From positions 1 through 64,000 of the IMG/VR virus record IMGVR_UViG_3300018031_000005: 64,000 bases of DNA, one strand, 5' to 3'. Shown here piece after piece: positions 1 to 64,000 of the stretch. The position numbers were made by a program, and so were the translations under genes. The stretch's first letter is position 1. Every line of letters begins with the position of its first letter. The stretch comes from a virus. Below the pieces are notes generated by a model that was not told where the DNA came from, did no database searches, and saw only the letters and a program-made list of their open reading frames with translations.

Positions 1-7159: not shown

Positions 7160-7234
7160 ACGGCGGTGGTGTAACAGTAGCATCACGGTCTCCAAAGCCG
7201 TTGGGTGAGGGTGCAAATCCTTCCTGCCGTGCCA
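7160..7234 (+). tRNA. tRNA-Trp (CCA)
   Basis: Acceptor ACGGCGG/CTGCCGT; ACGGT-CTCCAAA-GCCGT; T arm GAGGG-TGCAAAT-CCTTC; encoded CCA. Confidence 0.85.
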
Positions 7235-7256
7235 ATTTTAGTAAAGGATTAAAAAC

Positions 7257-7439
7257 ATGATTATAACGACAGATTTTATAGGAATAAATAAAGTATATAG
7301 GCAAGTAAGTGAAGAGTTTAAAGCAAATAAAATACCAGTTATGCCTTTTAAAGATTTTTTGACTAAAATAAATATTCCAGTAATCGAAGTTAAGGAGATC
7401 AAAGAAGAAGATGAGAACGATAGAACAAAAGAGAGCTAG
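7257..7439 (+). CDS. hypothetical protein (60 aa)
   Basis: ORF track; overlaps the start of the next gene. Confidence 0.4.
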   Translation: MIITTDFIGINKVYRQVSEEFKANKIPVMPFKDFLTKINIPVIEVKEIKEEDENDRTKES

Positions 7440-7794
7440 TCAAAGAAAATCATATTATAAACATCATTATAGAAATAAGGCTAGAATAAATGCTAATAAC
7501 AAAATTCATAGAAATCAAAAAAAGAAAATGGCCAAAAGATTTCTTTTATTTAAAGGATGTTTGGTTTGTAAATATAAAAAATGTGATAGAGCGTTAGACT
7601 TTCATCATTTAGATCCCAAAATTAAGAATAGAGCTGTTAGTAGGATGATTTATGAAAATCATTCCATGAAGAGATTTAGGGAAGAAATAAGGAAATGTAT
7701 TGTATTGTGTGCTAATTGTCATAGAGAATTTCATGCAGGATTAATTAATTTAAAGGAATATATGAATCATTCGTCGTCAAGTTCGAGTATTTAG
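7411..7794 (+). CDS. HNH endonuclease
   Basis: CLVCKYKKC ... DFHHLDP ... VLCANCHREFH, an HNH/zinc-finger pattern. The G of the TAG stop is nt 1 of tRNA-Ser. Confidence 0.75.
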   Translation: MRTIEQKRASQRKSYYKHHYRNKARINANNKIHRNQKKKMAKRFLLFKGCLVCKYKKCDRALDFHHLDPKIKNRAVSRMIYENHSMKRFREEIRKCIVLCANCHREFHAGLINLKEYMNHSSSSSSI

Positions 7795-7880
7795 GAGAGT
7801 GGCGGGCAGTGGTGCTCAGCTAGTCTTGAAAACTAGGCCAGCCTACAAAGCTGAGGGTTCGACTCCTTCGCTCTCCGCCA
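7794..7880 (+). tRNA. tRNA-Ser (TGA), class II
   Basis: Acceptor GGAGAGT/GCTCTCC; CTAGT-CTTGAAA-ACTAG; long variable arm CAGC-CTACAAA-GCTG; T arm GAGGG-TTCGACT-CCTTC; encoded CCA. Confidence 0.85.
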
Positions 7881-7882
7881 AT

Positions 7883-7975
7883 GGAAGGGAGCCGGATATT
7901 GGCTAGCCGGATCTGTTTGCTAAACAGTTATGCTCCTTAAAAGCATTATGAGTTCGATTCTCATTCCTTCCGCCA
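7883..7975 (+). tRNA. tRNA-Ser (GCT), class II
   Basis: Acceptor GGAAGGG/TCCTTCC; anticodon loop TTGCTAA; long variable arm ATGCT-CCTTAAA-AGCAT; T arm ATGAG-TTCGATT-CTCAT; encoded CCA. Confidence 0.8.
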
Positions 7976-7998
7976 AACTTTTTAAAAGGACCCTATTT

Positions 7999-8358
7999 AT
8001 GAAAGAGCTATTATTTTCAGTAACAAAAAAGGATTTAGAGATAAGTTATTATAGTGGACATGGACCAGGAGGACAAAAACGAAATAAATGTAAAAACTGT
8101 GTTCGCATAAGCCATCCAGATTCGGGAGCCATGGTGACAGCGCAAGAAGAGAGAAGTAAAGAACAAAATCTTAAGAATGCATTTAATAGACTTGTAAAAC
8201 ATCCCAAATTTATTATATGGCACAAACGTAAAGTGTGGGAAATATTAAATAAGAAAACTATTGAACAACTGATTAACGAACAAATGGCTGATAAAAATAT
8301 AAAAATAGAAGTACTGCGAGACGATAAATGGGTTTTATGGAGCGAAGTAAATGAATAA
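7999..8358 (+). CDS. GGQ-motif peptidyl-tRNA hydrolase domain protein (RF-1 domain, ArfB-like)
   Basis: ORF 7930..8358 trimmed to ATG 7999, because the upstream part overlaps tRNA-Ser. SGHGPGGQKRNK ... VTAQEERSKEQNLKNAFNRL matches the class I release factor GGQ domain. Only about 119 aa, so no codon-recognition domains. Confidence 0.75.
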   Translation: MKELLFSVTKKDLEISYYSGHGPGGQKRNKCKNCVRISHPDSGAMVTAQEERSKEQNLKNAFNRLVKHPKFIIWHKRKVWEILNKKTIEQLINEQMADKNIKIEVLRDDKWVLWSEVNE

Positions 8359-8647
8359 TATTAAATGCATTTGTGGTTGGGAGCCTACTTATGTTGGATT
8401 GAATTATATAGAATGTCAAAATCCATATTGTGCAAATTTTAAATATGATTATTTTATACCTATGGATGAATATGAGAAAATGTTGGATGAATATTGTAGA
8501 AAGAATAATCTTGATTATTTATATCCTTTTTCTAAGAGGAAAAGAAGGGTTTTACTAGAGAAATTTTGTAACAAACATGCAAATTATTTCGTAGATAAGC
8601 GGTGGGACATTTTTCAAAAATTTTGTGAAGAAAATGATAATGACTAA
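8351..8647 (+). CDS. hypothetical Cys-containing protein (98 aa)
   Basis: ORF track. Confidence 0.5.
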   Translation: MNNIKCICGWEPTYVGLNYIECQNPYCANFKYDYFIPMDEYEKMLDEYCRKNNLDYLYPFSKRKRRVLLEKFCNKHANYFVDKRWDIFQKFCEENDND

Positions 8648-8840
8648 TAATGAAATTTTAGATAGAATAATAAAAAATGCATTTAGGTTAAGTCATCTTG
8701 CAATATATTATGAAAAGATGATGGATAATAAGCAACTTGATTTTGAGCAAGAACAAAAGTTAGAAGTTTATTTTAGGATTAAAAGGAATCAAGAGGAATT
8801 ATTAGGAAAACTTAAAAGAATAAATGGTGTCATGGTATAA
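8625..8840 (+). CDS. hypothetical protein (71 aa)
   Basis: ORF track. The last 15 nt, including TAA, lie inside tRNA-Asp. Confidence 0.45.
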   Translation: MKKMIMTNNEILDRIIKNAFRLSHLAIYYEKMMDNKQLDFEQEQKLEVYFRIKRNQEELLGKLKRINGVMV

Positions 8841-8900
8841 TGGCTATTATATCGCACTGTCGATGCGATGATTGGGGTTCAATTCCCCGTGGCACCGCCA
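8826..8900 (+). tRNA. tRNA-Asp (GTC)
   Basis: Acceptor GGTGTCA/TGGCACC; TCGCA-CTGTCGA-TGCGA; T arm TGGGG-TTCAATT-CCCCG; encoded CCA. Confidence 0.85.
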
Positions 8901-9014
8901 GTTAATAATTTATTTATCAACAGTTCGGTGCGCCAGTTGCAACGGAAGGCGTTAAATGGGGCGAATATCACCAGCCGACTTTTAAATAGGAGTATAAAAG
9001 ATAAAGTAAAATAT

Positions 9015-9092
9015 GGGGCATGAACCCAAAGTCAACGAGGGGTTTGCCTGTGAAGTAAATTTTAGTCAGTGTGAGTCTGACCTTGCCTCCCA
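9015..9092 (+). tRNA. tRNA-His (GTG) with encoded G-1
   Basis: Extra 5' G opposite discriminator C73. Acceptor GGGCATG/CTTGCCT (one mismatch); TTTGC-CTGTGAA-GTAAA; T arm GTCAG-TGTGAGT-CTGAC; encoded CCA. Confidence 0.75.
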
Positions 9093-9097
9093 AAATT

Positions 9098-9171
9098 GCC
9101 GGAATCGTATAACGATATTACCCGGAGCCTGTAACTCCGTGATGGCCGTTTAATTCGACCTTCCGGCTCCA
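9098..9171 (+). tRNA. tRNA-Thr (TGT)
   Basis: Acceptor GCCGGAA/TTCCGGC; CGGAG-CCTGTAA-CTCCG (C at position 33); T arm GGCCG-TTTAATT-CGACC (one mismatch); encoded CCA. Confidence 0.75.
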
Positions 9172-9173
9172 AT

Positions 9174-9251
9174 CGAGGAGAAGCATAAGTAGTTATATGC
9201 CCGTGTCTTATAAACACGAGACAAAAGGTGCAAGTCCTTTCTCCTCGACCA
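9174..9251 (+). tRNA. tRNA-Ile (TAT)
   Basis: Acceptor CGAGGAG/CTCCTCG; D arm GCAT-AAGTAGTTAT-ATGC; CGTGT-CTTATAA-ACACG; T arm AAAGG-TGCAAGT-CCTTT; encoded CCA. Confidence 0.85.
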
Positions 9252-9284
9252 TTTAAAAAATAAAGATTTAATAAGGAGTTTAAT

Positions 9285-9642
9285 ATGTATGAATGTACAA
9301 AAAATACACAAAAATTAAAAATAACTGAAGCAATTAAAGATATGAATATATATATCTCATTTTGAAGGTCCTATTAGTTCCATTATAAATCGTCTTAAAA
9401 AAATTGAAAAAAGTGCTCAAGCCTATGGATATCATAATATTTACTTACTAACAGGATATGATCATAATGGTGATTGTGTTGTAGAGGCTATTGGAGACAG
9501 ATTTGAAAGCGACGAAAAGTTAGAAAAAAGATTGTTTGCACTAAAGAAAGACAAAGAAGTAAAACAAAAAGAAAGAAATAAAAAAGATGTGCAAGAACGC
9601 AAAGAATACGAAAGACTAAGGGCTAAGTTTGAAGTAGTATAA
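9285..9642 (+). pseudogene. hypothetical gene split by a frameshift in an (AT)5 tract
   Basis: ATG 9285 with a strong AAGGAG SD reads 26 codons to TGA 9363. A long stop-free frame, +1 relative to it and lacking an ATG, continues from the AT tract (9346-9355) to TAA 9640. One extra AT unit would join the two. Confidence 0.4.
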
Positions 9643-9746
9643 TAATGTGGTGTACTTTACTGTAAACATTTATTTTATGGAATACCCATTGCTATATGCC
9701 TTATATTTGCTGTAATCTTAAATTATAAATTGAAGAAATAAGAAAA

Positions 9747-10196
9747 ATGATTGAAATTACGACTGATCAGAAAACATTAACATCGCCTTGTGAAGAATTA
9801 AAAAAAGATGATTATCATATTTTTAATGCATTAGAAGAATGCTTATTAAGATATCCAGATGGAGTAGGGTTAGCAGCACCGCAAATAGGAATACTTAAAC
9901 GTGCTTTTATTATTAAATCATATAAAGGATTTCTAAGATTTGCTAATCCACAAATTGTTAAAGGTGAAAATCTTATTAGTTCAATTGAAGGTTGTTTAAG
10001 TATACCAGAAAAAATTTTTAAAGTTGATAGATATGAAAATATTGTATTTAAAGATGAAATTAATGATATACATAACATTTATGGAACTTTATCAATTATC
10101 TTTCAACATGAATATGATCATATAAATGGCATAACTTTATTACAAAAAGGAAAATTAATATTGATTAATACCGATGTAAATTGCCGAGTCGTCTAA
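9747..10196 (+). CDS. def: peptide deformylase
   Basis: The three deformylase motifs are present: GVGLAAPQIG, EGCLSIP, QHEYDHINGI. The last 15 nt, including TAA, lie inside tRNA-Gln. Confidence 0.85.
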   Translation: MIEITTDQKTLTSPCEELKKDDYHIFNALEECLLRYPDGVGLAAPQIGILKRAFIIKSYKGFLRFANPQIVKGENLISSIEGCLSIPEKIFKVDRYENIVFKDEINDIHNIYGTLSIIFQHEYDHINGITLLQKGKLILINTDVNCRVV

Positions 10197-10258
10197 TTTG
10201 ATAGGACTTCTCGCTTTGAACGAGAAAGATGCTGGTTTGAATCCAGCCTCGGCATCCA
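10182..10258 (+). tRNA. tRNA-Gln (TTG)
   Basis: Acceptor TGCCGAG/CTCGGCA; D arm GTC-TAATTTGATAG-GAC; TCTCG-CTTTGAA-CGAGA; T arm GCTGG-TTTGAAT-CCAGC; encoded CCA. Confidence 0.85.
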
Positions 10259-10259
10259 T

Positions 10260-10335
10260 TGCGGGGTCATCTAATTTGGTAGGATGATAGCCTCTGAAGC
10301 TATTCATATTGGTTCGATTCCAGTTCCCGCAGCCA
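10260..10335 (+). tRNA. tRNA-Gln (CTG)
   Basis: Acceptor TGCGGGG/TCCCGCA; D arm ATC-TAATTTGGTAG-GAT; ATAGC-CTCTGAA-GCTAT; T arm ATTGG-TTCGATT-CCAGT; encoded CCA. Confidence 0.85.
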
Positions 10336-10393
10336 ATTTGAATAAACTTTATTTTATAAACGTTCTATTTTAGAAAGGTTCTTTGATAATTAA

Positions 10394-10733
10394 AAATCTT
10401 TGGTAGTCAAGCAACAGCTTTCGTCGCCCGCCCATGCGGGAGGAAAGTCCGGGCTCCATAGAGAGCATAGTGGCTAACGGCCATCCGTCGTGAGACGAGG
10501 ATTGCGAGCAGAGACGAGTCTTATTATATTTTGTCAACGTATCGTAAGATGTAAGAATATAATAAGGGTGAAACGGCTAAATATCTATGTGGAGCAAGTT
10601 CAAATAGGAACCAAGACATCTCTAGTCATTAAGGTTCGGGTAGAATGCTACAGGTTGTTAGTAATAATAATCGCAGAGAAATGACGAATTAAAACAAAAC
10701 CCGGCTTATTCGTTACTTGATTATCAGAGATTT
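10394..10733 (+). ncRNA. rnpB: RNase P RNA, bacterial type A
   Basis: Universal blocks are present: GAGGAAAGTCCGGGCTCCATAG, AAGGGTGAAACGG, GGAGCAAGTTCAAATAGG, GGTTCGGGTAGAATGC, ACAAAACCCGGCTTAT. An 18-bp terminal stem joins 10394-10411 to 10716-10733. Length is about 340 nt. Confidence 0.9.
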
Positions 10734-10747
10734 AAATTTAAAATTAT

Positions 10748-10822
10748 GGTTCGCAAGCATTAATAGTGATGCATTTCGCTCTTAACGAAAGGAACAGTTG
10801 GCAGTACACTGGCGGACCACCA
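10748..10822 (+). tRNA. tRNA-Lys (CTT)
   Basis: Acceptor GGTTCGC/GCGGACC; D arm GCAT-TAATAGTG-ATGC; TTTCG-CTCTTAA-CGAAA; irregular T arm CAGT..ACTG; encoded CCA. Confidence 0.7.
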
Positions 10823-10830
10823 GAAAATAT

Positions 10831-10906
10831 AGGCGTATGGCCAAAAGGTTAAGGCTCCTGCCTTACAAGCAGGAAATTGTAGGTTCGAGTCCTACTACGC
10901 CTACCA
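10831..10906 (+). tRNA. tRNA-Val (TAC)
   Basis: Acceptor AGGCGTA/TACGCCT; CCTGC-CTTACAA-GCAGG; T arm GTAGG-TTCGAGT-CCTAC; encoded CCA. Confidence 0.9.
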
Positions 10907-10915
10907 GAAATAAGT

Positions 10916-10993
10916 GTGGCTCTGGCAGAGTTAGTTAACGCATCCGGCTGAAGCCCGGACTATCTCGGTGCGATTCCGGGGGGGGCCACACCA
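10916..10993 (+). tRNA. tRNA-Phe (GAA), with 2 extra nt in a G8 run
   Basis: Acceptor GTGGCTC/GGGCCAC; TCCGG-CTGAAGC-CCGGA; T arm CTCGG-TGCGATT-CCGGG. Two surplus G lie between the T stem and the acceptor 3' strand. Encoded CCA. Confidence 0.7.
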
Positions 10994-10995
10994 AT

Positions 10996-11072
10996 GCTTC
11001 GGTAGTCCAACTGGCAGAGATAAGGGTCTTAAAAGCCCCAAAGTGTGGGTTCAAATCCCACCCGAAGCACCA
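10996..11072 (+). tRNA. tRNA with Leu anticodon TAA, short (class I-like) variable region
   Basis: Acceptor GCTTCGG/CCGAAGC; GGGT-CTTAAAA-GCCC; 5-nt variable region; T arm GTGGG-TTCAAAT-CCCAC; A73; encoded CCA. Confidence 0.7.
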
Positions 11073-11083
11073 TTGAAAATTAA

Positions 11084-11159
11084 GCCGTTGTAGCCCAAAA
11101 GCAGAGGCACATCTCTCAAAAAGATGTTAGTGTTGGTGCGAGTCCATCCAACGGCACCA
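11084..11159 (+). tRNA. tRNA with Leu anticodon CAA, short variable region
   Basis: Acceptor GCCGTTG/CAACGGC; CATCT-CTCAAAA-AGATG; 5-nt variable region; T arm GTTGG-TGCGAGT-CCATC; A73; encoded CCA. Confidence 0.75.
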
Positions 11160-11168
11160 GAAATTAGT

Positions 11169-11245
11169 GGCCAAGTATCCCAAATGGCAGAGGAGTTGGT
11201 CTTAGAAATCAATTGTTGTGAGTTCGAGTCTCACCTTGGCCACCA
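11169..11245 (+). tRNA. tRNA with Leu anticodon TAG, short variable region
   Basis: Acceptor GGCCAAG/CTTGGCC; TTGGT-CTTAGAA-ATCAA; 5-nt variable region; T arm GTGAG-TTCGAGT-CTCAC; A73; encoded CCA. Confidence 0.75.
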
Positions 11246-11252
11246 TTTTTAT

Positions 11253-11328
11253 GGCTCGTTAGCCAAGTGGAAAGGCGGAAATCTGCAAAATTTCTATTAC
11301 ATAGGTTCGATTCCTATACGGGCCTCCA
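11253..11328 (+). tRNA. tRNA-Cys (GCA)
   Basis: Acceptor GGCTCGT/ACGGGCC; GAAAT-CTGCAAA-ATTTC; T arm ATAGG-TTCGATT-CCTAT; discriminator U73; encoded CCA. Confidence 0.85.
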
Positions 11329-11340
11329 TTGAAATTAAAG

Positions 11341-11427
11341 GGGTCAGTGTGCCGAGCAGCGAAGGCAAGAGTCTGTAAAACTCCCACAACTGAAACAACG
11401 TAGGTGCGAGTCCTACCTGACCCACCA
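11341..11427 (+). tRNA. tRNA-Tyr (GTA), class II
   Basis: Acceptor GGGTCAG/CTGACCC; D arm TGCC-GAGCAGCGAA-GGCA; anticodon loop CTGTAAA; long variable arm; T arm GTAGG-TGCGAGT-CCTAC; encoded CCA. Confidence 0.85.
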
Positions 11428-11430
11428 CGT

Positions 11431-11506
11431 GCGTTCTTGGTGTTAATAGCTAGCATATAGCCTTGCCAAGGCTACGGTGCGGGTGCAAGTCCCGCAGAAC
11501 GCTCCA
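11431..11506 (+). tRNA. tRNA-Gly (GCC)
   Basis: Acceptor GCGTTCT/AGAACGC; TAGCC-TTGCCAA-GGCTA; T arm GCGGG-TGCAAGT-CCCGC; U73; encoded CCA. Confidence 0.85.
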
Positions 11507-11525
11507 TTTTAAAAGATTAATTTAT

Positions 11526-11774
11526 ATGAAAGTAGTACATTGTAAAAAAGAACGATATGATGTTTATATTGGTAGACCATCTAAATGGAGAAATCCGTTT
11601 GTGATTGGTAAAGATGGAAATAGAGAAGAAGTCATAGAAAAATATAAAAAGTGGTTATTGAATAATAAAGAACTTATGGCAGATTTATGGGAATTAAGAG
11701 GTAAAATACTAGCATGTTGGTGTGCTCCTCAATCTTGCCATGGCGATGTATTATTAGAGTTAGCAAATAAATGA
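11526..11774 (+). CDS. DUF4326-like protein
   Basis: ORF 11463..11774 trimmed to ATG 11526, because the upstream part overlaps tRNA-Gly. YIGRPSKWRNPF ... LACWCAPQSCHGDVL pattern. The TGA stop overlaps the first 2 nt of the next tRNA. Confidence 0.55.
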   Translation: MKVVHCKKERYDVYIGRPSKWRNPFVIGKDGNREEVIEKYKKWLLNNKELMADLWELRGKILACWCAPQSCHGDVLLELANK

Positions 11775-11848
11775 GCTATTAGTGTTTAACAGCAGCACGT
11801 CGTCCTTCCAAGTCGAAAGTGAGGATGCAACTTCCTCATAGCTCTCCA
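11773..11848 (+). tRNA. tRNA-Gly (TCC)
   Basis: Acceptor GAGCTAT/ATAGCTC; TCGTC-CTTCCAA-GTCGA (one mismatch); T arm GAGGA-TGCAACT-TCCTC; U73; encoded CCA. Confidence 0.8.
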
Positions 11849-11886
11849 AAATATAATAGAGATTTATACATAAAATTGTGCAGGAA

Positions 11887-11996
11887 TGTCTGGCAGCGAT
11901 GACCAACACTAAACTGGCAAGTGTACATAGCCAATTAGGTTACGGTGAAACGCCGTAATCCTGCTCTATTCTAAAATCATGGAAAATACAGGCACA
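11887..11996 (+). ncRNA. 5S-rRNA-like RNA candidate (about 110 nt)
   Basis: Contains GTGAAACGCCGTA, identical to a 13-mer of E. coli 5S rRNA. It is preceded by CATAGCCAATTAG (compare CATGCCGAACTCAG) and the 5' end reads TGTCTGGCAGC (compare TGCCTGGCGGC). Folds by hand into a three-way junction, but the 3' domain is short and AU-rich. Confidence 0.35.
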
Positions 11997-12058
11997 AAAT
12001 ATAGATTTGGGATATGCGGTATAGTATATTGTTTTAAAATAATTTGAGGTATATTAAA

Positions 12059-12373
12059 ATGTTGACTATTTACATTCTTGTTGGTTTATCTTTATCGTTG
12101 AATATGATTCTTTTTATTATTATTAATTACTTTAGAAAAAATGTTTTATTGGTTAGCTCTGGATTTATTAATTTAATCAGGGAAGTAAATAGCAGTGCAG
12201 TTAAGATGAACCAAGCCGTACTTGATATTTGTAAAATACAAAGTGAGACTTTAATTAAACATCAACTCGCATTAGAATATTTCAATTCTGCGATTTTTCC
12301 GCTTGTACCGCCCAACGATTCACCGCCCAACGATTCAGATGAAACCGATACATTGGGCAATATTATAAAATAA
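12059..12373 (+). CDS. membrane protein, hypothetical
   Basis: ORF 12044..12373 trimmed from TTG to ATG 12059 (GAGG upstream). N-terminal TM segment. PPNDSPPNDS arises from a 15-bp tandem duplication. Confidence 0.5.
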   Translation: MLTIYILVGLSLSLNMILFIIINYFRKNVLLVSSGFINLIREVNSSAVKMNQAVLDICKIQSETLIKHQLALEYFNSAIFPLVPPNDSPPNDSDETDTLGNIIK

Positions 12374-12388
12374 TGATAGGAGATAGAA

Positions 12389-12673
12389 ATGGCAGATAAT
12401 CGCAAAATACTTATAGTAAACAAAGAAGATAAAACAACTGAAATTTCTTCTGATGATGAAATAATTTGGCAAGGTTATATAGAGGATGCAGATACATTAG
12501 AAGAGATTTTAAGTTCTCTTGATTTTGAAGTTGAAAGAATTGATCATAGTATGAGTGGAGATATGACAAATAAGCCCGAAATACCAGAAGATAATTATTA
12601 TGAATTAGATTCTTTTTATCAAGATAATGACTTAGATGATGATGCGCAAGACCATATTGAAGCATCAACCTAG
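12389..12673 (+). CDS. highly acidic small protein (94 aa)
   Basis: ORF track; about one third Asp/Glu; AGGAGATAGAA upstream. Confidence 0.55.
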   Translation: MADNRKILIVNKEDKTTEISSDDEIIWQGYIEDADTLEEILSSLDFEVERIDHSMSGDMTNKPEIPEDNYYELDSFYQDNDLDDDAQDHIEAST

Positions 12674-12685
12674 GAGATTAATTGA

Positions 12686-12928
12686 ATGATTATTTATGTC
12701 ACAAAGTCTGAATATGATAAAATTACTAAAATATGCATTGACTTTCCTAATAATGAATTTAAGATAGCTGAAGCTTTTAAGCAAGTTTTGGGTCAAGACG
12801 TTTATAATTGTATGATATCTGTTTTAAGAGTTAAATTAATTACTGTAAAAGATCCCCCATGTGGTCTTACTCGTGTAGAAATAGAAAAAGGAGAAAGTCT
12901 TTTTCCCGTAGATTCATTAACTTTTTAA
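12686..12928 (+). CDS. hypothetical protein (80 aa)
   Basis: ORF track; AGGAG upstream. Confidence 0.5.
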   Translation: MIIYVTKSEYDKITKICIDFPNNEFKIAEAFKQVLGQDVYNCMISVLRVKLITVKDPPCGLTRVEIEKGESLFPVDSLTF

Positions 12929-13023
12929 TTATTGATCATACATCCTTGTTTCACTTTTCATTATAACGTATTAATTAATATGGGAAATATAATTTTTAAG
13001 TGAGCAAAGGAGTTTGAATTTAA

Positions 13024-13773
13024 ATGCCAAGACGCAATCAAAGAAGGCGTAATTACAAAAAATATAACGAAAAAAATGAGATTATTGAGAATAAAGAAAA
13101 GATTAATGAAGAGTGCAAAATTTGGGTTAAATCAGTCCAGCCTAAAACTTTAAAACAAAAAGAATACCTAGAAGCAATTTATAATAAAGATGTAATATTT
13201 TGCATTGGTCCAGCCGGAACTGGCAAGACATTCTTAGCTTGCCATGTTGCTGCTAATTTTTTAGTTGAAGATCGTGTTGATAGCATCATATTATGTCGTC
13301 CTGCTGTTGAAGCTGGCGAGAAATTAGGATTCTTGCCAGGTAATTTAGAAGAAAAACTTAATCCGTATTTACGTCCACTTTATGATGCGCTTAATCATAT
13401 GTTAAGCAAAAAAGTGGTTAATCAAATGATTGATGAAGGTGTTATTGAAGTTGTACCCCTTGCTTATATGCGTGGTAGAACACTAAACAATGCTTTTGTT
13501 ATATTGGATGAAGCTCAAAATACTACGCCAACACAAATGAAGATGTTTCTTACTAGAATGGGCGATTATTCTAAATTTCTTGTTAATGGGGATATTACTC
13601 AGACAGATTTAGATGATGGTAAATATTCTGGTCTTGTAGATGCCAGAAATAGATTGAAGAATATAGAAGGAATTGCTTGGATAGAATTAGGCAAAGAAGA
13701 TATTGTGCGACATCCAATTGTCCAAAAAATTGTTGATGCCTATATTGAAGCCGGCACAATAATTTTGCCTTGA
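13024..13773 (+). CDS. phoH: PhoH-like ATPase
   Basis: Walker A GPAGTGKT, LDEAQN, and VRHPIVQKIVDAY at the C-terminus. Confidence 0.9.
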   Translation: MPRRNQRRRNYKKYNEKNEIIENKEKINEECKIWVKSVQPKTLKQKEYLEAIYNKDVIFCIGPAGTGKTFLACHVAANFLVEDRVDSIILCRPAVEAGEKLGFLPGNLEEKLNPYLRPLYDALNHMLSKKVVNQMIDEGVIEVVPLAYMRGRTLNNAFVILDEAQNTTPTQMKMFLTRMGDYSKFLVNGDITQTDLDDGKYSGLVDARNRLKNIEGIAWIELGKEDIVRHPIVQKIVDAYIEAGTIILP

Positions 13774-14372
13774 TTTCTTTTTTCTTTTACAATATCCCCT
13801 CGCCAAGGCTTAAAAATATTATTGTCTTCAAATAAAGTAGTTGGATAGATATTTGTTGGATGATAAATTAAACATCCTGGTCTATCTGGCCAAGCTTTTA
13901 TCATTGATTCAGACACTAATTCTGAGCAAAAATATTGTTCTCTATCATTAAATGGATTTTTACCTTTTCTCCACCATTTTATCCAAGGTAATGCAACTAA
14001 ATTTAATAATGCTGATCCTATCACGCCCTTGATTGCATATTTTTTACCCAGATGCTGAATAGCGTGAGCTTCCATAATTGCAGTTTTTTCTTGATCAAGA
14101 TTGAACGGTACTCTTAAAAATACTATTGTCATGGGATTTTCGATATATTTCTTTACAAAATTGCTTTTTTGAACACCGCCAGGTTGGGCCGCTTCAACAC
14201 ATTCATCTGGACCAGTAATTATGCCACAATGAGATATCGGAATTTTAGATGTATTTTCAAATCTAGTAAATAATGCTATTCCTTTAGAAATAAAACTATC
14301 AGTTTTAAATGAGAAAAAAATATAGCCAGCTTTATAATCTTCTTCAAATTTTGGATTGCGTAGATAATACAT
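13740..14372 (-). CDS. putative permuted papain-fold / NlpC-P60-like hydrolase
   Basis: SHCGII precedes FCSELV, so His comes before Cys, as in permuted papain-like hydrolases. One of only two minus-strand genes in the window. Confidence 0.4.
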   Translation of the reverse strand: MYYLRNPKFEEDYKAGYIFFSFKTDSFISKGIALFTRFENTSKIPISHCGIITGPDECVEAAQPGGVQKSNFVKKYIENPMTIVFLRVPFNLDQEKTAIMEAHAIQHLGKKYAIKGVIGSALLNLVALPWIKWWRKGKNPFNDREQYFCSELVSESMIKAWPDRPGCLIYHPTNIYPTTLFEDNNIFKPWRGDIVKEKRNQGKIIVPASI

Positions 14373-15127
14373 TAGATATAATTTCCATTTTTAACAATAT
14401 CTATTAATTTTGAGATAAGCCGTTGTTTTGTTATTTCAATTGGATGAATATCTTGTGCAGCTATACCTGTTAGTTGATAAATAGTACCCAAAGTAGCGTT
14501 AACATAATCAAATAAACCTGCTGGGTCGCCACTATTTGTTCCTTCTACACCATATTGGATATAATTTTCGGCAAGATTATCATTTTTTATATCTTGAACT
14601 ATCACATCAACTTCTGTTTTAGGTAATCTATTATATACTTCCATAGAAGCTTTTCTAAATCTAAGTTCACGGGCGGCGATTGAACTAAGGTGGAAATTAA
14701 GTCCTAATTGAACTTGTTCTTCTATAGTATAAATTTCGCTTCTTTTGCTTTGATTCACAGCAAACCAATTAGCAGCTATAGTTTTTTGATTAAGAGTTAA
14801 ATTATTCCAACCATTATTTGCTGCGAGATTTTTTATTTTTTCTCTAACATATTTATAATCTTTACCAGATAATTGTCCATATCTATTCCATGATTCAATT
14901 TTATTAACATCAACATAACCAGAAGTAGTTGCCCATTTTTGACCATCCCATTGATGAAATAATGGTCCTTCTGATGATCCTTTAATTTTTGGAGGAAATG
15001 GTGCTCCTAATATTACTTGCCAATGAGGCGCAATATTTGAAAATGTAAATCCTGTAAGAAGTAAATCACCAGTATTTACGTCTATTACAGCATTATATCC
15101 TGATAATCCAATTATTTCATTTGCCAT
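14372..15127 (-). CDS. hypothetical protein (251 aa)
   Basis: ORF track. Overlaps the downstream minus-strand gene by 1 nt at 14372 (stop codon/start codon). Confidence 0.6.
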   Translation of the reverse strand: MANEIIGLSGYNAVIDVNTGDLLLTGFTFSNIAPHWQVILGAPFPPKIKGSSEGPLFHQWDGQKWATTSGYVDVNKIESWNRYGQLSGKDYKYVREKIKNLAANNGWNNLTLNQKTIAANWFAVNQSKRSEIYTIEEQVQLGLNFHLSSIAARELRFRKASMEVYNRLPKTEVDVIVQDIKNDNLAENYIQYGVEGTNSGDPAGLFDYVNATLGTIYQLTGIAAQDIHPIEITKQRLISKLIDIVKNGNYI

Positions 15128-15254
15128 GATTTTTAATCCTCATTAAGTACTATATCATAGTATACGACTTATGAATATTAAATTTTATGAAAAAAAATCT
15201 TGTATTTGATAGAATTTATTATGGTAATGTAGGAAATTATAAGGATATCGCAAA

Positions 15255-16124
15255 ATGAAGCAGTATTTAGACTTACTTCAATATATCTTGTCTAACGGAA
15301 CTAAAAAAGAAAACAGAACCGGAGTTTCAACTATTTCTACGTTTGCTTATCCTATTAGACACGATATGAGTGAAGGCTTTCCTTTATTAACTACTAAAAA
15401 AATTAAGTGGGAAAATATTTTATTTGAAAATCTTTGGTTTTTGTGTGGCAATTCTAGTTGGGGCTTTCTTCACAAACATGGTATAACTTTTTGGGATGCT
15501 TGGGATGAAGGCGATGGACAATTACCAGAAGCGTATGGAGAGTATTGGAGAAAATATCCTCACTTTGATTGGGTTGATTGTGGAACGACGTATCCATCAA
15601 AATGTTTTGATCAATTTAAAGCTATAATTGACGGCCTAAAGAAAAATAAAGATAATCGTAGATTAGTTTTAACTAATTGGTATCCACCGATGGCTTTTAA
15701 GTCCAAACTTCCTCCATGTCATCTTCTTTCTATTTTTAATACTCAATATGATAAGGATGGCAATCCGAGGTTGTGTTTACATATGACACAGCGTTCATGC
15801 GATGTTCCTGTGGGTGTTCCTTTCAATATTGCTGGCTATGGTTTTATTTTATCTCTTGTTTCACATTTAGTTGGAATTCCTTGTGGCGAACTTGTTATTA
15901 CTTTAGTTGACGCACATGTTTATGTTAATCAATTAGATGGTGTTAATGAACAATTAAAGCGAGTTCCTTCGGCGCTGTCTAAATTATCAATAAGTTCTGA
16001 TATCAAAAATTTGAATGATATTGATTCACTAATTAAAGACGGAACTACTGAAGATATAATAAATACATTTAAGATTGTTGATTATAATCCTCAGCCGTTT
16101 ATTAAATTGCCGGTAATGGTATAA
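15255..16124 (+). CDS. thyA: thymidylate synthase
   Basis: MKQYLDLLQYIL, NRTG, LPPCH, QRSCDVPVGVPFNIA motifs. Confidence 0.9.
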   Translation: MKQYLDLLQYILSNGTKKENRTGVSTISTFAYPIRHDMSEGFPLLTTKKIKWENILFENLWFLCGNSSWGFLHKHGITFWDAWDEGDGQLPEAYGEYWRKYPHFDWVDCGTTYPSKCFDQFKAIIDGLKKNKDNRRLVLTNWYPPMAFKSKLPPCHLLSIFNTQYDKDGNPRLCLHMTQRSCDVPVGVPFNIAGYGFILSLVSHLVGIPCGELVITLVDAHVYVNQLDGVNEQLKRVPSALSKLSISSDIKNLNDIDSLIKDGTTEDIINTFKIVDYNPQPFIKLPVMV

Positions 16125-16139
16125 CGGTAATAATATAAA

Positions 16140-16625
16140 ATGAACAATATAGAATTTGAATATCTAAAAACTCCACTAAATAAATATACATTTTCTATTA
16201 AACCTATAAGAGAATGGGTTGAAAAGAATTCAAATGGCAAAGTTTTAAATTTATTTGCTGGTAAAACTAAGCTTGCCTTAGATGAAGTAAGAGTAGATGC
16301 TGATAAAACAATGAATGCTGATTTTTATATAGATGCTTATGATTTTGTTAAGCAATGTAGTGATAAATTTGACACAATAATTTTAGATCCTCCATACGCA
16401 TATAGAAAGTCAATGGAAATGTATAATGGTCACAAGGCATCAAGATTTAATATGATAAAAGATTTGATTCCGAATATTTTAAATGTGGATGGTATTGTCA
16501 TTACTTTTGGCTACCATAGTGTTTCTATGGGAAGCAAAAGAGGTTTTGTACAGAAAAAAATATTGTTAATGTCCCATGGTGGCGCAATACATGATACTAT
16601 TGCTATTATTGAAAGGAAATTGTGA
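16140..16625 (+). CDS. small DNA methyltransferase (DPPY motif)
   Basis: FDTIILDPPYAY is catalytic motif IV of N6A/N4C methyltransferases. The TGA stop is directly followed by the DHFR ATG. Confidence 0.65.
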   Translation: MNNIEFEYLKTPLNKYTFSIKPIREWVEKNSNGKVLNLFAGKTKLALDEVRVDADKTMNADFYIDAYDFVKQCSDKFDTIILDPPYAYRKSMEMYNGHKASRFNMIKDLIPNILNVDGIVITFGYHSVSMGSKRGFVQKKILLMSHGGAIHDTIAIIERKL

Positions 16626-17150
16626 ATGATTAGAATAATCGCCGCTATATCTCTTGATCGTGCCATTGGTTATTATCCAAATAAAAATAAAGCTGGACAA
16701 TTGCCGTGGGATAAAAATATGTCTGTTGGTGATTTGCATTATTTTAAAAATTTAACTAGTGGTAACGTTGTTATAATGGGGAGAAAGACCTATAATTCTA
16801 TTCCCGGTGGATTGCCAGAAAGACATAACATAGTTGTAACTCACAACATACCTTCACATAGTATCGGCAGTCAATTAAGTTGGGCAACTAGTATTGAAGA
16901 AGCAATAAAGATTGCTAAAATTAGAGAACCTGGTAAAGATATATTTATCATTGGTGGTTCAGAAATTTTTAGCCAAGCAATGATTTTTGCTAATGAAATT
17001 ATTTTGACAATAATTCCAATGAAGGCTTATGAGCAATTTGAAATTGATAAATTGGTTTATTTTCCTAATATTGCAAAAGGTTTTACAAGAATTTCAGCTT
17101 CACAACATCCTTATAACCCGGAACTTCGTATTATAAAATATAGAAGTTAA
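16626..17150 (+). CDS. folA: dihydrofolate reductase
   Basis: MIRIIAAISLDRAIG, VIMGRKTYNSIP, IFIIGGSEIF. Confidence 0.85.
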   Translation: MIRIIAAISLDRAIGYYPNKNKAGQLPWDKNMSVGDLHYFKNLTSGNVVIMGRKTYNSIPGGLPERHNIVVTHNIPSHSIGSQLSWATSIEEAIKIAKIREPGKDIFIIGGSEIFSQAMIFANEIILTIIPMKAYEQFEIDKLVYFPNIAKGFTRISASQHPYNPELRIIKYRS

Positions 17151-17172
17151 TTTTTTGAAGTTCGGCGAAAAT

Positions 17173-17508
17173 ATGGAGGTCGTGGTGTCTGAAGAAATTA
17201 ATTCTAATCACGAAGATAAATCGCCACATCAAAAACAAGAAGAGCAAGACTATTTATATAATCAAAAAGTTCTCTTAGAACAAATACTTCTTGAATTAAG
17301 TAATACCAAGATTAATATTTTTAATTTTTTTAAACTTTTAAAAATGTTTCAGAGATTAATGCTTATATTGGGCGGTAGTGTAACTTCTAGTATTTTCAAA
17401 CAAATAGAATTATCTAAAAATGATACCATTATTTGTGATATGGTAAAACATTTACATGATCAGGTAATAAATCTTAATGATAGAATAAAAAAAATAGAAA
17501 GTAAATAA
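17173..17508 (+). CDS. hypothetical coiled-coil protein
   Basis: ORF 17155..17508 trimmed from TTG to ATG 17173. Confidence 0.45.
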   Translation: MEVVVSEEINSNHEDKSPHQKQEEQDYLYNQKVLLEQILLELSNTKINIFNFFKLLKMFQRLMLILGGSVTSSIFKQIELSKNDTIICDMVKHLHDQVINLNDRIKKIESK

Positions 17509-18053
17509 TGAGAGTTTTGGTTGCTTGTGAATTTAGTGGTATTGTTAGAGATGCTTTTGTAAAAATGGGTCATAATGCAATTAGTTGTGATCTATTAACT
17601 ACTGAAAAGTCCGGTAATCATTATTGTGGGGATATAAGAGATATTTTGGATAAAGATTGGGATTTAATGATTGCACATCCGCCTTGTACTTATTTATGTG
17701 TTAGTGGCGCTAGGTGGTTTAACAAAAGACAAAAGGAACAACAAGATGCTATTGATTTTGTAAAAATGCTTATGAATGCATCAATAAATAAAATAGCAAT
17801 AGAAAATCCTATTGGTATTATTAGTACCAAAATAAGGAAACCAGATCAAATAATACAACCTTGGCAATTCGGACACGGAGAAACAAAAGCAACTTGTTTA
17901 TGGTTGAAAAATCTTCCTTTGCTTGTTCCTACTAATATTGTTACTGGCAGAATAAATAGAATACATAAAATGCTACCATCTAAAAATAGAGGTAAAATAA
18001 GAAGTATTACTTATCAAGGTATAGCGGATGCTATGGCGAAACAGTGGACATAA
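17508..18053 (+). CDS. short cytosine-C5 methyltransferase-like protein
   Basis: ACEFSG (motif I-like), HPPCTYL (PC motif IV-like), IENP (motif VI-like). Only 181 aa. Confidence 0.45.
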   Translation: MRVLVACEFSGIVRDAFVKMGHNAISCDLLTTEKSGNHYCGDIRDILDKDWDLMIAHPPCTYLCVSGARWFNKRQKEQQDAIDFVKMLMNASINKIAIENPIGIISTKIRKPDQIIQPWQFGHGETKATCLWLKNLPLLVPTNIVTGRINRIHKMLPSKNRGKIRSITYQGIADAMAKQWT

Positions 18054-18068
18054 TCAAGGAATATTTAT

Positions 18069-19085
18069 ATGAATAAAGTTGCACTTATAACAGGATGCAC
18101 TGGTCAAGATGGTGCTCTTTTATCTAAATTTCTTTTAGAAAAAGATTATAAAGTTATAGGAATGGCAAGAAGAACATCGTCGCCAACTGATTGGAGATTA
18201 AAAGAGTTAAATATTATTAATCATCCTAATTTTATTGTAGTTTCTGGTGATTTGACAGATCAAGCTTCATTAGATAGAATAATATCAGCACATTGCCCTT
18301 CTGAGATTTATAATTTAGCTGCTCAATCTTTTGTTGGTTTATCTTGGGATCTAGCTGAATCTACAATAGATATAACTGGCTTAGGAGCTGTTAGACTATT
18401 TGAGTCAGTTAGAAAAAATAAAAATTCTTGGTTTTCACCTAAAATATATCAAGCTTCTTCTAGCGAAATGTTTGGTGGAGCTAGTCGAATAGAACTTTTA
18501 AATGAAGAATCTAAATTTGAACCACGTTCGCCGTATGGTGCTGCCAAAATCCTTGCTCATAATATGGCAAAAGTTTATCGTGAATCTTATGATATGTTTA
18601 TTTCTTGCGGTATTCTTTTTAATCATGAATCCGAATATCGTGGTTTACAATTTGTTACCAGAAAAGTAACTCATGGCTTAGCAAATGTTTTATTTGGTAA
18701 ACAAGAATTTGTTCAATTAGGCAATTTAGATGCTTGTCGTGATTGGGGCTATGCTCAAGATTTTGTTCAGGCTATGTGGCAAATGCTTCAACAAGATAGT
18801 CCAGATGATTTTGTTATTGCTACGGGCAAAGCACATTCTATTAGAGACTTAGTAGAATTGGCTATTAGGTATGCTGGTCTAGGCGATAAATTAGATATAG
18901 ATAAATTTGTTAAAATAAATTCATTAGACAAAAGGCCGGCAGATGTTGGGTATTTATTGGGTGATGCTTCTAAGGCTAAAAATCTTCTTGGTTGGAGTCC
19001 TGTTGTTAATTTTAATCAAATGATAAAGAGAATGGTAGAAAAAGATATTGAAAGGGTTAAAAATAATGGCAAAGTTTTTGGATAA
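18069..19085 (+). CDS. gmd: GDP-mannose 4,6-dehydratase
   Basis: ALITGCTGQDGALLSKFLLEKDY, YQASSSEMFG, SPYGAAK, FNHESEYRG. Confidence 0.9.
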   Translation: MNKVALITGCTGQDGALLSKFLLEKDYKVIGMARRTSSPTDWRLKELNIINHPNFIVVSGDLTDQASLDRIISAHCPSEIYNLAAQSFVGLSWDLAESTIDITGLGAVRLFESVRKNKNSWFSPKIYQASSSEMFGGASRIELLNEESKFEPRSPYGAAKILAHNMAKVYRESYDMFISCGILFNHESEYRGLQFVTRKVTHGLANVLFGKQEFVQLGNLDACRDWGYAQDFVQAMWQMLQQDSPDDFVIATGKAHSIRDLVELAIRYAGLGDKLDIDKFVKINSLDKRPADVGYLLGDASKAKNLLGWSPVVNFNQMIKRMVEKDIERVKNNGKVFG

Positions 19086-20109
19086 AGAATTTTTTACTTT
19101 TGATGATGTTTTACTTGTTCCTCGTTTTTGTGAAATTACATCTAGATTAGATGTTTCATTTAAAACAAGATTAACCAAAAATATATATATTGATGCTCCA
19201 ATTATATCTGCCAATATGGATACTATTACTGAACTAGAAATGATGCAGGCTATGCATTCATTAGGATGTGTTGGCATTTTACATAGATTTATGGATTTAA
19301 ATAAGGCTTTTGAGCAACTTGGGGCTTTTGAGCATTCTCCTATGTGCGCCTCTATTGGAGTTAATGAAGATTCAAAAAATCGATTTGATGTTTTATTGGA
19401 TTGTGAAGTGGAAGTTGTTTGTATTGATGTTGCTCACGGTGATTCTAAAACTGTTTTAGACATGATTGAATATTGTAAACAAAAAAGTGAAAAAATTCAA
19501 ATTATTGCTGGAAATGTAGCAACGCCCCAGGCTACTCGTCGTTTAATTAATGCAGGAGCCGATGCTATAAAGGTTGGCATTGGTCCAGGTTCTTTATGTA
19601 CTACTAGAATAGTTACTGGCAATGGTGTACCACAACTTTCTGCTATTATTGAATGTTTTAATGAAGCTAGTTTTTTTAGAGTTCCAATTATTGCAGATGG
19701 CGGAATTCGTAATAGTGGAGATATAGTTAAAGCTCTCGCTGCTGGTGCTGAAACTGTTATGATAGGATCTTTATTAGCTGGAACAAGTGAAACTCCGGGT
19801 GAAGTTATTGAGGAAGTTGAGTATTATAGTTCAAATCCTAAAAAATATAAAAAATATCGTGGTATGGCTTCAAATGATGCTATGATTGGCTGGAAAGGTC
19901 GAGGTTATCATGCTGCTCCAGAAGGAGAATCTAAGTTGGTAGAATGTAAAGGTCCAGTAGAAAATATTATAAAAACATTATTATCAGGCATTCGTTCTGG
20001 AATGACTTATCAGGGCGCTAAAAATATTGAAGAATTAAGAAATCTTGCTACTTTCATAATAGTTTCTAATAATTCTGTTATAGAAAATCAACCTCATGGT
20101 AAAATGTGA
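19066..20109 (+). CDS. guaC: GMP reductase-like protein (IMPDH/GMPR family without CBS pair)
   Basis: ORF 19048..20109 trimmed to ATG 19066. FDDVLLVP, IISANMDT, VGIGPGSLCTTR, IADGGI, AAPEGE...GPVE. About 347 aa. Confidence 0.7.
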   Translation: MAKFLDKEFFTFDDVLLVPRFCEITSRLDVSFKTRLTKNIYIDAPIISANMDTITELEMMQAMHSLGCVGILHRFMDLNKAFEQLGAFEHSPMCASIGVNEDSKNRFDVLLDCEVEVVCIDVAHGDSKTVLDMIEYCKQKSEKIQIIAGNVATPQATRRLINAGADAIKVGIGPGSLCTTRIVTGNGVPQLSAIIECFNEASFFRVPIIADGGIRNSGDIVKALAAGAETVMIGSLLAGTSETPGEVIEEVEYYSSNPKKYKKYRGMASNDAMIGWKGRGYHAAPEGESKLVECKGPVENIIKTLLSGIRSGMTYQGAKNIEELRNLATFIIVSNNSVIENQPHGKM

Positions 20110-20127
20110 TTGATTTTGGAGTTAAAT

Positions 20128-23100
20128 ATGCCTTTTCAATTTCCAGATGTAGCGTCAGAATTTATTTATATGAGAACCTATTCTCGATGGATAGATGAAT
20201 TAGGTCGCAGAGAAACTTGGGAAGAAACTGTTGATCGTTATATTGATTTTATTCAGAAACATTGTGGTAATGTAGTACCTCAAAAAGTATTTCGCAAGGC
20301 TCGTGAAGCAATTTTAAATATGAGGGCAATGCCTTCTATGAGAGCCTTATGGACTGCTGGTCCTGCTGCTGAATTTGATAATACTTGTTTATATAATTGT
20401 TTTAGCAAGGATACATTGTTCATTTCAAGTAAAGGAGTTGTTTCTTTTGCGAATTTTAGTGATGGCGAAGAAATTCAAGTTATTACTCACAATGGTAGAT
20501 GGAAAAATGCCACTGTTCGTTCTTTTGGAAGACAAGTCCTAAATCGGGTTTATTTTGCCAAGGGTGGTCGTGGAAAAGATCATGTTGTGAATGTTACCGC
20601 CAATCATAAATGGATACTAAAGTCTGGAGAAAATACAACAAATCTAAAAGAAGGTGATCTAGTTCTAATGGCACCTAAAAAAGATGATTTTATTTATGAA
20701 AATGCTACGCCCGATGAAAGATTATATTGGTGTTATGGTTATGTTTATGGAGATGGCACAAAGGTTAAAGGCAAAAGTGACCAATACGAATACTCGATGG
20801 TTAGATTATGTAAAAAGGATGTACCTTATAGTGTACGGTTTGAAGAGGTTGGTTTTAAAACATCTACTAATCATTCATTAAATGGTGATTTTTTTGCCTA
20901 CACTGGAACTTATTTAAAGACTTTACCAGAAATAGAAAAAGAACCAATAGAGAGAATAATGGCATTTCTTAATGGTTATTTGTGTGCCGATGGAGCAAAA
21001 GAAGAAAATAATGGAAGAAAGTATTTCAAAGCAATACAGGCAACGGGAAATGAGAGTATAAATTTTCTGAGAAAGACGCTTCCAATGTGTGGTTATTACA
21101 TTGTTAGAGAAGATGATTTTACTGGTCAAATAACTAACTTTGGACAAAGAACAGATAAAACTATTAGCTTTTCTATAAGTGATAATATATGTAGAGAAAG
21201 TAATGCCGCTTGGCGAGTTTCAAGAATAGAACAAAATATATCAGAAGAAGAGGTTTGGTGTCTTGAAGTTGAAGGTGATCATTCTTTTTGTTTACCATTT
21301 GGCGTAGTCACAGGAAACTGTTCATTTCAGAACATAGATTCAGTGGAGGCATTCGCAGAATGTCTTTATATTTTAATGTGCGGTGCCGGCTATGGATTTA
21401 GTGTAGAAAAAAAATATGTTGATAAACTACCAGAAGTTCCAAAACTAACAAGCGAATCTTCTGGAACCTATATAATTGAAGATAATAAAATGGGATGGGC
21501 TGAGTCTGTACGTCGTTTAATGACTGCTCTGTATAATGGGAAAGACCTTGATCTTGATTATTCAAAATTGAGACCAAAAGGTGCTCGTCTAAAAACTATG
21601 GGAGGTAGATCGTCCGGTCCCGAGCCATTAATGCGACTTCATACATTTATTAGAGAAGTTTTCCAAAAAGCACAAGGAAGAAAATTAAAGTCCATTGAAT
21701 GTCACGATATTTGTAATCAAATAGCAGAAATAGTGGTTGTTGGTGGCGTTCGTCGTTCTAGCGAAATCAGCATATCGGATCTTGATGACTTAGAAATGGC
21801 AAATGCTAAAACTGGTACTTTTCCTGTGCGCCGTTACATGTCAAATAATAGCGCTGTTTACTATGAGAAACCTACTGCTGCTCGTTTCTTGCGTGAATGG
21901 TCAATTCTTGTAAATAGTGGTACAGGTGAGCGTGGTATTTTCAATCTAGCTGGTGCTCGCAAAAATGCTCCAGAAAGACGAAATGGGAAAATGATAGATG
22001 GAACAAATCCATGCGGTGAAATTAATCTTCGTTCTCGTCAATTTTGTGTTGCAGGAAATACCCAGGTAATAACTAAAAATGGCATCATTACTATTAAAGA
22101 TGCAGTGGGCGAGGAGCATGAAGTATGGAATGGCAAGAAATGGTCAAAAGTAATACCAAGATTGACTAGAAAAAATGCTAGTCTTGTTAGAGTTGAACTT
22201 AGTGATGGTTCATATCTTGAATGTACGCCGGATCATAGATTTTCTGTAAAAAATAGATTTAGTGATACATTTTTAGAAGTACAAGCAAAAGACTTGATGC
22301 TTCATAGTAAATATAAATTACAATCTGAACCATATAAAATACAATATGAAAATGGAAGTGATTTTCAAAATGCATATACGTTAGGATTTGCAGTTGGTGA
22401 TGGTTGCGTGTATAAAAATAAAGTATTCATTGATCTTTATGGTGAAAAAGACTTTTTATGTCCAGTTGAAGGAAATAGATATAAAAAATATTTACCTGCT
22501 GGATATTCAAAAGAAAGACAACGTGTTAACTGTACTAATATTTTAGATGGCAATATGGTATCGGCACTAAAAACATCTAACGATGCTTTTATACCAATCT
22601 TTTCATGGTCAAAAAAGAGCATTTTAGAGTTTTTAGCTGGAATGATAGATGCTGATGGATCGGAAACATCAACCGGTGGTATTAGATTATATCTATCAGA
22701 TAGAGAAAGGTCTGAAAAAATACAACTTTTACTAACAAAATGTGGAATACGTTCTTCTATTTGTTTATTACAAAAAGCAGGGGAAATAACTAATATTGGA
22801 GAAAGAAGAAGAGATTTATTTTATTTGCAAATAACGGACTGTTCTGAGATTCCTTGCAAAAGAGTTAATACTTATAGAGGGCACATATCTATTATAAAGT
22901 CAAAATATCAAAATATAAAATCTGTTACAGAAATAGATGGTGTGAATGATGTTTATTGTTTTGAAGAAAAAGAAAGGCATATGGCAGTATTCAACAATAT
23001 ACTAACTTATCAATGTAATCTATCCGAAATAGTCTTACGTGATGGCGACGATCTTGATGATATAATGGATAAAGTTGAAACTACTGTTTGGCTTGGTGCT

Positions 23101-23970
23101 ATTCAATCAACATTTACTTATTTTCCATATTTAAACAAAAAATGGAAAACAAATTGTGAAGAAGAATGTCTTCTTGGAGTATCAATTACAGGACAAATGG
23201 ATAATCCCGGTTTACTAACAGAAACGGCGCTTGAAGCATTAAAAAAGAAAGCAATTAAAATTGCGAAACACGCCTCTTCTATTTTAGGTATTAATCTTTC
23301 TGTGGCAATTACTTGCGTAAAACCTAGTGGTACTGTTTCTCAACTTGTGAATTCATCTTCTGGTCTACATCCTCGCTATTCTAAATATTATATTCGCAGA
23401 TATCGTATTTCTTCAACCGATCCTCTTTATAAAATGATGAATGATCAGGGATTTAAATTTAATCCGGACAATGGTCAAAGACAAAAGGATTGGCGTGCTG
23501 CTGCTAAGGGTAATACTTCTGCTTGTAGTATTTATGAACAGGGTAAAGAATGGTCAGAAGATAAGGTAACTACTTGGGTTGTTGAATTTCCTGTTAAATC
23601 TCCAGAAAAATCAACAATTCGCAATGAAATGACGGCTATTGATCAATTAGAACATTATAGAAAAATACAAACAAAGTGGTGTGAACATAATGCAAGTTGT
23701 ACTGTCTATGTAAAAGACGAAGAATGGATTGAAGTTGGTAATTGGGTTTATAAAAATTGGGACATAATAAATGGCATATCTTTTTTACCTCATGATGGAG
23801 GCAATTATGAGCAAGCTCCATATGAGGAGATAAATAAAGAAACATATGATAAAATGATTAAGGATATCCCCAAGATTGATTATAATAAATTATCCAATTA
23901 TGAGAAAGAAGATAGTACGACCGGCGCTAAATCACTAGCTTGTGTTGGTGATAAATGCGAAATTTCTTGA
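20128..23970 (+). CDS. nrdJ: class II (B12-dependent) ribonucleotide reductase interrupted by two inteins
   Basis: ORF 20110..23970 trimmed to ATG 20128 (GGAG upstream). Extein motifs MPSMRALWTAG, LYN|CSF, TNPCGEI, F|CNLSE, and a C-terminal CVGDKC tail. Confidence 0.85.
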   Translation: MPFQFPDVASEFIYMRTYSRWIDELGRRETWEETVDRYIDFIQKHCGNVVPQKVFRKAREAILNMRAMPSMRALWTAGPAAEFDNTCLYNCFSKDTLFISSKGVVSFANFSDGEEIQVITHNGRWKNATVRSFGRQVLNRVYFAKGGRGKDHVVNVTANHKWILKSGENTTNLKEGDLVLMAPKKDDFIYENATPDERLYWCYGYVYGDGTKVKGKSDQYEYSMVRLCKKDVPYSVRFEEVGFKTSTNHSLNGDFFAYTGTYLKTLPEIEKEPIERIMAFLNGYLCADGAKEENNGRKYFKAIQATGNESINFLRKTLPMCGYYIVREDDFTGQITNFGQRTDKTISFSISDNICRESNAAWRVSRIEQNISEEEVWCLEVEGDHSFCLPFGVVTGNCSFQNIDSVEAFAECLYILMCGAGYGFSVEKKYVDKLPEVPKLTSESSGTYIIEDNKMGWAESVRRLMTALYNGKDLDLDYSKLRPKGARLKTMGGRSSGPEPLMRLHTFIREVFQKAQGRKLKSIECHDICNQIAEIVVVGGVRRSSEISISDLDDLEMANAKTGTFPVRRYMSNNSAVYYEKPTAARFLREWSILVNSGTGERGIFNLAGARKNAPERRNGKMIDGTNPCGEINLRSRQFCVAGNTQVITKNGIITIKDAVGEEHEVWNGKKWSKVIPRLTRKNASLVRVELSDGSYLECTPDHRFSVKNRFSDTFLEVQAKDLMLHSKYKLQSEPYKIQYENGSDFQNAYTLGFAVGDGCVYKNKVFIDLYGEKDFLCPVEGNRYKKYLPAGYSKERQRVNCTNILDGNMVSALKTSNDAFIPIFSWSKKSILEFLAGMIDADGSETSTGGIRLYLSDRERSEKIQLLLTKCGIRSSICLLQKAGEITNIGERRRDLFYLQITDCSEIPCKRVNTYRGHISIIKSKYQNIKSVTEIDGVNDVYCFEEKERHMAVFNNILTYQCNLSEIVLRDGDDLDDIMDKVETTVWLGAIQSTFTYFPYLNKKWKTNCEEECLLGVSITGQMDNPGLLTETALEALKKKAIKIAKHASSILGINLSVAITCVKPSGTVSQLVNSSSGLHPRYSKYYIRRYRISSTDPLYKMMNDQGFKFNPDNGQRQKDWRAAAKGNTSACSIYEQGKEWSEDKVTTWVVEFPVKSPEKSTIRNEMTAIDQLEHYRKIQTKWCEHNASCTVYVKDEEWIEVGNWVYKNWDIINGISFLPHDGGNYEQAPYEEINKETYDKMIKDIPKIDYNKLSNYEKEDSTTGAKSLACVGDKCEIS
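20398..21318 (+). mobile_element. intein 1 in RNR (307 aa, with LAGLIDADG-like endonuclease)
   Basis: Starts CFSKDTLF after LYN. Contains LNGYLCADGAK. Ends VWCLEVEGDHSFCLPFGVVTGN, followed by CSF. Confidence 0.8.
22045..23013 (+). mobile_element. intein 2 in RNR (323 aa, with LAGLIDADG endonuclease)
   Basis: Starts CVAGNTQVITKNG after RSRQF. Contains LGFAVGDGC and FLAGMIDADGSE. Ends VYCFEEKERHMAVFNNILTYQ, followed by CNL. Confidence 0.8.
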
Positions 23971-24034
23971 AAAAAATAAGTTGATTTTCAAGACTATATT
24001 ATAGGCGAGGATATTTATAGGAAAGGATAATATT

Positions 24035-24589
24035 ATGTACAATCCATATCTTACGGTGTTTGTAAAATTTTTAGATCCAACGGCCAATCTACCAGAAAAG
24101 AAGAGTTTTGAAGCTGCTGCCTTCGATTTATATGCACTAGAAGATACTACGCTAATACCCTTTGAGGTTAACAAGGTTAGAACTGGTATCGCAATAGAAG
24201 TGCCAAAAGGATATAAGGGCGAAGTTTATACTCGTAGCGGGTATGGTGCTAAGGGCATATTTGTGGTGAATCAGCCAGGTAAAATTGATTCCGATTATCG
24301 TGGAGAAATTTTTGTAACTCTACTTTATATTCCACAAAATTTTGCACATGTTTTTAATAGTGCTATACAGTCTATGAGAACCTTTGCTAGAACAGGCGGC
24401 GGATACGGTTCTGCAATTAAGATGGTGGATGAACTTAAGACTTTACAATTACCTACTTATGAAATTAAGGCTAAGGATAGAATAGCACAATTTGAAATTC
24501 AGACAGTAGAAGAAACTGAATTAAAATTGGCTGTAGAGTTATCTGATACTGAAAGAGGCTCTAAGGGTTTTGGAAGTAGTGGTACATAA
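24035..24589 (+). CDS. dut: trimeric dUTPase with an insertion of about 35-40 aa
   Basis: AAFDLYA, RSGYGAKG, GKIDSDYRGEI, DRIAQ, ERGSKGFGSSG. Extra segment between GKIDSDYRGEI and DRIAQ. Confidence 0.85.
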   Translation: MYNPYLTVFVKFLDPTANLPEKKSFEAAAFDLYALEDTTLIPFEVNKVRTGIAIEVPKGYKGEVYTRSGYGAKGIFVVNQPGKIDSDYRGEIFVTLLYIPQNFAHVFNSAIQSMRTFARTGGGYGSAIKMVDELKTLQLPTYEIKAKDRIAQFEIQTVEETELKLAVELSDTERGSKGFGSSGT

Positions 24590-24602
24590 TGGTGGCATAT
24601 AA

Positions 24603-25142
24603 ATGGATATAGATGTTTTATATAGATGTCCGAAAGATTTATGTTGGCAGTATTTAAAACAATTTGTTTTATTAAATTCAGTTGATATTGCCGTATATAA
24701 AGCTTGTCTAGATCCTTATGTAACCAAAAAAACCTTTTGGAATACTATAAGTAGAATTAAACCAAATGGCTTATTTTGTATTGAATGTGAACCAGAAAAT
24801 ATAAGCGATGTCATAAGATTAGTAAATGATTATGGTTATAAATATTCAATTTCAGGTATTTATAATGATTCTCGCTTAGCTCTTTATATATGGATATATC
24901 GTAGTAATTTAATTAAACCCAATATCAGAAAATTATATCGTATAAATAATTGGGAAGATGATATTCCAAGAATCCTGGCTAATTTCGTAGATTATGGTAA
25001 AATTGTTTTATTATTAGGCGACGCAACTCTGCCCTTTGCTATAACAATGAAAAATTTAAGTAGATATATTATAGCTTTTGGCGATGATGAGCTTTATTGT
25101 CAAGCTATTAAAATGGAAGGTGTAAGAGAACAGATAATATGA
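24603..25142 (+). CDS. hypothetical protein (179 aa)
   Basis: ORF track; ATGA overlap with the next gene. Confidence 0.55.
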   Translation: MDIDVLYRCPKDLCWQYLKQFVLLNSVDIAVYKACLDPYVTKKTFWNTISRIKPNGLFCIECEPENISDVIRLVNDYGYKYSISGIYNDSRLALYIWIYRSNLIKPNIRKLYRINNWEDDIPRILANFVDYGKIVLLLGDATLPFAITMKNLSRYIIAFGDDELYCQAIKMEGVREQII

Positions 25143-25360
25143 TTTGTTATATTTGTCAAAAAAGAATTAAGTTGACTAATTCAACCAATGATTATAGAAA
25201 AGATAAAAAGGGTATTGCTCATCCCACTTGTTTTAAAGCAAATTCAATTTTAGATATTAGGCCATTAGATGTAGAAAAATTTGTTCCTTCTGGATCAATT
25301 AATCCAGACAATTCTAAAGATATTATTGAAAAAAATATAATAGGTAATCTTAATGAGTGA
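25139..25360 (+). CDS. hypothetical protein (73 aa)
   Basis: ORF track. Confidence 0.5.
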   Translation: MICYICQKRIKLTNSTNDYRKDKKGIAHPTCFKANSILDIRPLDVEKFVPSGSINPDNSKDIIEKNIIGNLNE

Positions 25361-25979
25361 TATTTCTGGCTCTGGTTTAACATATCAGCAGGCAGAAGAA
25401 ATTATTGAAGAAATTGCAACACAAAAGGCATATCAACATCGTCGTGTTGGTTATTATGATCTTAATGATTTAAAACAAGAAGTTCGCATAAAATGTTGGG
25501 CAGTATTACCTAGATATGACAAAGCTTGCGGGGCTGATCTTCGTGTATTTCTATCTGTATGCGCTGAAAACAGAATAAGAGATATTCGTAGAAGTGTTTT
25601 ATATAAACACAATAGGCCCTGTTTTGTATGTCCATTTTGGAATGAGAGTGCTGCGCAATCTGGTCTTCATGACTGTCTTGTTTTTAATAATAAAATGGAA
25701 TGTGAAAAATATGCCAAACATGAAAGATATGTTCAGGCTAAATTAAGTGCAAGCCATCCAATAGATATAGATAATGAAAGAATAGAAGACGATCATTTTG
25801 ATAAGATGGTCTATACAATAGATTTTATAGATCATATTCAACATAATTTGCCATCTGGATTATTGGTATTATTTGACAAATTACTTTATAATAATTTTAA
25901 TTTAAAATGTTTTAAGCCAAAAGAGCGCACCATTATGATTTCCGCTCTTCGAGAGGCTTTAAAGGGTTTTGAGGGTTAA
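25353..25979 (+). CDS. putative sigma-70-family (ECF-like) factor with Cys-rich insertion
   Basis: LKQEVRIKCWAVLPRYDKACGADLRVFLSVCAENRIRDIRRS resembles sigma region 2. This is followed by CFVCP...HDC...MEC. Confidence 0.45.
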   Translation: MSDISGSGLTYQQAEEIIEEIATQKAYQHRRVGYYDLNDLKQEVRIKCWAVLPRYDKACGADLRVFLSVCAENRIRDIRRSVLYKHNRPCFVCPFWNESAAQSGLHDCLVFNNKMECEKYAKHERYVQAKLSASHPIDIDNERIEDDHFDKMVYTIDFIDHIQHNLPSGLLVLFDKLLYNNFNLKCFKPKERTIMISALREALKGFEG

Positions 25980-26061
25980 TATTTACTAAAAGTTAATATT
26001 TATAGTGATTGTGAATATAGCTAATTCTGTGAATATTGAAATTTAAAAATTTGGAGGTAAT

Positions 26062-26643
26062 ATGGAAATTTTTTTATGTGGTTCGTGCGGTAATATTGGT
26101 AGTAAAGAACAATTGTGTCCTGATTTTGGTTCTACTCATATGAAGTTTGATGATATTATTAAAAAAAATTATTTATATAAATTGTGTTGTCCTGGGTGTA
26201 AATCTACTGATATTTATATGAAGTATATTATTGATCCTGTTCCAATAAATATACCCACCATGTGGTTGCCACAAGAAGAAAAATCGCTTCCAAGTGTCAT
26301 AATAACAAATACTTCACCTAGAGCATCTGTTGTTAATCAACCTGTTATGAATCAAGTTTTGAATGAAATGTCTAAAGAGGAAGATATTATTCCTCCAGAA
26401 ATTTTAGCTGAGGCTTTAGATTCTGCTGCGATGAAATTAAATGATTTGATAAAACCAGGAACACAGTCTAAGAAACCAAAGGAACAAGAAGTAAGGCCCA
26501 ATAGAAATGAAAGTACCAAAATACGTGTTAAGAAAACGTGTGATATGTGTAATAAAGAATTTCCGGTTAAACCAGGAGATAATGCCTTTGGTGGTCAATG
26601 TCCATCCTGCTTAAAAGCTACAATAAAAAAATATGTAGGATAA
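26062..26643 (+). CDS. zinc-ribbon protein
   Basis: Three CxxC-type pairs: CGSCG, CCPGCK, CDMCN...CPSC. Confidence 0.55.
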   Translation: MEIFLCGSCGNIGSKEQLCPDFGSTHMKFDDIIKKNYLYKLCCPGCKSTDIYMKYIIDPVPINIPTMWLPQEEKSLPSVIITNTSPRASVVNQPVMNQVLNEMSKEEDIIPPEILAEALDSAAMKLNDLIKPGTQSKKPKEQEVRPNRNESTKIRVKKTCDMCNKEFPVKPGDNAFGGQCPSCLKATIKKYVG

Positions 26644-26644
26644 T

Positions 26645-27517
26645 ATGAGCAATTCTAGTGAACAAGATAATGGTCACTTCACTCCAGACCAAGTTAATTT
26701 TATTAAAAAAAATCAAGAAATGACTGATGCTGATATTGCCAGAACATTAAACAGAAAAACTCAATCAATTAAAAACAAGAGAACGGCTCTTGGAATTAAG
26801 GGTGATAGAAGTAAAAGAAGTACACTTAAAGAAAATCGTTCGGTATATATTAATTCTCTAGATGAAAAAGGAAAAAAGGAAGAATTTCAAAGAGAAGTAA
26901 GAAATTCGGCTAGATATAAGGGATTGATAAACGCATTTACTGGTAGTGAACTTGACCAATATGTGGAAAAATATATTGATTTTATGATGGACCCAACTAT
27001 TGAAACCATGACTACAATGGAAAAGGATTCATTACATCAGGTATTTGTTAATGAAATAAGAATAAATAGATTTTTAGAAGAAGAAAAAAATGATAAAGAA
27101 TTAGCTAAAAAAGAAAAAAGAATGCCAATTTCACGTGCTAGAGAAATTAGAGAATGTCAGGAATTAATTCTTAAAGCTCATAAAAGCTTGGATGTAGAAA
27201 GAGAGCAGCGTTTAAAAAGTCAGAGCGATCAAGCTGTTACTTTTACTAATTTGATTAGAGATTTAAAAAATCCTAATACAAGATTAAAAGCTGGCAGAGA
27301 AGCAGCGATGCTTAAATATATAGCCGAGAAGTTTTATAATGAAAAATTGGGAGATAATATAGTATCGGGTAGAGATGAGAAGTTTGATTTAGACGCTCTT
27401 TTTAAGAATAAAAAAGCTCCGGATCTTAGTGCCGATTTTACTCCAAAAAAGAATGTGGCGTCGGGAGATGATAATGGAATTACCAATAATTCTGAGGGAT
27501 TCGAGGGAAAAGCCTGA
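26645..27517 (+). CDS. HTH DNA-binding protein, possible small terminase subunit
   Basis: N-terminal HTH-like MTDADIARTLNRKTQSIKNKRTALGI. The function call rests only on its position just upstream of the nuclease and large terminase. Confidence 0.4.
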   Translation: MSNSSEQDNGHFTPDQVNFIKKNQEMTDADIARTLNRKTQSIKNKRTALGIKGDRSKRSTLKENRSVYINSLDEKGKKEEFQREVRNSARYKGLINAFTGSELDQYVEKYIDFMMDPTIETMTTMEKDSLHQVFVNEIRINRFLEEEKNDKELAKKEKRMPISRAREIRECQELILKAHKSLDVEREQRLKSQSDQAVTFTNLIRDLKNPNTRLKAGREAAMLKYIAEKFYNEKLGDNIVSGRDEKFDLDALFKNKKAPDLSADFTPKKNVASGDDNGITNNSEGFEGKA

Positions 27518-27935
27518 TTATGGATATAATTTCATAAAATGTGATACTTGCGCAGGAACAGAAATAGCAGCATTAGATTACGGTGATTATCAAGTCAAAA
27601 ACTTTCCTTCTTTAATTGTTATTGAAAGAAAACAAGATATATCCGAATTATGTAGTAATATTGGCGTTCATCGTGAACGTTTTGAACGAGAGCTTCAACG
27701 AATGATTGATGCTGGTTGCCAATATAAATATATTGTAATAGAGGACTACTATAGTTCCATATATAAACAAAAATATTCTAAAATTCACCCAAACGCCATA
27801 TTTGAATCCATTATTGCTATGGAAATCAAGTATGGCGTTCATTTTATTTTTGCAGGTACCACGGAAATGGCTCGTCGTTTAACACGTTCGTTGTTATTAA
27901 AGGCTTATAAATATAAAACTGAAGGATTAATATAA
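27474..27935 (+). CDS. ERCC4-type nuclease-like protein
   Basis: ORF 27429..27935 trimmed to ATG 27474 (GGGAG upstream). IILRDSREK ... GDYQV ... VIERKQDISELCSNIG ... RERFEREL. Confidence 0.55.
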   Translation: MELPIILRDSREKPDYGYNFIKCDTCAGTEIAALDYGDYQVKNFPSLIVIERKQDISELCSNIGVHRERFERELQRMIDAGCQYKYIVIEDYYSSIYKQKYSKIHPNAIFESIIAMEIKYGVHFIFAGTTEMARRLTRSLLLKAYKYKTEGLI

Positions 27936-27937
27936 AA

Positions 27938-30900
27938 ATGAAAACTCATGTAATTAATCCAGCATATAATCATTATAGAAATTTGCCAGCAGAAGAAGAT
28001 TTAATTAATCCATTAGTAGATATTGGTAGAAATTTTAAAGAAATTAATGAATTGGTTGAATTTTATAAACTTGGTAATGAATATTATTCACCAGAATTTG
28101 GCATTAAATACTTGCTTGGAACCAATATTTATCCTTATCAGATGGCTACAATTAGAGCGATATTGGGTCATAAATTTCCAATGCTTCTTTTTACTCGTGG
28201 TGGAGGAAAATGCATAGTAGGAGATTCTCTTGTTTTTACAGATAATGGAATACTTAAAATGGAAGAGTGTTTTGGAGAATATAATGGACAAAATGGACAC
28301 ATCAAACCTTTAGAGATAAACATACATAATGGTGAAAAACTTTGTAAAACATCACTTGGAATATGTAATAAAAAATCTAAAACGATAAAAATAAAAACTT
28401 GTAGAGGAATAGAAATAGAAGGAACGCCAGAACATAAAATAAGAGTTGCTGGCCAAAATAGTGATATTATTTGGAAAAGATTAGATGAAATACACAATAG
28501 GGATAATATAGTTTTATCAAGAAACAATAATATATTTGGGAAAGAAAATAGTATTACAGAAGAAGAGGCTCATTATTTAGGGCTTTTGACTGGCGATGGA
28601 TGCCTAAGTCGTGATAATCTTGTTATTTTTTCATCAAAAGACGAAGAGCTTATTACGGTTTTTAGATATATTACTAAAAAACTTTTTGATAAAGATATTT
28701 CTGGTCCATTTGGGTCTGGTATTTGTGACTATAAGTTTTATGGAAAATCAGAAAGAAAGATTTTATTAGAAAAATATGGAATGAAACTGTGTAAATCTTA
28801 CGATAAGGATATTCCATTATGTATTAGAAAATCTCAAAAACATATAATTTCATCCTTCATTAAAGGACTATTTGATACAGATGGTACAGTTGGATGTAAA
28901 AGTGTAGACTTTTGTACCACTTCTATAACACTTATAAAGCAATTACAAATATTACTTTTAAACTTTGGGATTATATGTAGGATTAGAGAGAAAAAAACTA
29001 AAAGTTTATTTGGTAAAGTATATATTCTTATTATTTCTAGTAATAATATTGATATTTTTGCAAAAGAAATAGGATTTTGTTGTGAACGTAAAAAAATAAA
29101 AATGAATTTATTATTAGACAAAAAAAGAAATACAAATATTGATATTATCCCAAATAGTTCATCTTTATTTATAAGTATTTTAAATGAGATAAAAAATAAA
29201 AAAATACTTTATGATAATAGTATTTCTGTATGGAGATGTTTAAGATATGGCATTACTTATTATTATGCTAATAAAATTCTTGCTATTTGTAACGAAATAG
29301 GCAATAATAGTGAAAATGTTAGTAAACTGAAAAACATTATTCGTAATAATTATTTTTATTCTAATATCACAAATATTTCAGAATCAGAGGCTATAACTTA
29401 TGATTTTACTATTCCAGAAGGACATTCTTTTGTATCAAATGGGATTATTTCTCATAATACATTTATTTTAGCTGTTTATGCCATTTATCATTCTGTAATG
29501 TTTCCTGGTTCTAAAGTCGTTTTAGTTTCAGCATCTTTTAGACAATCTAAATTAATATTTTCTGAGATTGATAAAATATATCATAGTTCACCGCTTTTGA
29601 GAGCTATTTCTGAAGATAAACCTAGGATTAGTACAGACCATTGTCATTATGAAGTTTGTGGATCAAGTATTAAAGCCTTGCCTCTTGGTACTGGTAGTAA
29701 AATTAGAGGCGAGCGTGGTCATGTAATTTTGGCGGATGAATTTAATTCTATTCCTATTGAAGTATTTGATGTAGTAGTTCGTGGTTTTGGTGCTACGCAA
29801 GCTGATCCGTGGATGAAAACTAGAGAGACTATGATAAAACAATTTGAGAATAATATACAAGAAGGAATTAATAAAGATAAAGAAATGGCCGAGTTTATGT
29901 TGGCTGATGGTAATAGAATTGTGCTTTCTGGTACTGCTGGATTTAAAAATGGCACTTTTTACAGAATGTTTAGTCAATATCAGAGAATATTAGCTCATAG
30001 AGTGAAGGGAAAAGCTATTGATTACAAAGATATTTTTAAAGAAGAAATAGATGATGATCATGAAATAAATTATGAAGATTATTGTGTATTGATTTTTAAT
30101 TATTTAGATTTACCACCAGGAATGATGGATATTAAAATAATTGATCATGCTAGAGCAACAATGCCTTCATTTCTTTTTGACATGGAATATATGTGTAAAT
30201 TTGCAGATGATTCATATGGATTCTTTAAAATGAAAGACATTGAAAGTGCTACTGCTCCACGTGGTGGTTTTACCTTTTCTATGCAAGGTTCAGAAAATAG
30301 AAGATATATTGTAGGAGTTGATCCGGCTAGAACCGTTGATCGTTTTGCAATAGTTGTTATTGAGATAGGATCTCCTAATAAATTGGTTTATGTATGGACT
30401 TGTCAAAACAAACCATTTTCTTATTCTGCTGCTAAATTGAGAGAAATTTTACGTAATTTTAAAGTTTCGGGTATTGCAATGGATGAAGGTGGTGGTGGTT
30501 TAGCAATAGAAGAATTGATTAATAAATCAGATGTAATGAAAGAGGGCGAAAAGAAAATTTACAGATTCGACGATGAATCGGAAGATGCTAAACTTGGACA
30601 AAAAATATTGTGGATGTTTAATTTTAGTTCTAACTGGATAGATGAAGCTAATACATTATTACAAAAGAACTTAGAAGATCGTGTCACTATGTTTCCATAT
30701 CCCTTAATTCAAGGAGAATTTTCTGAAGAAAAAGATGATGTATTATTTGAGATTAATCAATTAAAGCAAGAGCTTATAGCCATTGAGGTTACGCATACTA
30801 AAAGTGGCAAAAAGCATTATGATTTAGCTCCACCAAATCTTAGAAAAGATAGTAGTGGCGTAATTAAACATAAAGATAGGTATTCTGCTTTAATTTTAGC

Positions 30901-31018
30901 TAATTATTTAGTAAGCCGATTTGGCAAATTAACTACAGATGAAAAGGCTAAACAAGTAAGTGCTTATGAAAAAACTGTTCAATACGTTGGATGGATGGAA
31001 AATATTCCAAGTTCCTAA
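27938..31018 (+). CDS. terL: terminase large subunit interrupted by an intein in the Walker A loop
   Basis: The exteins join as FTRGGGK|TFILAVYA (P-loop). VILADEFNS (Walker B-like). C-terminal nuclease region GVDPAR ... AMDEGGGG. Confidence 0.85.
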   Translation: MKTHVINPAYNHYRNLPAEEDLINPLVDIGRNFKEINELVEFYKLGNEYYSPEFGIKYLLGTNIYPYQMATIRAILGHKFPMLLFTRGGGKCIVGDSLVFTDNGILKMEECFGEYNGQNGHIKPLEINIHNGEKLCKTSLGICNKKSKTIKIKTCRGIEIEGTPEHKIRVAGQNSDIIWKRLDEIHNRDNIVLSRNNNIFGKENSITEEEAHYLGLLTGDGCLSRDNLVIFSSKDEELITVFRYITKKLFDKDISGPFGSGICDYKFYGKSERKILLEKYGMKLCKSYDKDIPLCIRKSQKHIISSFIKGLFDTDGTVGCKSVDFCTTSITLIKQLQILLLNFGIICRIREKKTKSLFGKVYILIISSNNIDIFAKEIGFCCERKKIKMNLLLDKKRNTNIDIIPNSSSLFISILNEIKNKKILYDNSISVWRCLRYGITYYYANKILAICNEIGNNSENVSKLKNIIRNNYFYSNITNISESEAITYDFTIPEGHSFVSNGIISHNTFILAVYAIYHSVMFPGSKVVLVSASFRQSKLIFSEIDKIYHSSPLLRAISEDKPRISTDHCHYEVCGSSIKALPLGTGSKIRGERGHVILADEFNSIPIEVFDVVVRGFGATQADPWMKTRETMIKQFENNIQEGINKDKEMAEFMLADGNRIVLSGTAGFKNGTFYRMFSQYQRILAHRVKGKAIDYKDIFKEEIDDDHEINYEDYCVLIFNYLDLPPGMMDIKIIDHARATMPSFLFDMEYMCKFADDSYGFFKMKDIESATAPRGGFTFSMQGSENRRYIVGVDPARTVDRFAIVVIEIGSPNKLVYVWTCQNKPFSYSAAKLREILRNFKVSGIAMDEGGGGLAIEELINKSDVMKEGEKKIYRFDDESEDAKLGQKILWMFNFSSNWIDEANTLLQKNLEDRVTMFPYPLIQGEFSEEKDDVLFEINQLKQELIAIEVTHTKSGKKHYDLAPPNLRKDSSGVIKHKDRYSALILANYLVSRFGKLTTDEKAKQVSAYEKTVQYVGWMENIPSS
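28211..29458 (+). mobile_element. intein in terminase large subunit (416 aa, with LAGLIDADG endonuclease)
   Basis: Starts CIVGDSLVFTDNG. Contains YLGLLTGDGC and FIKGLFDTDGTV. Ends GHSFVSNGIISHN, followed by T. Confidence 0.85.
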
Positions 31019-31054
31019 GTCGTAATAAATAATGAATAATGTCAGGAGATTAAA

Positions 31055-33160
31055 ATGGCAGAAGCTAATAATCCAAAACCCATTTTAGATGATAACGAAA
31101 TTTTAAAAAGAGTAGATGCTACTAATAAATTCTTAGAAAATGCCACTGATGCTGAGCTAGCCTTTGCTTCACATGCTGCATCACTTTCTACTCCAGTTAT
31201 AAAGTTTGATGGAGCTACAGAACGTTATGGAAATACTTATCATACCTCAGAATATATTAAACAGCGAATTGCTGCCTGTAGAGAAGCTTACGAAAATTCT
31301 GGTATTATCGGCAATGCTATTGACTTAATGGTTGATTTTGCTCTAGAGGGATTTGATATCGTTCATCCCAACTCCGTAATACAAAATTTCTATAAAGCTT
31401 GGGCTGATCGTGTTCATTTAGAACTAATTGCTGGGCAAATTCTTAAATCATATTTTAGGGATGGTAATGTGCCTATTCTATCTTTTCGTGGAAGAATAAA
31501 AGCTAGAGAATTTAATAAACTTAAAAAAGCAGTAGCTAATAAATCTGAAGGTGCTAATTTATTCTTAGAAGAGAATGATGATGGTGCCAAGATTATCCCA
31601 TATGCCTATCATATTCTTGATGTACTTAATATAGAAAAAAGAGGTAGTGAACTTTTGGGTAATGTAGTCTATGAATATAGAATATCAACAGAAGATTTAT
31701 CGCCACTTCGTGAACCTAAGACCATTAAAGATAATACTGCTATTGAGCAACTTAAAACAGCTATTGGGGATGATGGTTTTACTCATTTAAGCGAAACAGG
31801 ACACTTAAAAATAAATCCTAATCGCTTAATTATGCTTTATTATAAAAAGGATGATTATAGAGCATGGGCTAATCCAATGTTCTGGAGAATAATTAGCGAC
31901 GTGCAATTTAAGAAATTACTTAGAGACATGGATATTAGTGTATGCGAAAGCGTTATGAATACGCTAACTATTATAGGTCTTGGAGATACGAAGTCTGGTT
32001 TTCCTGCCACTGGTGATATGTTTAAAAAAATAGCCTCTTTATTAAAAACTCCTACTAAATCTAAGACTATTATTTGGAATGATTTAATTAAGATAATAGC
32101 TGAATATCCACCTATCGACAAAATTTTAGGTAAAGCTAAGTACGATCAAGTAGATGCTGATATTAGGGCCGGTCTTGGTATTGCTGAAGTAGTACTTAAT
32201 GGACAAGGAAACAACTACGCTAATTCTTTCTTGTCTGTTAAAACTCTTCTGGAAAGATTAGAAAGTGGTAGAAATCATCTTTTAGCATGGCTTGAAATGG
32301 AAGTGAGAAATGTTGCTAAAGCTATGGGTTTCAAGCAGCCAGCTTGGTTTAAAATGCATCACATGTCCTTGCGTGATGAGAATGCTGAAAAGCAACTTAT
32401 GCTAGAACTAGTTGATCGTGGAATGGTTTCATATGAAACGTGCGTTGAAAGGTTTGGAGAGAATTTTCAAATTGAAATTGAGCGTATGAAGCAAGAAGAT
32501 AATTTCCGTAGAAAAAATGAAAAGAGATTTCCTTATACTTTAATTAAAACTGGTAAATATGGACCAATGATACAGGATGGGCCAATTCCAATTTTTGAAT
32601 TACTTGATTCAGAAACAATAGAAGAAACAATGATTCGCAAAAATGGTAAATCTATGCCTACACAACAAGGCGGGCAAGGCGAAAAGGGTGGTCGTCCAGC
32701 GGGAAGAAAAACTCCTCAACAGAAAAAAGAAACTCCTCGAAATAAGCCAAAGGGACAAGAAACTCAAGCTAATTTGGATAATGAAGATTTAGTTAAAGAA
32801 AGTAATCTTATAAAGGCAGAAGATATATTTAATGGTATCTTTAAAATTATATCTCGTTCTTTTATTAAAGCTAAAAAAGTAGATTTCTTTAATGAACTTG
32901 ATGATAAATCGCAAAAAATGACATTTAAAATTATATCGTATATTATTGAGAGGTTTAAAGATCCAGAAGAAGTTAATAAAGATAGGGTGCAAGAGGCTTT
33001 GAAATCTAGACCATTTGAGTTGCAAGATAATAATAAGCCTATAGTTGCAGATGTTTATGATAAATTAGTTGATAGATTTATTAGTCAAAACAACTCTTAT
33101 CCGGGAATAGAAGAATCTAAGCAAGCTATAATATCATCATTAGCTGTTTTATTGAATTAA
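31055..33160 (+). CDS. portal protein (putative)
   Basis: 701 aa, immediately downstream of terL. Basic and acidic C-terminal tail. Called from position and size only. Confidence 0.6.
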   Translation: MAEANNPKPILDDNEILKRVDATNKFLENATDAELAFASHAASLSTPVIKFDGATERYGNTYHTSEYIKQRIAACREAYENSGIIGNAIDLMVDFALEGFDIVHPNSVIQNFYKAWADRVHLELIAGQILKSYFRDGNVPILSFRGRIKAREFNKLKKAVANKSEGANLFLEENDDGAKIIPYAYHILDVLNIEKRGSELLGNVVYEYRISTEDLSPLREPKTIKDNTAIEQLKTAIGDDGFTHLSETGHLKINPNRLIMLYYKKDDYRAWANPMFWRIISDVQFKKLLRDMDISVCESVMNTLTIIGLGDTKSGFPATGDMFKKIASLLKTPTKSKTIIWNDLIKIIAEYPPIDKILGKAKYDQVDADIRAGLGIAEVVLNGQGNNYANSFLSVKTLLERLESGRNHLLAWLEMEVRNVAKAMGFKQPAWFKMHHMSLRDENAEKQLMLELVDRGMVSYETCVERFGENFQIEIERMKQEDNFRRKNEKRFPYTLIKTGKYGPMIQDGPIPIFELLDSETIEETMIRKNGKSMPTQQGGQGEKGGRPAGRKTPQQKKETPRNKPKGQETQANLDNEDLVKESNLIKAEDIFNGIFKIISRSFIKAKKVDFFNELDDKSQKMTFKIISYIIERFKDPEEVNKDRVQEALKSRPFELQDNNKPIVADVYDKLVDRFISQNNSYPGIEESKQAIISSLAVLLN

Positions 33161-33169
33161 GGAGTTATA

Positions 33170-33502
33170 ATGGAATTGTTTTTTGAAGCAGCTGGCAAAT
33201 GGGGCTTGGGCATAGTTTTGGCTGTAATATTAGTATTTATGTTTCGTAGATTTTTAAATCGTGTTATGGATTCTATGACCGAAGAACGTACTAATTATAT
33301 GGGATTAATAAATAAGCAAAGTGAAACTATAGATAATCACATTAACCATTTATCTGGTAACGTTGATGATTTATCTGAAAAAATGGGCACAGTAAATACC
33401 AGTTTAGGTGTTCAAAAAGAATGTTTAGATAATGGCTTTGCAAGAGTTTGTGATGCTATAAAAAGTCAGACTGATATTTTATTAAAAAAAGAGAAAGATT
33501 AA
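33170..33502 (+). CDS. small membrane/coiled-coil protein
   Basis: N-terminal TM segment WGLGIVLAVILVFMF; AAGGAG upstream. Confidence 0.55.
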   Translation: MELFFEAAGKWGLGIVLAVILVFMFRRFLNRVMDSMTEERTNYMGLINKQSETIDNHINHLSGNVDDLSEKMGTVNTSLGVQKECLDNGFARVCDAIKSQTDILLKKEKD

Positions 33503-33517
33503 TTCAGGAGGTTTATA

Positions 33518-35161
33518 ATGGCTAATAGAACTAGTTCACCCGACGCAGCTTTTGCTTATGTAGGCGAAGTTAACGGTATTTCATTTAAATTATTACGTCA
33601 TCATAAGTTAGATGCAGTAAAAAATGGTAGTGAACACGATACTGTTGATAAGGACTTGCTAGTTACTTGTCTTCGTATGGTTGATCAAATACCAGTAAAC
33701 AATGAAGAGCGTGGAAAGGTTCGTGCGCATCTTGCGTCTCATGCAAGTTTTTTCCAACTTGATCTTGCCGAAGAAGGCGTTGCTCAAAGAATTATTCATC
33801 AACAGGATAGTGGTTTTCCTCAGCAAGGTGTTAAAGAAGTAAGTAGAAAAGAAAATGACGGCGAGGTTTTTGAACCACCTATTGAATTAACTCCAAAAAA
33901 TAGTACTCCAAAATCCGCTGAAGCAAAAGTAATTCTTAATGATGAAGAAAAAGAAGTAAGCAATCCTAATACAGATAAGACAGACGATGATCCCGATTCT
34001 CCTCCTGCCGGAGGCAATAATAAAGTTGTTCAACTTGATGAATGTGATTTGATTCAAGAAAGCCCTAATACTGATAAAGTAGGAAAGGCATCTCTTAATG
34101 AGAAAGAAATAAATAATCTTACTGATAAGATTGTGGAAAAAGTAGATGAAATGATTACTAAAGTAAAAGAAATTAAAAAAAAAGTAACTGAAGAAAATAT
34201 AGATCAATCAATAAGCATTCACAGAATGGGTAAGCCACATAAAGGGAAAAAAAAGAAATTAAAACATAAGCTTCCAAAGGCGAGAAGATCAGTTTATAAT
34301 CTTGCTGTCCGGGATATTGTAATAAACGAAGAAGGCAAGATTGGTATAGTGACTTCAGTTCGTGAAAAAGACCTTTCAGTTTGTTTGAACGGTAGCCGTG
34401 AAAAAATTAAGATTGATGAATTTTCGGCTGCAAAATTTAAGGTTTTAGCTCATTCTAATTCTGATCCTAATTTAAAGATCGCCCTTGAAAAAGGTTTAAC
34501 TATTGTTGACTCAGAAGAAGCTTTGGCACGTATGACTTTGACTACTCCAAAAACAATACCTATTCCAGCCACACCAACACTTGAAGAGCAAAATAAAAAA
34601 GGTGGCAAAGTATTTTTAGCAGATGATCAGGAAAAGTTAACTGAAAATCCTAATAAAGATAAAGTAGGAAAGGCAGCTCTTCTATATGTTACTATTGATG
34701 ATCTTACAGAAGAGGGTCGTAAACTTATCTTAAAGAGATTTGGTGATGCTCTTAATAATAAAATTGAAGCCAAAATTCAATCTGTAGAAAAAATTGGCTC
34801 TGTAGATTTTATAACAGTTAAGCTTGGCGACGATAAAGAATTCCCAATGCATGTTATGATGGATGTCATGCGAGATGGCGAAGGAAAAGTGTTGAGAGTT
34901 AGAATTCTTAATGAGTCTTTGCCAGCTACAATATTAGCTGATTTTGCCCAATTTTTGAATAAACTTTCTAAGGAGTCTGCAAAAGCTTCAGTAGATCAAG
35001 CAACTGCTCCGGCCAAGCTAGAGCGCTGTGTAGCTAAGGTTCTTCCTCAGAGAGTGGCTAATTTTAAAAAGCGTAAGGGCCGGGCACCAAATGCCAAAGA
35101 AATGAAGCAACTTGAAAGTTCGGCATTTGCCATTTGCCAAGCTAGTTTGAAAAAGAGCTAA
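33518..35161 (+). CDS. head-module protein of unknown function (547 aa)
   Basis: ORF track; AGGAGG upstream. Repeated NPN[TK]DKVGKA[SA]L motif. Confidence 0.55.
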   Translation: MANRTSSPDAAFAYVGEVNGISFKLLRHHKLDAVKNGSEHDTVDKDLLVTCLRMVDQIPVNNEERGKVRAHLASHASFFQLDLAEEGVAQRIIHQQDSGFPQQGVKEVSRKENDGEVFEPPIELTPKNSTPKSAEAKVILNDEEKEVSNPNTDKTDDDPDSPPAGGNNKVVQLDECDLIQESPNTDKVGKASLNEKEINNLTDKIVEKVDEMITKVKEIKKKVTEENIDQSISIHRMGKPHKGKKKKLKHKLPKARRSVYNLAVRDIVINEEGKIGIVTSVREKDLSVCLNGSREKIKIDEFSAAKFKVLAHSNSDPNLKIALEKGLTIVDSEEALARMTLTTPKTIPIPATPTLEEQNKKGGKVFLADDQEKLTENPNKDKVGKAALLYVTIDDLTEEGRKLILKRFGDALNNKIEAKIQSVEKIGSVDFITVKLGDDKEFPMHVMMDVMRDGEGKVLRVRILNESLPATILADFAQFLNKLSKESAKASVDQATAPAKLERCVAKVLPQRVANFKKRKGRAPNAKEMKQLESSAFAICQASLKKS

Positions 35162-35163
35162 TA

Positions 35164-36804
35164 ATGAACTTAAAAGAACTAGACAAATTAGATAAAACTT
35201 ATTTTTTAACTACTGCTAGTATATCCACGCTAGGCTCTTTGTCTGTAAGCGCAGAAGAAATCTTATCTTATGGAAAATCCAAGGTTTCTGCTCCTGAAAT
35301 TATTCTCGAAAACCAGCGTGATCTTATGAAAATCATTTCGGTTCTTGTAAGTACAGGAATTAATCGAAATGATGATGTATTCTTGCCTGAAGAGATTTTG
35401 CCAGTAAGAAATACAGGAGCGCACAAACCTCTTAATGTTGAACATGACCCGAAACAAATAGTTGGACACATGCTTAGAACTTATGCTGCATTAAAAGATG
35501 GTAGTATTGTTCCGCCCAATTCTTTTCCCGATACAAATGAATTTGATATTATTGCAGAATCTGTGTTATATAAATTCTTATTTCCAGATTTAGCGGAAGA
35601 AGTAAAACATAAGGCTAAAGCTAATCAATTATTTGTTTCTATAGAAGCTTGGTTTACTGCTTATGATTTTCTAGTTGGTACTAAAATAGTTAAAAGAAAT
35701 AAAGAAACATCGCAATTATTAGATGGCAAATTAAAGTCTAATGGTGGCGATGGAACTTTTGAGAATCAAAGAGTAGGTAGGGTCCTTAGAAATATCATTA
35801 TAGGTGGTATAGGACTAGTTAAAACTCCTGCAAATTCTGAAAGCATTATAAAATCAGTATCAAATTTGCAATCTGAGTTCGTACCATATGATATAAAGGA
35901 TAATACAATAAGTCAAAGTATTATTGGTGATATATTTCAATTGTCTACTAATAATTTAAAATTATCGGAGGAAAAAATGAACAAAGAAGTACTTGAAGAA
36001 ATTGCACAAGTTATTGCAGCTCAAAGAGCTGCGGCAATTATTCCCGTTGAAATAAAAACAGATAAAACAGAAACAAAAACAAATACTTCTGAAATTTCTC
36101 CAGAAGTTAAACTTCTTCTTGAGCGTGTTTCTGCCTTAGAAAAGGGTAATAGAGAACTGAAGAATAAGTTAGATATTACTGAAATTAAGGCCGAAGCTCT
36201 TGAAAGAGCAGAAATTCTAAATAATATGGGTTTTAGTGATGAATTTATCGCTAAGCAATTTACTAAATCACTTTTTATGAATAGATTAGATTTTAATGAT
36301 CATGTTAATTTTTTAAAGTTAGCTCTTTCAGAATTAACAAAAGAAGTTAAGAAAGTTGAAACAAAAACTGAAATTAAAGTTAAAACAAAAGAGAAGGCCA
36401 CCGAAGGGGGTGATACAGCTAAGGCCGCAGGAAAGACAGAACTTAAAACAGAGGTTAAAACGGAGCAACTTAAGGCAGATACTAAAGTTGAGATAAAAAC
36501 TGAAACAAAAGAAGTTGATGTCAAGACTGAAGTGAAACCAGAGGTTAAAACAGAAGTTAAGACCGAAATTAAGAATGAAAAAACTGCGGATGATGCTGAA
36601 ACTGATAATTCTACTGAAAACGATACAGAAACCGAAGATGAGGACGTAATTAGTTTAGAGGACTTAGATTTGGTTGATAAAGAAGTTAAGGTAGAAACGG
36701 ATACTAAGAAGTCCGCTCCTTCTCTAACAGAACAAATGGCGAATGTTGTGCAAATGTTTTTAAAGGAAAGAAATGACAAGTGGGGAAAATTGGCCCTAAA
36801 ATAA
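35164..36804 (+). CDS. scaffold- or protease-like head assembly protein (putative)
   Basis: Position between portal and capsid. Coiled-coil and a TEVK-type low-complexity region near the C-terminus. Function not verified. Confidence 0.45.
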   Translation: MNLKELDKLDKTYFLTTASISTLGSLSVSAEEILSYGKSKVSAPEIILENQRDLMKIISVLVSTGINRNDDVFLPEEILPVRNTGAHKPLNVEHDPKQIVGHMLRTYAALKDGSIVPPNSFPDTNEFDIIAESVLYKFLFPDLAEEVKHKAKANQLFVSIEAWFTAYDFLVGTKIVKRNKETSQLLDGKLKSNGGDGTFENQRVGRVLRNIIIGGIGLVKTPANSESIIKSVSNLQSEFVPYDIKDNTISQSIIGDIFQLSTNNLKLSEEKMNKEVLEEIAQVIAAQRAAAIIPVEIKTDKTETKTNTSEISPEVKLLLERVSALEKGNRELKNKLDITEIKAEALERAEILNNMGFSDEFIAKQFTKSLFMNRLDFNDHVNFLKLALSELTKEVKKVETKTEIKVKTKEKATEGGDTAKAAGKTELKTEVKTEQLKADTKVEIKTETKEVDVKTEVKPEVKTEVKTEIKNEKTADDAETDNSTENDTETEDEDVISLEDLDLVDKEVKVETDTKKSAPSLTEQMANVVQMFLKERNDKWGKLALK

Positions 36805-36824
36805 ATAATTAGGAGGTATTAAAA

Positions 36825-37274
36825 ATGGCACTTAAACCACATCAGAAATTTGGACTTGACGATATTAATTTTATCTGCGAGAATGTTGCCGAAAAAGGTT
36901 GTTTGGTAACTTATACTTCTGCCGGTAACGTTAGAAAGACTGGTAATCTTGCTAGCAAGGTTGCTGGTGCTCTTTTAATTGACGTTGTAGCAGGTATTCA
37001 TCCAAGCAACGTAACTTTAGGCGACTTTACTGGTACTATTGACAGAGCACGCAATTTCCAGAAGAATGAAACACACGTTTCGGGTGTTGTTCGTCTTATG
37101 AAACTTGGTGAACTTGAAACTAACTGCGTTTCTGGTACTTTTGCTGCTGGTAACGTAGTTCGTCATGGTGCCCAGGGTAATTTTGTTGTAGGCGGCACTG
37201 GCGAAGTAGTTGGTCACGCACTTTCAGTAAAAGATGCCGATGGTTATGTGAAAATTTATATTAACATGGAATAA
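36825..37274 (+). CDS. small head protein (decoration/DUF2190-like, putative)
   Basis: 149 aa directly upstream of the capsid gene; AGGAGG SD. Function inferred from position only. Confidence 0.4.
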   Translation: MALKPHQKFGLDDINFICENVAEKGCLVTYTSAGNVRKTGNLASKVAGALLIDVVAGIHPSNVTLGDFTGTIDRARNFQKNETHVSGVVRLMKLGELETNCVSGTFAAGNVVRHGAQGNFVVGGTGEVVGHALSVKDADGYVKIYINME

Positions 37275-37315
37275 TTGTTGTTAGGCAAAAAGAAAAATAC
37301 TTAAGGAGGTTGATC

Positions 37316-38320
37316 ATGGAGATTAAGGTTAATGGTACTGTTGTACAGATAGATGCCGAAAAAGCTAATTTGCTTAAGGCAACTGCTAGCCTAGAACTTG
37401 ATGTTGCTGCAAAACATCGTCAAGCTCTTGCGCAGGTGCTTGAGCAAGCTTGGAAGGCCGGAGTTTTGGAGCCCGATCTTCTAGGAACGATTTTCCAGCG
37501 CATTAATTTGCCTGGTGGCGTAGACGCTAAGTTCCCATTCGATTTCTACTCTCCAGTAAAAGAAGGTCAATATAAGGCTTTTGTTATCCCAAAGGAAGGT
37601 GCAATTCCAGAAAAGGTAATCGAGGGAGACGAAATTCGTGTTCCTACTTATAAGATTGCTAATGCTATTTCGTGGAGTCTTGATTATGCTCGTGACGCTC
37701 GTTGGGATATCGTTGCTCGTGCAATCGAAGTTTTCACTAATGGATTCGTTCGCAAGCTTAATGATGACGGTTGGCACGTTGTTCTGAAGGCTGCTTCAGA
37801 AAATACAGAGTCAACTGTTATAGATGCTGCTGCTGCTGCTGGCGTGTTTACTAAGAAGCTATTGCTTAATATGATGACAGCCGTTAAGCGTCAGGTTGGC
37901 GGACGTAATGCTCGTCTAACTGACCTTTATCTGTCACCAGAAGCTATTGCTGATATTCGTAACTTTGCTGATACTGTAGTTGGCGATCCATATTTGAGCC
38001 AATTGATTCTACAGAGTGAAGATACAATTCCACAGCTTTATGGAGTTCGTATACACGAGCTACAGGAGCTTGGTGTTGGTCAGGAACATCAGGATTATAT
38101 CACTGGCACACTACTTTTCGCTCTTCCAGGTGGTGATGAGGAATTCGTTGTTGGTCTAGATCTAATGCACCGTGACGCATTTGTAATGCCTATGCGTGAA
38201 CAAATGCAGATGTTCGATGATCCTCAACTTCATAAAAGCATGAAGGCTGGCGTATACGGCTGGATGGAGCTTGGCTTCGCTGCCCTAGATATTCGTCGTG
38301 CTATTCTGGGCTCTCTATAA
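37316..38320 (+). CDS. major capsid protein (putative)
   Basis: ORF 37310..38320 trimmed to ATG 37316, 6 nt after AAGGAGG. About 334 aa, with codon usage that looks more biased than its neighbours, and a strong terminator follows. Confidence 0.6.
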   Translation: MEIKVNGTVVQIDAEKANLLKATASLELDVAAKHRQALAQVLEQAWKAGVLEPDLLGTIFQRINLPGGVDAKFPFDFYSPVKEGQYKAFVIPKEGAIPEKVIEGDEIRVPTYKIANAISWSLDYARDARWDIVARAIEVFTNGFVRKLNDDGWHVVLKAASENTESTVIDAAAAAGVFTKKLLLNMMTAVKRQVGGRNARLTDLYLSPEAIADIRNFADTVVGDPYLSQLILQSEDTIPQLYGVRIHELQELGVGQEHQDYITGTLLFALPGGDEEFVVGLDLMHRDAFVMPMREQMQMFDDPQLHKSMKAGVYGWMELGFAALDIRRAILGSL

Positions 38321-38373
38321 TAGAAAATTATTTTATAATAGAGAACTAAGGGTTTTATTAAATAAGATAATTA

Positions 38374-38416
38374 ATAGCCCGGTTGCCCCTTGCTGGGTAA
38401 TCGGGCTATTTTTTAT
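38374..38416 (+). terminator. rho-independent terminator after the capsid gene
   Basis: ATAGCCCG ... CGGGCTAT stem followed by a T run. Confidence 0.8.
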
Positions 38417-38442
38417 TTTATTGATCAGAGAGAGGTGATGTT

Positions 38443-38865
38443 GTGCCAACCCAATATACATGGCAGAGGGATAACTTTATTCCAATATCTTTGATGTTGG
38501 AGGTTCAGGTTGATAATATACCAGTAAGTGGTATTTCTCCCACCGTAGAAATATACAAATATTCCAACCATAAACATGCCGATTTTGATACCAATACCTT
38601 TGTATCGGCAGGTGGTAATAAATTTGGCGTAATGAGCGGAGTTCCAAGTAACGAAGGTCTCTACCATTTTCCTTTTAGTCCACAAGATTTTGGCGAAGTA
38701 GGTAGTGAAACTTATTACATGAGATATAGAGCGGTAGTACCAAGTGGGTACGGTGGTGGATTAGTAGAAGAAGATACAGAAATCATAGGTTCAGAAGTTC
38801 ATTACTTTACCGAACTTGCTGGAAGTGGTTTTTCTATACCTGTAATGACTGCTAGTGCTACATAA
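38443..38865 (+). CDS. hypothetical structural protein (140 aa), GTG start
   Basis: ORF track; GAGAGAGGTGATGTT upstream of the GTG. Confidence 0.5.
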   Translation: MPTQYTWQRDNFIPISLMLEVQVDNIPVSGISPTVEIYKYSNHKHADFDTNTFVSAGGNKFGVMSGVPSNEGLYHFPFSPQDFGEVGSETYYMRYRAVVPSGYGGGLVEEDTEIIGSEVHYFTELAGSGFSIPVMTASAT

Positions 38866-38889
38866 GAAGATAATAAGAGGATAAAAAAA

Positions 38890-39729
38890 ATGGCTAATAT
38901 TAATATAAACACGCCTGCTTCTGGGTTAGATGTTTTTTTAAGATTTGGAAATATGCTTTCTGATCCTACGGAAATATCATATACAATAAAAGAGCCGGGC
39001 GGTTCTAATATTGGTTCTGGCGTAGGATTTAAACGTTCAGTAGGTCATTATGATGCTAGAAATACTGTTATACCATCTGGTTTTGCAGATGAGGTTTGGA
39101 AGATTATATGGGATTTTACAGCACCTACTAATATCACTAGCACATTCACGGAAGAATTTTGTGTAGAAACACAATTAGTTATTATACCTATAGATGTCAA
39201 TGATATTATAGACCAGATATCAGTAGACCTTGATTTGGGTGATACATATACAGATGAAGAATTGGCAGTTTTTATAAAAAAGGCTCTTAATAGATTAAAT
39301 AGAAAATTAAGGTTCTGTGGAACTGATTTAGAAATGACATTTGATAGTATGACCGGAGAAGTAACTCCTACGCCAAATTGTACTATATTAGACCTTATAC
39401 TTTTACAAGTTGAATGTATGATATTGAAATCCAGTCGCATAACAGCGGTTGGAAAAGGAATTAGGGTTCGTGACGGAGATTCTGAAGTAGATACTACTGC
39501 TGGTTTTTCTGGGCGCAATGCGGTTGTTTCTGATGCATGTAGTGAACTTACCGATGCTATTAAAGATTTCTTATGGCAACAAACTGCTAATGATGGCGAA
39601 ATTATATGGTATGGCAATAGTCGTATCATTGGTATTATGGACCATAATGGCGAAGGCACTGGAGCAGAAAGAGATTTCAGTTCACCATTTGATGCTGGTG
39701 GAGGTTGGACGGTAAGTGGTAGATGCTAA
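38890..39729 (+). CDS. hypothetical structural protein (279 aa)
   Basis: ORF track; AAGAGG upstream. Confidence 0.55.
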   Translation: MANININTPASGLDVFLRFGNMLSDPTEISYTIKEPGGSNIGSGVGFKRSVGHYDARNTVIPSGFADEVWKIIWDFTAPTNITSTFTEEFCVETQLVIIPIDVNDIIDQISVDLDLGDTYTDEELAVFIKKALNRLNRKLRFCGTDLEMTFDSMTGEVTPTPNCTILDLILLQVECMILKSSRITAVGKGIRVRDGDSEVDTTAGFSGRNAVVSDACSELTDAIKDFLWQQTANDGEIIWYGNSRIIGIMDHNGEGTGAERDFSSPFDAGGGWTVSGRC

Positions 39730-39760
39730 TATTATATGTTAATAATATATTGGTGAATTA

Positions 39761-40894
39761 ATGAGACTTCATTTAGATACAAATATAGATAAAGAATTAA
39801 GACTTAATTTTGCTAATTCTAGCGGCGTCTTCGTTAAGGATGGTCAAAATTTGGGATCGGGAGTTTCTATATTTGCACAAAAAAATGCGTTTCAAAATTT
39901 AGAGTTTAGAACTTTATTAGAAGGTAGCGGTATACAATTAGTTGAAAGTGCTAGTGGCATAATTATAGATTCAACTATTGTAGATGATTTATCTAATTTA
40001 CAAACAGATTTTGATAATGCTTCTGGCAATTGGGTTGAAACAGCTAGCAATCAGGGTTTAGGAATAGGTACTTTTATACAAAAAGTAGGTGCTGATTTAC
40101 AATTTAGGAAGATTTTAGGTGGCAGTGGCATAGAAGTATCTTCTAGTGGTAACACAATAATATTAGATAATGAGCTAGTTGACGATTTTTCTGAATTAAA
40201 AATTGATTTTTTAAATTCCAGCGGAGTATTCATAAAAAATGGAGAGAACGTAGGACTTGGTTCTAATGTTTTTGCTCAGAAATCCGGACAAAATTTACAA
40301 TTTAGAAGATTACTTCCGGGCAGTGGAATTAAAATATCTACAAGTGGTAATACATTAAGAATAGATAACACTCTAGAAGATGATGTTAAATCTGTTTCTG
40401 ATATAGTAGATACCATTATTAATAATACACAATTAATAAATAGTATAACATCTGGTGTTGTTAGTAAAATATTTTTTGATTTACCTCTTCATGGCGATGA
40501 TGATGATTTAAAACATACTACTATACATAGTTTGCCTGTAGCCGAAATGAAGGATTTTGAGTCTTCAAAATGGAATCTTATTTCTCCATTAGAGGGAGCT
40601 TCTGGAGTATTTTTTAGATTTACTTGGTTTCCAGAGGTAACTGCAAGCGGTGAAATTAAATTTGATTTAACTTTAACACAATTACCATCTGGAGTAGATG
40701 TATCAACTGCAAGTACAGTAGTTAAAAGTTTAAATCTTTCTGAAAGTTGGGTTATGAATAAACTTTATATTCATGAAATAATAGCCGATGCTAATATTTT
40801 AGGATTACAAGTTATTAGTTTAAAATTTGAAAGAAAAGCAGATTCTTATACGGGTAAAGTTAGAAACATAAGTTATGCTGTTAAATATAGATAA
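39761..40894 (+). CDS. fibre-like protein with three repeats of about 66 aa
   Basis: Repeats of the form DF.N.SG.FVK.G.N.G.G...F.QK....L[EQ]FR.L..GSGI.....SGNT....DN....DD. Confidence 0.6.
   Translation: MRLHLDTNIDKELRLNFANSSGVFVKDGQNLGSGVSIFAQKNAFQNLEFRTLLEGSGIQLVESASGIIIDSTIVDDLSNLQTDFDNASGNWVETASNQGLGIGTFIQKVGADLQFRKILGGSGIEVSSSGNTIILDNELVDDFSELKIDFLNSSGVFIKNGENVGLGSNVFAQKSGQNLQFRRLLPGSGIKISTSGNTLRIDNTLEDDVKSVSDIVDTIINNTQLINSITSGVVSKIFFDLPLHGDDDDLKHTTIHSLPVAEMKDFESSKWNLISPLEGASGVFFRFTWFPEVTASGEIKFDLTLTQLPSGVDVSTASTVVKSLNLSESWVMNKLYIHEIIADANILGLQVISLKFERKADSYTGKVRNISYAVKYR
39794..40384 (+). repeat. three tandem coding repeats of about 66 aa
   Basis: aa 12-76, 77-142 and 143-208 align by eye. 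Confidence 0.75.
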
Positions 40895-40909
40895 TTAGGA
40901 TGATGTAAG

Positions 40910-42391
40910 ATGCCAATGTTTCCATCCGGTACAAAATCAGATTTTTATATCATTGCTAGAAAAGATGCAGATGATAGATTCAAATTATTTGATGCTTCTA
41001 TAATCGCATCAGGAGCATTTGCTGAATTAATTGAAAGAATAAATAACGACCCAAGTCACGAATATAATATATTACATACTATAAGTCTTGATGATCTTGT
41101 AGATGCTTCTGGTGTATTAAGAACTGATATAGACCAAAATCATTTAGATTTCTTAAATTCCAGTGGAATTTTTGTTAAAAATGGTGAAAATCTTGGTACG
41201 GGTAGCCAAGTTTTTATTCAAAAAGATGCACAGCGAAATCTTGAGTTTAGAACTCTAATCGGCGGGAGCGGAGTAGAAATAACCACAAGCGGAAATACAA
41301 TTAGATTTGATAATGAGTTATCAGATGATTTTGATAAATTAAATACTGATTGGGAAAATGCTTCCGGCGCATTTATAAAGACAGCAAGTAATCAAGGAAT
41401 AGGTAAAGATGTTTTCGCCCAAAAGGTTGGGCAAGATTTACAGTTTCGTCGTCTTCTACAGGGAAGTGGTATTATAATAACTCCTAGTGGGAATACGCTT
41501 CGTGTAGATAATATGTTAGTGGATGATTTAATATTAACCGATATTCGACTTGATGATTTGCGTACTGATTTTGATAATGCATCCGGTATATGGGTAAAGA
41601 ATGGAGAAAATTTAGGAACTGGTAAACAAATATTTGTCCAAAAAGATTCTGATAAGAATTTGGAATTTAGAACACTCATAGGTGGTTCCGGAATAGAAAT
41701 TAGTACTAGTGGTAATACGCTGCGCTTTGATAACGAAATAATAGATGATTTTAATGAGCTACAGAATGATTTTGCTAGTGCGTCAGGTAACTTCGTTAAA
41801 ACTGCTTCAAACGTTGGCTCCTCAGGAATTGGAATTTTTAAGCAGAAAGTTGGTTCAGATTTACAATTTAAGAAACTTGTAGATGGATCTGGTATAAGTT
41901 TAATAGAATCTGATAATTCGATAAGAATTTATAACCAAGAAGAAATTGTAGTTAAACATACTAGTGAATCTACTGCTTCCGATACAACGTTAAGTAATGA
42001 TGCTGAACTTAAATTTCCAGTTAAGGCAAATGGTGTATATGTATTTGAAGTACATTTAATGATACAAGCTATTTCTACTGCGCCTGATATTAAATTAGGA
42101 TGGAGTGTTCCTGCTGGAACTACCATGCTTTGGGCACCAATTATTCATGATAATACGCAAATGTATTGGTCTACAACTAAAGTTAGCGATACACCACAAT
42201 TCTTATTCAGCGAAGCTACTGTTCATATATTTGCTACTGGTGTTGGTACAATAGGATGTTATTTAAGGGGAACTATTTTTGTTAGTTCTACTGCGGGAAC
42301 AGTATTTCTTCAATGGGCGCAAAATTCTTCTAATATTACAAGTATTACGGTCAGAAGAGGTTCATTTATTAAGTTTAGGAAATTAATATAA
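40910..42391 (+). CDS. fibre-like protein with four repeats of the same family
   Basis: Same repeat family as 39761..40894 (NLEFRTLIGGSGIEI.TSGNT.RFDNE), with a distinct C-terminal domain. Confidence 0.6.
   Translation: MPMFPSGTKSDFYIIARKDADDRFKLFDASIIASGAFAELIERINNDPSHEYNILHTISLDDLVDASGVLRTDIDQNHLDFLNSSGIFVKNGENLGTGSQVFIQKDAQRNLEFRTLIGGSGVEITTSGNTIRFDNELSDDFDKLNTDWENASGAFIKTASNQGIGKDVFAQKVGQDLQFRRLLQGSGIIITPSGNTLRVDNMLVDDLILTDIRLDDLRTDFDNASGIWVKNGENLGTGKQIFVQKDSDKNLEFRTLIGGSGIEISTSGNTLRFDNEIIDDFNELQNDFASASGNFVKTASNVGSSGIGIFKQKVGSDLQFKKLVDGSGISLIESDNSIRIYNQEEIVVKHTSESTASDTTLSNDAELKFPVKANGVYVFEVHLMIQAISTAPDIKLGWSVPAGTTMLWAPIIHDNTQMYWSTTKVSDTPQFLFSEATVHIFATGVGTIGCYLRGTIFVSSTAGTVFLQWAQNSSNITSITVRRGSFIKFRKLI
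41117..41944 (+). repeat. four coding repeats of about 64-71 aa (two alternating subtypes)
   Basis: aa 70-140, 141-206, 217-280 and 281-345 align by eye. Confidence 0.75.
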
Positions 42392-42410
42392 TATTATAAA
42401 TGGTGATTAA

Positions 42411-42947
42411 ATGGGTATTGAAAATTTACCAATTCCAGGAACTTTTGTTGATGATAACATTGTTAATCTATATAAAAGTACTATAAATGCGCTAATTTCT
42501 GATATGGGGCGCAAGGTTACTTTGTACCTACCTCCCGTGGGCAGCGGATGTCCTAATTGTAAGATGGGATTTGATGGCAGTTCTCAGGGTTTATATAATT
42601 TTATCAATCCTTTTACTTTGGGTGGAGCTTTTAATAAACCATTTCCGCAAGGTGGAATTTGTTCTGTTTGTAAAGGAACGCATGAAATAAAAACTGCTAA
42701 AACATCTATTTATACAGCTCTAATATCAAGAGATCCAGAAGAATTAGATTTTAAAGCTTTTGGTAAAAATTTTGATAGAAATAATGTATACAGAACCAAA
42801 ATGCAGATAGTGGCTTTTGAGGATTTAAAAATAGCTGAAAAAGCTTTAATAGATGGACTGCTTTGTGTTCCAATTAGAACACCTATGAAAAGAGGAATTA
42901 GAGACCTAGCTTTTGTGCAAGCTTGGTGGAGACAAATGGATAAATAA
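42411..42947 (+). CDS. hypothetical structural protein with CxxC...CxxC
   Basis: GCPNCK ... CSVCKG. Confidence 0.55.
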   Translation: MGIENLPIPGTFVDDNIVNLYKSTINALISDMGRKVTLYLPPVGSGCPNCKMGFDGSSQGLYNFINPFTLGGAFNKPFPQGGICSVCKGTHEIKTAKTSIYTALISRDPEELDFKAFGKNFDRNNVYRTKMQIVAFEDLKIAEKALIDGLLCVPIRTPMKRGIRDLAFVQAWWRQMDK

Positions 42948-42948
42948 T

Positions 42949-43593
42949 ATGGCACGAATTAGAATATTAAATAAAGATGGTTTACAATCTCAAATTAAAA
43001 AAGCAATAAATAGAAAAATGAATCTTGTTTTTAATGAAGCTAAGGATTTGCTTTTACAGCAAGCTAAGGTTTATCGTGATAAATTTGCCAATAGTTCTGA
43101 ATATCAAGATATAAAAAGTCGAATGGTTGGCGAGTTTGGTTTTACGCCGGAAGAAGTGGCCGGACTAGATAGAATTTTAGATTTATTAGTTCCTAGTACT
43201 GATAATGATATAACTGTAAGTTTTATTACTACTGGAATTGCTAAATCTACTAAATTTATGATTCTTGAGTGGGTTGATTTTTCAAAACTTAAGGAACACC
43301 CTATTGCTCAACATGAATTAACAAAACTAGATGCAGCAGGTAGCGTAATAGGTATTACCGATATTGTATCTTGGATTGAATGGCTTGAAGAGGGCGAAAC
43401 AATAAGAGGTTATGAATTTTTTAAGTCTAACGAGTCAATGTCAAGAAGTGGTGCTGGCTTAATGCGTCGTGATACTGGGAATATTTTCGTTTTAGAGCCC
43501 ACTCGTATATTTGAAAGAATAGGCATCGAAGCTAACATCAATGTTTTAAGAAGAGGGTTTGGTATTTTAGTTAAAAAATTTGGAAAAAGCTAA
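42949..43593 (+). CDS. hypothetical structural protein
   Basis: ORF 42913..43593 trimmed to ATG 42949, directly after the upstream stop. Confidence 0.55.
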   Translation: MARIRILNKDGLQSQIKKAINRKMNLVFNEAKDLLLQQAKVYRDKFANSSEYQDIKSRMVGEFGFTPEEVAGLDRILDLLVPSTDNDITVSFITTGIAKSTKFMILEWVDFSKLKEHPIAQHELTKLDAAGSVIGITDIVSWIEWLEEGETIRGYEFFKSNESMSRSGAGLMRRDTGNIFVLEPTRIFERIGIEANINVLRRGFGILVKKFGKS

Positions 43594-43611
43594 TAAATTT
43601 GGAAGAATCCA

Positions 43612-44487
43612 ATGATTACACGTTATAGATTATCTTCTCAGCTTAAATTTAATATTAAATCCTATCTTGATAGAGATTTAGTTAATGATGGATTATATAT
43701 TAATGTTGCTTCTGGTGATTTTGATGTATCAGGGGAACGTGCTGATATTTTTAAAAGAGTTAATGGGTTTCACTATGAATCAGCATTTGATAACTTTGTA
43801 TATGAAACAGACGCTTCTGGCGTTAGTAGTCATCCTGCTTTTGTGGCCAGCGGCGTTTATGTAAACGGAGTTTTTAATCCTAAGGGCGGTGGCACATATA
43901 AGCCATCCATAGATTATCGAAATGGCCGTGTATTTTTTGAATCGGCAGTACCGGCTAATTCAACAGTTAGTGCCGAATTTAGTTATAAACACACCAGAGT
44001 AGATTTTCCGGATTCACGTAGAGTTAATTTGATATTTTCTGCCATTAAAGATTCCGTAGATTTTACCGAAAATGTTTTTCCTTCTGGATTTGATAGACAA
44101 TTACCTGTGGTTGTCATAGATATTCAAAGAAGATTGTCCAGTCCATTTGCCCTGGGAGGCGGAAAGACACATGATACGCTAATAGCCCTTCATGTTATTT
44201 CTAACTCTACTCACGAATTAGATCAGATTGTAGATTTTTTAACCGAAAGATCATTTCAGAAGACTATTAGGGGCGTTGATTTTAATAAGATTCCAGAACT
44301 ATTTACAGAAAAAGGAGATATAGCATCAACATATGAGAATTATAGTAATTTACAGGGTGACTTGGCTTTTGAATTTCCTAAAATATATATAAATAGGGCA
44401 AGTTTAATAAGTACTGGTGAAATTAGAGGAGTTCGGATAGCAAGAGTTCACTGGAATGCCGTAATTTACTCAAATCTACCTGTTTAA
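43612..44487 (+). CDS. hypothetical structural protein (291 aa)
   Basis: ORF track. Confidence 0.55.
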   Translation: MITRYRLSSQLKFNIKSYLDRDLVNDGLYINVASGDFDVSGERADIFKRVNGFHYESAFDNFVYETDASGVSSHPAFVASGVYVNGVFNPKGGGTYKPSIDYRNGRVFFESAVPANSTVSAEFSYKHTRVDFPDSRRVNLIFSAIKDSVDFTENVFPSGFDRQLPVVVIDIQRRLSSPFALGGGKTHDTLIALHVISNSTHELDQIVDFLTERSFQKTIRGVDFNKIPELFTEKGDIASTYENYSNLQGDLAFEFPKIYINRASLISTGEIRGVRIARVHWNAVIYSNLPV

Positions 44488-44599
44488 TAAACCTACTTGG
44501 TACGTATTATTAGTGAGGGAGTATTAATTTATACAAGGCAAATTTTATAATCCAAGAAAAGTATATTGGAATTAAAAAAAAGAATATAGGAGGTAAGTA

Positions 44600-45871
44600 A
44601 TGGCTAACAATCGAATAATTTACGCAACTGCTCAATTTAGCATAAAAGATAATAGAGCAGATGCTACAAGCAGGATAATGAGTTCTAACCTGAACTTAAA
44701 TGCTACGCTTGCTAGTGGTATTACTGCATCTAGCCCTCAGATTAAGTTAAGTCCGGCTCGTTCGGGCCAATGGCCTTCTGCTGGAATGTTTAGAGTTAAG
44801 ACGGGTACTAATCTTTTTGAATATATTCGTTATACTTCATTCCTTAATACTACTACAGTAAACGTAGTAGGTGGGCGAGGGGCCGCAGGAACAACTGCAC
44901 AAGCGCATGCATCCGGCAATACTGCCCAGTTACTTGGTTGGGAAGTACCATTCGGTGTTCAATCGGTTTCTGTTGGAACTACTTTCAATTTAGAAGACGT
45001 GTTCCACATTGGTCAGTTGGATGCTTATGAAAACGTAGAAGGTATTCCAGAAGTTGAAGTAACTGCTGAAAGAGTTTTGGACGGTACTAAACCTTTCTGG
45101 CTTATGGCAACTGATCCTGAATTTACTACTTTGAAAGGTAGAACTGCTAGATATAAAATAGACGTTGCTGTTAACGTTTATCCAGATACTCAGGATAGTG
45201 CTGTTGGTTCTCCAGATAGCGTTTGTGTAGCTTCTGGTATGGCAATTTCTGCTTGGGGAGTAACTTTCCCAACGGATGGCAACTTTACTGAAACAATGAC
45301 GCTGGTTGGAAATGACAAGACTTGGGGTCTTGAAGAAGGTACTCCTTCTGGTATTTTCCCTTTTGCAGCATCTTATGATGCTACTGTGATTGGTTCCGGC
45401 GTTCAAAGATCAGAAAATTTTGATCTTTCTAATACAACGCTGCCTGCCGACGTTCCAACTCCCGAACACATTCAATCGATTGAAGTGGCTGTGGATATTG
45501 CTCGTGAAGAGATTTTCCAGCTTGGTAGCAAAACACCATTCTTTAGAGCTGTAACGTTCCCTGTAACGGTAACTACAACTTTTGAGACAATTACTGACAA
45601 AGGCGATCTCGTAACCGCCCTTGGTAATGGACGTGCAAACTTGGTTAATAGAACAATTATTCTAAAGACTCAGGGTGGTCTTAAGGTTAACCTTGGAACT
45701 AAAAACAAACTTTCAAGCGTAACTTTTGAAGGCTTTGATGCCGGTGGTGGTAATGGTACAGTAACTTATGAATATACTAATTCTAACGCATTGACTATTA
45801 CTCACGATCAGTTCCCCGGTCCTTATGATACTAATTATAAGTTACCTAATTTTAACGAAGTTCAGCCTTAA
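44600..45871 (+). CDS. major tail protein (putative)
   Basis: AGGAGG SD and a terminator right after. Sits upstream of the chaperone-like genes and the tape measure. Function inferred from context. Confidence 0.5.
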   Translation: MANNRIIYATAQFSIKDNRADATSRIMSSNLNLNATLASGITASSPQIKLSPARSGQWPSAGMFRVKTGTNLFEYIRYTSFLNTTTVNVVGGRGAAGTTAQAHASGNTAQLLGWEVPFGVQSVSVGTTFNLEDVFHIGQLDAYENVEGIPEVEVTAERVLDGTKPFWLMATDPEFTTLKGRTARYKIDVAVNVYPDTQDSAVGSPDSVCVASGMAISAWGVTFPTDGNFTETMTLVGNDKTWGLEEGTPSGIFPFAASYDATVIGSGVQRSENFDLSNTTLPADVPTPEHIQSIEVAVDIAREEIFQLGSKTPFFRAVTFPVTVTTTFETITDKGDLVTALGNGRANLVNRTIILKTQGGLKVNLGTKNKLSSVTFEGFDAGGGNGTVTYEYTNSNALTITHDQFPGPYDTNYKLPNFNEVQP

Positions 45872-45921
45872 TTAGTTAATTAAGAGTAATTAGTTAAGAT
45901 TATTTAGTAAGGTAAAGATGG

Positions 45922-45948
45922 AGTGGGGGATTACATCCCCCACTTTAT
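45922..45948 (+). terminator. rho-independent terminator
   Basis: AGTGGGGG-ATTACAT-CCCCCACT hairpin followed by TTAT. Confidence 0.7.
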
Positions 45949-45966
45949 CCTAATAAAGGGAAAGGT

Positions 45967-47043
45967 ATGTCAGATTCAAATAATCATATTGGTCAGATAA
46001 TAGAAAAAATCTTATGGGGCAAGTCCTTTGTCACTATTTCTAGTACTGACTCTTATTCTGATTGTAAACCTTCCACTTTTATACTTCGTTCCCTGACTAT
46101 CAAAGAGTCAAATTGGGCTAATTATATTTACAATAGAGAATTAAATCTAGCCCTTCAGGCTGGTGTATTGTCTTTTGATGATTTATTAAGTATTTATAAA
46201 TCTGCCGATATTTGGACAGATAGCACGGAAGAAGAGATAAAGAATTTAGAAAAAAGAGAAAAGATATTACAATCGGAAATAAAGGATTTTCAGTTTATTA
46301 CTATTAAAAAGAAAAAAGCGGAAAAAGAATTAGAAGTCACAAGAAAATCAATTAAAAATATTAGAGATGTTAAAAATAATATCTTCTCTTTGTCCGCTGA
46401 AAGTAGAGCTGAAGAAGTTATGAGACGTTATCTTGTTATGATGTCTACTGAAAATATAAAAGAAAAATCATATTGGCTTACTGAAGAAGATTTTCTTAAA
46501 GAAACAAATATTGATCTAATATATCATTTAGCAATAGAGTACTATAAAAACAATATCTTTAATGAATCTATCTTGAGAAAAATAGCAAGAAGTCCCGAAT
46601 GGCGTGTTAAATGGAATGCTTCTAAGAATGGCGCTAATCTATTCGGTCGTCCAATACCCGAATGGTCAGACATGCAGAACTGGTTAGTTTATTGGTCTCA
46701 ATTTTATGACTTCATTTATGACAGTTATGAACGCCCATCCGACGTTATAATCGATGATGATAATTCCTGTGATTCTTGGGTTAGAGATCAGAATAAAAAA
46801 ATAAAGAATTCTTCTCAATCAAAGGATAAGAATTTGTTTGGCAATAAAAGAGCGATAACAAAACAAGATCATCAGGAACAATTTGTTATGGTTCAAAAAG
46901 ATGATTCAGAAGTAATCAAACAAGTACAGGAAATGAATTCAGAAGATGTAAGGATACAGTTGAGAGGTGAACGTAAAACAATAGTTGAACAGGGTAGGAT
47001 GTCAGAATGGAAACTGAGAGGCAAAAATTATGTTGGAACCTAA
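45967..47043 (+). CDS. hypothetical protein (358 aa)
   Basis: ORF track. Confidence 0.55.
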   Translation: MSDSNNHIGQIIEKILWGKSFVTISSTDSYSDCKPSTFILRSLTIKESNWANYIYNRELNLALQAGVLSFDDLLSIYKSADIWTDSTEEEIKNLEKREKILQSEIKDFQFITIKKKKAEKELEVTRKSIKNIRDVKNNIFSLSAESRAEEVMRRYLVMMSTENIKEKSYWLTEEDFLKETNIDLIYHLAIEYYKNNIFNESILRKIARSPEWRVKWNASKNGANLFGRPIPEWSDMQNWLVYWSQFYDFIYDSYERPSDVIIDDDNSCDSWVRDQNKKIKNSSQSKDKNLFGNKRAITKQDHQEQFVMVQKDDSEVIKQVQEMNSEDVRIQLRGERKTIVEQGRMSEWKLRGKNYVGT

Positions 47044-47386
47044 TGGTCAGAAAAATTTGAAAACTAAGTTAAATAGTATTATTAAAAAACGAGATCCAAT
47101 GTCTATGCGATCTGCTGATAACTTAAAACGAATAGTAGAGCGTAAAATAAAAGATGTTTATGTTGGAGCACTTAGATGTATTGAAATTAAGTTTGGTAAA
47201 TCTTTTGAGGGATATGATGAAATTCGCAAAGAAATATTAAGACTTGGTAATGATGCAAATAGGCAATTTAATAATGTAGTTGATAATTCATTTAATATTG
47301 AACAAATTCCGGAAGTGTTAACTTTCAGGTTCAATAAAGGAGAATTTAACGAAGGAGAAGGTTATGAAGGACAGGAAAGTATTTAA
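47030..47386 (+). CDS. hypothetical protein (118 aa)
   Basis: ORF track. Confidence 0.5.
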   Translation: MLEPNGQKNLKTKLNSIIKKRDPMSMRSADNLKRIVERKIKDVYVGALRCIEIKFGKSFEGYDEIRKEILRLGNDANRQFNNVVDNSFNIEQIPEVLTFRFNKGEFNEGEGYEGQESI

Positions 47387-48107
47387 AGTTACTATTAGTG
47401 AAACAGAAAAAGAGTTTTATTTTAAAAACCCTAGTCAAGAAGAAATGCTTGCTCTTGATTTAGAATATCGTAAGATATTTGCGAAATGCTTAAGAGCAGG
47501 TGTTATGAGTGAAGCCGAAACTAAGAAATTGGCCGAAAAAAGTAATGCTTGGAGTTCCGAAGATGAACAACAGGTAAGTGCTTTTGCTATAGATATTGCT
47601 GCTCTGGAATTGGTTGTTAAAAATGAAAAAGGTATATACAAAGAAGAAGATATTTCAAAAGCTGTTACTGATTTGTCAAATAAGCGTAGCAAAATGATTG
47701 AAAAAATTAATGAAAAGGTAGGTTTATTTTCTAATACAGCAGAAGGTTTGGCTAATCAACAGCGTATGCATAAGTTTGCCGAGCTTTGTCTGGTAGATAA
47801 TTCAGATAATTCTAGATTTTTTGATAGTTGCGATTCCTATAAATTATTTGCTGAAAATGAAAGAGATTCTTTGTCAGAAATATATAAGAATGCTTATTAT
47901 TTTGAATATGGTGAGCCTAGCAAATTAATAGAAGAATGGCCAGAAGTTAAATATCTTAAAGATAAAGTAAGCGCATTAAGCGAAGAAGCCAAGAAAGCAT
48001 CTGAAGAAGAATCTAAAGTTGAGGAAGCCGAAACTAAATTAGTAGAAAGTAAAACAGAAACATCTAAGTCCAGTAGAAAGAAGTCAAAAGTTCTAATTGA
48101 GAAATAA
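47364..48107 (+). CDS. tail assembly chaperone-like protein (putative)
   Basis: Immediately upstream of the tape measure. Acidic/Lys-rich C-terminus. Own GAAGGAGAAGG SD. Confidence 0.4.
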   Translation: MKDRKVFKVTISETEKEFYFKNPSQEEMLALDLEYRKIFAKCLRAGVMSEAETKKLAEKSNAWSSEDEQQVSAFAIDIAALELVVKNEKGIYKEEDISKAVTDLSNKRSKMIEKINEKVGLFSNTAEGLANQQRMHKFAELCLVDNSDNSRFFDSCDSYKLFAENERDSLSEIYKNAYYFEYGEPSKLIEEWPEVKYLKDKVSALSEEAKKASEEESKVEEAETKLVESKTETSKSSRKKSKVLIEK

Positions 48108-48124
48108 TATAATAGGAGTTAAAT

Positions 48125-51100
48125 GTGGCAAGAGATATAATCATAACCGCTGGTATAAAATTTGATCCAAAAGATATTGATACCAAAGCGATTAGAGATG
48201 CGGTAGTTAAAAGTATTGCTAATACTACTGTAAATATCGGTAAAATAACAATTGGTAGTACTGCACGTACTGCACTCCAAGATGCTATTTCTAAAGTTGC
48301 ATTTAGAATAAGTAAAGCCAGATTTGATTCAACCGGAGTAAGTTCATTAAAAGATTCATTTGATAGAATTGGCTTTGTTATTAACAAAGTTCGTTTTAGT
48401 GGTTTTGCTATAAATAGTCTTAAAAATCAATTTGGTAATACTGAATTCGTTTTAGCTAAAATTCGTCTAGGCGCTACGGCAACTAGACAGGTTAGTGCCC
48501 AGATTCAGGCTGGAGCCGGGGCTGGAGCTGGCGCAGGGGGAGCAGCCGGCGCTACTGTTGCAGCTAGAGCTTCGCAAACAGCAACAGAGAGATTTAGGGC
48601 TCAAAATTTAGCCTTATTAGAAGTATTAAATAGCACATCTAAGGGCGAAAGAGCCACCAGAAATTACGCCCAAGCTTTGTTACAAGGGGCGGGTTCTGCT
48701 GAAACATTCGGCGCTAAAATTGGCCAAATTACAACAAGATTTAGTGCTTATTTAGTTTCTTTGAGTGCAGTTTTTGCTGTCCAACGAGCTTTTGCTAATT
48801 CACTTAAGTTTATATTTGAATTTGATTCAGCATTACAAGATGTTCAAAAAATCCTTAGAACTACTCCGGATGAGTTACAAAATCTTTCTAGATCTTTATT
48901 TGGTATTGCTAATGCAACTGCTAAATCTGTAGGAAATGCTACCGCATCTTTTAATGAATTTATTAGAGCTGGTATTGATACAGAAGAGTCATTAAAAAGA
49001 ACAGAAGCAGCGCTTATTGCAGTTAACGTTACCGGATTAAGCGTTGAAGAATCAACTAAATTAATTACATCAGCATTAACTATATTTAAAGATGAATTAA
49101 CTGACGGTGTTAAAGTTATTGATCTTTTAACTATTGCCGATGAAAAGGCTGCTGCAAGTTCTGCCGAAATTTCTCGTGCTTTATTAAGAGCGGGAGGTGC
49201 TGGCGAAGCTGTTGGTGTTACATTTAAACAATTAAATGCTATTATTGCAGCCACAATTGAAGCCACACAATTAAGTGGTTCAACTATTGGTGCAGCTCTT
49301 AAGACTATTTTTGCTAATATTGCTGGTACTTCAGATAGATTACGTGAACAAGCCAATGCATTTGGAGCTAATATTAAAGCTGGCGATGATGTATTTACCA
49401 TTTTACAAAAGCTGTCTGTTATTTTTCCTAAATTAAATAAAGAACAAGTAGCTGTTATTAATCAAACTATTGCCGGCAAGAGAAGATTTACCGAATTATC
49501 CGGTCTATTAGGTAACTTTGGCAAAGTTAATGAAATTCTTGTAGCACAAAATACGGCAACTGGAGTATCATTACAAAGAAATCAAGTTGAATTAAATAAA
49601 CTTTCTGCTCAAGCTCAATTAACCGCCAATACTTTTGCTCAATTAGTAGCTGAAATAACAGGAGTTGGTCGTGGAGTTGAAGGCGTTGGATCAATTAGAG
49701 ATGGATTAGCAAGTATTTTAGGATTAGTAAGGAGTGTTGGTGAGGGATTTTTATTCGTAGTAGGCCAGATTAAAGAACTTGATTCGGGATTATTTAGTGC
49801 AGATTCTATTATTAAAGCTTTAGCTAAAGCTGCATTTTTTACTATAGCTCCAAAAGTTATTTTAGGAATTTTAAAGGGCCTTAAAGATTTCTTTACATTT
49901 ACTACTGCCGTTAAAGCTGATTTAAATCAGATTGTTAAAATTCAACAACAATATAATCAGGTTGTTAGTAATACAACAATTCCACTAGAAAAAGCTTCAC
50001 TTTCCATACAACAACAGCGCCTTAAAACTCTTTTAGAAATGAAACAAATAGCTGGACAAATAGGCACTGAAAAAATTGCAGCAGGATTGGGCGCTATTAA
50101 AATACCGCCAATTAGTCAACAAGGATTATTAAGCGGTCTTCTTTCAAAAATTGGAGGAAATTTTGGTGCTCAATTATTAACAGTAATGGGTATACAAGTT
50201 ATAGGAGATGCAACTGCTAAATTGGCAAAAGAACTAGAAGAAAATGGGCAACAAGCTGGATCTATTCTAGCTAAATCTATCTCAACATTTGCTAGTTTAT
50301 TTACAAGTTTAACTTTTGTTATAGGTCCATTTGGAGCTGCAATTGTTGCAGTAACTAAAGCAACTTTTGATTATGTCAAAGGACTTTTTGACCAAAATAC
50401 CGCCATTGAAAAAGCTAGAAAAAGTCTAGACTCATTAATTGCTGCTAATGCAACACTTGAAGATGCTGAAAGACTATTTGGTGAATTAGGAGTACAAGCA
50501 TTTAAAGAAATAGCTCAATCCGGAGCCGATGCATCAAAACAAATAGTTTCTTTAGCAGCTTTAATTAATAAAATAAGCGAAATACAAAAAAGTAGTGCAG
50601 TAACTTTATCTACTAGATTTGATAGAGCATCATTTGCATTAGATGAAATGATCGGGTCTGTAGCTAATCTTGATGCTCAATTAAAATTTAGTGCCGAATT
50701 AGCTAAGGCTCAACAAGAAATTGCAGCAAAAGGTACCGAGCTTGCTTTTAATATAGAATTGGGTCCCGCACCCAGAGAGATAAGCGATCTACGTAAATCA
50801 CTTGTAGAAATGAATGTTCAATTAGATAGATTTAAATCTACCGGTGATGAGGCTATTGAATCTTTTAGTAAACTTGATAGAGTTTTAGAAGCAAATAGAG
50901 AACGATTAGATGGAAGTAATAAAAAATCCTTTGATATACTTACCAATAAGGATAATTCACTTATTACTGCACGAGTAGAAGAATTACTTAGATCATATAC
51001 ACAGGAACTTTCTATCTTAGAAAAAATAAAAGAGGAAAATGATGCTATTATAAGTCCAATTGAAAGAGTGATATCTGGACTAAATGAAAGATTAAAAATT

Positions 51101-53887
51101 CTTGATGAAACATTAAAAACAAATAAAGAACAAAATAAAGGTGCCGGAGAAGATGAAGATGTTAGTATTAAACTTCGCTTAATAGAAAAAGAACGAGCAG
51201 TAATTGCTACCAAGATAGCCGACGAAAATAGCAAAATTGCGACTCTTCGAGGGGTTGAAGTTGATTTTGCTGCTAAATTGAATGATAAACTTGTAGCAAT
51301 AGAAGGGGTTTCAAAAGAAGAACTAGATAATATACAAAATATTGTGATAGAATTAGGAAAACAGGTAGGATTAGCAGGACTGGTTGCTATTCAAGTTCGA
51401 GCATCTACCAAAGAAATTAATTTACAAACCGAAGCAATTGCTAAACAAGCAGAAATTCAAACTGAAATAGCTCAACTTTCATTAAAAACTGGTGCTGTTA
51501 ATCAACAACAAATAAATCGTGAAATTATTTTAAGAAAAGAAGCTGAAAAAGAAATAGTAAAGGCTCAAAATGAACAGACTAAATTAGTTGAAAATCTTAG
51601 GGCTCTTGAAAGAGATGCAAATAAAGAAGGAAGAGCAGATCGTGTAAAGGCTATTCAAGAAGCTATAACTGATCTTGAGGAAGCTGGTAGAAAACAAATA
51701 GCAGCATTACGTCAAAAAATTGAACTTGAAGTAGGTGTTCAATTAGTAGCGGGCAATATCGAATTTATTAAAAGAGCAGAAGAATCATTATTGAATTTTA
51801 GATTAAATGCTATTGATCAGGCCATTCGACGTGAACAAAAAATTTCTGAAGAAAGAATAAATTTAATAGAACAATTTTCTAAAAGTATTGCGGGTCGTCG
51901 TATTTTGTTTGAACAGGGTTTTCGTCCTAGTCAACAAGCCGAAAAAACTTTTGGTACTGGCACAGCTCTTATTCTAGGAGAATTGGAAAAACAAACTGGA
52001 ATAGCTATAGAGGGTATGCTTGCTAAAATACAGCAATTAAAAGTTGGTGGTATTGCTTCATTTGAGGATCTTCGTAAGGCACAAGTAGAGCAAGCTCAAG
52101 CAGCACAAAGACTTAAAGAATTGACCGAAAAAGGTGTTTCAACTGCCAAGATAGATGAGGCACAAAGAAAATTAAGCGAGGCAACTGAAAAGGTTAATAA
52201 ATTAGGAGAACGTGCCAAAGATTCAATTGAAATTTTAACAGCTTCACAAGATGCAGCTTTTGATGCAATAGAAAAAATAGAAGAAGAAAGAAACAAAAAA
52301 CGTGAAATAATTTTAAGGGCTTTAGAAGACAAAACTCAAGCAGTTAATGAAGCAGAACAAAAATTAATAGCCGCCAGAAATGAAATACCTGCCTTAAATG
52401 CCAAAGTTATTGATGCCGAAAGAAATTTAGCTAGTGCAAATGCTAATGTTACAAATGCTACAAATAATTTATTTAAGGCATATCAAGAATTAGCAAATGC
52501 TCAGTTTAAGCTAAATGCCGAAATAGCAATAGCTGAGTTTAAAGCTCGTCAAGCAACTGGCGGTTTCCGTGGTGCCTCAGATCAGATAGGATTCTTGAGA
52601 GGTAAATTTGATGAATTAACTTCAACTATTAGAGCTTCTTCTAATACTATACTTGAAATTCGTCGCCAGATTATACAAGAAGAGATTAGTTTACTCCAAA
52701 ACCAATTTCAGACTGTTAGAAGTTTAGCTGTTGAAGCTGCTACTGGTGGCCCGGAAGTTGCCGCTCAAATTGCACAAAGAATTGGTGCTGCTCAAGCAAT
52801 TGCTCGTGGTGCTCCTGTTGCTCAGTTCCCGCCAGAATTAACACAGGGTATTGAATCATTATTTGGAGTAATTGATGGTCTTGAACAAGCTATTACTAGC
52901 CAAGGTTTGGCTGCTATTGGATTACCACTAAGTACATTACAGGAAATAGGAGGCAATATTACTGAATTAAGTAAAAGTGCAGCAGATACTGGTAAGAGTC
53001 AAGTAGATCAGGCAGTTGAACAAGTAAGATTGACTCAAGAAGCTTTAATTAAGGCTGAAGAACAAAAAGTTATTGCTCAACAAGAACTTGAAACTGCAAG
53101 GGGCATTAGAGATGCTTCTGTACGGAACGCTAATATTATAGCACAAAACGTTGCTGCGGTTAGAGCTGGATTTAATGCTTCGGTTAATGTAGCTATTAGA
53201 GAATTGGCTAAATTAGAGAGTTTGACTGCGATAAATGCTCAGGCTAATGAGTTATTAGCACAAATACAAAAAATACAAAACGAAAGTTTAAATGAAATTA
53301 TATTAACTCGTCAGGCAGCGGAAAAACAAGTAACAGCTTTAGCTGTATTGGCCAGTAGAATAGCCGCATTAGCAAGAAATAATCCAACAGTTGTGCCCAC
53401 TACTGCTAGTGGTAGTTTAACAAGATCCGAATTTGCTGGATTACTTATGGCTGCAAGAAAAGAAAAAAGTATGATGCCTGCTGGCTCACGTTTAATGATG
53501 GCAAATACATCAGAAGTAGTATTAAATAGGAAACAAGCAAAGCAAATTGGATTAACTCCAAGACCGTTGCCTTTTGCTCAAGGTGGTAATGCCGATGCAA
53601 CAGCTTTAACCGCTGCCACAAATGCATTATCAACGGTAGCAAATACGTTGCTTAATAAGCTTAATAGCCCAGGATTCGTGCAGCAAAATATTCAAGTTCA
53701 ACTAGATCAACAACGAAGATTAGACGTAACTGGATTAGAAGGTATTGATCAAGCAGTAAGAACAGCTTTTGAAGAAAGAATGGCTACTTCGGCAACTAAA
53801 GAAGAACAACAAGCTATGTCAGAAATTATACAATCGATTATTTCTAGATTAAACGAACAAGGTATTGTGAATACACAAGGTTTTTAA
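48125..53887 (+). CDS. tape measure protein (1920 aa), GTG start
   Basis: Very long Ala/Gln/Glu-rich helical protein with hydrophobic segments. It follows the chaperone-like genes. AGGAG lies upstream of the GTG. Confidence 0.75.
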   Translation: MARDIIITAGIKFDPKDIDTKAIRDAVVKSIANTTVNIGKITIGSTARTALQDAISKVAFRISKARFDSTGVSSLKDSFDRIGFVINKVRFSGFAINSLKNQFGNTEFVLAKIRLGATATRQVSAQIQAGAGAGAGAGGAAGATVAARASQTATERFRAQNLALLEVLNSTSKGERATRNYAQALLQGAGSAETFGAKIGQITTRFSAYLVSLSAVFAVQRAFANSLKFIFEFDSALQDVQKILRTTPDELQNLSRSLFGIANATAKSVGNATASFNEFIRAGIDTEESLKRTEAALIAVNVTGLSVEESTKLITSALTIFKDELTDGVKVIDLLTIADEKAAASSAEISRALLRAGGAGEAVGVTFKQLNAIIAATIEATQLSGSTIGAALKTIFANIAGTSDRLREQANAFGANIKAGDDVFTILQKLSVIFPKLNKEQVAVINQTIAGKRRFTELSGLLGNFGKVNEILVAQNTATGVSLQRNQVELNKLSAQAQLTANTFAQLVAEITGVGRGVEGVGSIRDGLASILGLVRSVGEGFLFVVGQIKELDSGLFSADSIIKALAKAAFFTIAPKVILGILKGLKDFFTFTTAVKADLNQIVKIQQQYNQVVSNTTIPLEKASLSIQQQRLKTLLEMKQIAGQIGTEKIAAGLGAIKIPPISQQGLLSGLLSKIGGNFGAQLLTVMGIQVIGDATAKLAKELEENGQQAGSILAKSISTFASLFTSLTFVIGPFGAAIVAVTKATFDYVKGLFDQNTAIEKARKSLDSLIAANATLEDAERLFGELGVQAFKEIAQSGADASKQIVSLAALINKISEIQKSSAVTLSTRFDRASFALDEMIGSVANLDAQLKFSAELAKAQQEIAAKGTELAFNIELGPAPREISDLRKSLVEMNVQLDRFKSTGDEAIESFSKLDRVLEANRERLDGSNKKSFDILTNKDNSLITARVEELLRSYTQELSILEKIKEENDAIISPIERVISGLNERLKILDETLKTNKEQNKGAGEDEDVSIKLRLIEKERAVIATKIADENSKIATLRGVEVDFAAKLNDKLVAIEGVSKEELDNIQNIVIELGKQVGLAGLVAIQVRASTKEINLQTEAIAKQAEIQTEIAQLSLKTGAVNQQQINREIILRKEAEKEIVKAQNEQTKLVENLRALERDANKEGRADRVKAIQEAITDLEEAGRKQIAALRQKIELEVGVQLVAGNIEFIKRAEESLLNFRLNAIDQAIRREQKISEERINLIEQFSKSIAGRRILFEQGFRPSQQAEKTFGTGTALILGELEKQTGIAIEGMLAKIQQLKVGGIASFEDLRKAQVEQAQAAQRLKELTEKGVSTAKIDEAQRKLSEATEKVNKLGERAKDSIEILTASQDAAFDAIEKIEEERNKKREIILRALEDKTQAVNEAEQKLIAARNEIPALNAKVIDAERNLASANANVTNATNNLFKAYQELANAQFKLNAEIAIAEFKARQATGGFRGASDQIGFLRGKFDELTSTIRASSNTILEIRRQIIQEEISLLQNQFQTVRSLAVEAATGGPEVAAQIAQRIGAAQAIARGAPVAQFPPELTQGIESLFGVIDGLEQAITSQGLAAIGLPLSTLQEIGGNITELSKSAADTGKSQVDQAVEQVRLTQEALIKAEEQKVIAQQELETARGIRDASVRNANIIAQNVAAVRAGFNASVNVAIRELAKLESLTAINAQANELLAQIQKIQNESLNEIILTRQAAEKQVTALAVLASRIAALARNNPTVVPTTASGSLTRSEFAGLLMAARKEKSMMPAGSRLMMANTSEVVLNRKQAKQIGLTPRPLPFAQGGNADATALTAATNALSTVANTLLNKLNSPGFVQQNIQVQLDQQRRLDVTGLEGIDQAVRTAFEERMATSATKEEQQAMSEIIQSIISRLNEQGIVNTQGF

Positions 53888-53906
53888 TATAAGTTAGGAA
53901 TAAATT

Positions 53907-55271
53907 ATGCCACATCCAGTTGGAAGTACTAGAATGTTCTACGGGAACTATTCGTTCATGCCGGTACCAATATTTTCTTGGTCTACCGAATTAGTTCGTG
54001 ATTCTAAACAAGATGCATTATTTTTACGCAATACATTAGATTTTACTGGTATCTTATTAGAAAGCCTGCCTACTGAAAGTGGTAATTTGCGCAATATGAA
54101 TCGTGATCGCAGATTACTCAAAGATGCATTAACTGCTTCTGGTACTAAAGAATGGAAAGTAAAATATGAGAATAATACTATTATTAGTGGTATATTTCCA
54201 TTTGTTTCTGATTTAAATTTTGTTGAAGGAGTTTGGGTTGATCGCATAGATTATACATTTAGCTTTACTTTTGATGAACAACTTGCTAGTGGTAATCCTA
54301 TTCAATCATTTAATGAAACTTGGGATTTTGAAGAAAATGAAGATCGTAGAAGTGTAACCGCCAATCATAGTCTTTCGGCCTTGGGCATTAACACTAATCC
54401 ATCGGGAGTAAACAATTCTTTATCTAATGCCAGAACATTTATCTTAGGAAGAACTGGATATTCTAATGTGCCACCAGGACATCCGGCTTTTGTTGAAGGC
54501 TCAGGTGTTTTATCTGCCTTTGAAGAACGTCGCTCAGAAAGCGTAGATGTTGCTGCCGGGTCTTTTTCAGTTAATGAATCTTTTACATTATCATCTGGTA
54601 ATTTTATTCATTCTAGAACAGCTCAATTAAGCATAGATGCCGATGGAATATCTACAGTAACAATCGATGGAGAAGTTAGAGGATTAGGAAGAGGGGATAA
54701 ATCTTATACAAGAGCGCTGAGTAGATGGAATGGTAATATAAGACCTGATTTACCGGCTGATGCCTCTGGATTTTATAATGAATTAGGAGGATCGGCAACA
54801 TTATTTACAAGTAATAGTGAATCGTTTAGTGTTACTAGAAATCAATTTGCTGGCACAATTGTTTATTCGGTTTCATTTACTGATGATCCTACGCAGAACT
54901 TACCATCTGGCGTACAAGATTTTACTATTACCATACAAGATGAAAAGCCTGTTCGCTTATTTGCTTCATTTCCAATTATGGAACGCACATTGGGTAATGT
55001 TGTTCAAGATATTGCTACTAGTACAGAAGGAAGATTCATCATAAATGGTAGCGCTATTGGTAAGCAGGGTTTTCCATTTAATGATTTATTGGCTTTCGTT
55101 GAAGATGAGATTAATAATTTGAGACCAATTCTTGCTAGTTATGTTACACTAAGATTGGATCAAAAGAGTGTTACTAAAGATGAAAGAAAAAATACTGTTA
55201 ATTTTACATTAACTTGGCTATATACCGTGGACTTAAGTTCTGCGGCAATCGACGGCCCAGTTACATTATAA
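53907..55271 (+). CDS. distal tail or baseplate protein (putative)
   Basis: 454 aa directly after the tape measure. Function inferred from position only. Confidence 0.45.
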   Translation: MPHPVGSTRMFYGNYSFMPVPIFSWSTELVRDSKQDALFLRNTLDFTGILLESLPTESGNLRNMNRDRRLLKDALTASGTKEWKVKYENNTIISGIFPFVSDLNFVEGVWVDRIDYTFSFTFDEQLASGNPIQSFNETWDFEENEDRRSVTANHSLSALGINTNPSGVNNSLSNARTFILGRTGYSNVPPGHPAFVEGSGVLSAFEERRSESVDVAAGSFSVNESFTLSSGNFIHSRTAQLSIDADGISTVTIDGEVRGLGRGDKSYTRALSRWNGNIRPDLPADASGFYNELGGSATLFTSNSESFSVTRNQFAGTIVYSVSFTDDPTQNLPSGVQDFTITIQDEKPVRLFASFPIMERTLGNVVQDIATSTEGRFIINGSAIGKQGFPFNDLLAFVEDEINNLRPILASYVTLRLDQKSVTKDERKNTVNFTLTWLYTVDLSSAAIDGPVTL

Positions 55272-55282
55272 GGAATATTAAG

Positions 55283-55873
55283 ATGATTATTGATAAATGT
55301 AAAAATTGTAATAAAGAATTTAGTCACAAAAATGGTGGATATTTTAAATTCTGTTCTATAGATTGCAGAAATTTTTATCAAGAAAAAAGAAATAGAATTA
55401 ATAATTGCTTAGTATGTAATAAATCTATAAAATCTAATAATATATCTAAAAGAAGAAAAGGATATAAATTTTGTAATAAAACGTGTAGAACTAATTATTA
55501 TAACGGTACTCCTATAGAATATATATGCACAAAATGTGATAACAAATTTCTTTCAAGAAATAAAAAAAGAAAATATTGTTCTTATAAATGTAAAGATAGC
55601 ATAGTAAAGAAAAATTATAATAAACAAGCTAGAGAAAAAATAATTAATTTATATGGTGGCAAGTGTCAATGTTGTAACGAAAATAAGTATCGGTTTTTAA
55701 CAATAGATCATATAAATGGTGGAGGATGTCAACATCGTAAAGTTGCGAATCAAGCTGCCATATATAGAGATGTTTTAAATAATATGCAAAATTATAGAAT
55801 ACTTTGTATGAATTGTAATTGGGCTATTGGTAAGTATAATATTTGTCCTCATAAAGAAAGTGTTAAGGTGTAA
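55283..55873 (+). CDS. HNH endonuclease with N-terminal Cys-rich repeats
   Basis: ORF 55214..55873 trimmed to ATG 55283. GGKCQCCNENKYRFLTIDHINGGG ... ILCMNCNWAIG. Confidence 0.7.
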   Translation: MIIDKCKNCNKEFSHKNGGYFKFCSIDCRNFYQEKRNRINNCLVCNKSIKSNNISKRRKGYKFCNKTCRTNYYNGTPIEYICTKCDNKFLSRNKKRKYCSYKCKDSIVKKNYNKQAREKIINLYGGKCQCCNENKYRFLTIDHINGGGCQHRKVANQAAIYRDVLNNMQNYRILCMNCNWAIGKYNICPHKESVKV

Positions 55874-55875
55874 TT

Positions 55876-56463
55876 TTGTCAATTCCTCCAGTCATCAAGT
55901 TCCATGAATTTGCTCCTAGTGGAATCAATCCGAGCGGTTTCCGAACGCTCACAACACATCCATCATTTGTAAAAGTTTTGGGTACTGCCCCTGGTCAATT
56001 TATGGATTTTGGTAGTAAAAATTTGAAGAATGGCAAACAGCATTCTAAAACTACTGCTGTTGTAGCTTTTGCTACCGCTTTTAATGATGCTACTGAAGCC
56101 ATATTTAATATGAGATTTTGGATTGCTGATTTCTCTTCGTTTGATCAAGGAACATTCTTTTTTAATGGACTTCCTTCTGGACGCTGGATACAGAATATAG
56201 CCCTAAATGATGCATCTGGTAAATTTGTACCTACTACGCTGCCTAGTGGTCAAAACTGGTGGAGAGATGCTGGTGGACCATTTGATCGTGATGATGTTGC
56301 TTTCCAAGAAATTACTGGAAGTGGTGTAGATGCAAGCGGTGTTAATAGTCAAATAACATTCCCATTTTATTTAGCCGTTACTGTTGATACTGATGTTCCT
56401 CCCAAAGTATATGGCGGGAATGGAGGGGGATTTATTTTTAGAATGACATTTGATTATCGCTAA
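55876..56463 (+). CDS. tail/receptor-binding-region protein, paralog family A (member 1), TTG start
   Basis: N-terminus (M)SIPP parallels MSIPL of 61208. Shared motifs PSGFRTLTTHPSFVKVLG and NMRFW. Confidence 0.55.
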   Translation: MSIPPVIKFHEFAPSGINPSGFRTLTTHPSFVKVLGTAPGQFMDFGSKNLKNGKQHSKTTAVVAFATAFNDATEAIFNMRFWIADFSSFDQGTFFFNGLPSGRWIQNIALNDASGKFVPTTLPSGQNWWRDAGGPFDRDDVAFQEITGSGVDASGVNSQITFPFYLAVTVDTDVPPKVYGGNGGGFIFRMTFDYR

Positions 56464-56519
56464 TGCCTTTGATTTCAGGTCGTATTATACATGAATCAGT
56501 AAATTTATAGGAGATATTT

Positions 56520-57110
56520 ATGAATAACTGTAAAGTGTGTAATGGTATTAATAATCGTACACAATCAAAATATTGTTCTGTAAAATGTTCTAATAAAGCA
56601 TTTTATGATAAAAATCAAAATTACATGATAAATAGATCAACAAAGTGGAATAAAGAAAATAAAGTAAGAAGAAATAAAAGAGATAATAAGACATGTTGTG
56701 CTACTTATCGTCTTATCGTTGATAGATGTAATAATCCAAATAATAAAAGTTATTCTATTTATGGCGGTAAAGGTGTAAAGTGTTTATTATTAAAAGAAGA
56801 ATTTTTAAGTATTTATAAAAATAATAATTTATGTGCCTCATGTGGATGTATTTTAAATGATGTAAATAGAAATGCATCTAATGGTAAAACTATAGATAGA
56901 ATAGATAAAAATAGAAATTATGAATTAGGGAATATTCAGATTTCTTGTCGCTCTTGTAATAATAAAAAAGATCATATTAAACTATTAAGCGAACAAATAG
57001 AAGAAATAAAGAAAGTTTATATAAAACAAAGTAAAGAATTTGGCACAATTGCTCTTGCTAAGAGATATAAGGTTTCATCAACAACTATTTGGGAAATCAT
57101 AAATAGATAA
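56520..57110 (+). CDS. HNH-type homing endonuclease-like protein
   Basis: CKVCNG...KYCSVKCSNKAFY, NGKTIDRIDKNRNYELGNIQISCRSCNNKK, and a C-terminal HTH-like tail. Confidence 0.6.
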   Translation: MNNCKVCNGINNRTQSKYCSVKCSNKAFYDKNQNYMINRSTKWNKENKVRRNKRDNKTCCATYRLIVDRCNNPNNKSYSIYGGKGVKCLLLKEEFLSIYKNNNLCASCGCILNDVNRNASNGKTIDRIDKNRNYELGNIQISCRSCNNKKDHIKLLSEQIEEIKKVYIKQSKEFGTIALAKRYKVSSTTIWEIINR

Positions 57111-57119
57111 GGAAAAGGT

Positions 57120-59402
57120 ATGGCAAGATTTTTTGCATTTCAAGGTAATGGCTATTTAAACAGAACAATAGCCGATAATTCTCCAGGTGCTTGGAAAAAG
57201 TGGCCATTTGCTGTTATAATGGGGCCAAGTGGTCAACTTGTCCAATTAAACCCACCTTCTGGAGTTGCTGGTAAAATTCCTACTCCTTCTACAGTTAGAC
57301 AATGGCATTCACATGAAGCCTCTTTAAATCATTCTTGTGTTGCTTGGAAACGTAGACGCCTTATATTTATGTTTAGCGAAGAATTGGGTACTGGAGGATC
57401 TATGAGAGCTTTTGTATGGAATCCAGAACCACAAGAAGCTAAAAAAGTTAACCCGGCTGGAGCCGTGTTTGTAGATAGTAATACTAATGTGGCAAATCGT
57501 GTAATTGCCGATGGAACTCATTGGGAACTTTGGAATACATTTAAAGAAGTTATAGATTTCCTTGTTATGTATCCAATTTATGATGGCGTTCTTTGGGTTA
57601 AAAGAAATGAAGAAATATCATCTCATTTTGGTGTTTATAAAGGAAATATACCATATAAATTAAGTACTAGTGGTTATTTTTGGGGCTCTACTGGTGAATA
57701 TGGTAATGTAGGAGATTCGGGTGATGAGGGATGGTCAAGATTGCCAGGAGCTAATGGCGCTGGTGGTCTCACTCATGTACAAGATGGAATAAATTTTAGA
57801 ACTCCCGGATTATATCCTAGTAATTATAGTCATAATATGTGTGAGATGATTAGACATAATGATACATTTTATATTATTGGTCAAGGATACGTTCAAGCTA
57901 TGACAATAGGATGTAAGGGTAATTTTATTCATCATGATTACGGAGAAGATGATTTGGTGGCCGTGGGCTCTGTTGCTGGTTATACACAAAGAAATAGTTC
58001 AGATGTTTTGGGTGCTACTATGCGAAGTGCTACGGTTCATAAAGACAAAGTTTGGATGTTAACAAATGCGGGCAAAGTTTTTGAAATTCGTCCTGGTGGA
58101 TTACTTGAAAGGGCAGATTTAACTATCATTGGTACTCCGTGGGCTTCCGGTATTCATGGCGGACAATTAAATAGACAGGGAGCCTCAACTTGGCCAGGTG
58201 CATCAAACTTTAGACCATTACTTAGAAGTTTTAATAATCAATTACACGCTTTCTTAAATTTCCGTACAAGTTTTAGAATTGCTGCTGATAAGGGTTCTAA
58301 TAGTACAGAAGATGAAGGACACGGGATAGCTTGGTTTACTTCTTTTGATGGAATAAACTGGCAAGATCGAAGTGATAGATTACCTGCTAGTGGAATTCAA
58401 ACACCGAGCGGCAACACAGTATTTCTTAATACATGGCTTGCCGAAATATCTCCATACAGACATTCGGCTTATATGGACACTAATTATCCTTCTGGATATG
58501 GACCAAAAGCACCTAAAATTAATCATCTTGGTGAAAGTGCTCCTATGTTTCAGGGTTCAGAAGGCCAGCCATCTGGATTGAAACAATCTAGTTTCTTGCC
58601 ATTTTGGTCATCTGGTAATTTACTAGATGTGCCAGGCACTCCATTTGGTTCTTTAAAAACGCCTTTAGAATATGCAGTATTAAGCGGTTATTTATTTCCA
58701 ACATTAGTAGCTTATCCATCTGGTTATGCTTTTGTTCATTATTCTGGATTTGGGGAATTTGGATATTTACCAGAAGGATCTAGTGGCGTATGGGAACCAA
58801 TCCCCGGAGGAGCTTCTGGCTATGATTATACTGGTTGTCAAAATTATCATATTGGTGGTTGGGTAGATGAAGACGATGATAGAAATCCTGTTTTAAGACT
58901 TTATTTTAGTAGAAATTTTGATGGTAGTACATCGACAAGCACAAATAAACAAGTGCCTACATTATTTTTCGATTTAACAAGAACTTCTGGTTTTATTCAA
59001 AGAAATGAAGCATGGGTTGCCGGTCAACTTAATGGAATGACCCCTATTGAATTATATGATTATGAAGTTATAATGCCATCTGGCGATATATATAATTCTA
59101 ATCCGAGAATTGATACAGTAAATAAAAGAGTAAGAGTTGATTTTACTCTTATGGATTGGTTTTTCTGGGAAGCAGCGAAAGTTCGTATGGATTATTCATT
59201 AGATGGTGGGCAAACTTGGGCTAAAGCTACAACAAGTGGTAACTTAACAGGATTAAGCACCGGAACTGCATTAACAGATCCTTCAGGTCAGGGTATATCT
59301 GCGGCTCAAAAACATACGTTACATTGGTTATACGATAGGGATATTTCTAAAAATTCTTTTTTCCCTCGTGTTCAGTTGAGAATGAGAGCGGAGATAAATT
59401 AA
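57120..59402 (+). CDS. tail fibre / receptor-binding candidate, paralog family B (member 1), with Asp-box motif
   Basis: FNNQLHAF and a C-terminal YSLDGGQTW (S.D.G.TW Asp-box), both shared with 59402..61192. Confidence 0.55.
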   Translation: MARFFAFQGNGYLNRTIADNSPGAWKKWPFAVIMGPSGQLVQLNPPSGVAGKIPTPSTVRQWHSHEASLNHSCVAWKRRRLIFMFSEELGTGGSMRAFVWNPEPQEAKKVNPAGAVFVDSNTNVANRVIADGTHWELWNTFKEVIDFLVMYPIYDGVLWVKRNEEISSHFGVYKGNIPYKLSTSGYFWGSTGEYGNVGDSGDEGWSRLPGANGAGGLTHVQDGINFRTPGLYPSNYSHNMCEMIRHNDTFYIIGQGYVQAMTIGCKGNFIHHDYGEDDLVAVGSVAGYTQRNSSDVLGATMRSATVHKDKVWMLTNAGKVFEIRPGGLLERADLTIIGTPWASGIHGGQLNRQGASTWPGASNFRPLLRSFNNQLHAFLNFRTSFRIAADKGSNSTEDEGHGIAWFTSFDGINWQDRSDRLPASGIQTPSGNTVFLNTWLAEISPYRHSAYMDTNYPSGYGPKAPKINHLGESAPMFQGSEGQPSGLKQSSFLPFWSSGNLLDVPGTPFGSLKTPLEYAVLSGYLFPTLVAYPSGYAFVHYSGFGEFGYLPEGSSGVWEPIPGGASGYDYTGCQNYHIGGWVDEDDDRNPVLRLYFSRNFDGSTSTSTNKQVPTLFFDLTRTSGFIQRNEAWVAGQLNGMTPIELYDYEVIMPSGDIYNSNPRIDTVNKRVRVDFTLMDWFFWEAAKVRMDYSLDGGQTWAKATTSGNLTGLSTGTALTDPSGQGISAAQKHTLHWLYDRDISKNSFFPRVQLRMRAEIN

Positions 59403-61192
59403 TGATTAAGGCAGTTTCAGTGGGCTGGGGTAGTAGGCTCCACTTAATAGATGGAGCAAGAATTCAAAATGTTAGTTTAACATTCGTGAAAGATGTTACT
59501 ACTGACGATCCTAATAGTCCTTGGAATGCCGGCATTAGCGTTGGTGTTGGTGTTCCAGAGACTTGGATAGGTGCTATATATGGTGGCAAATGTTCTTTGC
59601 CTCCGGGTGGCTATTCAAATCAAAAACCAGGTGCTTGGTATTTTGGCAAATTTTATTGGAGCCAAATGGAAGTTGAAGAACGTGGAGAATTTTTTATTCT
59701 TTCTTGGGATGGCTCAGGTATATTTAAGCATGGCGGATTTACTGGTGACACTGGATATGGTGCAAATTGGAGAAATGGAAGGGGAGTAGAATTAATTTCT
59801 CCTAGTGGAGATACTGGTGAGATTACTATGCAAGCATGTTCTCATATAATCCATAATGGTATTTTATTTATTTTGGGAGCTGCTCCACTTTTTAATACAG
59901 GTGGTTCTGATTGGAGAGAAAAAGAAGATTGGGATGTTACTCCAATTAATATTGGCGGGGATAATTCTGTCCGCAGACGCCGCCGCCGTTATTGCGTTTT
60001 TGGTATAGATAAAAGAGAAAAAAGTGGTAAAGATCACAATTTTATCACTACACCAGTAACCATGTCTGGCGGATTGGCTAGTACTCAAGAAGACACGCAC
60101 GCATGCGACGCAATTAGTTGGTGTAATGATATAATATTCGCAAGTTATTGTGATTTAATTAGATTTCCAGGAGGTTCAGGTGTACCAGAACTTATTGAAT
60201 CCACTATTAATATACCAACATCAAAATGTTTTGCTATTTATCCATCCGGAGGATTTGATACTGATGGCGAACCTTTATTTAGACCTGGAACAGAATTGCC
60301 AGATTTGTTAGTTTTAACAGGTAGTGGAGTGATTAAACAAATAAATTTTCCAAGTGGCAATATGTTTAATCCATCTGGAACTACTACATTATTTAATTTG
60401 GGTACTTTAGTTACCGATTTCACTACAGAAGAAGTTAACGTTAGAATAGGTGATCCGCTTGAAAGAGTATCGGATGAAATTAATGAACCAACAAGATCAT
60501 GTTATTTAAAAACATTTAATAATCAATTACACGCATTTATTCCTAGTGCAACTTCAGGATATCATTATTTTAGATGTGATGGAGATCCAAGGGATAATAA
60601 TAATTGGCAAAATACTTCTTTATCTTTGCCGGATGATTTTAAAAGATTTGATGGTGATATCTATGGTATGCACGATACTTTTAGAGATGCTCTTTATTTA
60701 CTACATGTTTCTAAGTCTGAATATGGCTTGTGGGGATTTATTGGTGGTCAAAAAGGAGCTGGCGGTATGGTAATTACGGAACTTAGTAGAGATTTTAACT
60801 TTAGGGAAATATATCGTGGAATGTCTGCCGAACCTTCGATAGGTTTAATTCCGTATAATAATGTAGGACTTCACGCACAGATTCCTTCTGGTAGTAATCC
60901 AGAGGTTTTACCTAGCACAGATTATGCTCTAGTTAATTATAAGTTATTTTCAGCTTATTCTATTACGGCTAAAGTTCGTATTGAATTTTCTATAGACAAT
61001 GGATTAACTTGGCACACAACAAGAAGATTTAAATCATACGTCAATGGCTTACCGTTAGGTGATGGATTAACTGGTTTAGAAGCTTCTTTTTTTGGCGTGT
61101 CACACACATTTTATTGGGATCATTTGAGCGATCTTGGTTGTAATATACATAAACAGGCAAGAGTAAGGATTACTCCAGAAATTGAACGGTAA
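59402..61192 (+). CDS. tail fibre / receptor-binding candidate, paralog family B (member 2)
   Basis: FNNQLHAF, FSIDNGLTW. ATGA overlap with the upstream paralog. Confidence 0.55.
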   Translation: MIKAVSVGWGSRLHLIDGARIQNVSLTFVKDVTTDDPNSPWNAGISVGVGVPETWIGAIYGGKCSLPPGGYSNQKPGAWYFGKFYWSQMEVEERGEFFILSWDGSGIFKHGGFTGDTGYGANWRNGRGVELISPSGDTGEITMQACSHIIHNGILFILGAAPLFNTGGSDWREKEDWDVTPINIGGDNSVRRRRRRYCVFGIDKREKSGKDHNFITTPVTMSGGLASTQEDTHACDAISWCNDIIFASYCDLIRFPGGSGVPELIESTINIPTSKCFAIYPSGGFDTDGEPLFRPGTELPDLLVLTGSGVIKQINFPSGNMFNPSGTTTLFNLGTLVTDFTTEEVNVRIGDPLERVSDEINEPTRSCYLKTFNNQLHAFIPSATSGYHYFRCDGDPRDNNNWQNTSLSLPDDFKRFDGDIYGMHDTFRDALYLLHVSKSEYGLWGFIGGQKGAGGMVITELSRDFNFREIYRGMSAEPSIGLIPYNNVGLHAQIPSGSNPEVLPSTDYALVNYKLFSAYSITAKVRIEFSIDNGLTWHTTRRFKSYVNGLPLGDGLTGLEASFFGVSHTFYWDHLSDLGCNIHKQARVRITPEIER

Positions 61193-61207
61193 AGGAAAGG
61201 TAATAAT

Positions 61208-61918
61208 ATGTCTATTCCATTAAGATATAGCCAATGGCAAGTAACTCTTCCTTTTGCACTAAATGCAGATTATTATGCTCTAGGTGCCAAATCTCCTGAT
61301 TTTGCTCTTCCTCAAACGGAAGCTGTTCCAGTTTTGTCTGAATTTTCTCCATTGGGATCAGATCCTTCTGGCTGGAGACACTTAACGTTTCATCCTTCAT
61401 TTGTTAAGATATTAGCCTCTGGTACTGGTGGTGCTTCGCTAAACTTTCAATCATTTGATTTACAATCTACAAATATATCCAGTGGAAGCGGTGTGTCCAA
61501 AACTAAAAGTTTTTTATTTAGAATTGCTAAATTTACAAGTCCGGGAATAACTCGTGTTCATAAAATGAGAATTTGGGCTTCGGATCTTTCAGATTTTTTA
61601 ATACCTCAAGCAGTTAGAATATTATTTAGAACTAGTGGACCGTGGATGTCTGGATTTGCATTTGTTCCCGAAGATGTAGTCAATCAGAATTATTGGTTGC
61701 CAAATTCTTTGCCAGAGTTTCAGAATTTACGTAGAACCGATGGAGGTTTTACTATACATGGATCGGGAGATGCCGATGTTTCTGAGTGGGTATATATGGC
61801 CTTATTTGCATCGGGCACCTTACCACTTGGCGAATATGGCGATACATTTGATGGGCCTTCAGGATTTAATGTCAGAGTAACATATAATGTCGATAACATT
61901 TTTTCTTTACAGGATTAG
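61208..61918 (+). CDS. paralog family A (member 2)
   Basis: PSGWRHLTFHPSFVKILASG, KMRIW. Confidence 0.55.
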   Translation: MSIPLRYSQWQVTLPFALNADYYALGAKSPDFALPQTEAVPVLSEFSPLGSDPSGWRHLTFHPSFVKILASGTGGASLNFQSFDLQSTNISSGSGVSKTKSFLFRIAKFTSPGITRVHKMRIWASDLSDFLIPQAVRILFRTSGPWMSGFAFVPEDVVNQNYWLPNSLPEFQNLRRTDGGFTIHGSGDADVSEWVYMALFASGTLPLGEYGDTFDGPSGFNVRVTYNVDNIFSLQD

Positions 61919-61920
61919 CA

Positions 61921-64000: not shown

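Follow-up and report, generated by a model that had tools for sequence, protein, structure and literature searches.

The window analysed here is a 64,000-nt stretch of a phage genome (IMG/VR record IMGVR_UViG_3300018031_000005, positions 1 to 64,000), and the analysis supports the presence, within the tRNA array of this phage, of a phage-carried gene for a bacterial class-A RNase P RNA. RNase P is the enzyme that trims tRNA precursors; its RNA subunit is catalytic and represents one of the two universal ribozymes. This uncultivated phage has been assembled from two different samples as contigs of 168,558 and 168,569 bp, the longer one being ENA ERZ27267896:k141_817590; the two assemblies show 99.98% identity over 20 kb and do not differ at all across the RNase P RNA locus. 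Genes for the terminase, the portal and the tape-measure protein were found on the same contig, and both flanks of the locus carry phage genes. No close relative of this phage was found in the databases: the isolate relatives of its portal protein are Bacillus phages only (21–24% identity), relatives of its PhoH in IMG/VR reach at most 55% identity (RNase P-like elements and tRNA arrays are both lacking at all 16 loci), and, the phage's own copy apart, relatives of its peptide deformylase in a set of 5.8 billion proteins do not exceed 46% identity and lie on contigs without an RNase P locus.

The main features of the locus are as follows (coordinates are those of the window).

5793–11843, plus strand: whole tRNA array, about 26 tRNA and tRNA-like genes, all on this strand (ARAGORN, Rfam)
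10182–10335, plus strand: two tRNA-Gln genes (UUG and CUG), both with encoded CCA, adjoining the RNase P gene upstream
10394–10406, plus strand: 5' arm of a 13-bp extension of P1 outside the family model, pairing with 10721–10733 (direct reading and minimum-free-energy fold)
10407–10724, plus strand: RNase P RNA, bacterial class A (RF00010), 318 nt, 43% GC (cmscan)
10721–10733, plus strand: 3' arm of the P1 extension (direct reading and minimum-free-energy fold)
10747–10822, plus strand: tRNA-like cloverleaf ending in ACCA, uncalled by ARAGORN and Rfam
10831–11506, plus strand: downstream tRNA run of Val, an Rfam-only tRNA, three Leu, Cys, Tyr and Gly (ARAGORN, Rfam)

The array contains 22 tRNAs called by ARAGORN, three found by Rfam only (9174–9248, 10918–10988 and 11774–11843), one weak Rfam match at 6657–6725 and at least one uncalled cloverleaf, which gives a total of approximately 26–27 and lowers the figure of about 30 tRNA genes in the initial annotation. 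In 22 of 25 tRNA genes, an encoded CCA follows the discriminator base without a gap. The RNase P RNA gene shares its strand with the tRNA genes on both of its sides and, as had been proposed, is embedded in the array. Upstream, it is separated from tRNA-Gln by an AT-rich spacer of 58 nt; downstream, the cloverleaf at 10747–10822 begins 13 nt past the P1 extension. This element has the anticodon loop CUCUUAA and an aberrant T arm, and its fold has a z score of -2.75, with none of 200 shuffles as good. [quoted passage not shown] In addition, several translation-related genes (Ro60, an RF-1-domain protein and peptide deformylase) cluster in this region, and the array includes many small ORFs for basic proteins whose function is unknown, such as 5246–5581 and 7411–7794.

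Family match and structural elements of the RNA

The RF00010 (RNaseP_bact_a) model matches positions 10407–10724 on the plus strand over model positions 1–367 without truncation (Rfam cmscan), with a score of 165.7 bits (gathering score, 100) and an E-value of 1.2e-51, so chance is excluded as the source of the match. In the RF00010 alignment, canonical pairs are formed by 70 of the 79 modelled pairs with letters on both sides, and the RNA retains 100 of the 122 strongly conserved (upper-case) consensus nucleotides; of the 22 that are lost, 12 fall within 10501–10524 and 10578–10586 (P10/P11 and the base of P12) and the other 10 are scattered. Class B RNAs are recognized by the presence of P5.1, P10.1 and P15.1 and by the absence of P16, P17 and P6. 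Here P16, P17 and P6 are present, and class A is kept as the best match over class B (RF00011) in the Rfam clan competition. The conserved blocks, which the initial annotation had placed in order, were all recovered by direct reading, namely GAGGAAAGTCCGGGCTCCATAG at 10440–10461, AAGGGTGAAACGG at 10564–10576, GGAGCAAGTTCAAATAGG at 10591–10608, GGTTCGGGTAGAATGC at 10633–10648 and ACAAAACCCGGCTTAT at 10694–10709. Judged by its sequence, the gene is apparently intact. The same annotation had called the RNA complete, which is correct in that the full model is covered, but P13/P14 are absent, with 2 nt in place of 43 model positions, a normal natural subtype. The elements were assigned as follows.

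10407–10425, plus strand: 5' strands of P1 (10407–10417) and P2 (10419–10425), with partners at 10709–10720 and 10683–10689 (model alignment)
10427–10440, plus strand: P3, a short 5-bp hairpin, CCCGC / GCGGG (cmscan, alignment, minimum-free-energy fold)
10445–10453, plus strand: 5' strand of P4, AAG[U]CCGGG, with a bulged U at 10448; catalytic core, CR-I
10454–10469, plus strand: 5' strands of P5 (10454–10457), P6 (AGAGA, 10460–10464) and P7 (10465–10469); P5 and P7 by alignment, P6 by hand
10470–10499, plus strand: P8 hairpin (10470–10484) and P9 hairpin (10485–10499) (cmscan, alignment, fold)
10500–10585, plus strand: specificity-domain arm of P10/P11, J11/12, P12 and J12/13 (cmscan and hand realignment)
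10500–10502 / 10583–10585, plus strand: P10; 10507–10509 / 10576–10578, P11 (hand realignment)
within 10500–10585, plus strand: J11/12, CAGAGACGAG, and J12/13, GGGUGAAACG
10520–10531 / 10555–10567, plus strand: P12, AU-rich, with a 23-nt loop
10586–10594, plus strand: 3' strands of P7 and P5 (model alignment)
10595–10646, plus strand: J5/15 (GCAA), then the P15-P16-P17 arm (cmscan, alignment, fold)
10598–10601 / 10643–10646, plus strand: P15, 4 bp; 10608–10612 / 10633–10637, P16, 5 bp (alignment)
10615–10617 / 10625–10627, plus strand: P17, 3 bp, whose loop carries the 3' strand of P6 (10619–10623)
10653–10672, plus strand: P18, 8 bp, with the GUAA (GNRA) loop L18 at 10661–10664 (cmscan, alignment, fold)
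within 10673–10720, plus strand: J18/2, CAGAGAAAUG; 3' strand of P2 at 10683–10689; 3' strand of P1 at 10709–10720
within 10673–10720, plus strand: CR-V with the 3' strand of P4, ACAAAACCCGGCUUAU; P4 at 10700–10707

The catalytic core is preserved in full. P4 is formed by 10445–10453 with CCCGGCUU at 10700–10707, all 8 pairs being present together with the bulged U10448; both strands are identical to the family consensus, and the helix is maintained through compensatory changes in other phage RNAs (L241, L232 and L239/L240/L242). The P6 pseudoknot (AGAGA at 10460–10464 with UCUCU at 10619–10623, 5 bp) was read by hand and covaries among phage RNAs, with GAACA/UGUUC in L001, GAGCA/UGCUC in L029 and AAGCA/UGCUU in L016. 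The GNRA tetraloops of P9 and P18 are tertiary docking elements; L9 is GUGA (10490–10493), P8 and P9 show compensatory changes across the phage RNAs, and in P18 such changes affect 7 of the 8 pairs. P15 and P16 also covary, and the internal loop L15 contains GGGU at 10638–10641, the motif that binds the 3'-CCA.

The outer stem that joins 10394–10411 to 10716–10733 had been described as an 18-bp P1-type stem. All 18 consecutive pairs were confirmed by hand (15 Watson-Crick and three G-U) and were recovered in the minimum-free-energy fold (fold z = -3.99), but the P1 of the model takes in only the inner 5 of them and the outer 13 (10394–10406 with 10721–10733) lie beyond RF00010. In several of the other phage RNAs, by contrast, the flanking tRNAs abut the RNase P RNA directly and the extension is absent, as observed in L001, L016 and L029.

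The specificity domain is less regular. P10/P11 contain mismatches in Rfam's own alignment, and the closest phage homologues have a J11/12 that is 2 nt longer; because of this poor fit of P10/P11 and the short J11/12, recognition of the T loop of the substrate could be weaker. Folding may also lean heavily on protein, perhaps due to the AU-rich P12 and the short P3.

RNase P RNAs of other phages, bacteria and organelles

To our knowledge, RNase P RNA has hitherto been considered a gene of cells and organelles. No isolate phage in GenBank gave a nucleotide match to the gene, and at relaxed E-values RNase P blocks were found in GenBank only in unannotated fecal "Bacteriophage sp." contigs, in prophage-like Acinetobacter records and in a misfiled Salmonella record. 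Full-text literature searches, with subscription-only papers outside their scope, did not turn up any report of an RNase P RNA encoded by a phage or any account of an IMG/VR RNase P RNA locus. The earlier view that such a gene is rare thus stands for isolated phages and for the literature searched, but not for uncultivated phages, since full-length class-A RNase P RNAs are present on approximately 20 IMG/VR contigs of 20–497 kb. On approximately 16 of these viral contigs (20–463 kb) the RNA lies within a dense same-strand tRNA array, and, of 26 RNase P-like loci detected by regular expression, 17 have a same-strand tRNA no more than 150 nt away. The loci embedded in such arrays include L001, L016, L029, L044, L054, L055, L058, L062, L075, L079 and L239–L242. 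When array-resident loci are defined as a full-length RNase P RNA on a viral contig with same-strand tRNA genes within about 100 nt, the gene described here belongs to this group (tRNA-Gln at 58 nt, tRNA-like element at 13 nt). RNase P RNA is therefore a recurrent gene of large phages. L079 also has a Ro60-like gene nearby, as this phage does.

These phage RNAs have GC contents of 48–71% and diverge in sequence beyond the core. P13/P14 are also missing in L001, L016, L029, L013 and L239–L242, and more reduced forms exist, including L039 without P15-P17 and L055, a 207-nt RNA without P12-P14 and P15-P17. Among five P13/P14-less phage RNAs, 96.1% of cells are paired and 39 pairs show compensatory changes; none of 500 shuffles reached the real value, and slid controls gave 1–7 compensatory pairs. 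Some short IMG/VR contigs with an ordinary high-scoring RNase P RNA resemble host DNA, for example L002 (6 kb, 328 bits), which has no tRNA array.

Loss of P13/P14 was considered as a phage novelty and was rejected, because in the genome scan it is the standard arrangement in Betaproteobacteria and, among the matches listed, is also seen in Omnitrophota, Planctomycetes and Chloroflexi; such a loss has been described as "not uncommon" (PMC8172020). The class-A RNAs of Betaproteobacteria have the same helices (P1-P12 and P15-P18, with the P4 and P6 pseudoknots), the same layout from J12/13 to P5 (GGUGAAACG, then approximately 16–17 nt, then GGAGCAA), the GGU of L15 and the GNRA loops of P9 and P18. 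Identity is highest, among the matches listed, to the RNAs of Methylophilaceae and Nitrosomonadales (66–70%); as the matches listed in the scan were mostly from Betaproteobacteria, a donor cannot be named from them. The phage RNA differs from the betaproteobacterial form in being carried by a phage within a tRNA array, in its 43% GC and AU-rich P12, P15, P16 and P18, in the 13-bp extension of P1, the short P3 and the irregular P10/P11, and in that no rnpA was found in the same region of the phage genome. The AU-rich peripheral helices had been taken as a sign of long residence in this genome; the composition is as described, but long residence is only plausible and is not established by it, because an AT-rich donor would look alike (the phage RNA L232 is 41% GC on a 36% GC contig).

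Two other settings are comparable. Organelles, such as the jakobid mitochondrion and both the plastid and the mitochondrion of Ostreococcus tauri, keep rnpB with the protein subunit encoded elsewhere, and their RNAs are often AU-rich and reduced, according to PMC4919922 (see also PMC3590771). As is proposed for the phage gene, organellar rnpB is the RNA subunit kept by a small dependent genome that obtains the protein from elsewhere; it descends vertically from the endosymbiont, however, whereas the phage gene has a virus as carrier and would depend on the protein of an unrelated host. The second is the RNase P-like RNA of camelpox virus and other orthopoxviruses, the only virus-borne RNase P-like RNA found in the literature searched, which bears a partial structural resemblance and does not process pre-tRNA in vitro (PMC3001073). 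Unlike it, the phage RNA is a full-scoring member of RF00010 with every core element.

Protein partner and possible function

The absence of an RnpA gene from the window, previously noted, is supported for the ORFs screened: PF00825 was not detected by Pfam among 44 plus-strand ORFs of 75–260 aa, nor among the Pfam matches of called genes over 1–28 kb of the record and 10 kb beyond the window. Searches by phmmer of the window and of the collected viral loci also gave no match, a weak test with approximate sequences of E. coli and B. subtilis RnpA as queries, so that Pfam provides the better negative; altogether, approximately 82 of the 168.5 kb of the phage genome were covered. J18/2 and CR-V, which are the RnpA-binding regions (PMC4919922), agree with the RF00010 consensus in the phage RNA. 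RnpA proteins are functionally interchangeable across species (PMC4919922), and the portal relatives of the phage are from Bacillus phages; the earlier argument that a class-A RNA speaks against a type-B (Bacillus-like) host is therefore weak, although the assignment to class A itself holds.

The most probable explanation, in our judgement a likely one, is that the locus is a working rnpB-type gene of the 168.5-kb phage that encodes a class-A catalytic RNA of the P13/P14-less subtype and borrows the RnpA of the host. The gene would be transcribed within a long plus-strand precursor of the tRNA array, and the RNA would be cut out by the processing steps that also liberate the tRNAs, its 3' end being set, as the arrangement of the locus suggests, by an RNase P cut at the 5' end of the tRNA-like element 13 nt downstream (10747–10822). 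It would fold into the standard catalytic and specificity domains and assemble with host RnpA, the expected partner because a phage rnpA was not found. The hybrid enzyme would then strip the 5' leaders from the approximately 26 phage pre-tRNAs, whose encoded 3'-CCA would fit the GGU of L15. The presumed benefit for the phage is that RNase P capacity would be raised or kept while tRNA precursors of the phage flood the cell and RNA synthesis by the host falls.

An autonomous phage RNase P, in which the RNA works with an unrecognised phage protein cofactor unrelated to RnpA, or else with the product of a diverged rnpA located in the other approximately 86 kb, is unlikely. The rnpA screen spans about half of the genome, the array harbours numerous small basic ORFs whose function is unknown, and genes for Ro60, an RF-1-domain protein and peptide deformylase are grouped here, all of which would leave room for such a partner; against it, PF00825 is missing from the 82 kb examined, the phmmer search of the collected viral loci was negative with its approximate queries, and, given RnpA-binding regions of standard appearance, the host protein ought to be sufficient.

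It is improbable that the RNA acts as a decoy, binding host RnpA or pre-tRNAs without productive catalysis and thus starving host RNase P and stopping host tRNA maturation. Such a role has been discussed for the camelpox RNA (PMC3001073), the sole viral precedent in the literature searched; since phage rnpA was not found, the phage RNA would compete for the host protein if it binds protein, and the specificity domain is its least conserved part. A decoy, however, would have no need of an intact core, P6, a CCA-binding L15 and GNRA loops, which are kept and covary across phage lineages, and blocking the enzyme would be self-defeating for a phage with approximately 26 tRNAs that need RNase P.

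It is very improbable that the gene is a decaying passenger, that is, a host rnpB acquired by illegitimate recombination beside the tRNA array and without function in the phage. Phages do acquire host genes, the varied GC content and architectures of the phage RNAs suggest several independent captures, and the P10/P11 region is irregular; but the AU-rich peripheral helices of this 43% GC RNA are still base-paired, P4 and the catalytic core are intact, and many unrelated large phages have kept the RNA, with covariation among them, where its location in or beside same-strand tRNA arrays favours selection over accident. That the locus is host DNA misassembled into the contig, or that the contig is not viral, is scarcely credible, since host-like short contigs such as L002 exist but here two nearly identical assemblies agree through the locus and the phage hallmark genes and flanking phage genes are on the same contig.

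If the gene is a working rnpB that borrows host RnpA, it provides a natural test of the mixing of RNA and protein subunits across lineages, and 5' maturation of tRNA would join the host functions duplicated by large phages. The polycistronic tRNA precursor of T4 needs RNase P for its 5' ends, and the host enzyme supplies all of this activity; T4 thus relies on host RNase P only, whereas the present phage brings the ribozyme subunit itself. Huge phages duplicate further host parts for translation and RNA maturation, including tRNA arrays, tmRNA/SmpB and release factors (PMC7162821), a theme shared with the phage RNase P RNA. The RNA annotation in that survey was by tRNAscan-SE and ARAGORN only and RNase P has 0 occurrences in it (PMC7162821); surveys limited to these two programs overlook RNase P RNA genes.

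A broader possibility, which we consider doubtful, is that ribozyme replacement is widespread in large phages, with the phage RNA taking host RnpA and re-tuning the sole enzyme for pre-tRNA 5' processing in the cell towards CCA-encoding phage precursors and away from those of the host. If this were the case, the phage RNAs would constitute a natural source of minimised RNase P ribozymes, all functional in vivo, comprising the P13/P14-less forms, the form without P15-P17 and the one that lacks both P12-P14 and P15-P17. Naturally reduced class-A ribozymes of this kind, down to 207 nt, should be helpful for defining the minimal functional core.

Family membership and anatomy of the RNA

The RNase P RNA gene of the window matches the bacterial class-A family of Rfam (RF00010) at 10407-10724 (+) with 165.7 bits (gathering score, 100; E = 1.2e-51), and the match is untruncated, spanning the first to the last model position. 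Each sequence and structure criterion that could be tested gave a positive result, and the RNA is, by sequence and structure, a member of RF00010; what is new is the kind of carrier for a known RNA family, the molecule itself not being of a new kind. The initial annotation, which had proposed a complete type-A RNase P RNA at 10394-10733, was thus right in its essentials: a real class-A RNA of a phage, as judged from family match, core, phage identity and array position. The five conserved blocks that it quoted were all read from the sequence in the order claimed, namely GAGGAAAGTCCGGGCTCCATAG (10440-10461), AAGGGTGAAACGG (10564-10576), GGAGCAAGTTCAAATAGG (10591-10608), GGTTCGGGTAGAATGC (10633-10648) and ACAAAACCCGGCTTAT (10694-10709). 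When the Rfam structure was projected on the window, 70 pairs were canonical, nine were mismatched and eight fell in deletions.

Helices of the window RNA (Rfam projection) and the extension of P1
10394-10406 / 10721-10733 (+): P1 extension, outer 13 pairs, beyond the family model
10407-10417 / 10709-10720 (+): P1
10419-10425 / 10683-10689 (+): P2
10427-10440 (+): P3, short 5-bp hairpin
10454-10457 / 10591-10594 (+): P5
10465-10469 / 10586-10590 (+): P7
10470-10484 (+): P8
10485-10499 (+): P9, GUGA loop
10520-10531 / 10555-10567 (+): P12, AU-rich, 23-nt loop
10598-10601 / 10643-10646 (+): P15
10608-10612 / 10633-10637 (+): P16
10653-10672 (+): P18, GUAA loop

Pseudoknots P4 and P6 are not representable in the Rfam model, and both are present in the sequence. 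P4, whose loss on careful folding would have spoken against the family assignment, is formed by AAG[U]CCGGG (10445-10453) and CCCGGCUU (10700-10707) with 8/8 pairs and a bulged U. P6 pairs AGAGA (10460-10464) with UCUCU (10619-10623), the 3' strand lying within the loop of a 3-bp P17 (10615-10617 / 10625-10627) that also appears in the minimum-free-energy fold. In class-A enzymes the L15 motif is where the substrate's 3'-CCA pairs, and its GGGU is kept in the L15 internal loop (10638-10641). The RNA keeps 100 of the 122 consensus positions that are strongly conserved (upper-case); 12 of the 22 lost belong to P10/P11 and the base of P12, where the Rfam alignment is poor and realignment by hand gives two 3-bp stems for P10/P11 (10500-10502 / 10583-10585 and 10507-10509 / 10576-10578). 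The claim of completeness holds insofar as the model is matched end to end, but P13 and P14 are absent, with 2 nt in place of 43 model positions. An 18-bp outer stem (10394-10411 / 10716-10733) consists, as claimed, of 18 consecutive pairs when checked by hand (15 Watson-Crick and three G-U), and was recovered in an unconstrained minimum-free-energy fold (z = -3.99; 0/100 shuffles as good). Its description as P1-type applies to the inner five pairs, which are part of the modelled P1, but not to the outer 13; this extension may be a putative end protection or processing signal.

Evidence of structural selection, and cellular relatives

An alignment of five P13/P14-less phage RNAs (those of the window and of viral loci L001, L029, L016 and L013) gave 68 consensus pairs with compensatory double changes in 39 of them and 96.1% of cells paired; the consensus was derived from the same five sequences, so the percentage is inflated, whereas the compensatory count is not. 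None of 500 column shuffles reached the observed values, and when the 3' partners were shifted by 1-3 columns just 1-7 compensatory pairs remained. Such covariation is evidence, at the level of sequence comparison, of selection on structure. P6 covaries (AGAGA/UCUCU in the window, GAACA/UGUUC in L001, GAGCA/UGCUC in L029 and AAGCA/UGCUU in L016), while P4 is invariant among the five RNAs. In other viral or metagenomic RNAs, compensatory changes preserve P4: L241 has G>C with C>G, L232 has GG>AA with CC>UU, and L239, L240 and L242 have a re-registered helix with 8/8 pairs kept, in which GAGGAAGUUCRGGR replaces GAGGAAAGUCCGGG as the 5' strand and the 3' strand is changed to match (UCCYGGCUAU).

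A scan of one genome per bacterial species (GGTGAAA, 10-24 nt, GGAGCAA-NNNN-AAATAGG) found the P13/P14-less arrangement at no fewer than 120 bacterial loci; the matches listed were mostly from Burkholderiales and Nitrosomonadales, with some from Omnitrophota, Planctomycetes and Chloroflexi. Loss of P13, P14 and P18 has also been called 'not uncommon' in candidate-phyla-radiation bacteria (PMC8172020). As P13/P14 loss is ordinary in bacteria, the window RNA falls within a class-A subtype already known in nature. Betaproteobacterial-type RNAs are its closest cellular relatives in architecture, the closest among the bacterial matches listed being from Methylophilaceae and Nitrosomonadales (66-70% identity over aligned columns, a value that reflects essentially the conserved core and names no donor). 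The side inference that type-A architecture argues against a Bacillus-like, type-B host was not supported.

The tRNA array, probable function and phage origin

The RNase P gene is located inside a plus-strand tRNA array (5793-11843) in which ARAGORN called 22 tRNAs and Rfam added those at 9174-9248, 10918-10988 and 11774-11843, as well as a weak one at 6657-6725.

Features in and near the array
1223-2890 (+): Ro60/TROVE and vWA protein (phrog_850; PF05731/PF25045)
7930-8358 (+): RF-1-domain (GGQ) protein, interleaved with tRNA genes
9747-10196 (+): peptide deformylase, interleaved with tRNA genes
ending at 10335 (+): two tRNA-Gln, directly upstream of the RNase P gene, then a 58-nt spacer
10747-10822 (+): tRNA-like cloverleaf, starting 13 nt after the P1 extension; then tRNA-Val
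11463-11774 (+): DUF4326 protein, interleaved with tRNA genes

Together with the tRNAs, the RF-1-domain, peptide deformylase and DUF4326 genes form a translation and RNA-maturation island, and a PhoH gene is also near the array. The element at 10747-10822 ends in ACCA, its anticodon loop reads CUCUUAA and its T arm is aberrant; a second CCA-ending element at ~9098-9171 (+) ends 'tccggctCCA' just upstream of the tRNA at 9174. Both went unreported by ARAGORN, and by Rfam at gathering score; they may be tRNAs of unusual or degenerate form. In 22/25 tRNAs the discriminator base is immediately followed by an encoded CCA, which fits an enzyme retaining a CCA-binding L15; in two more (10918-10988 and 11774-11843) the CCA comes two bases later. 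Just upstream of the array, a weak Y-RNA-like match (YrlA, RF02553; 801-927 (+); 28.3 bits, E 0.011, below gathering score) precedes the Ro60 gene, and the two look like a phage Ro60/Y-RNA module.

The window RNA is most likely a functional ribozyme subunit. It would be transcribed along with the tRNA array and freed as the tRNAs are processed, its 3' end being set where RNase P cuts at the start of the tRNA-like element (10747). Consensus scans detected neither a sigma-70-like promoter in the 58-nt spacer upstream nor a terminator-like site on the plus strand adjoining the gene, which is consistent with the presumed co-transcription. The RNA would then assemble with the host protein subunit, RnpA, and the hybrid would process the phage's own pre-tRNAs. 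RnpA binds P2, P3, J18/2 and CR-V, and RnpA proteins of different species can replace one another (PMC4919922); all four regions look standard in the window RNA. Conceptually, the closest parallel is with organellar rnpB, a case of a small genome that retains the RNA but depends on an outside source for the protein (PMC4919922; PMC3590771).

The absence of an RnpA-like protein from the window, as initially annotated, was borne out within the Pfam and sequence screens: PF00825 was found neither in 44 plus-strand ORFs of 75-260 aa in the window nor in precomputed Pfam matches of called genes (record 1-28 kb and 10 kb past the window end), and screens of the window and of all viral loci collected with approximate RnpA queries, which are weak screens, were negative. 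That the RNA works with an unrecognised phage protein instead is unlikely. A decoy capturing RnpA is quite improbable, as is a functionless passenger copy; both agree poorly with a catalytic core that is intact and covaries, and with the fact that the phage itself requires RNase P.

An assembly artefact is scarcely credible and fits poorly with two independent assemblies: ENA ERZ27267896 contig k141_817590 (168,569 bp) matches the window without a difference, and a second sample (ERZ27267951) has a 168,558-bp contig with another start point that is 99.98% identical over 20 kb, the RNase P locus being identical throughout in both. Both flanks of the locus are phage genes, and the RNase P locus is a phage gene and no artefact. 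Among the products of the window are a large terminase, a portal protein and a tape-measure protein of 1,920 aa (PF10145). No nucleotide match to the window exists in GenBank phages, among isolates the portal protein comes closest to those of Bacillus phages (only 21-24% identity), and the peptide deformylase is at best 46% identical to any found outside this phage; therefore, the phage belongs to a lineage without sequenced relatives. In addition, the ribonucleotide reductase (20110-23970 (+), 1,286 aa) has intein/LAGLIDADG Pfam matches and the N-terminal region of the large terminase (27938-31018 (+), 1,026 aa) matches an endonuclease PHROG family, and both genes appear from these matches to have been invaded by mobile elements.

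RNase P RNAs on other viral contigs

IMG/VR was scanned for the P4 block and the P13/P14-less block, and the resulting loci were run through Rfam; many large viral contigs were found to carry a full-length RNase P RNA of class A.

RNase P RNAs on other IMG/VR contigs (Rfam)
L001: 463-kb contig, 208 bits
L029: 100-kb contig, 209 bits
L016: 170-kb contig, 181 bits
L054: 369-kb contig, 267 bits
L058: 363-kb contig, 300 bits
L075: 114-kb contig, 277 bits
L079: 190-kb contig, 261 bits
L024: 162-kb contig, 280 bits
L055: IMGVR_UViG_3300028920_000026, 191-kb contig, 10596-10802, 118.5 bits
L239: 265-kb contig, 170 bits
L240: 89-kb contig, 165 bits
L241: 98-kb contig, 229 bits
L242: 42-kb contig, 141 bits

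Pattern matching and ARAGORN qualify L044, L062 and L068 as well. On ~16 of these contigs the RNA is inside a dense same-strand array (6 to 26 tRNAs in the locus examined), and on the large contigs L007, L078, L037 and L039 it is outside any dense array. PHROG matches back the viral origin of the L058, L079, L007 and L037 loci; some of the short ones (L002, for example) resemble host DNA. In context, the window RNA has its closest relatives in these phage RNAs. The window gene does not stand alone: it exemplifies a feature that recurs in large uncultivated phages and is apparently unreported. No RNase P RNA gene was found in GenBank isolate phages. In the full-text literature searched, an RNase P RNA of a phage is nowhere described, a status that is provisional since most subscription journals were outside its scope; the main huge-phage survey annotated RNAs with tRNAscan-SE and ARAGORN only and does not mention RNase P (PMC7162821). 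The sole virus-borne precedent in that literature is the camelpox RNase P-like RNA, which has only partial structural resemblance and no processing activity (PMC3001073).

The L055 RNA, located in a tRNA array, is only 207 nt long and keeps P4 without P12-P14 (85 model positions) and P15-P17 (52 model positions), making it a candidate for a naturally minimal bacterial-type RNase P RNA. The L039 RNA (6583-6880 (-), 202-kb viral contig), outside a tRNA array, keeps P13/P14 and lacks P15-P17; a group I intron (RF00028, 68 bits; 3325-3528 (-)) lies 3 kb away. L042 (IMGVR_UViG_3300034069_002177, 203 kb) carries a tmRNA (RF00023) that is cut off by the edge of the locus, with >25 tRNAs after it; its P4 block was matched, yet Rfam gave no RNase P match at gathering score. 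In L079, where the RNase P RNA is accompanied by 26 tRNAs, a Ro60-like phrog_850 protein (6363-7163) is encoded beside the array. The closest AT-rich relative found is a 298-nt, 41% GC RNA without P13/P14 at L232:1330-1627 (JGI contig Ga0265293_10137441, 1.8 kb, 36% GC), which has the same P15 (GUUC/GAAY) as the window RNA and a very similar P18, its neighbours being small ORFs of no assigned function.
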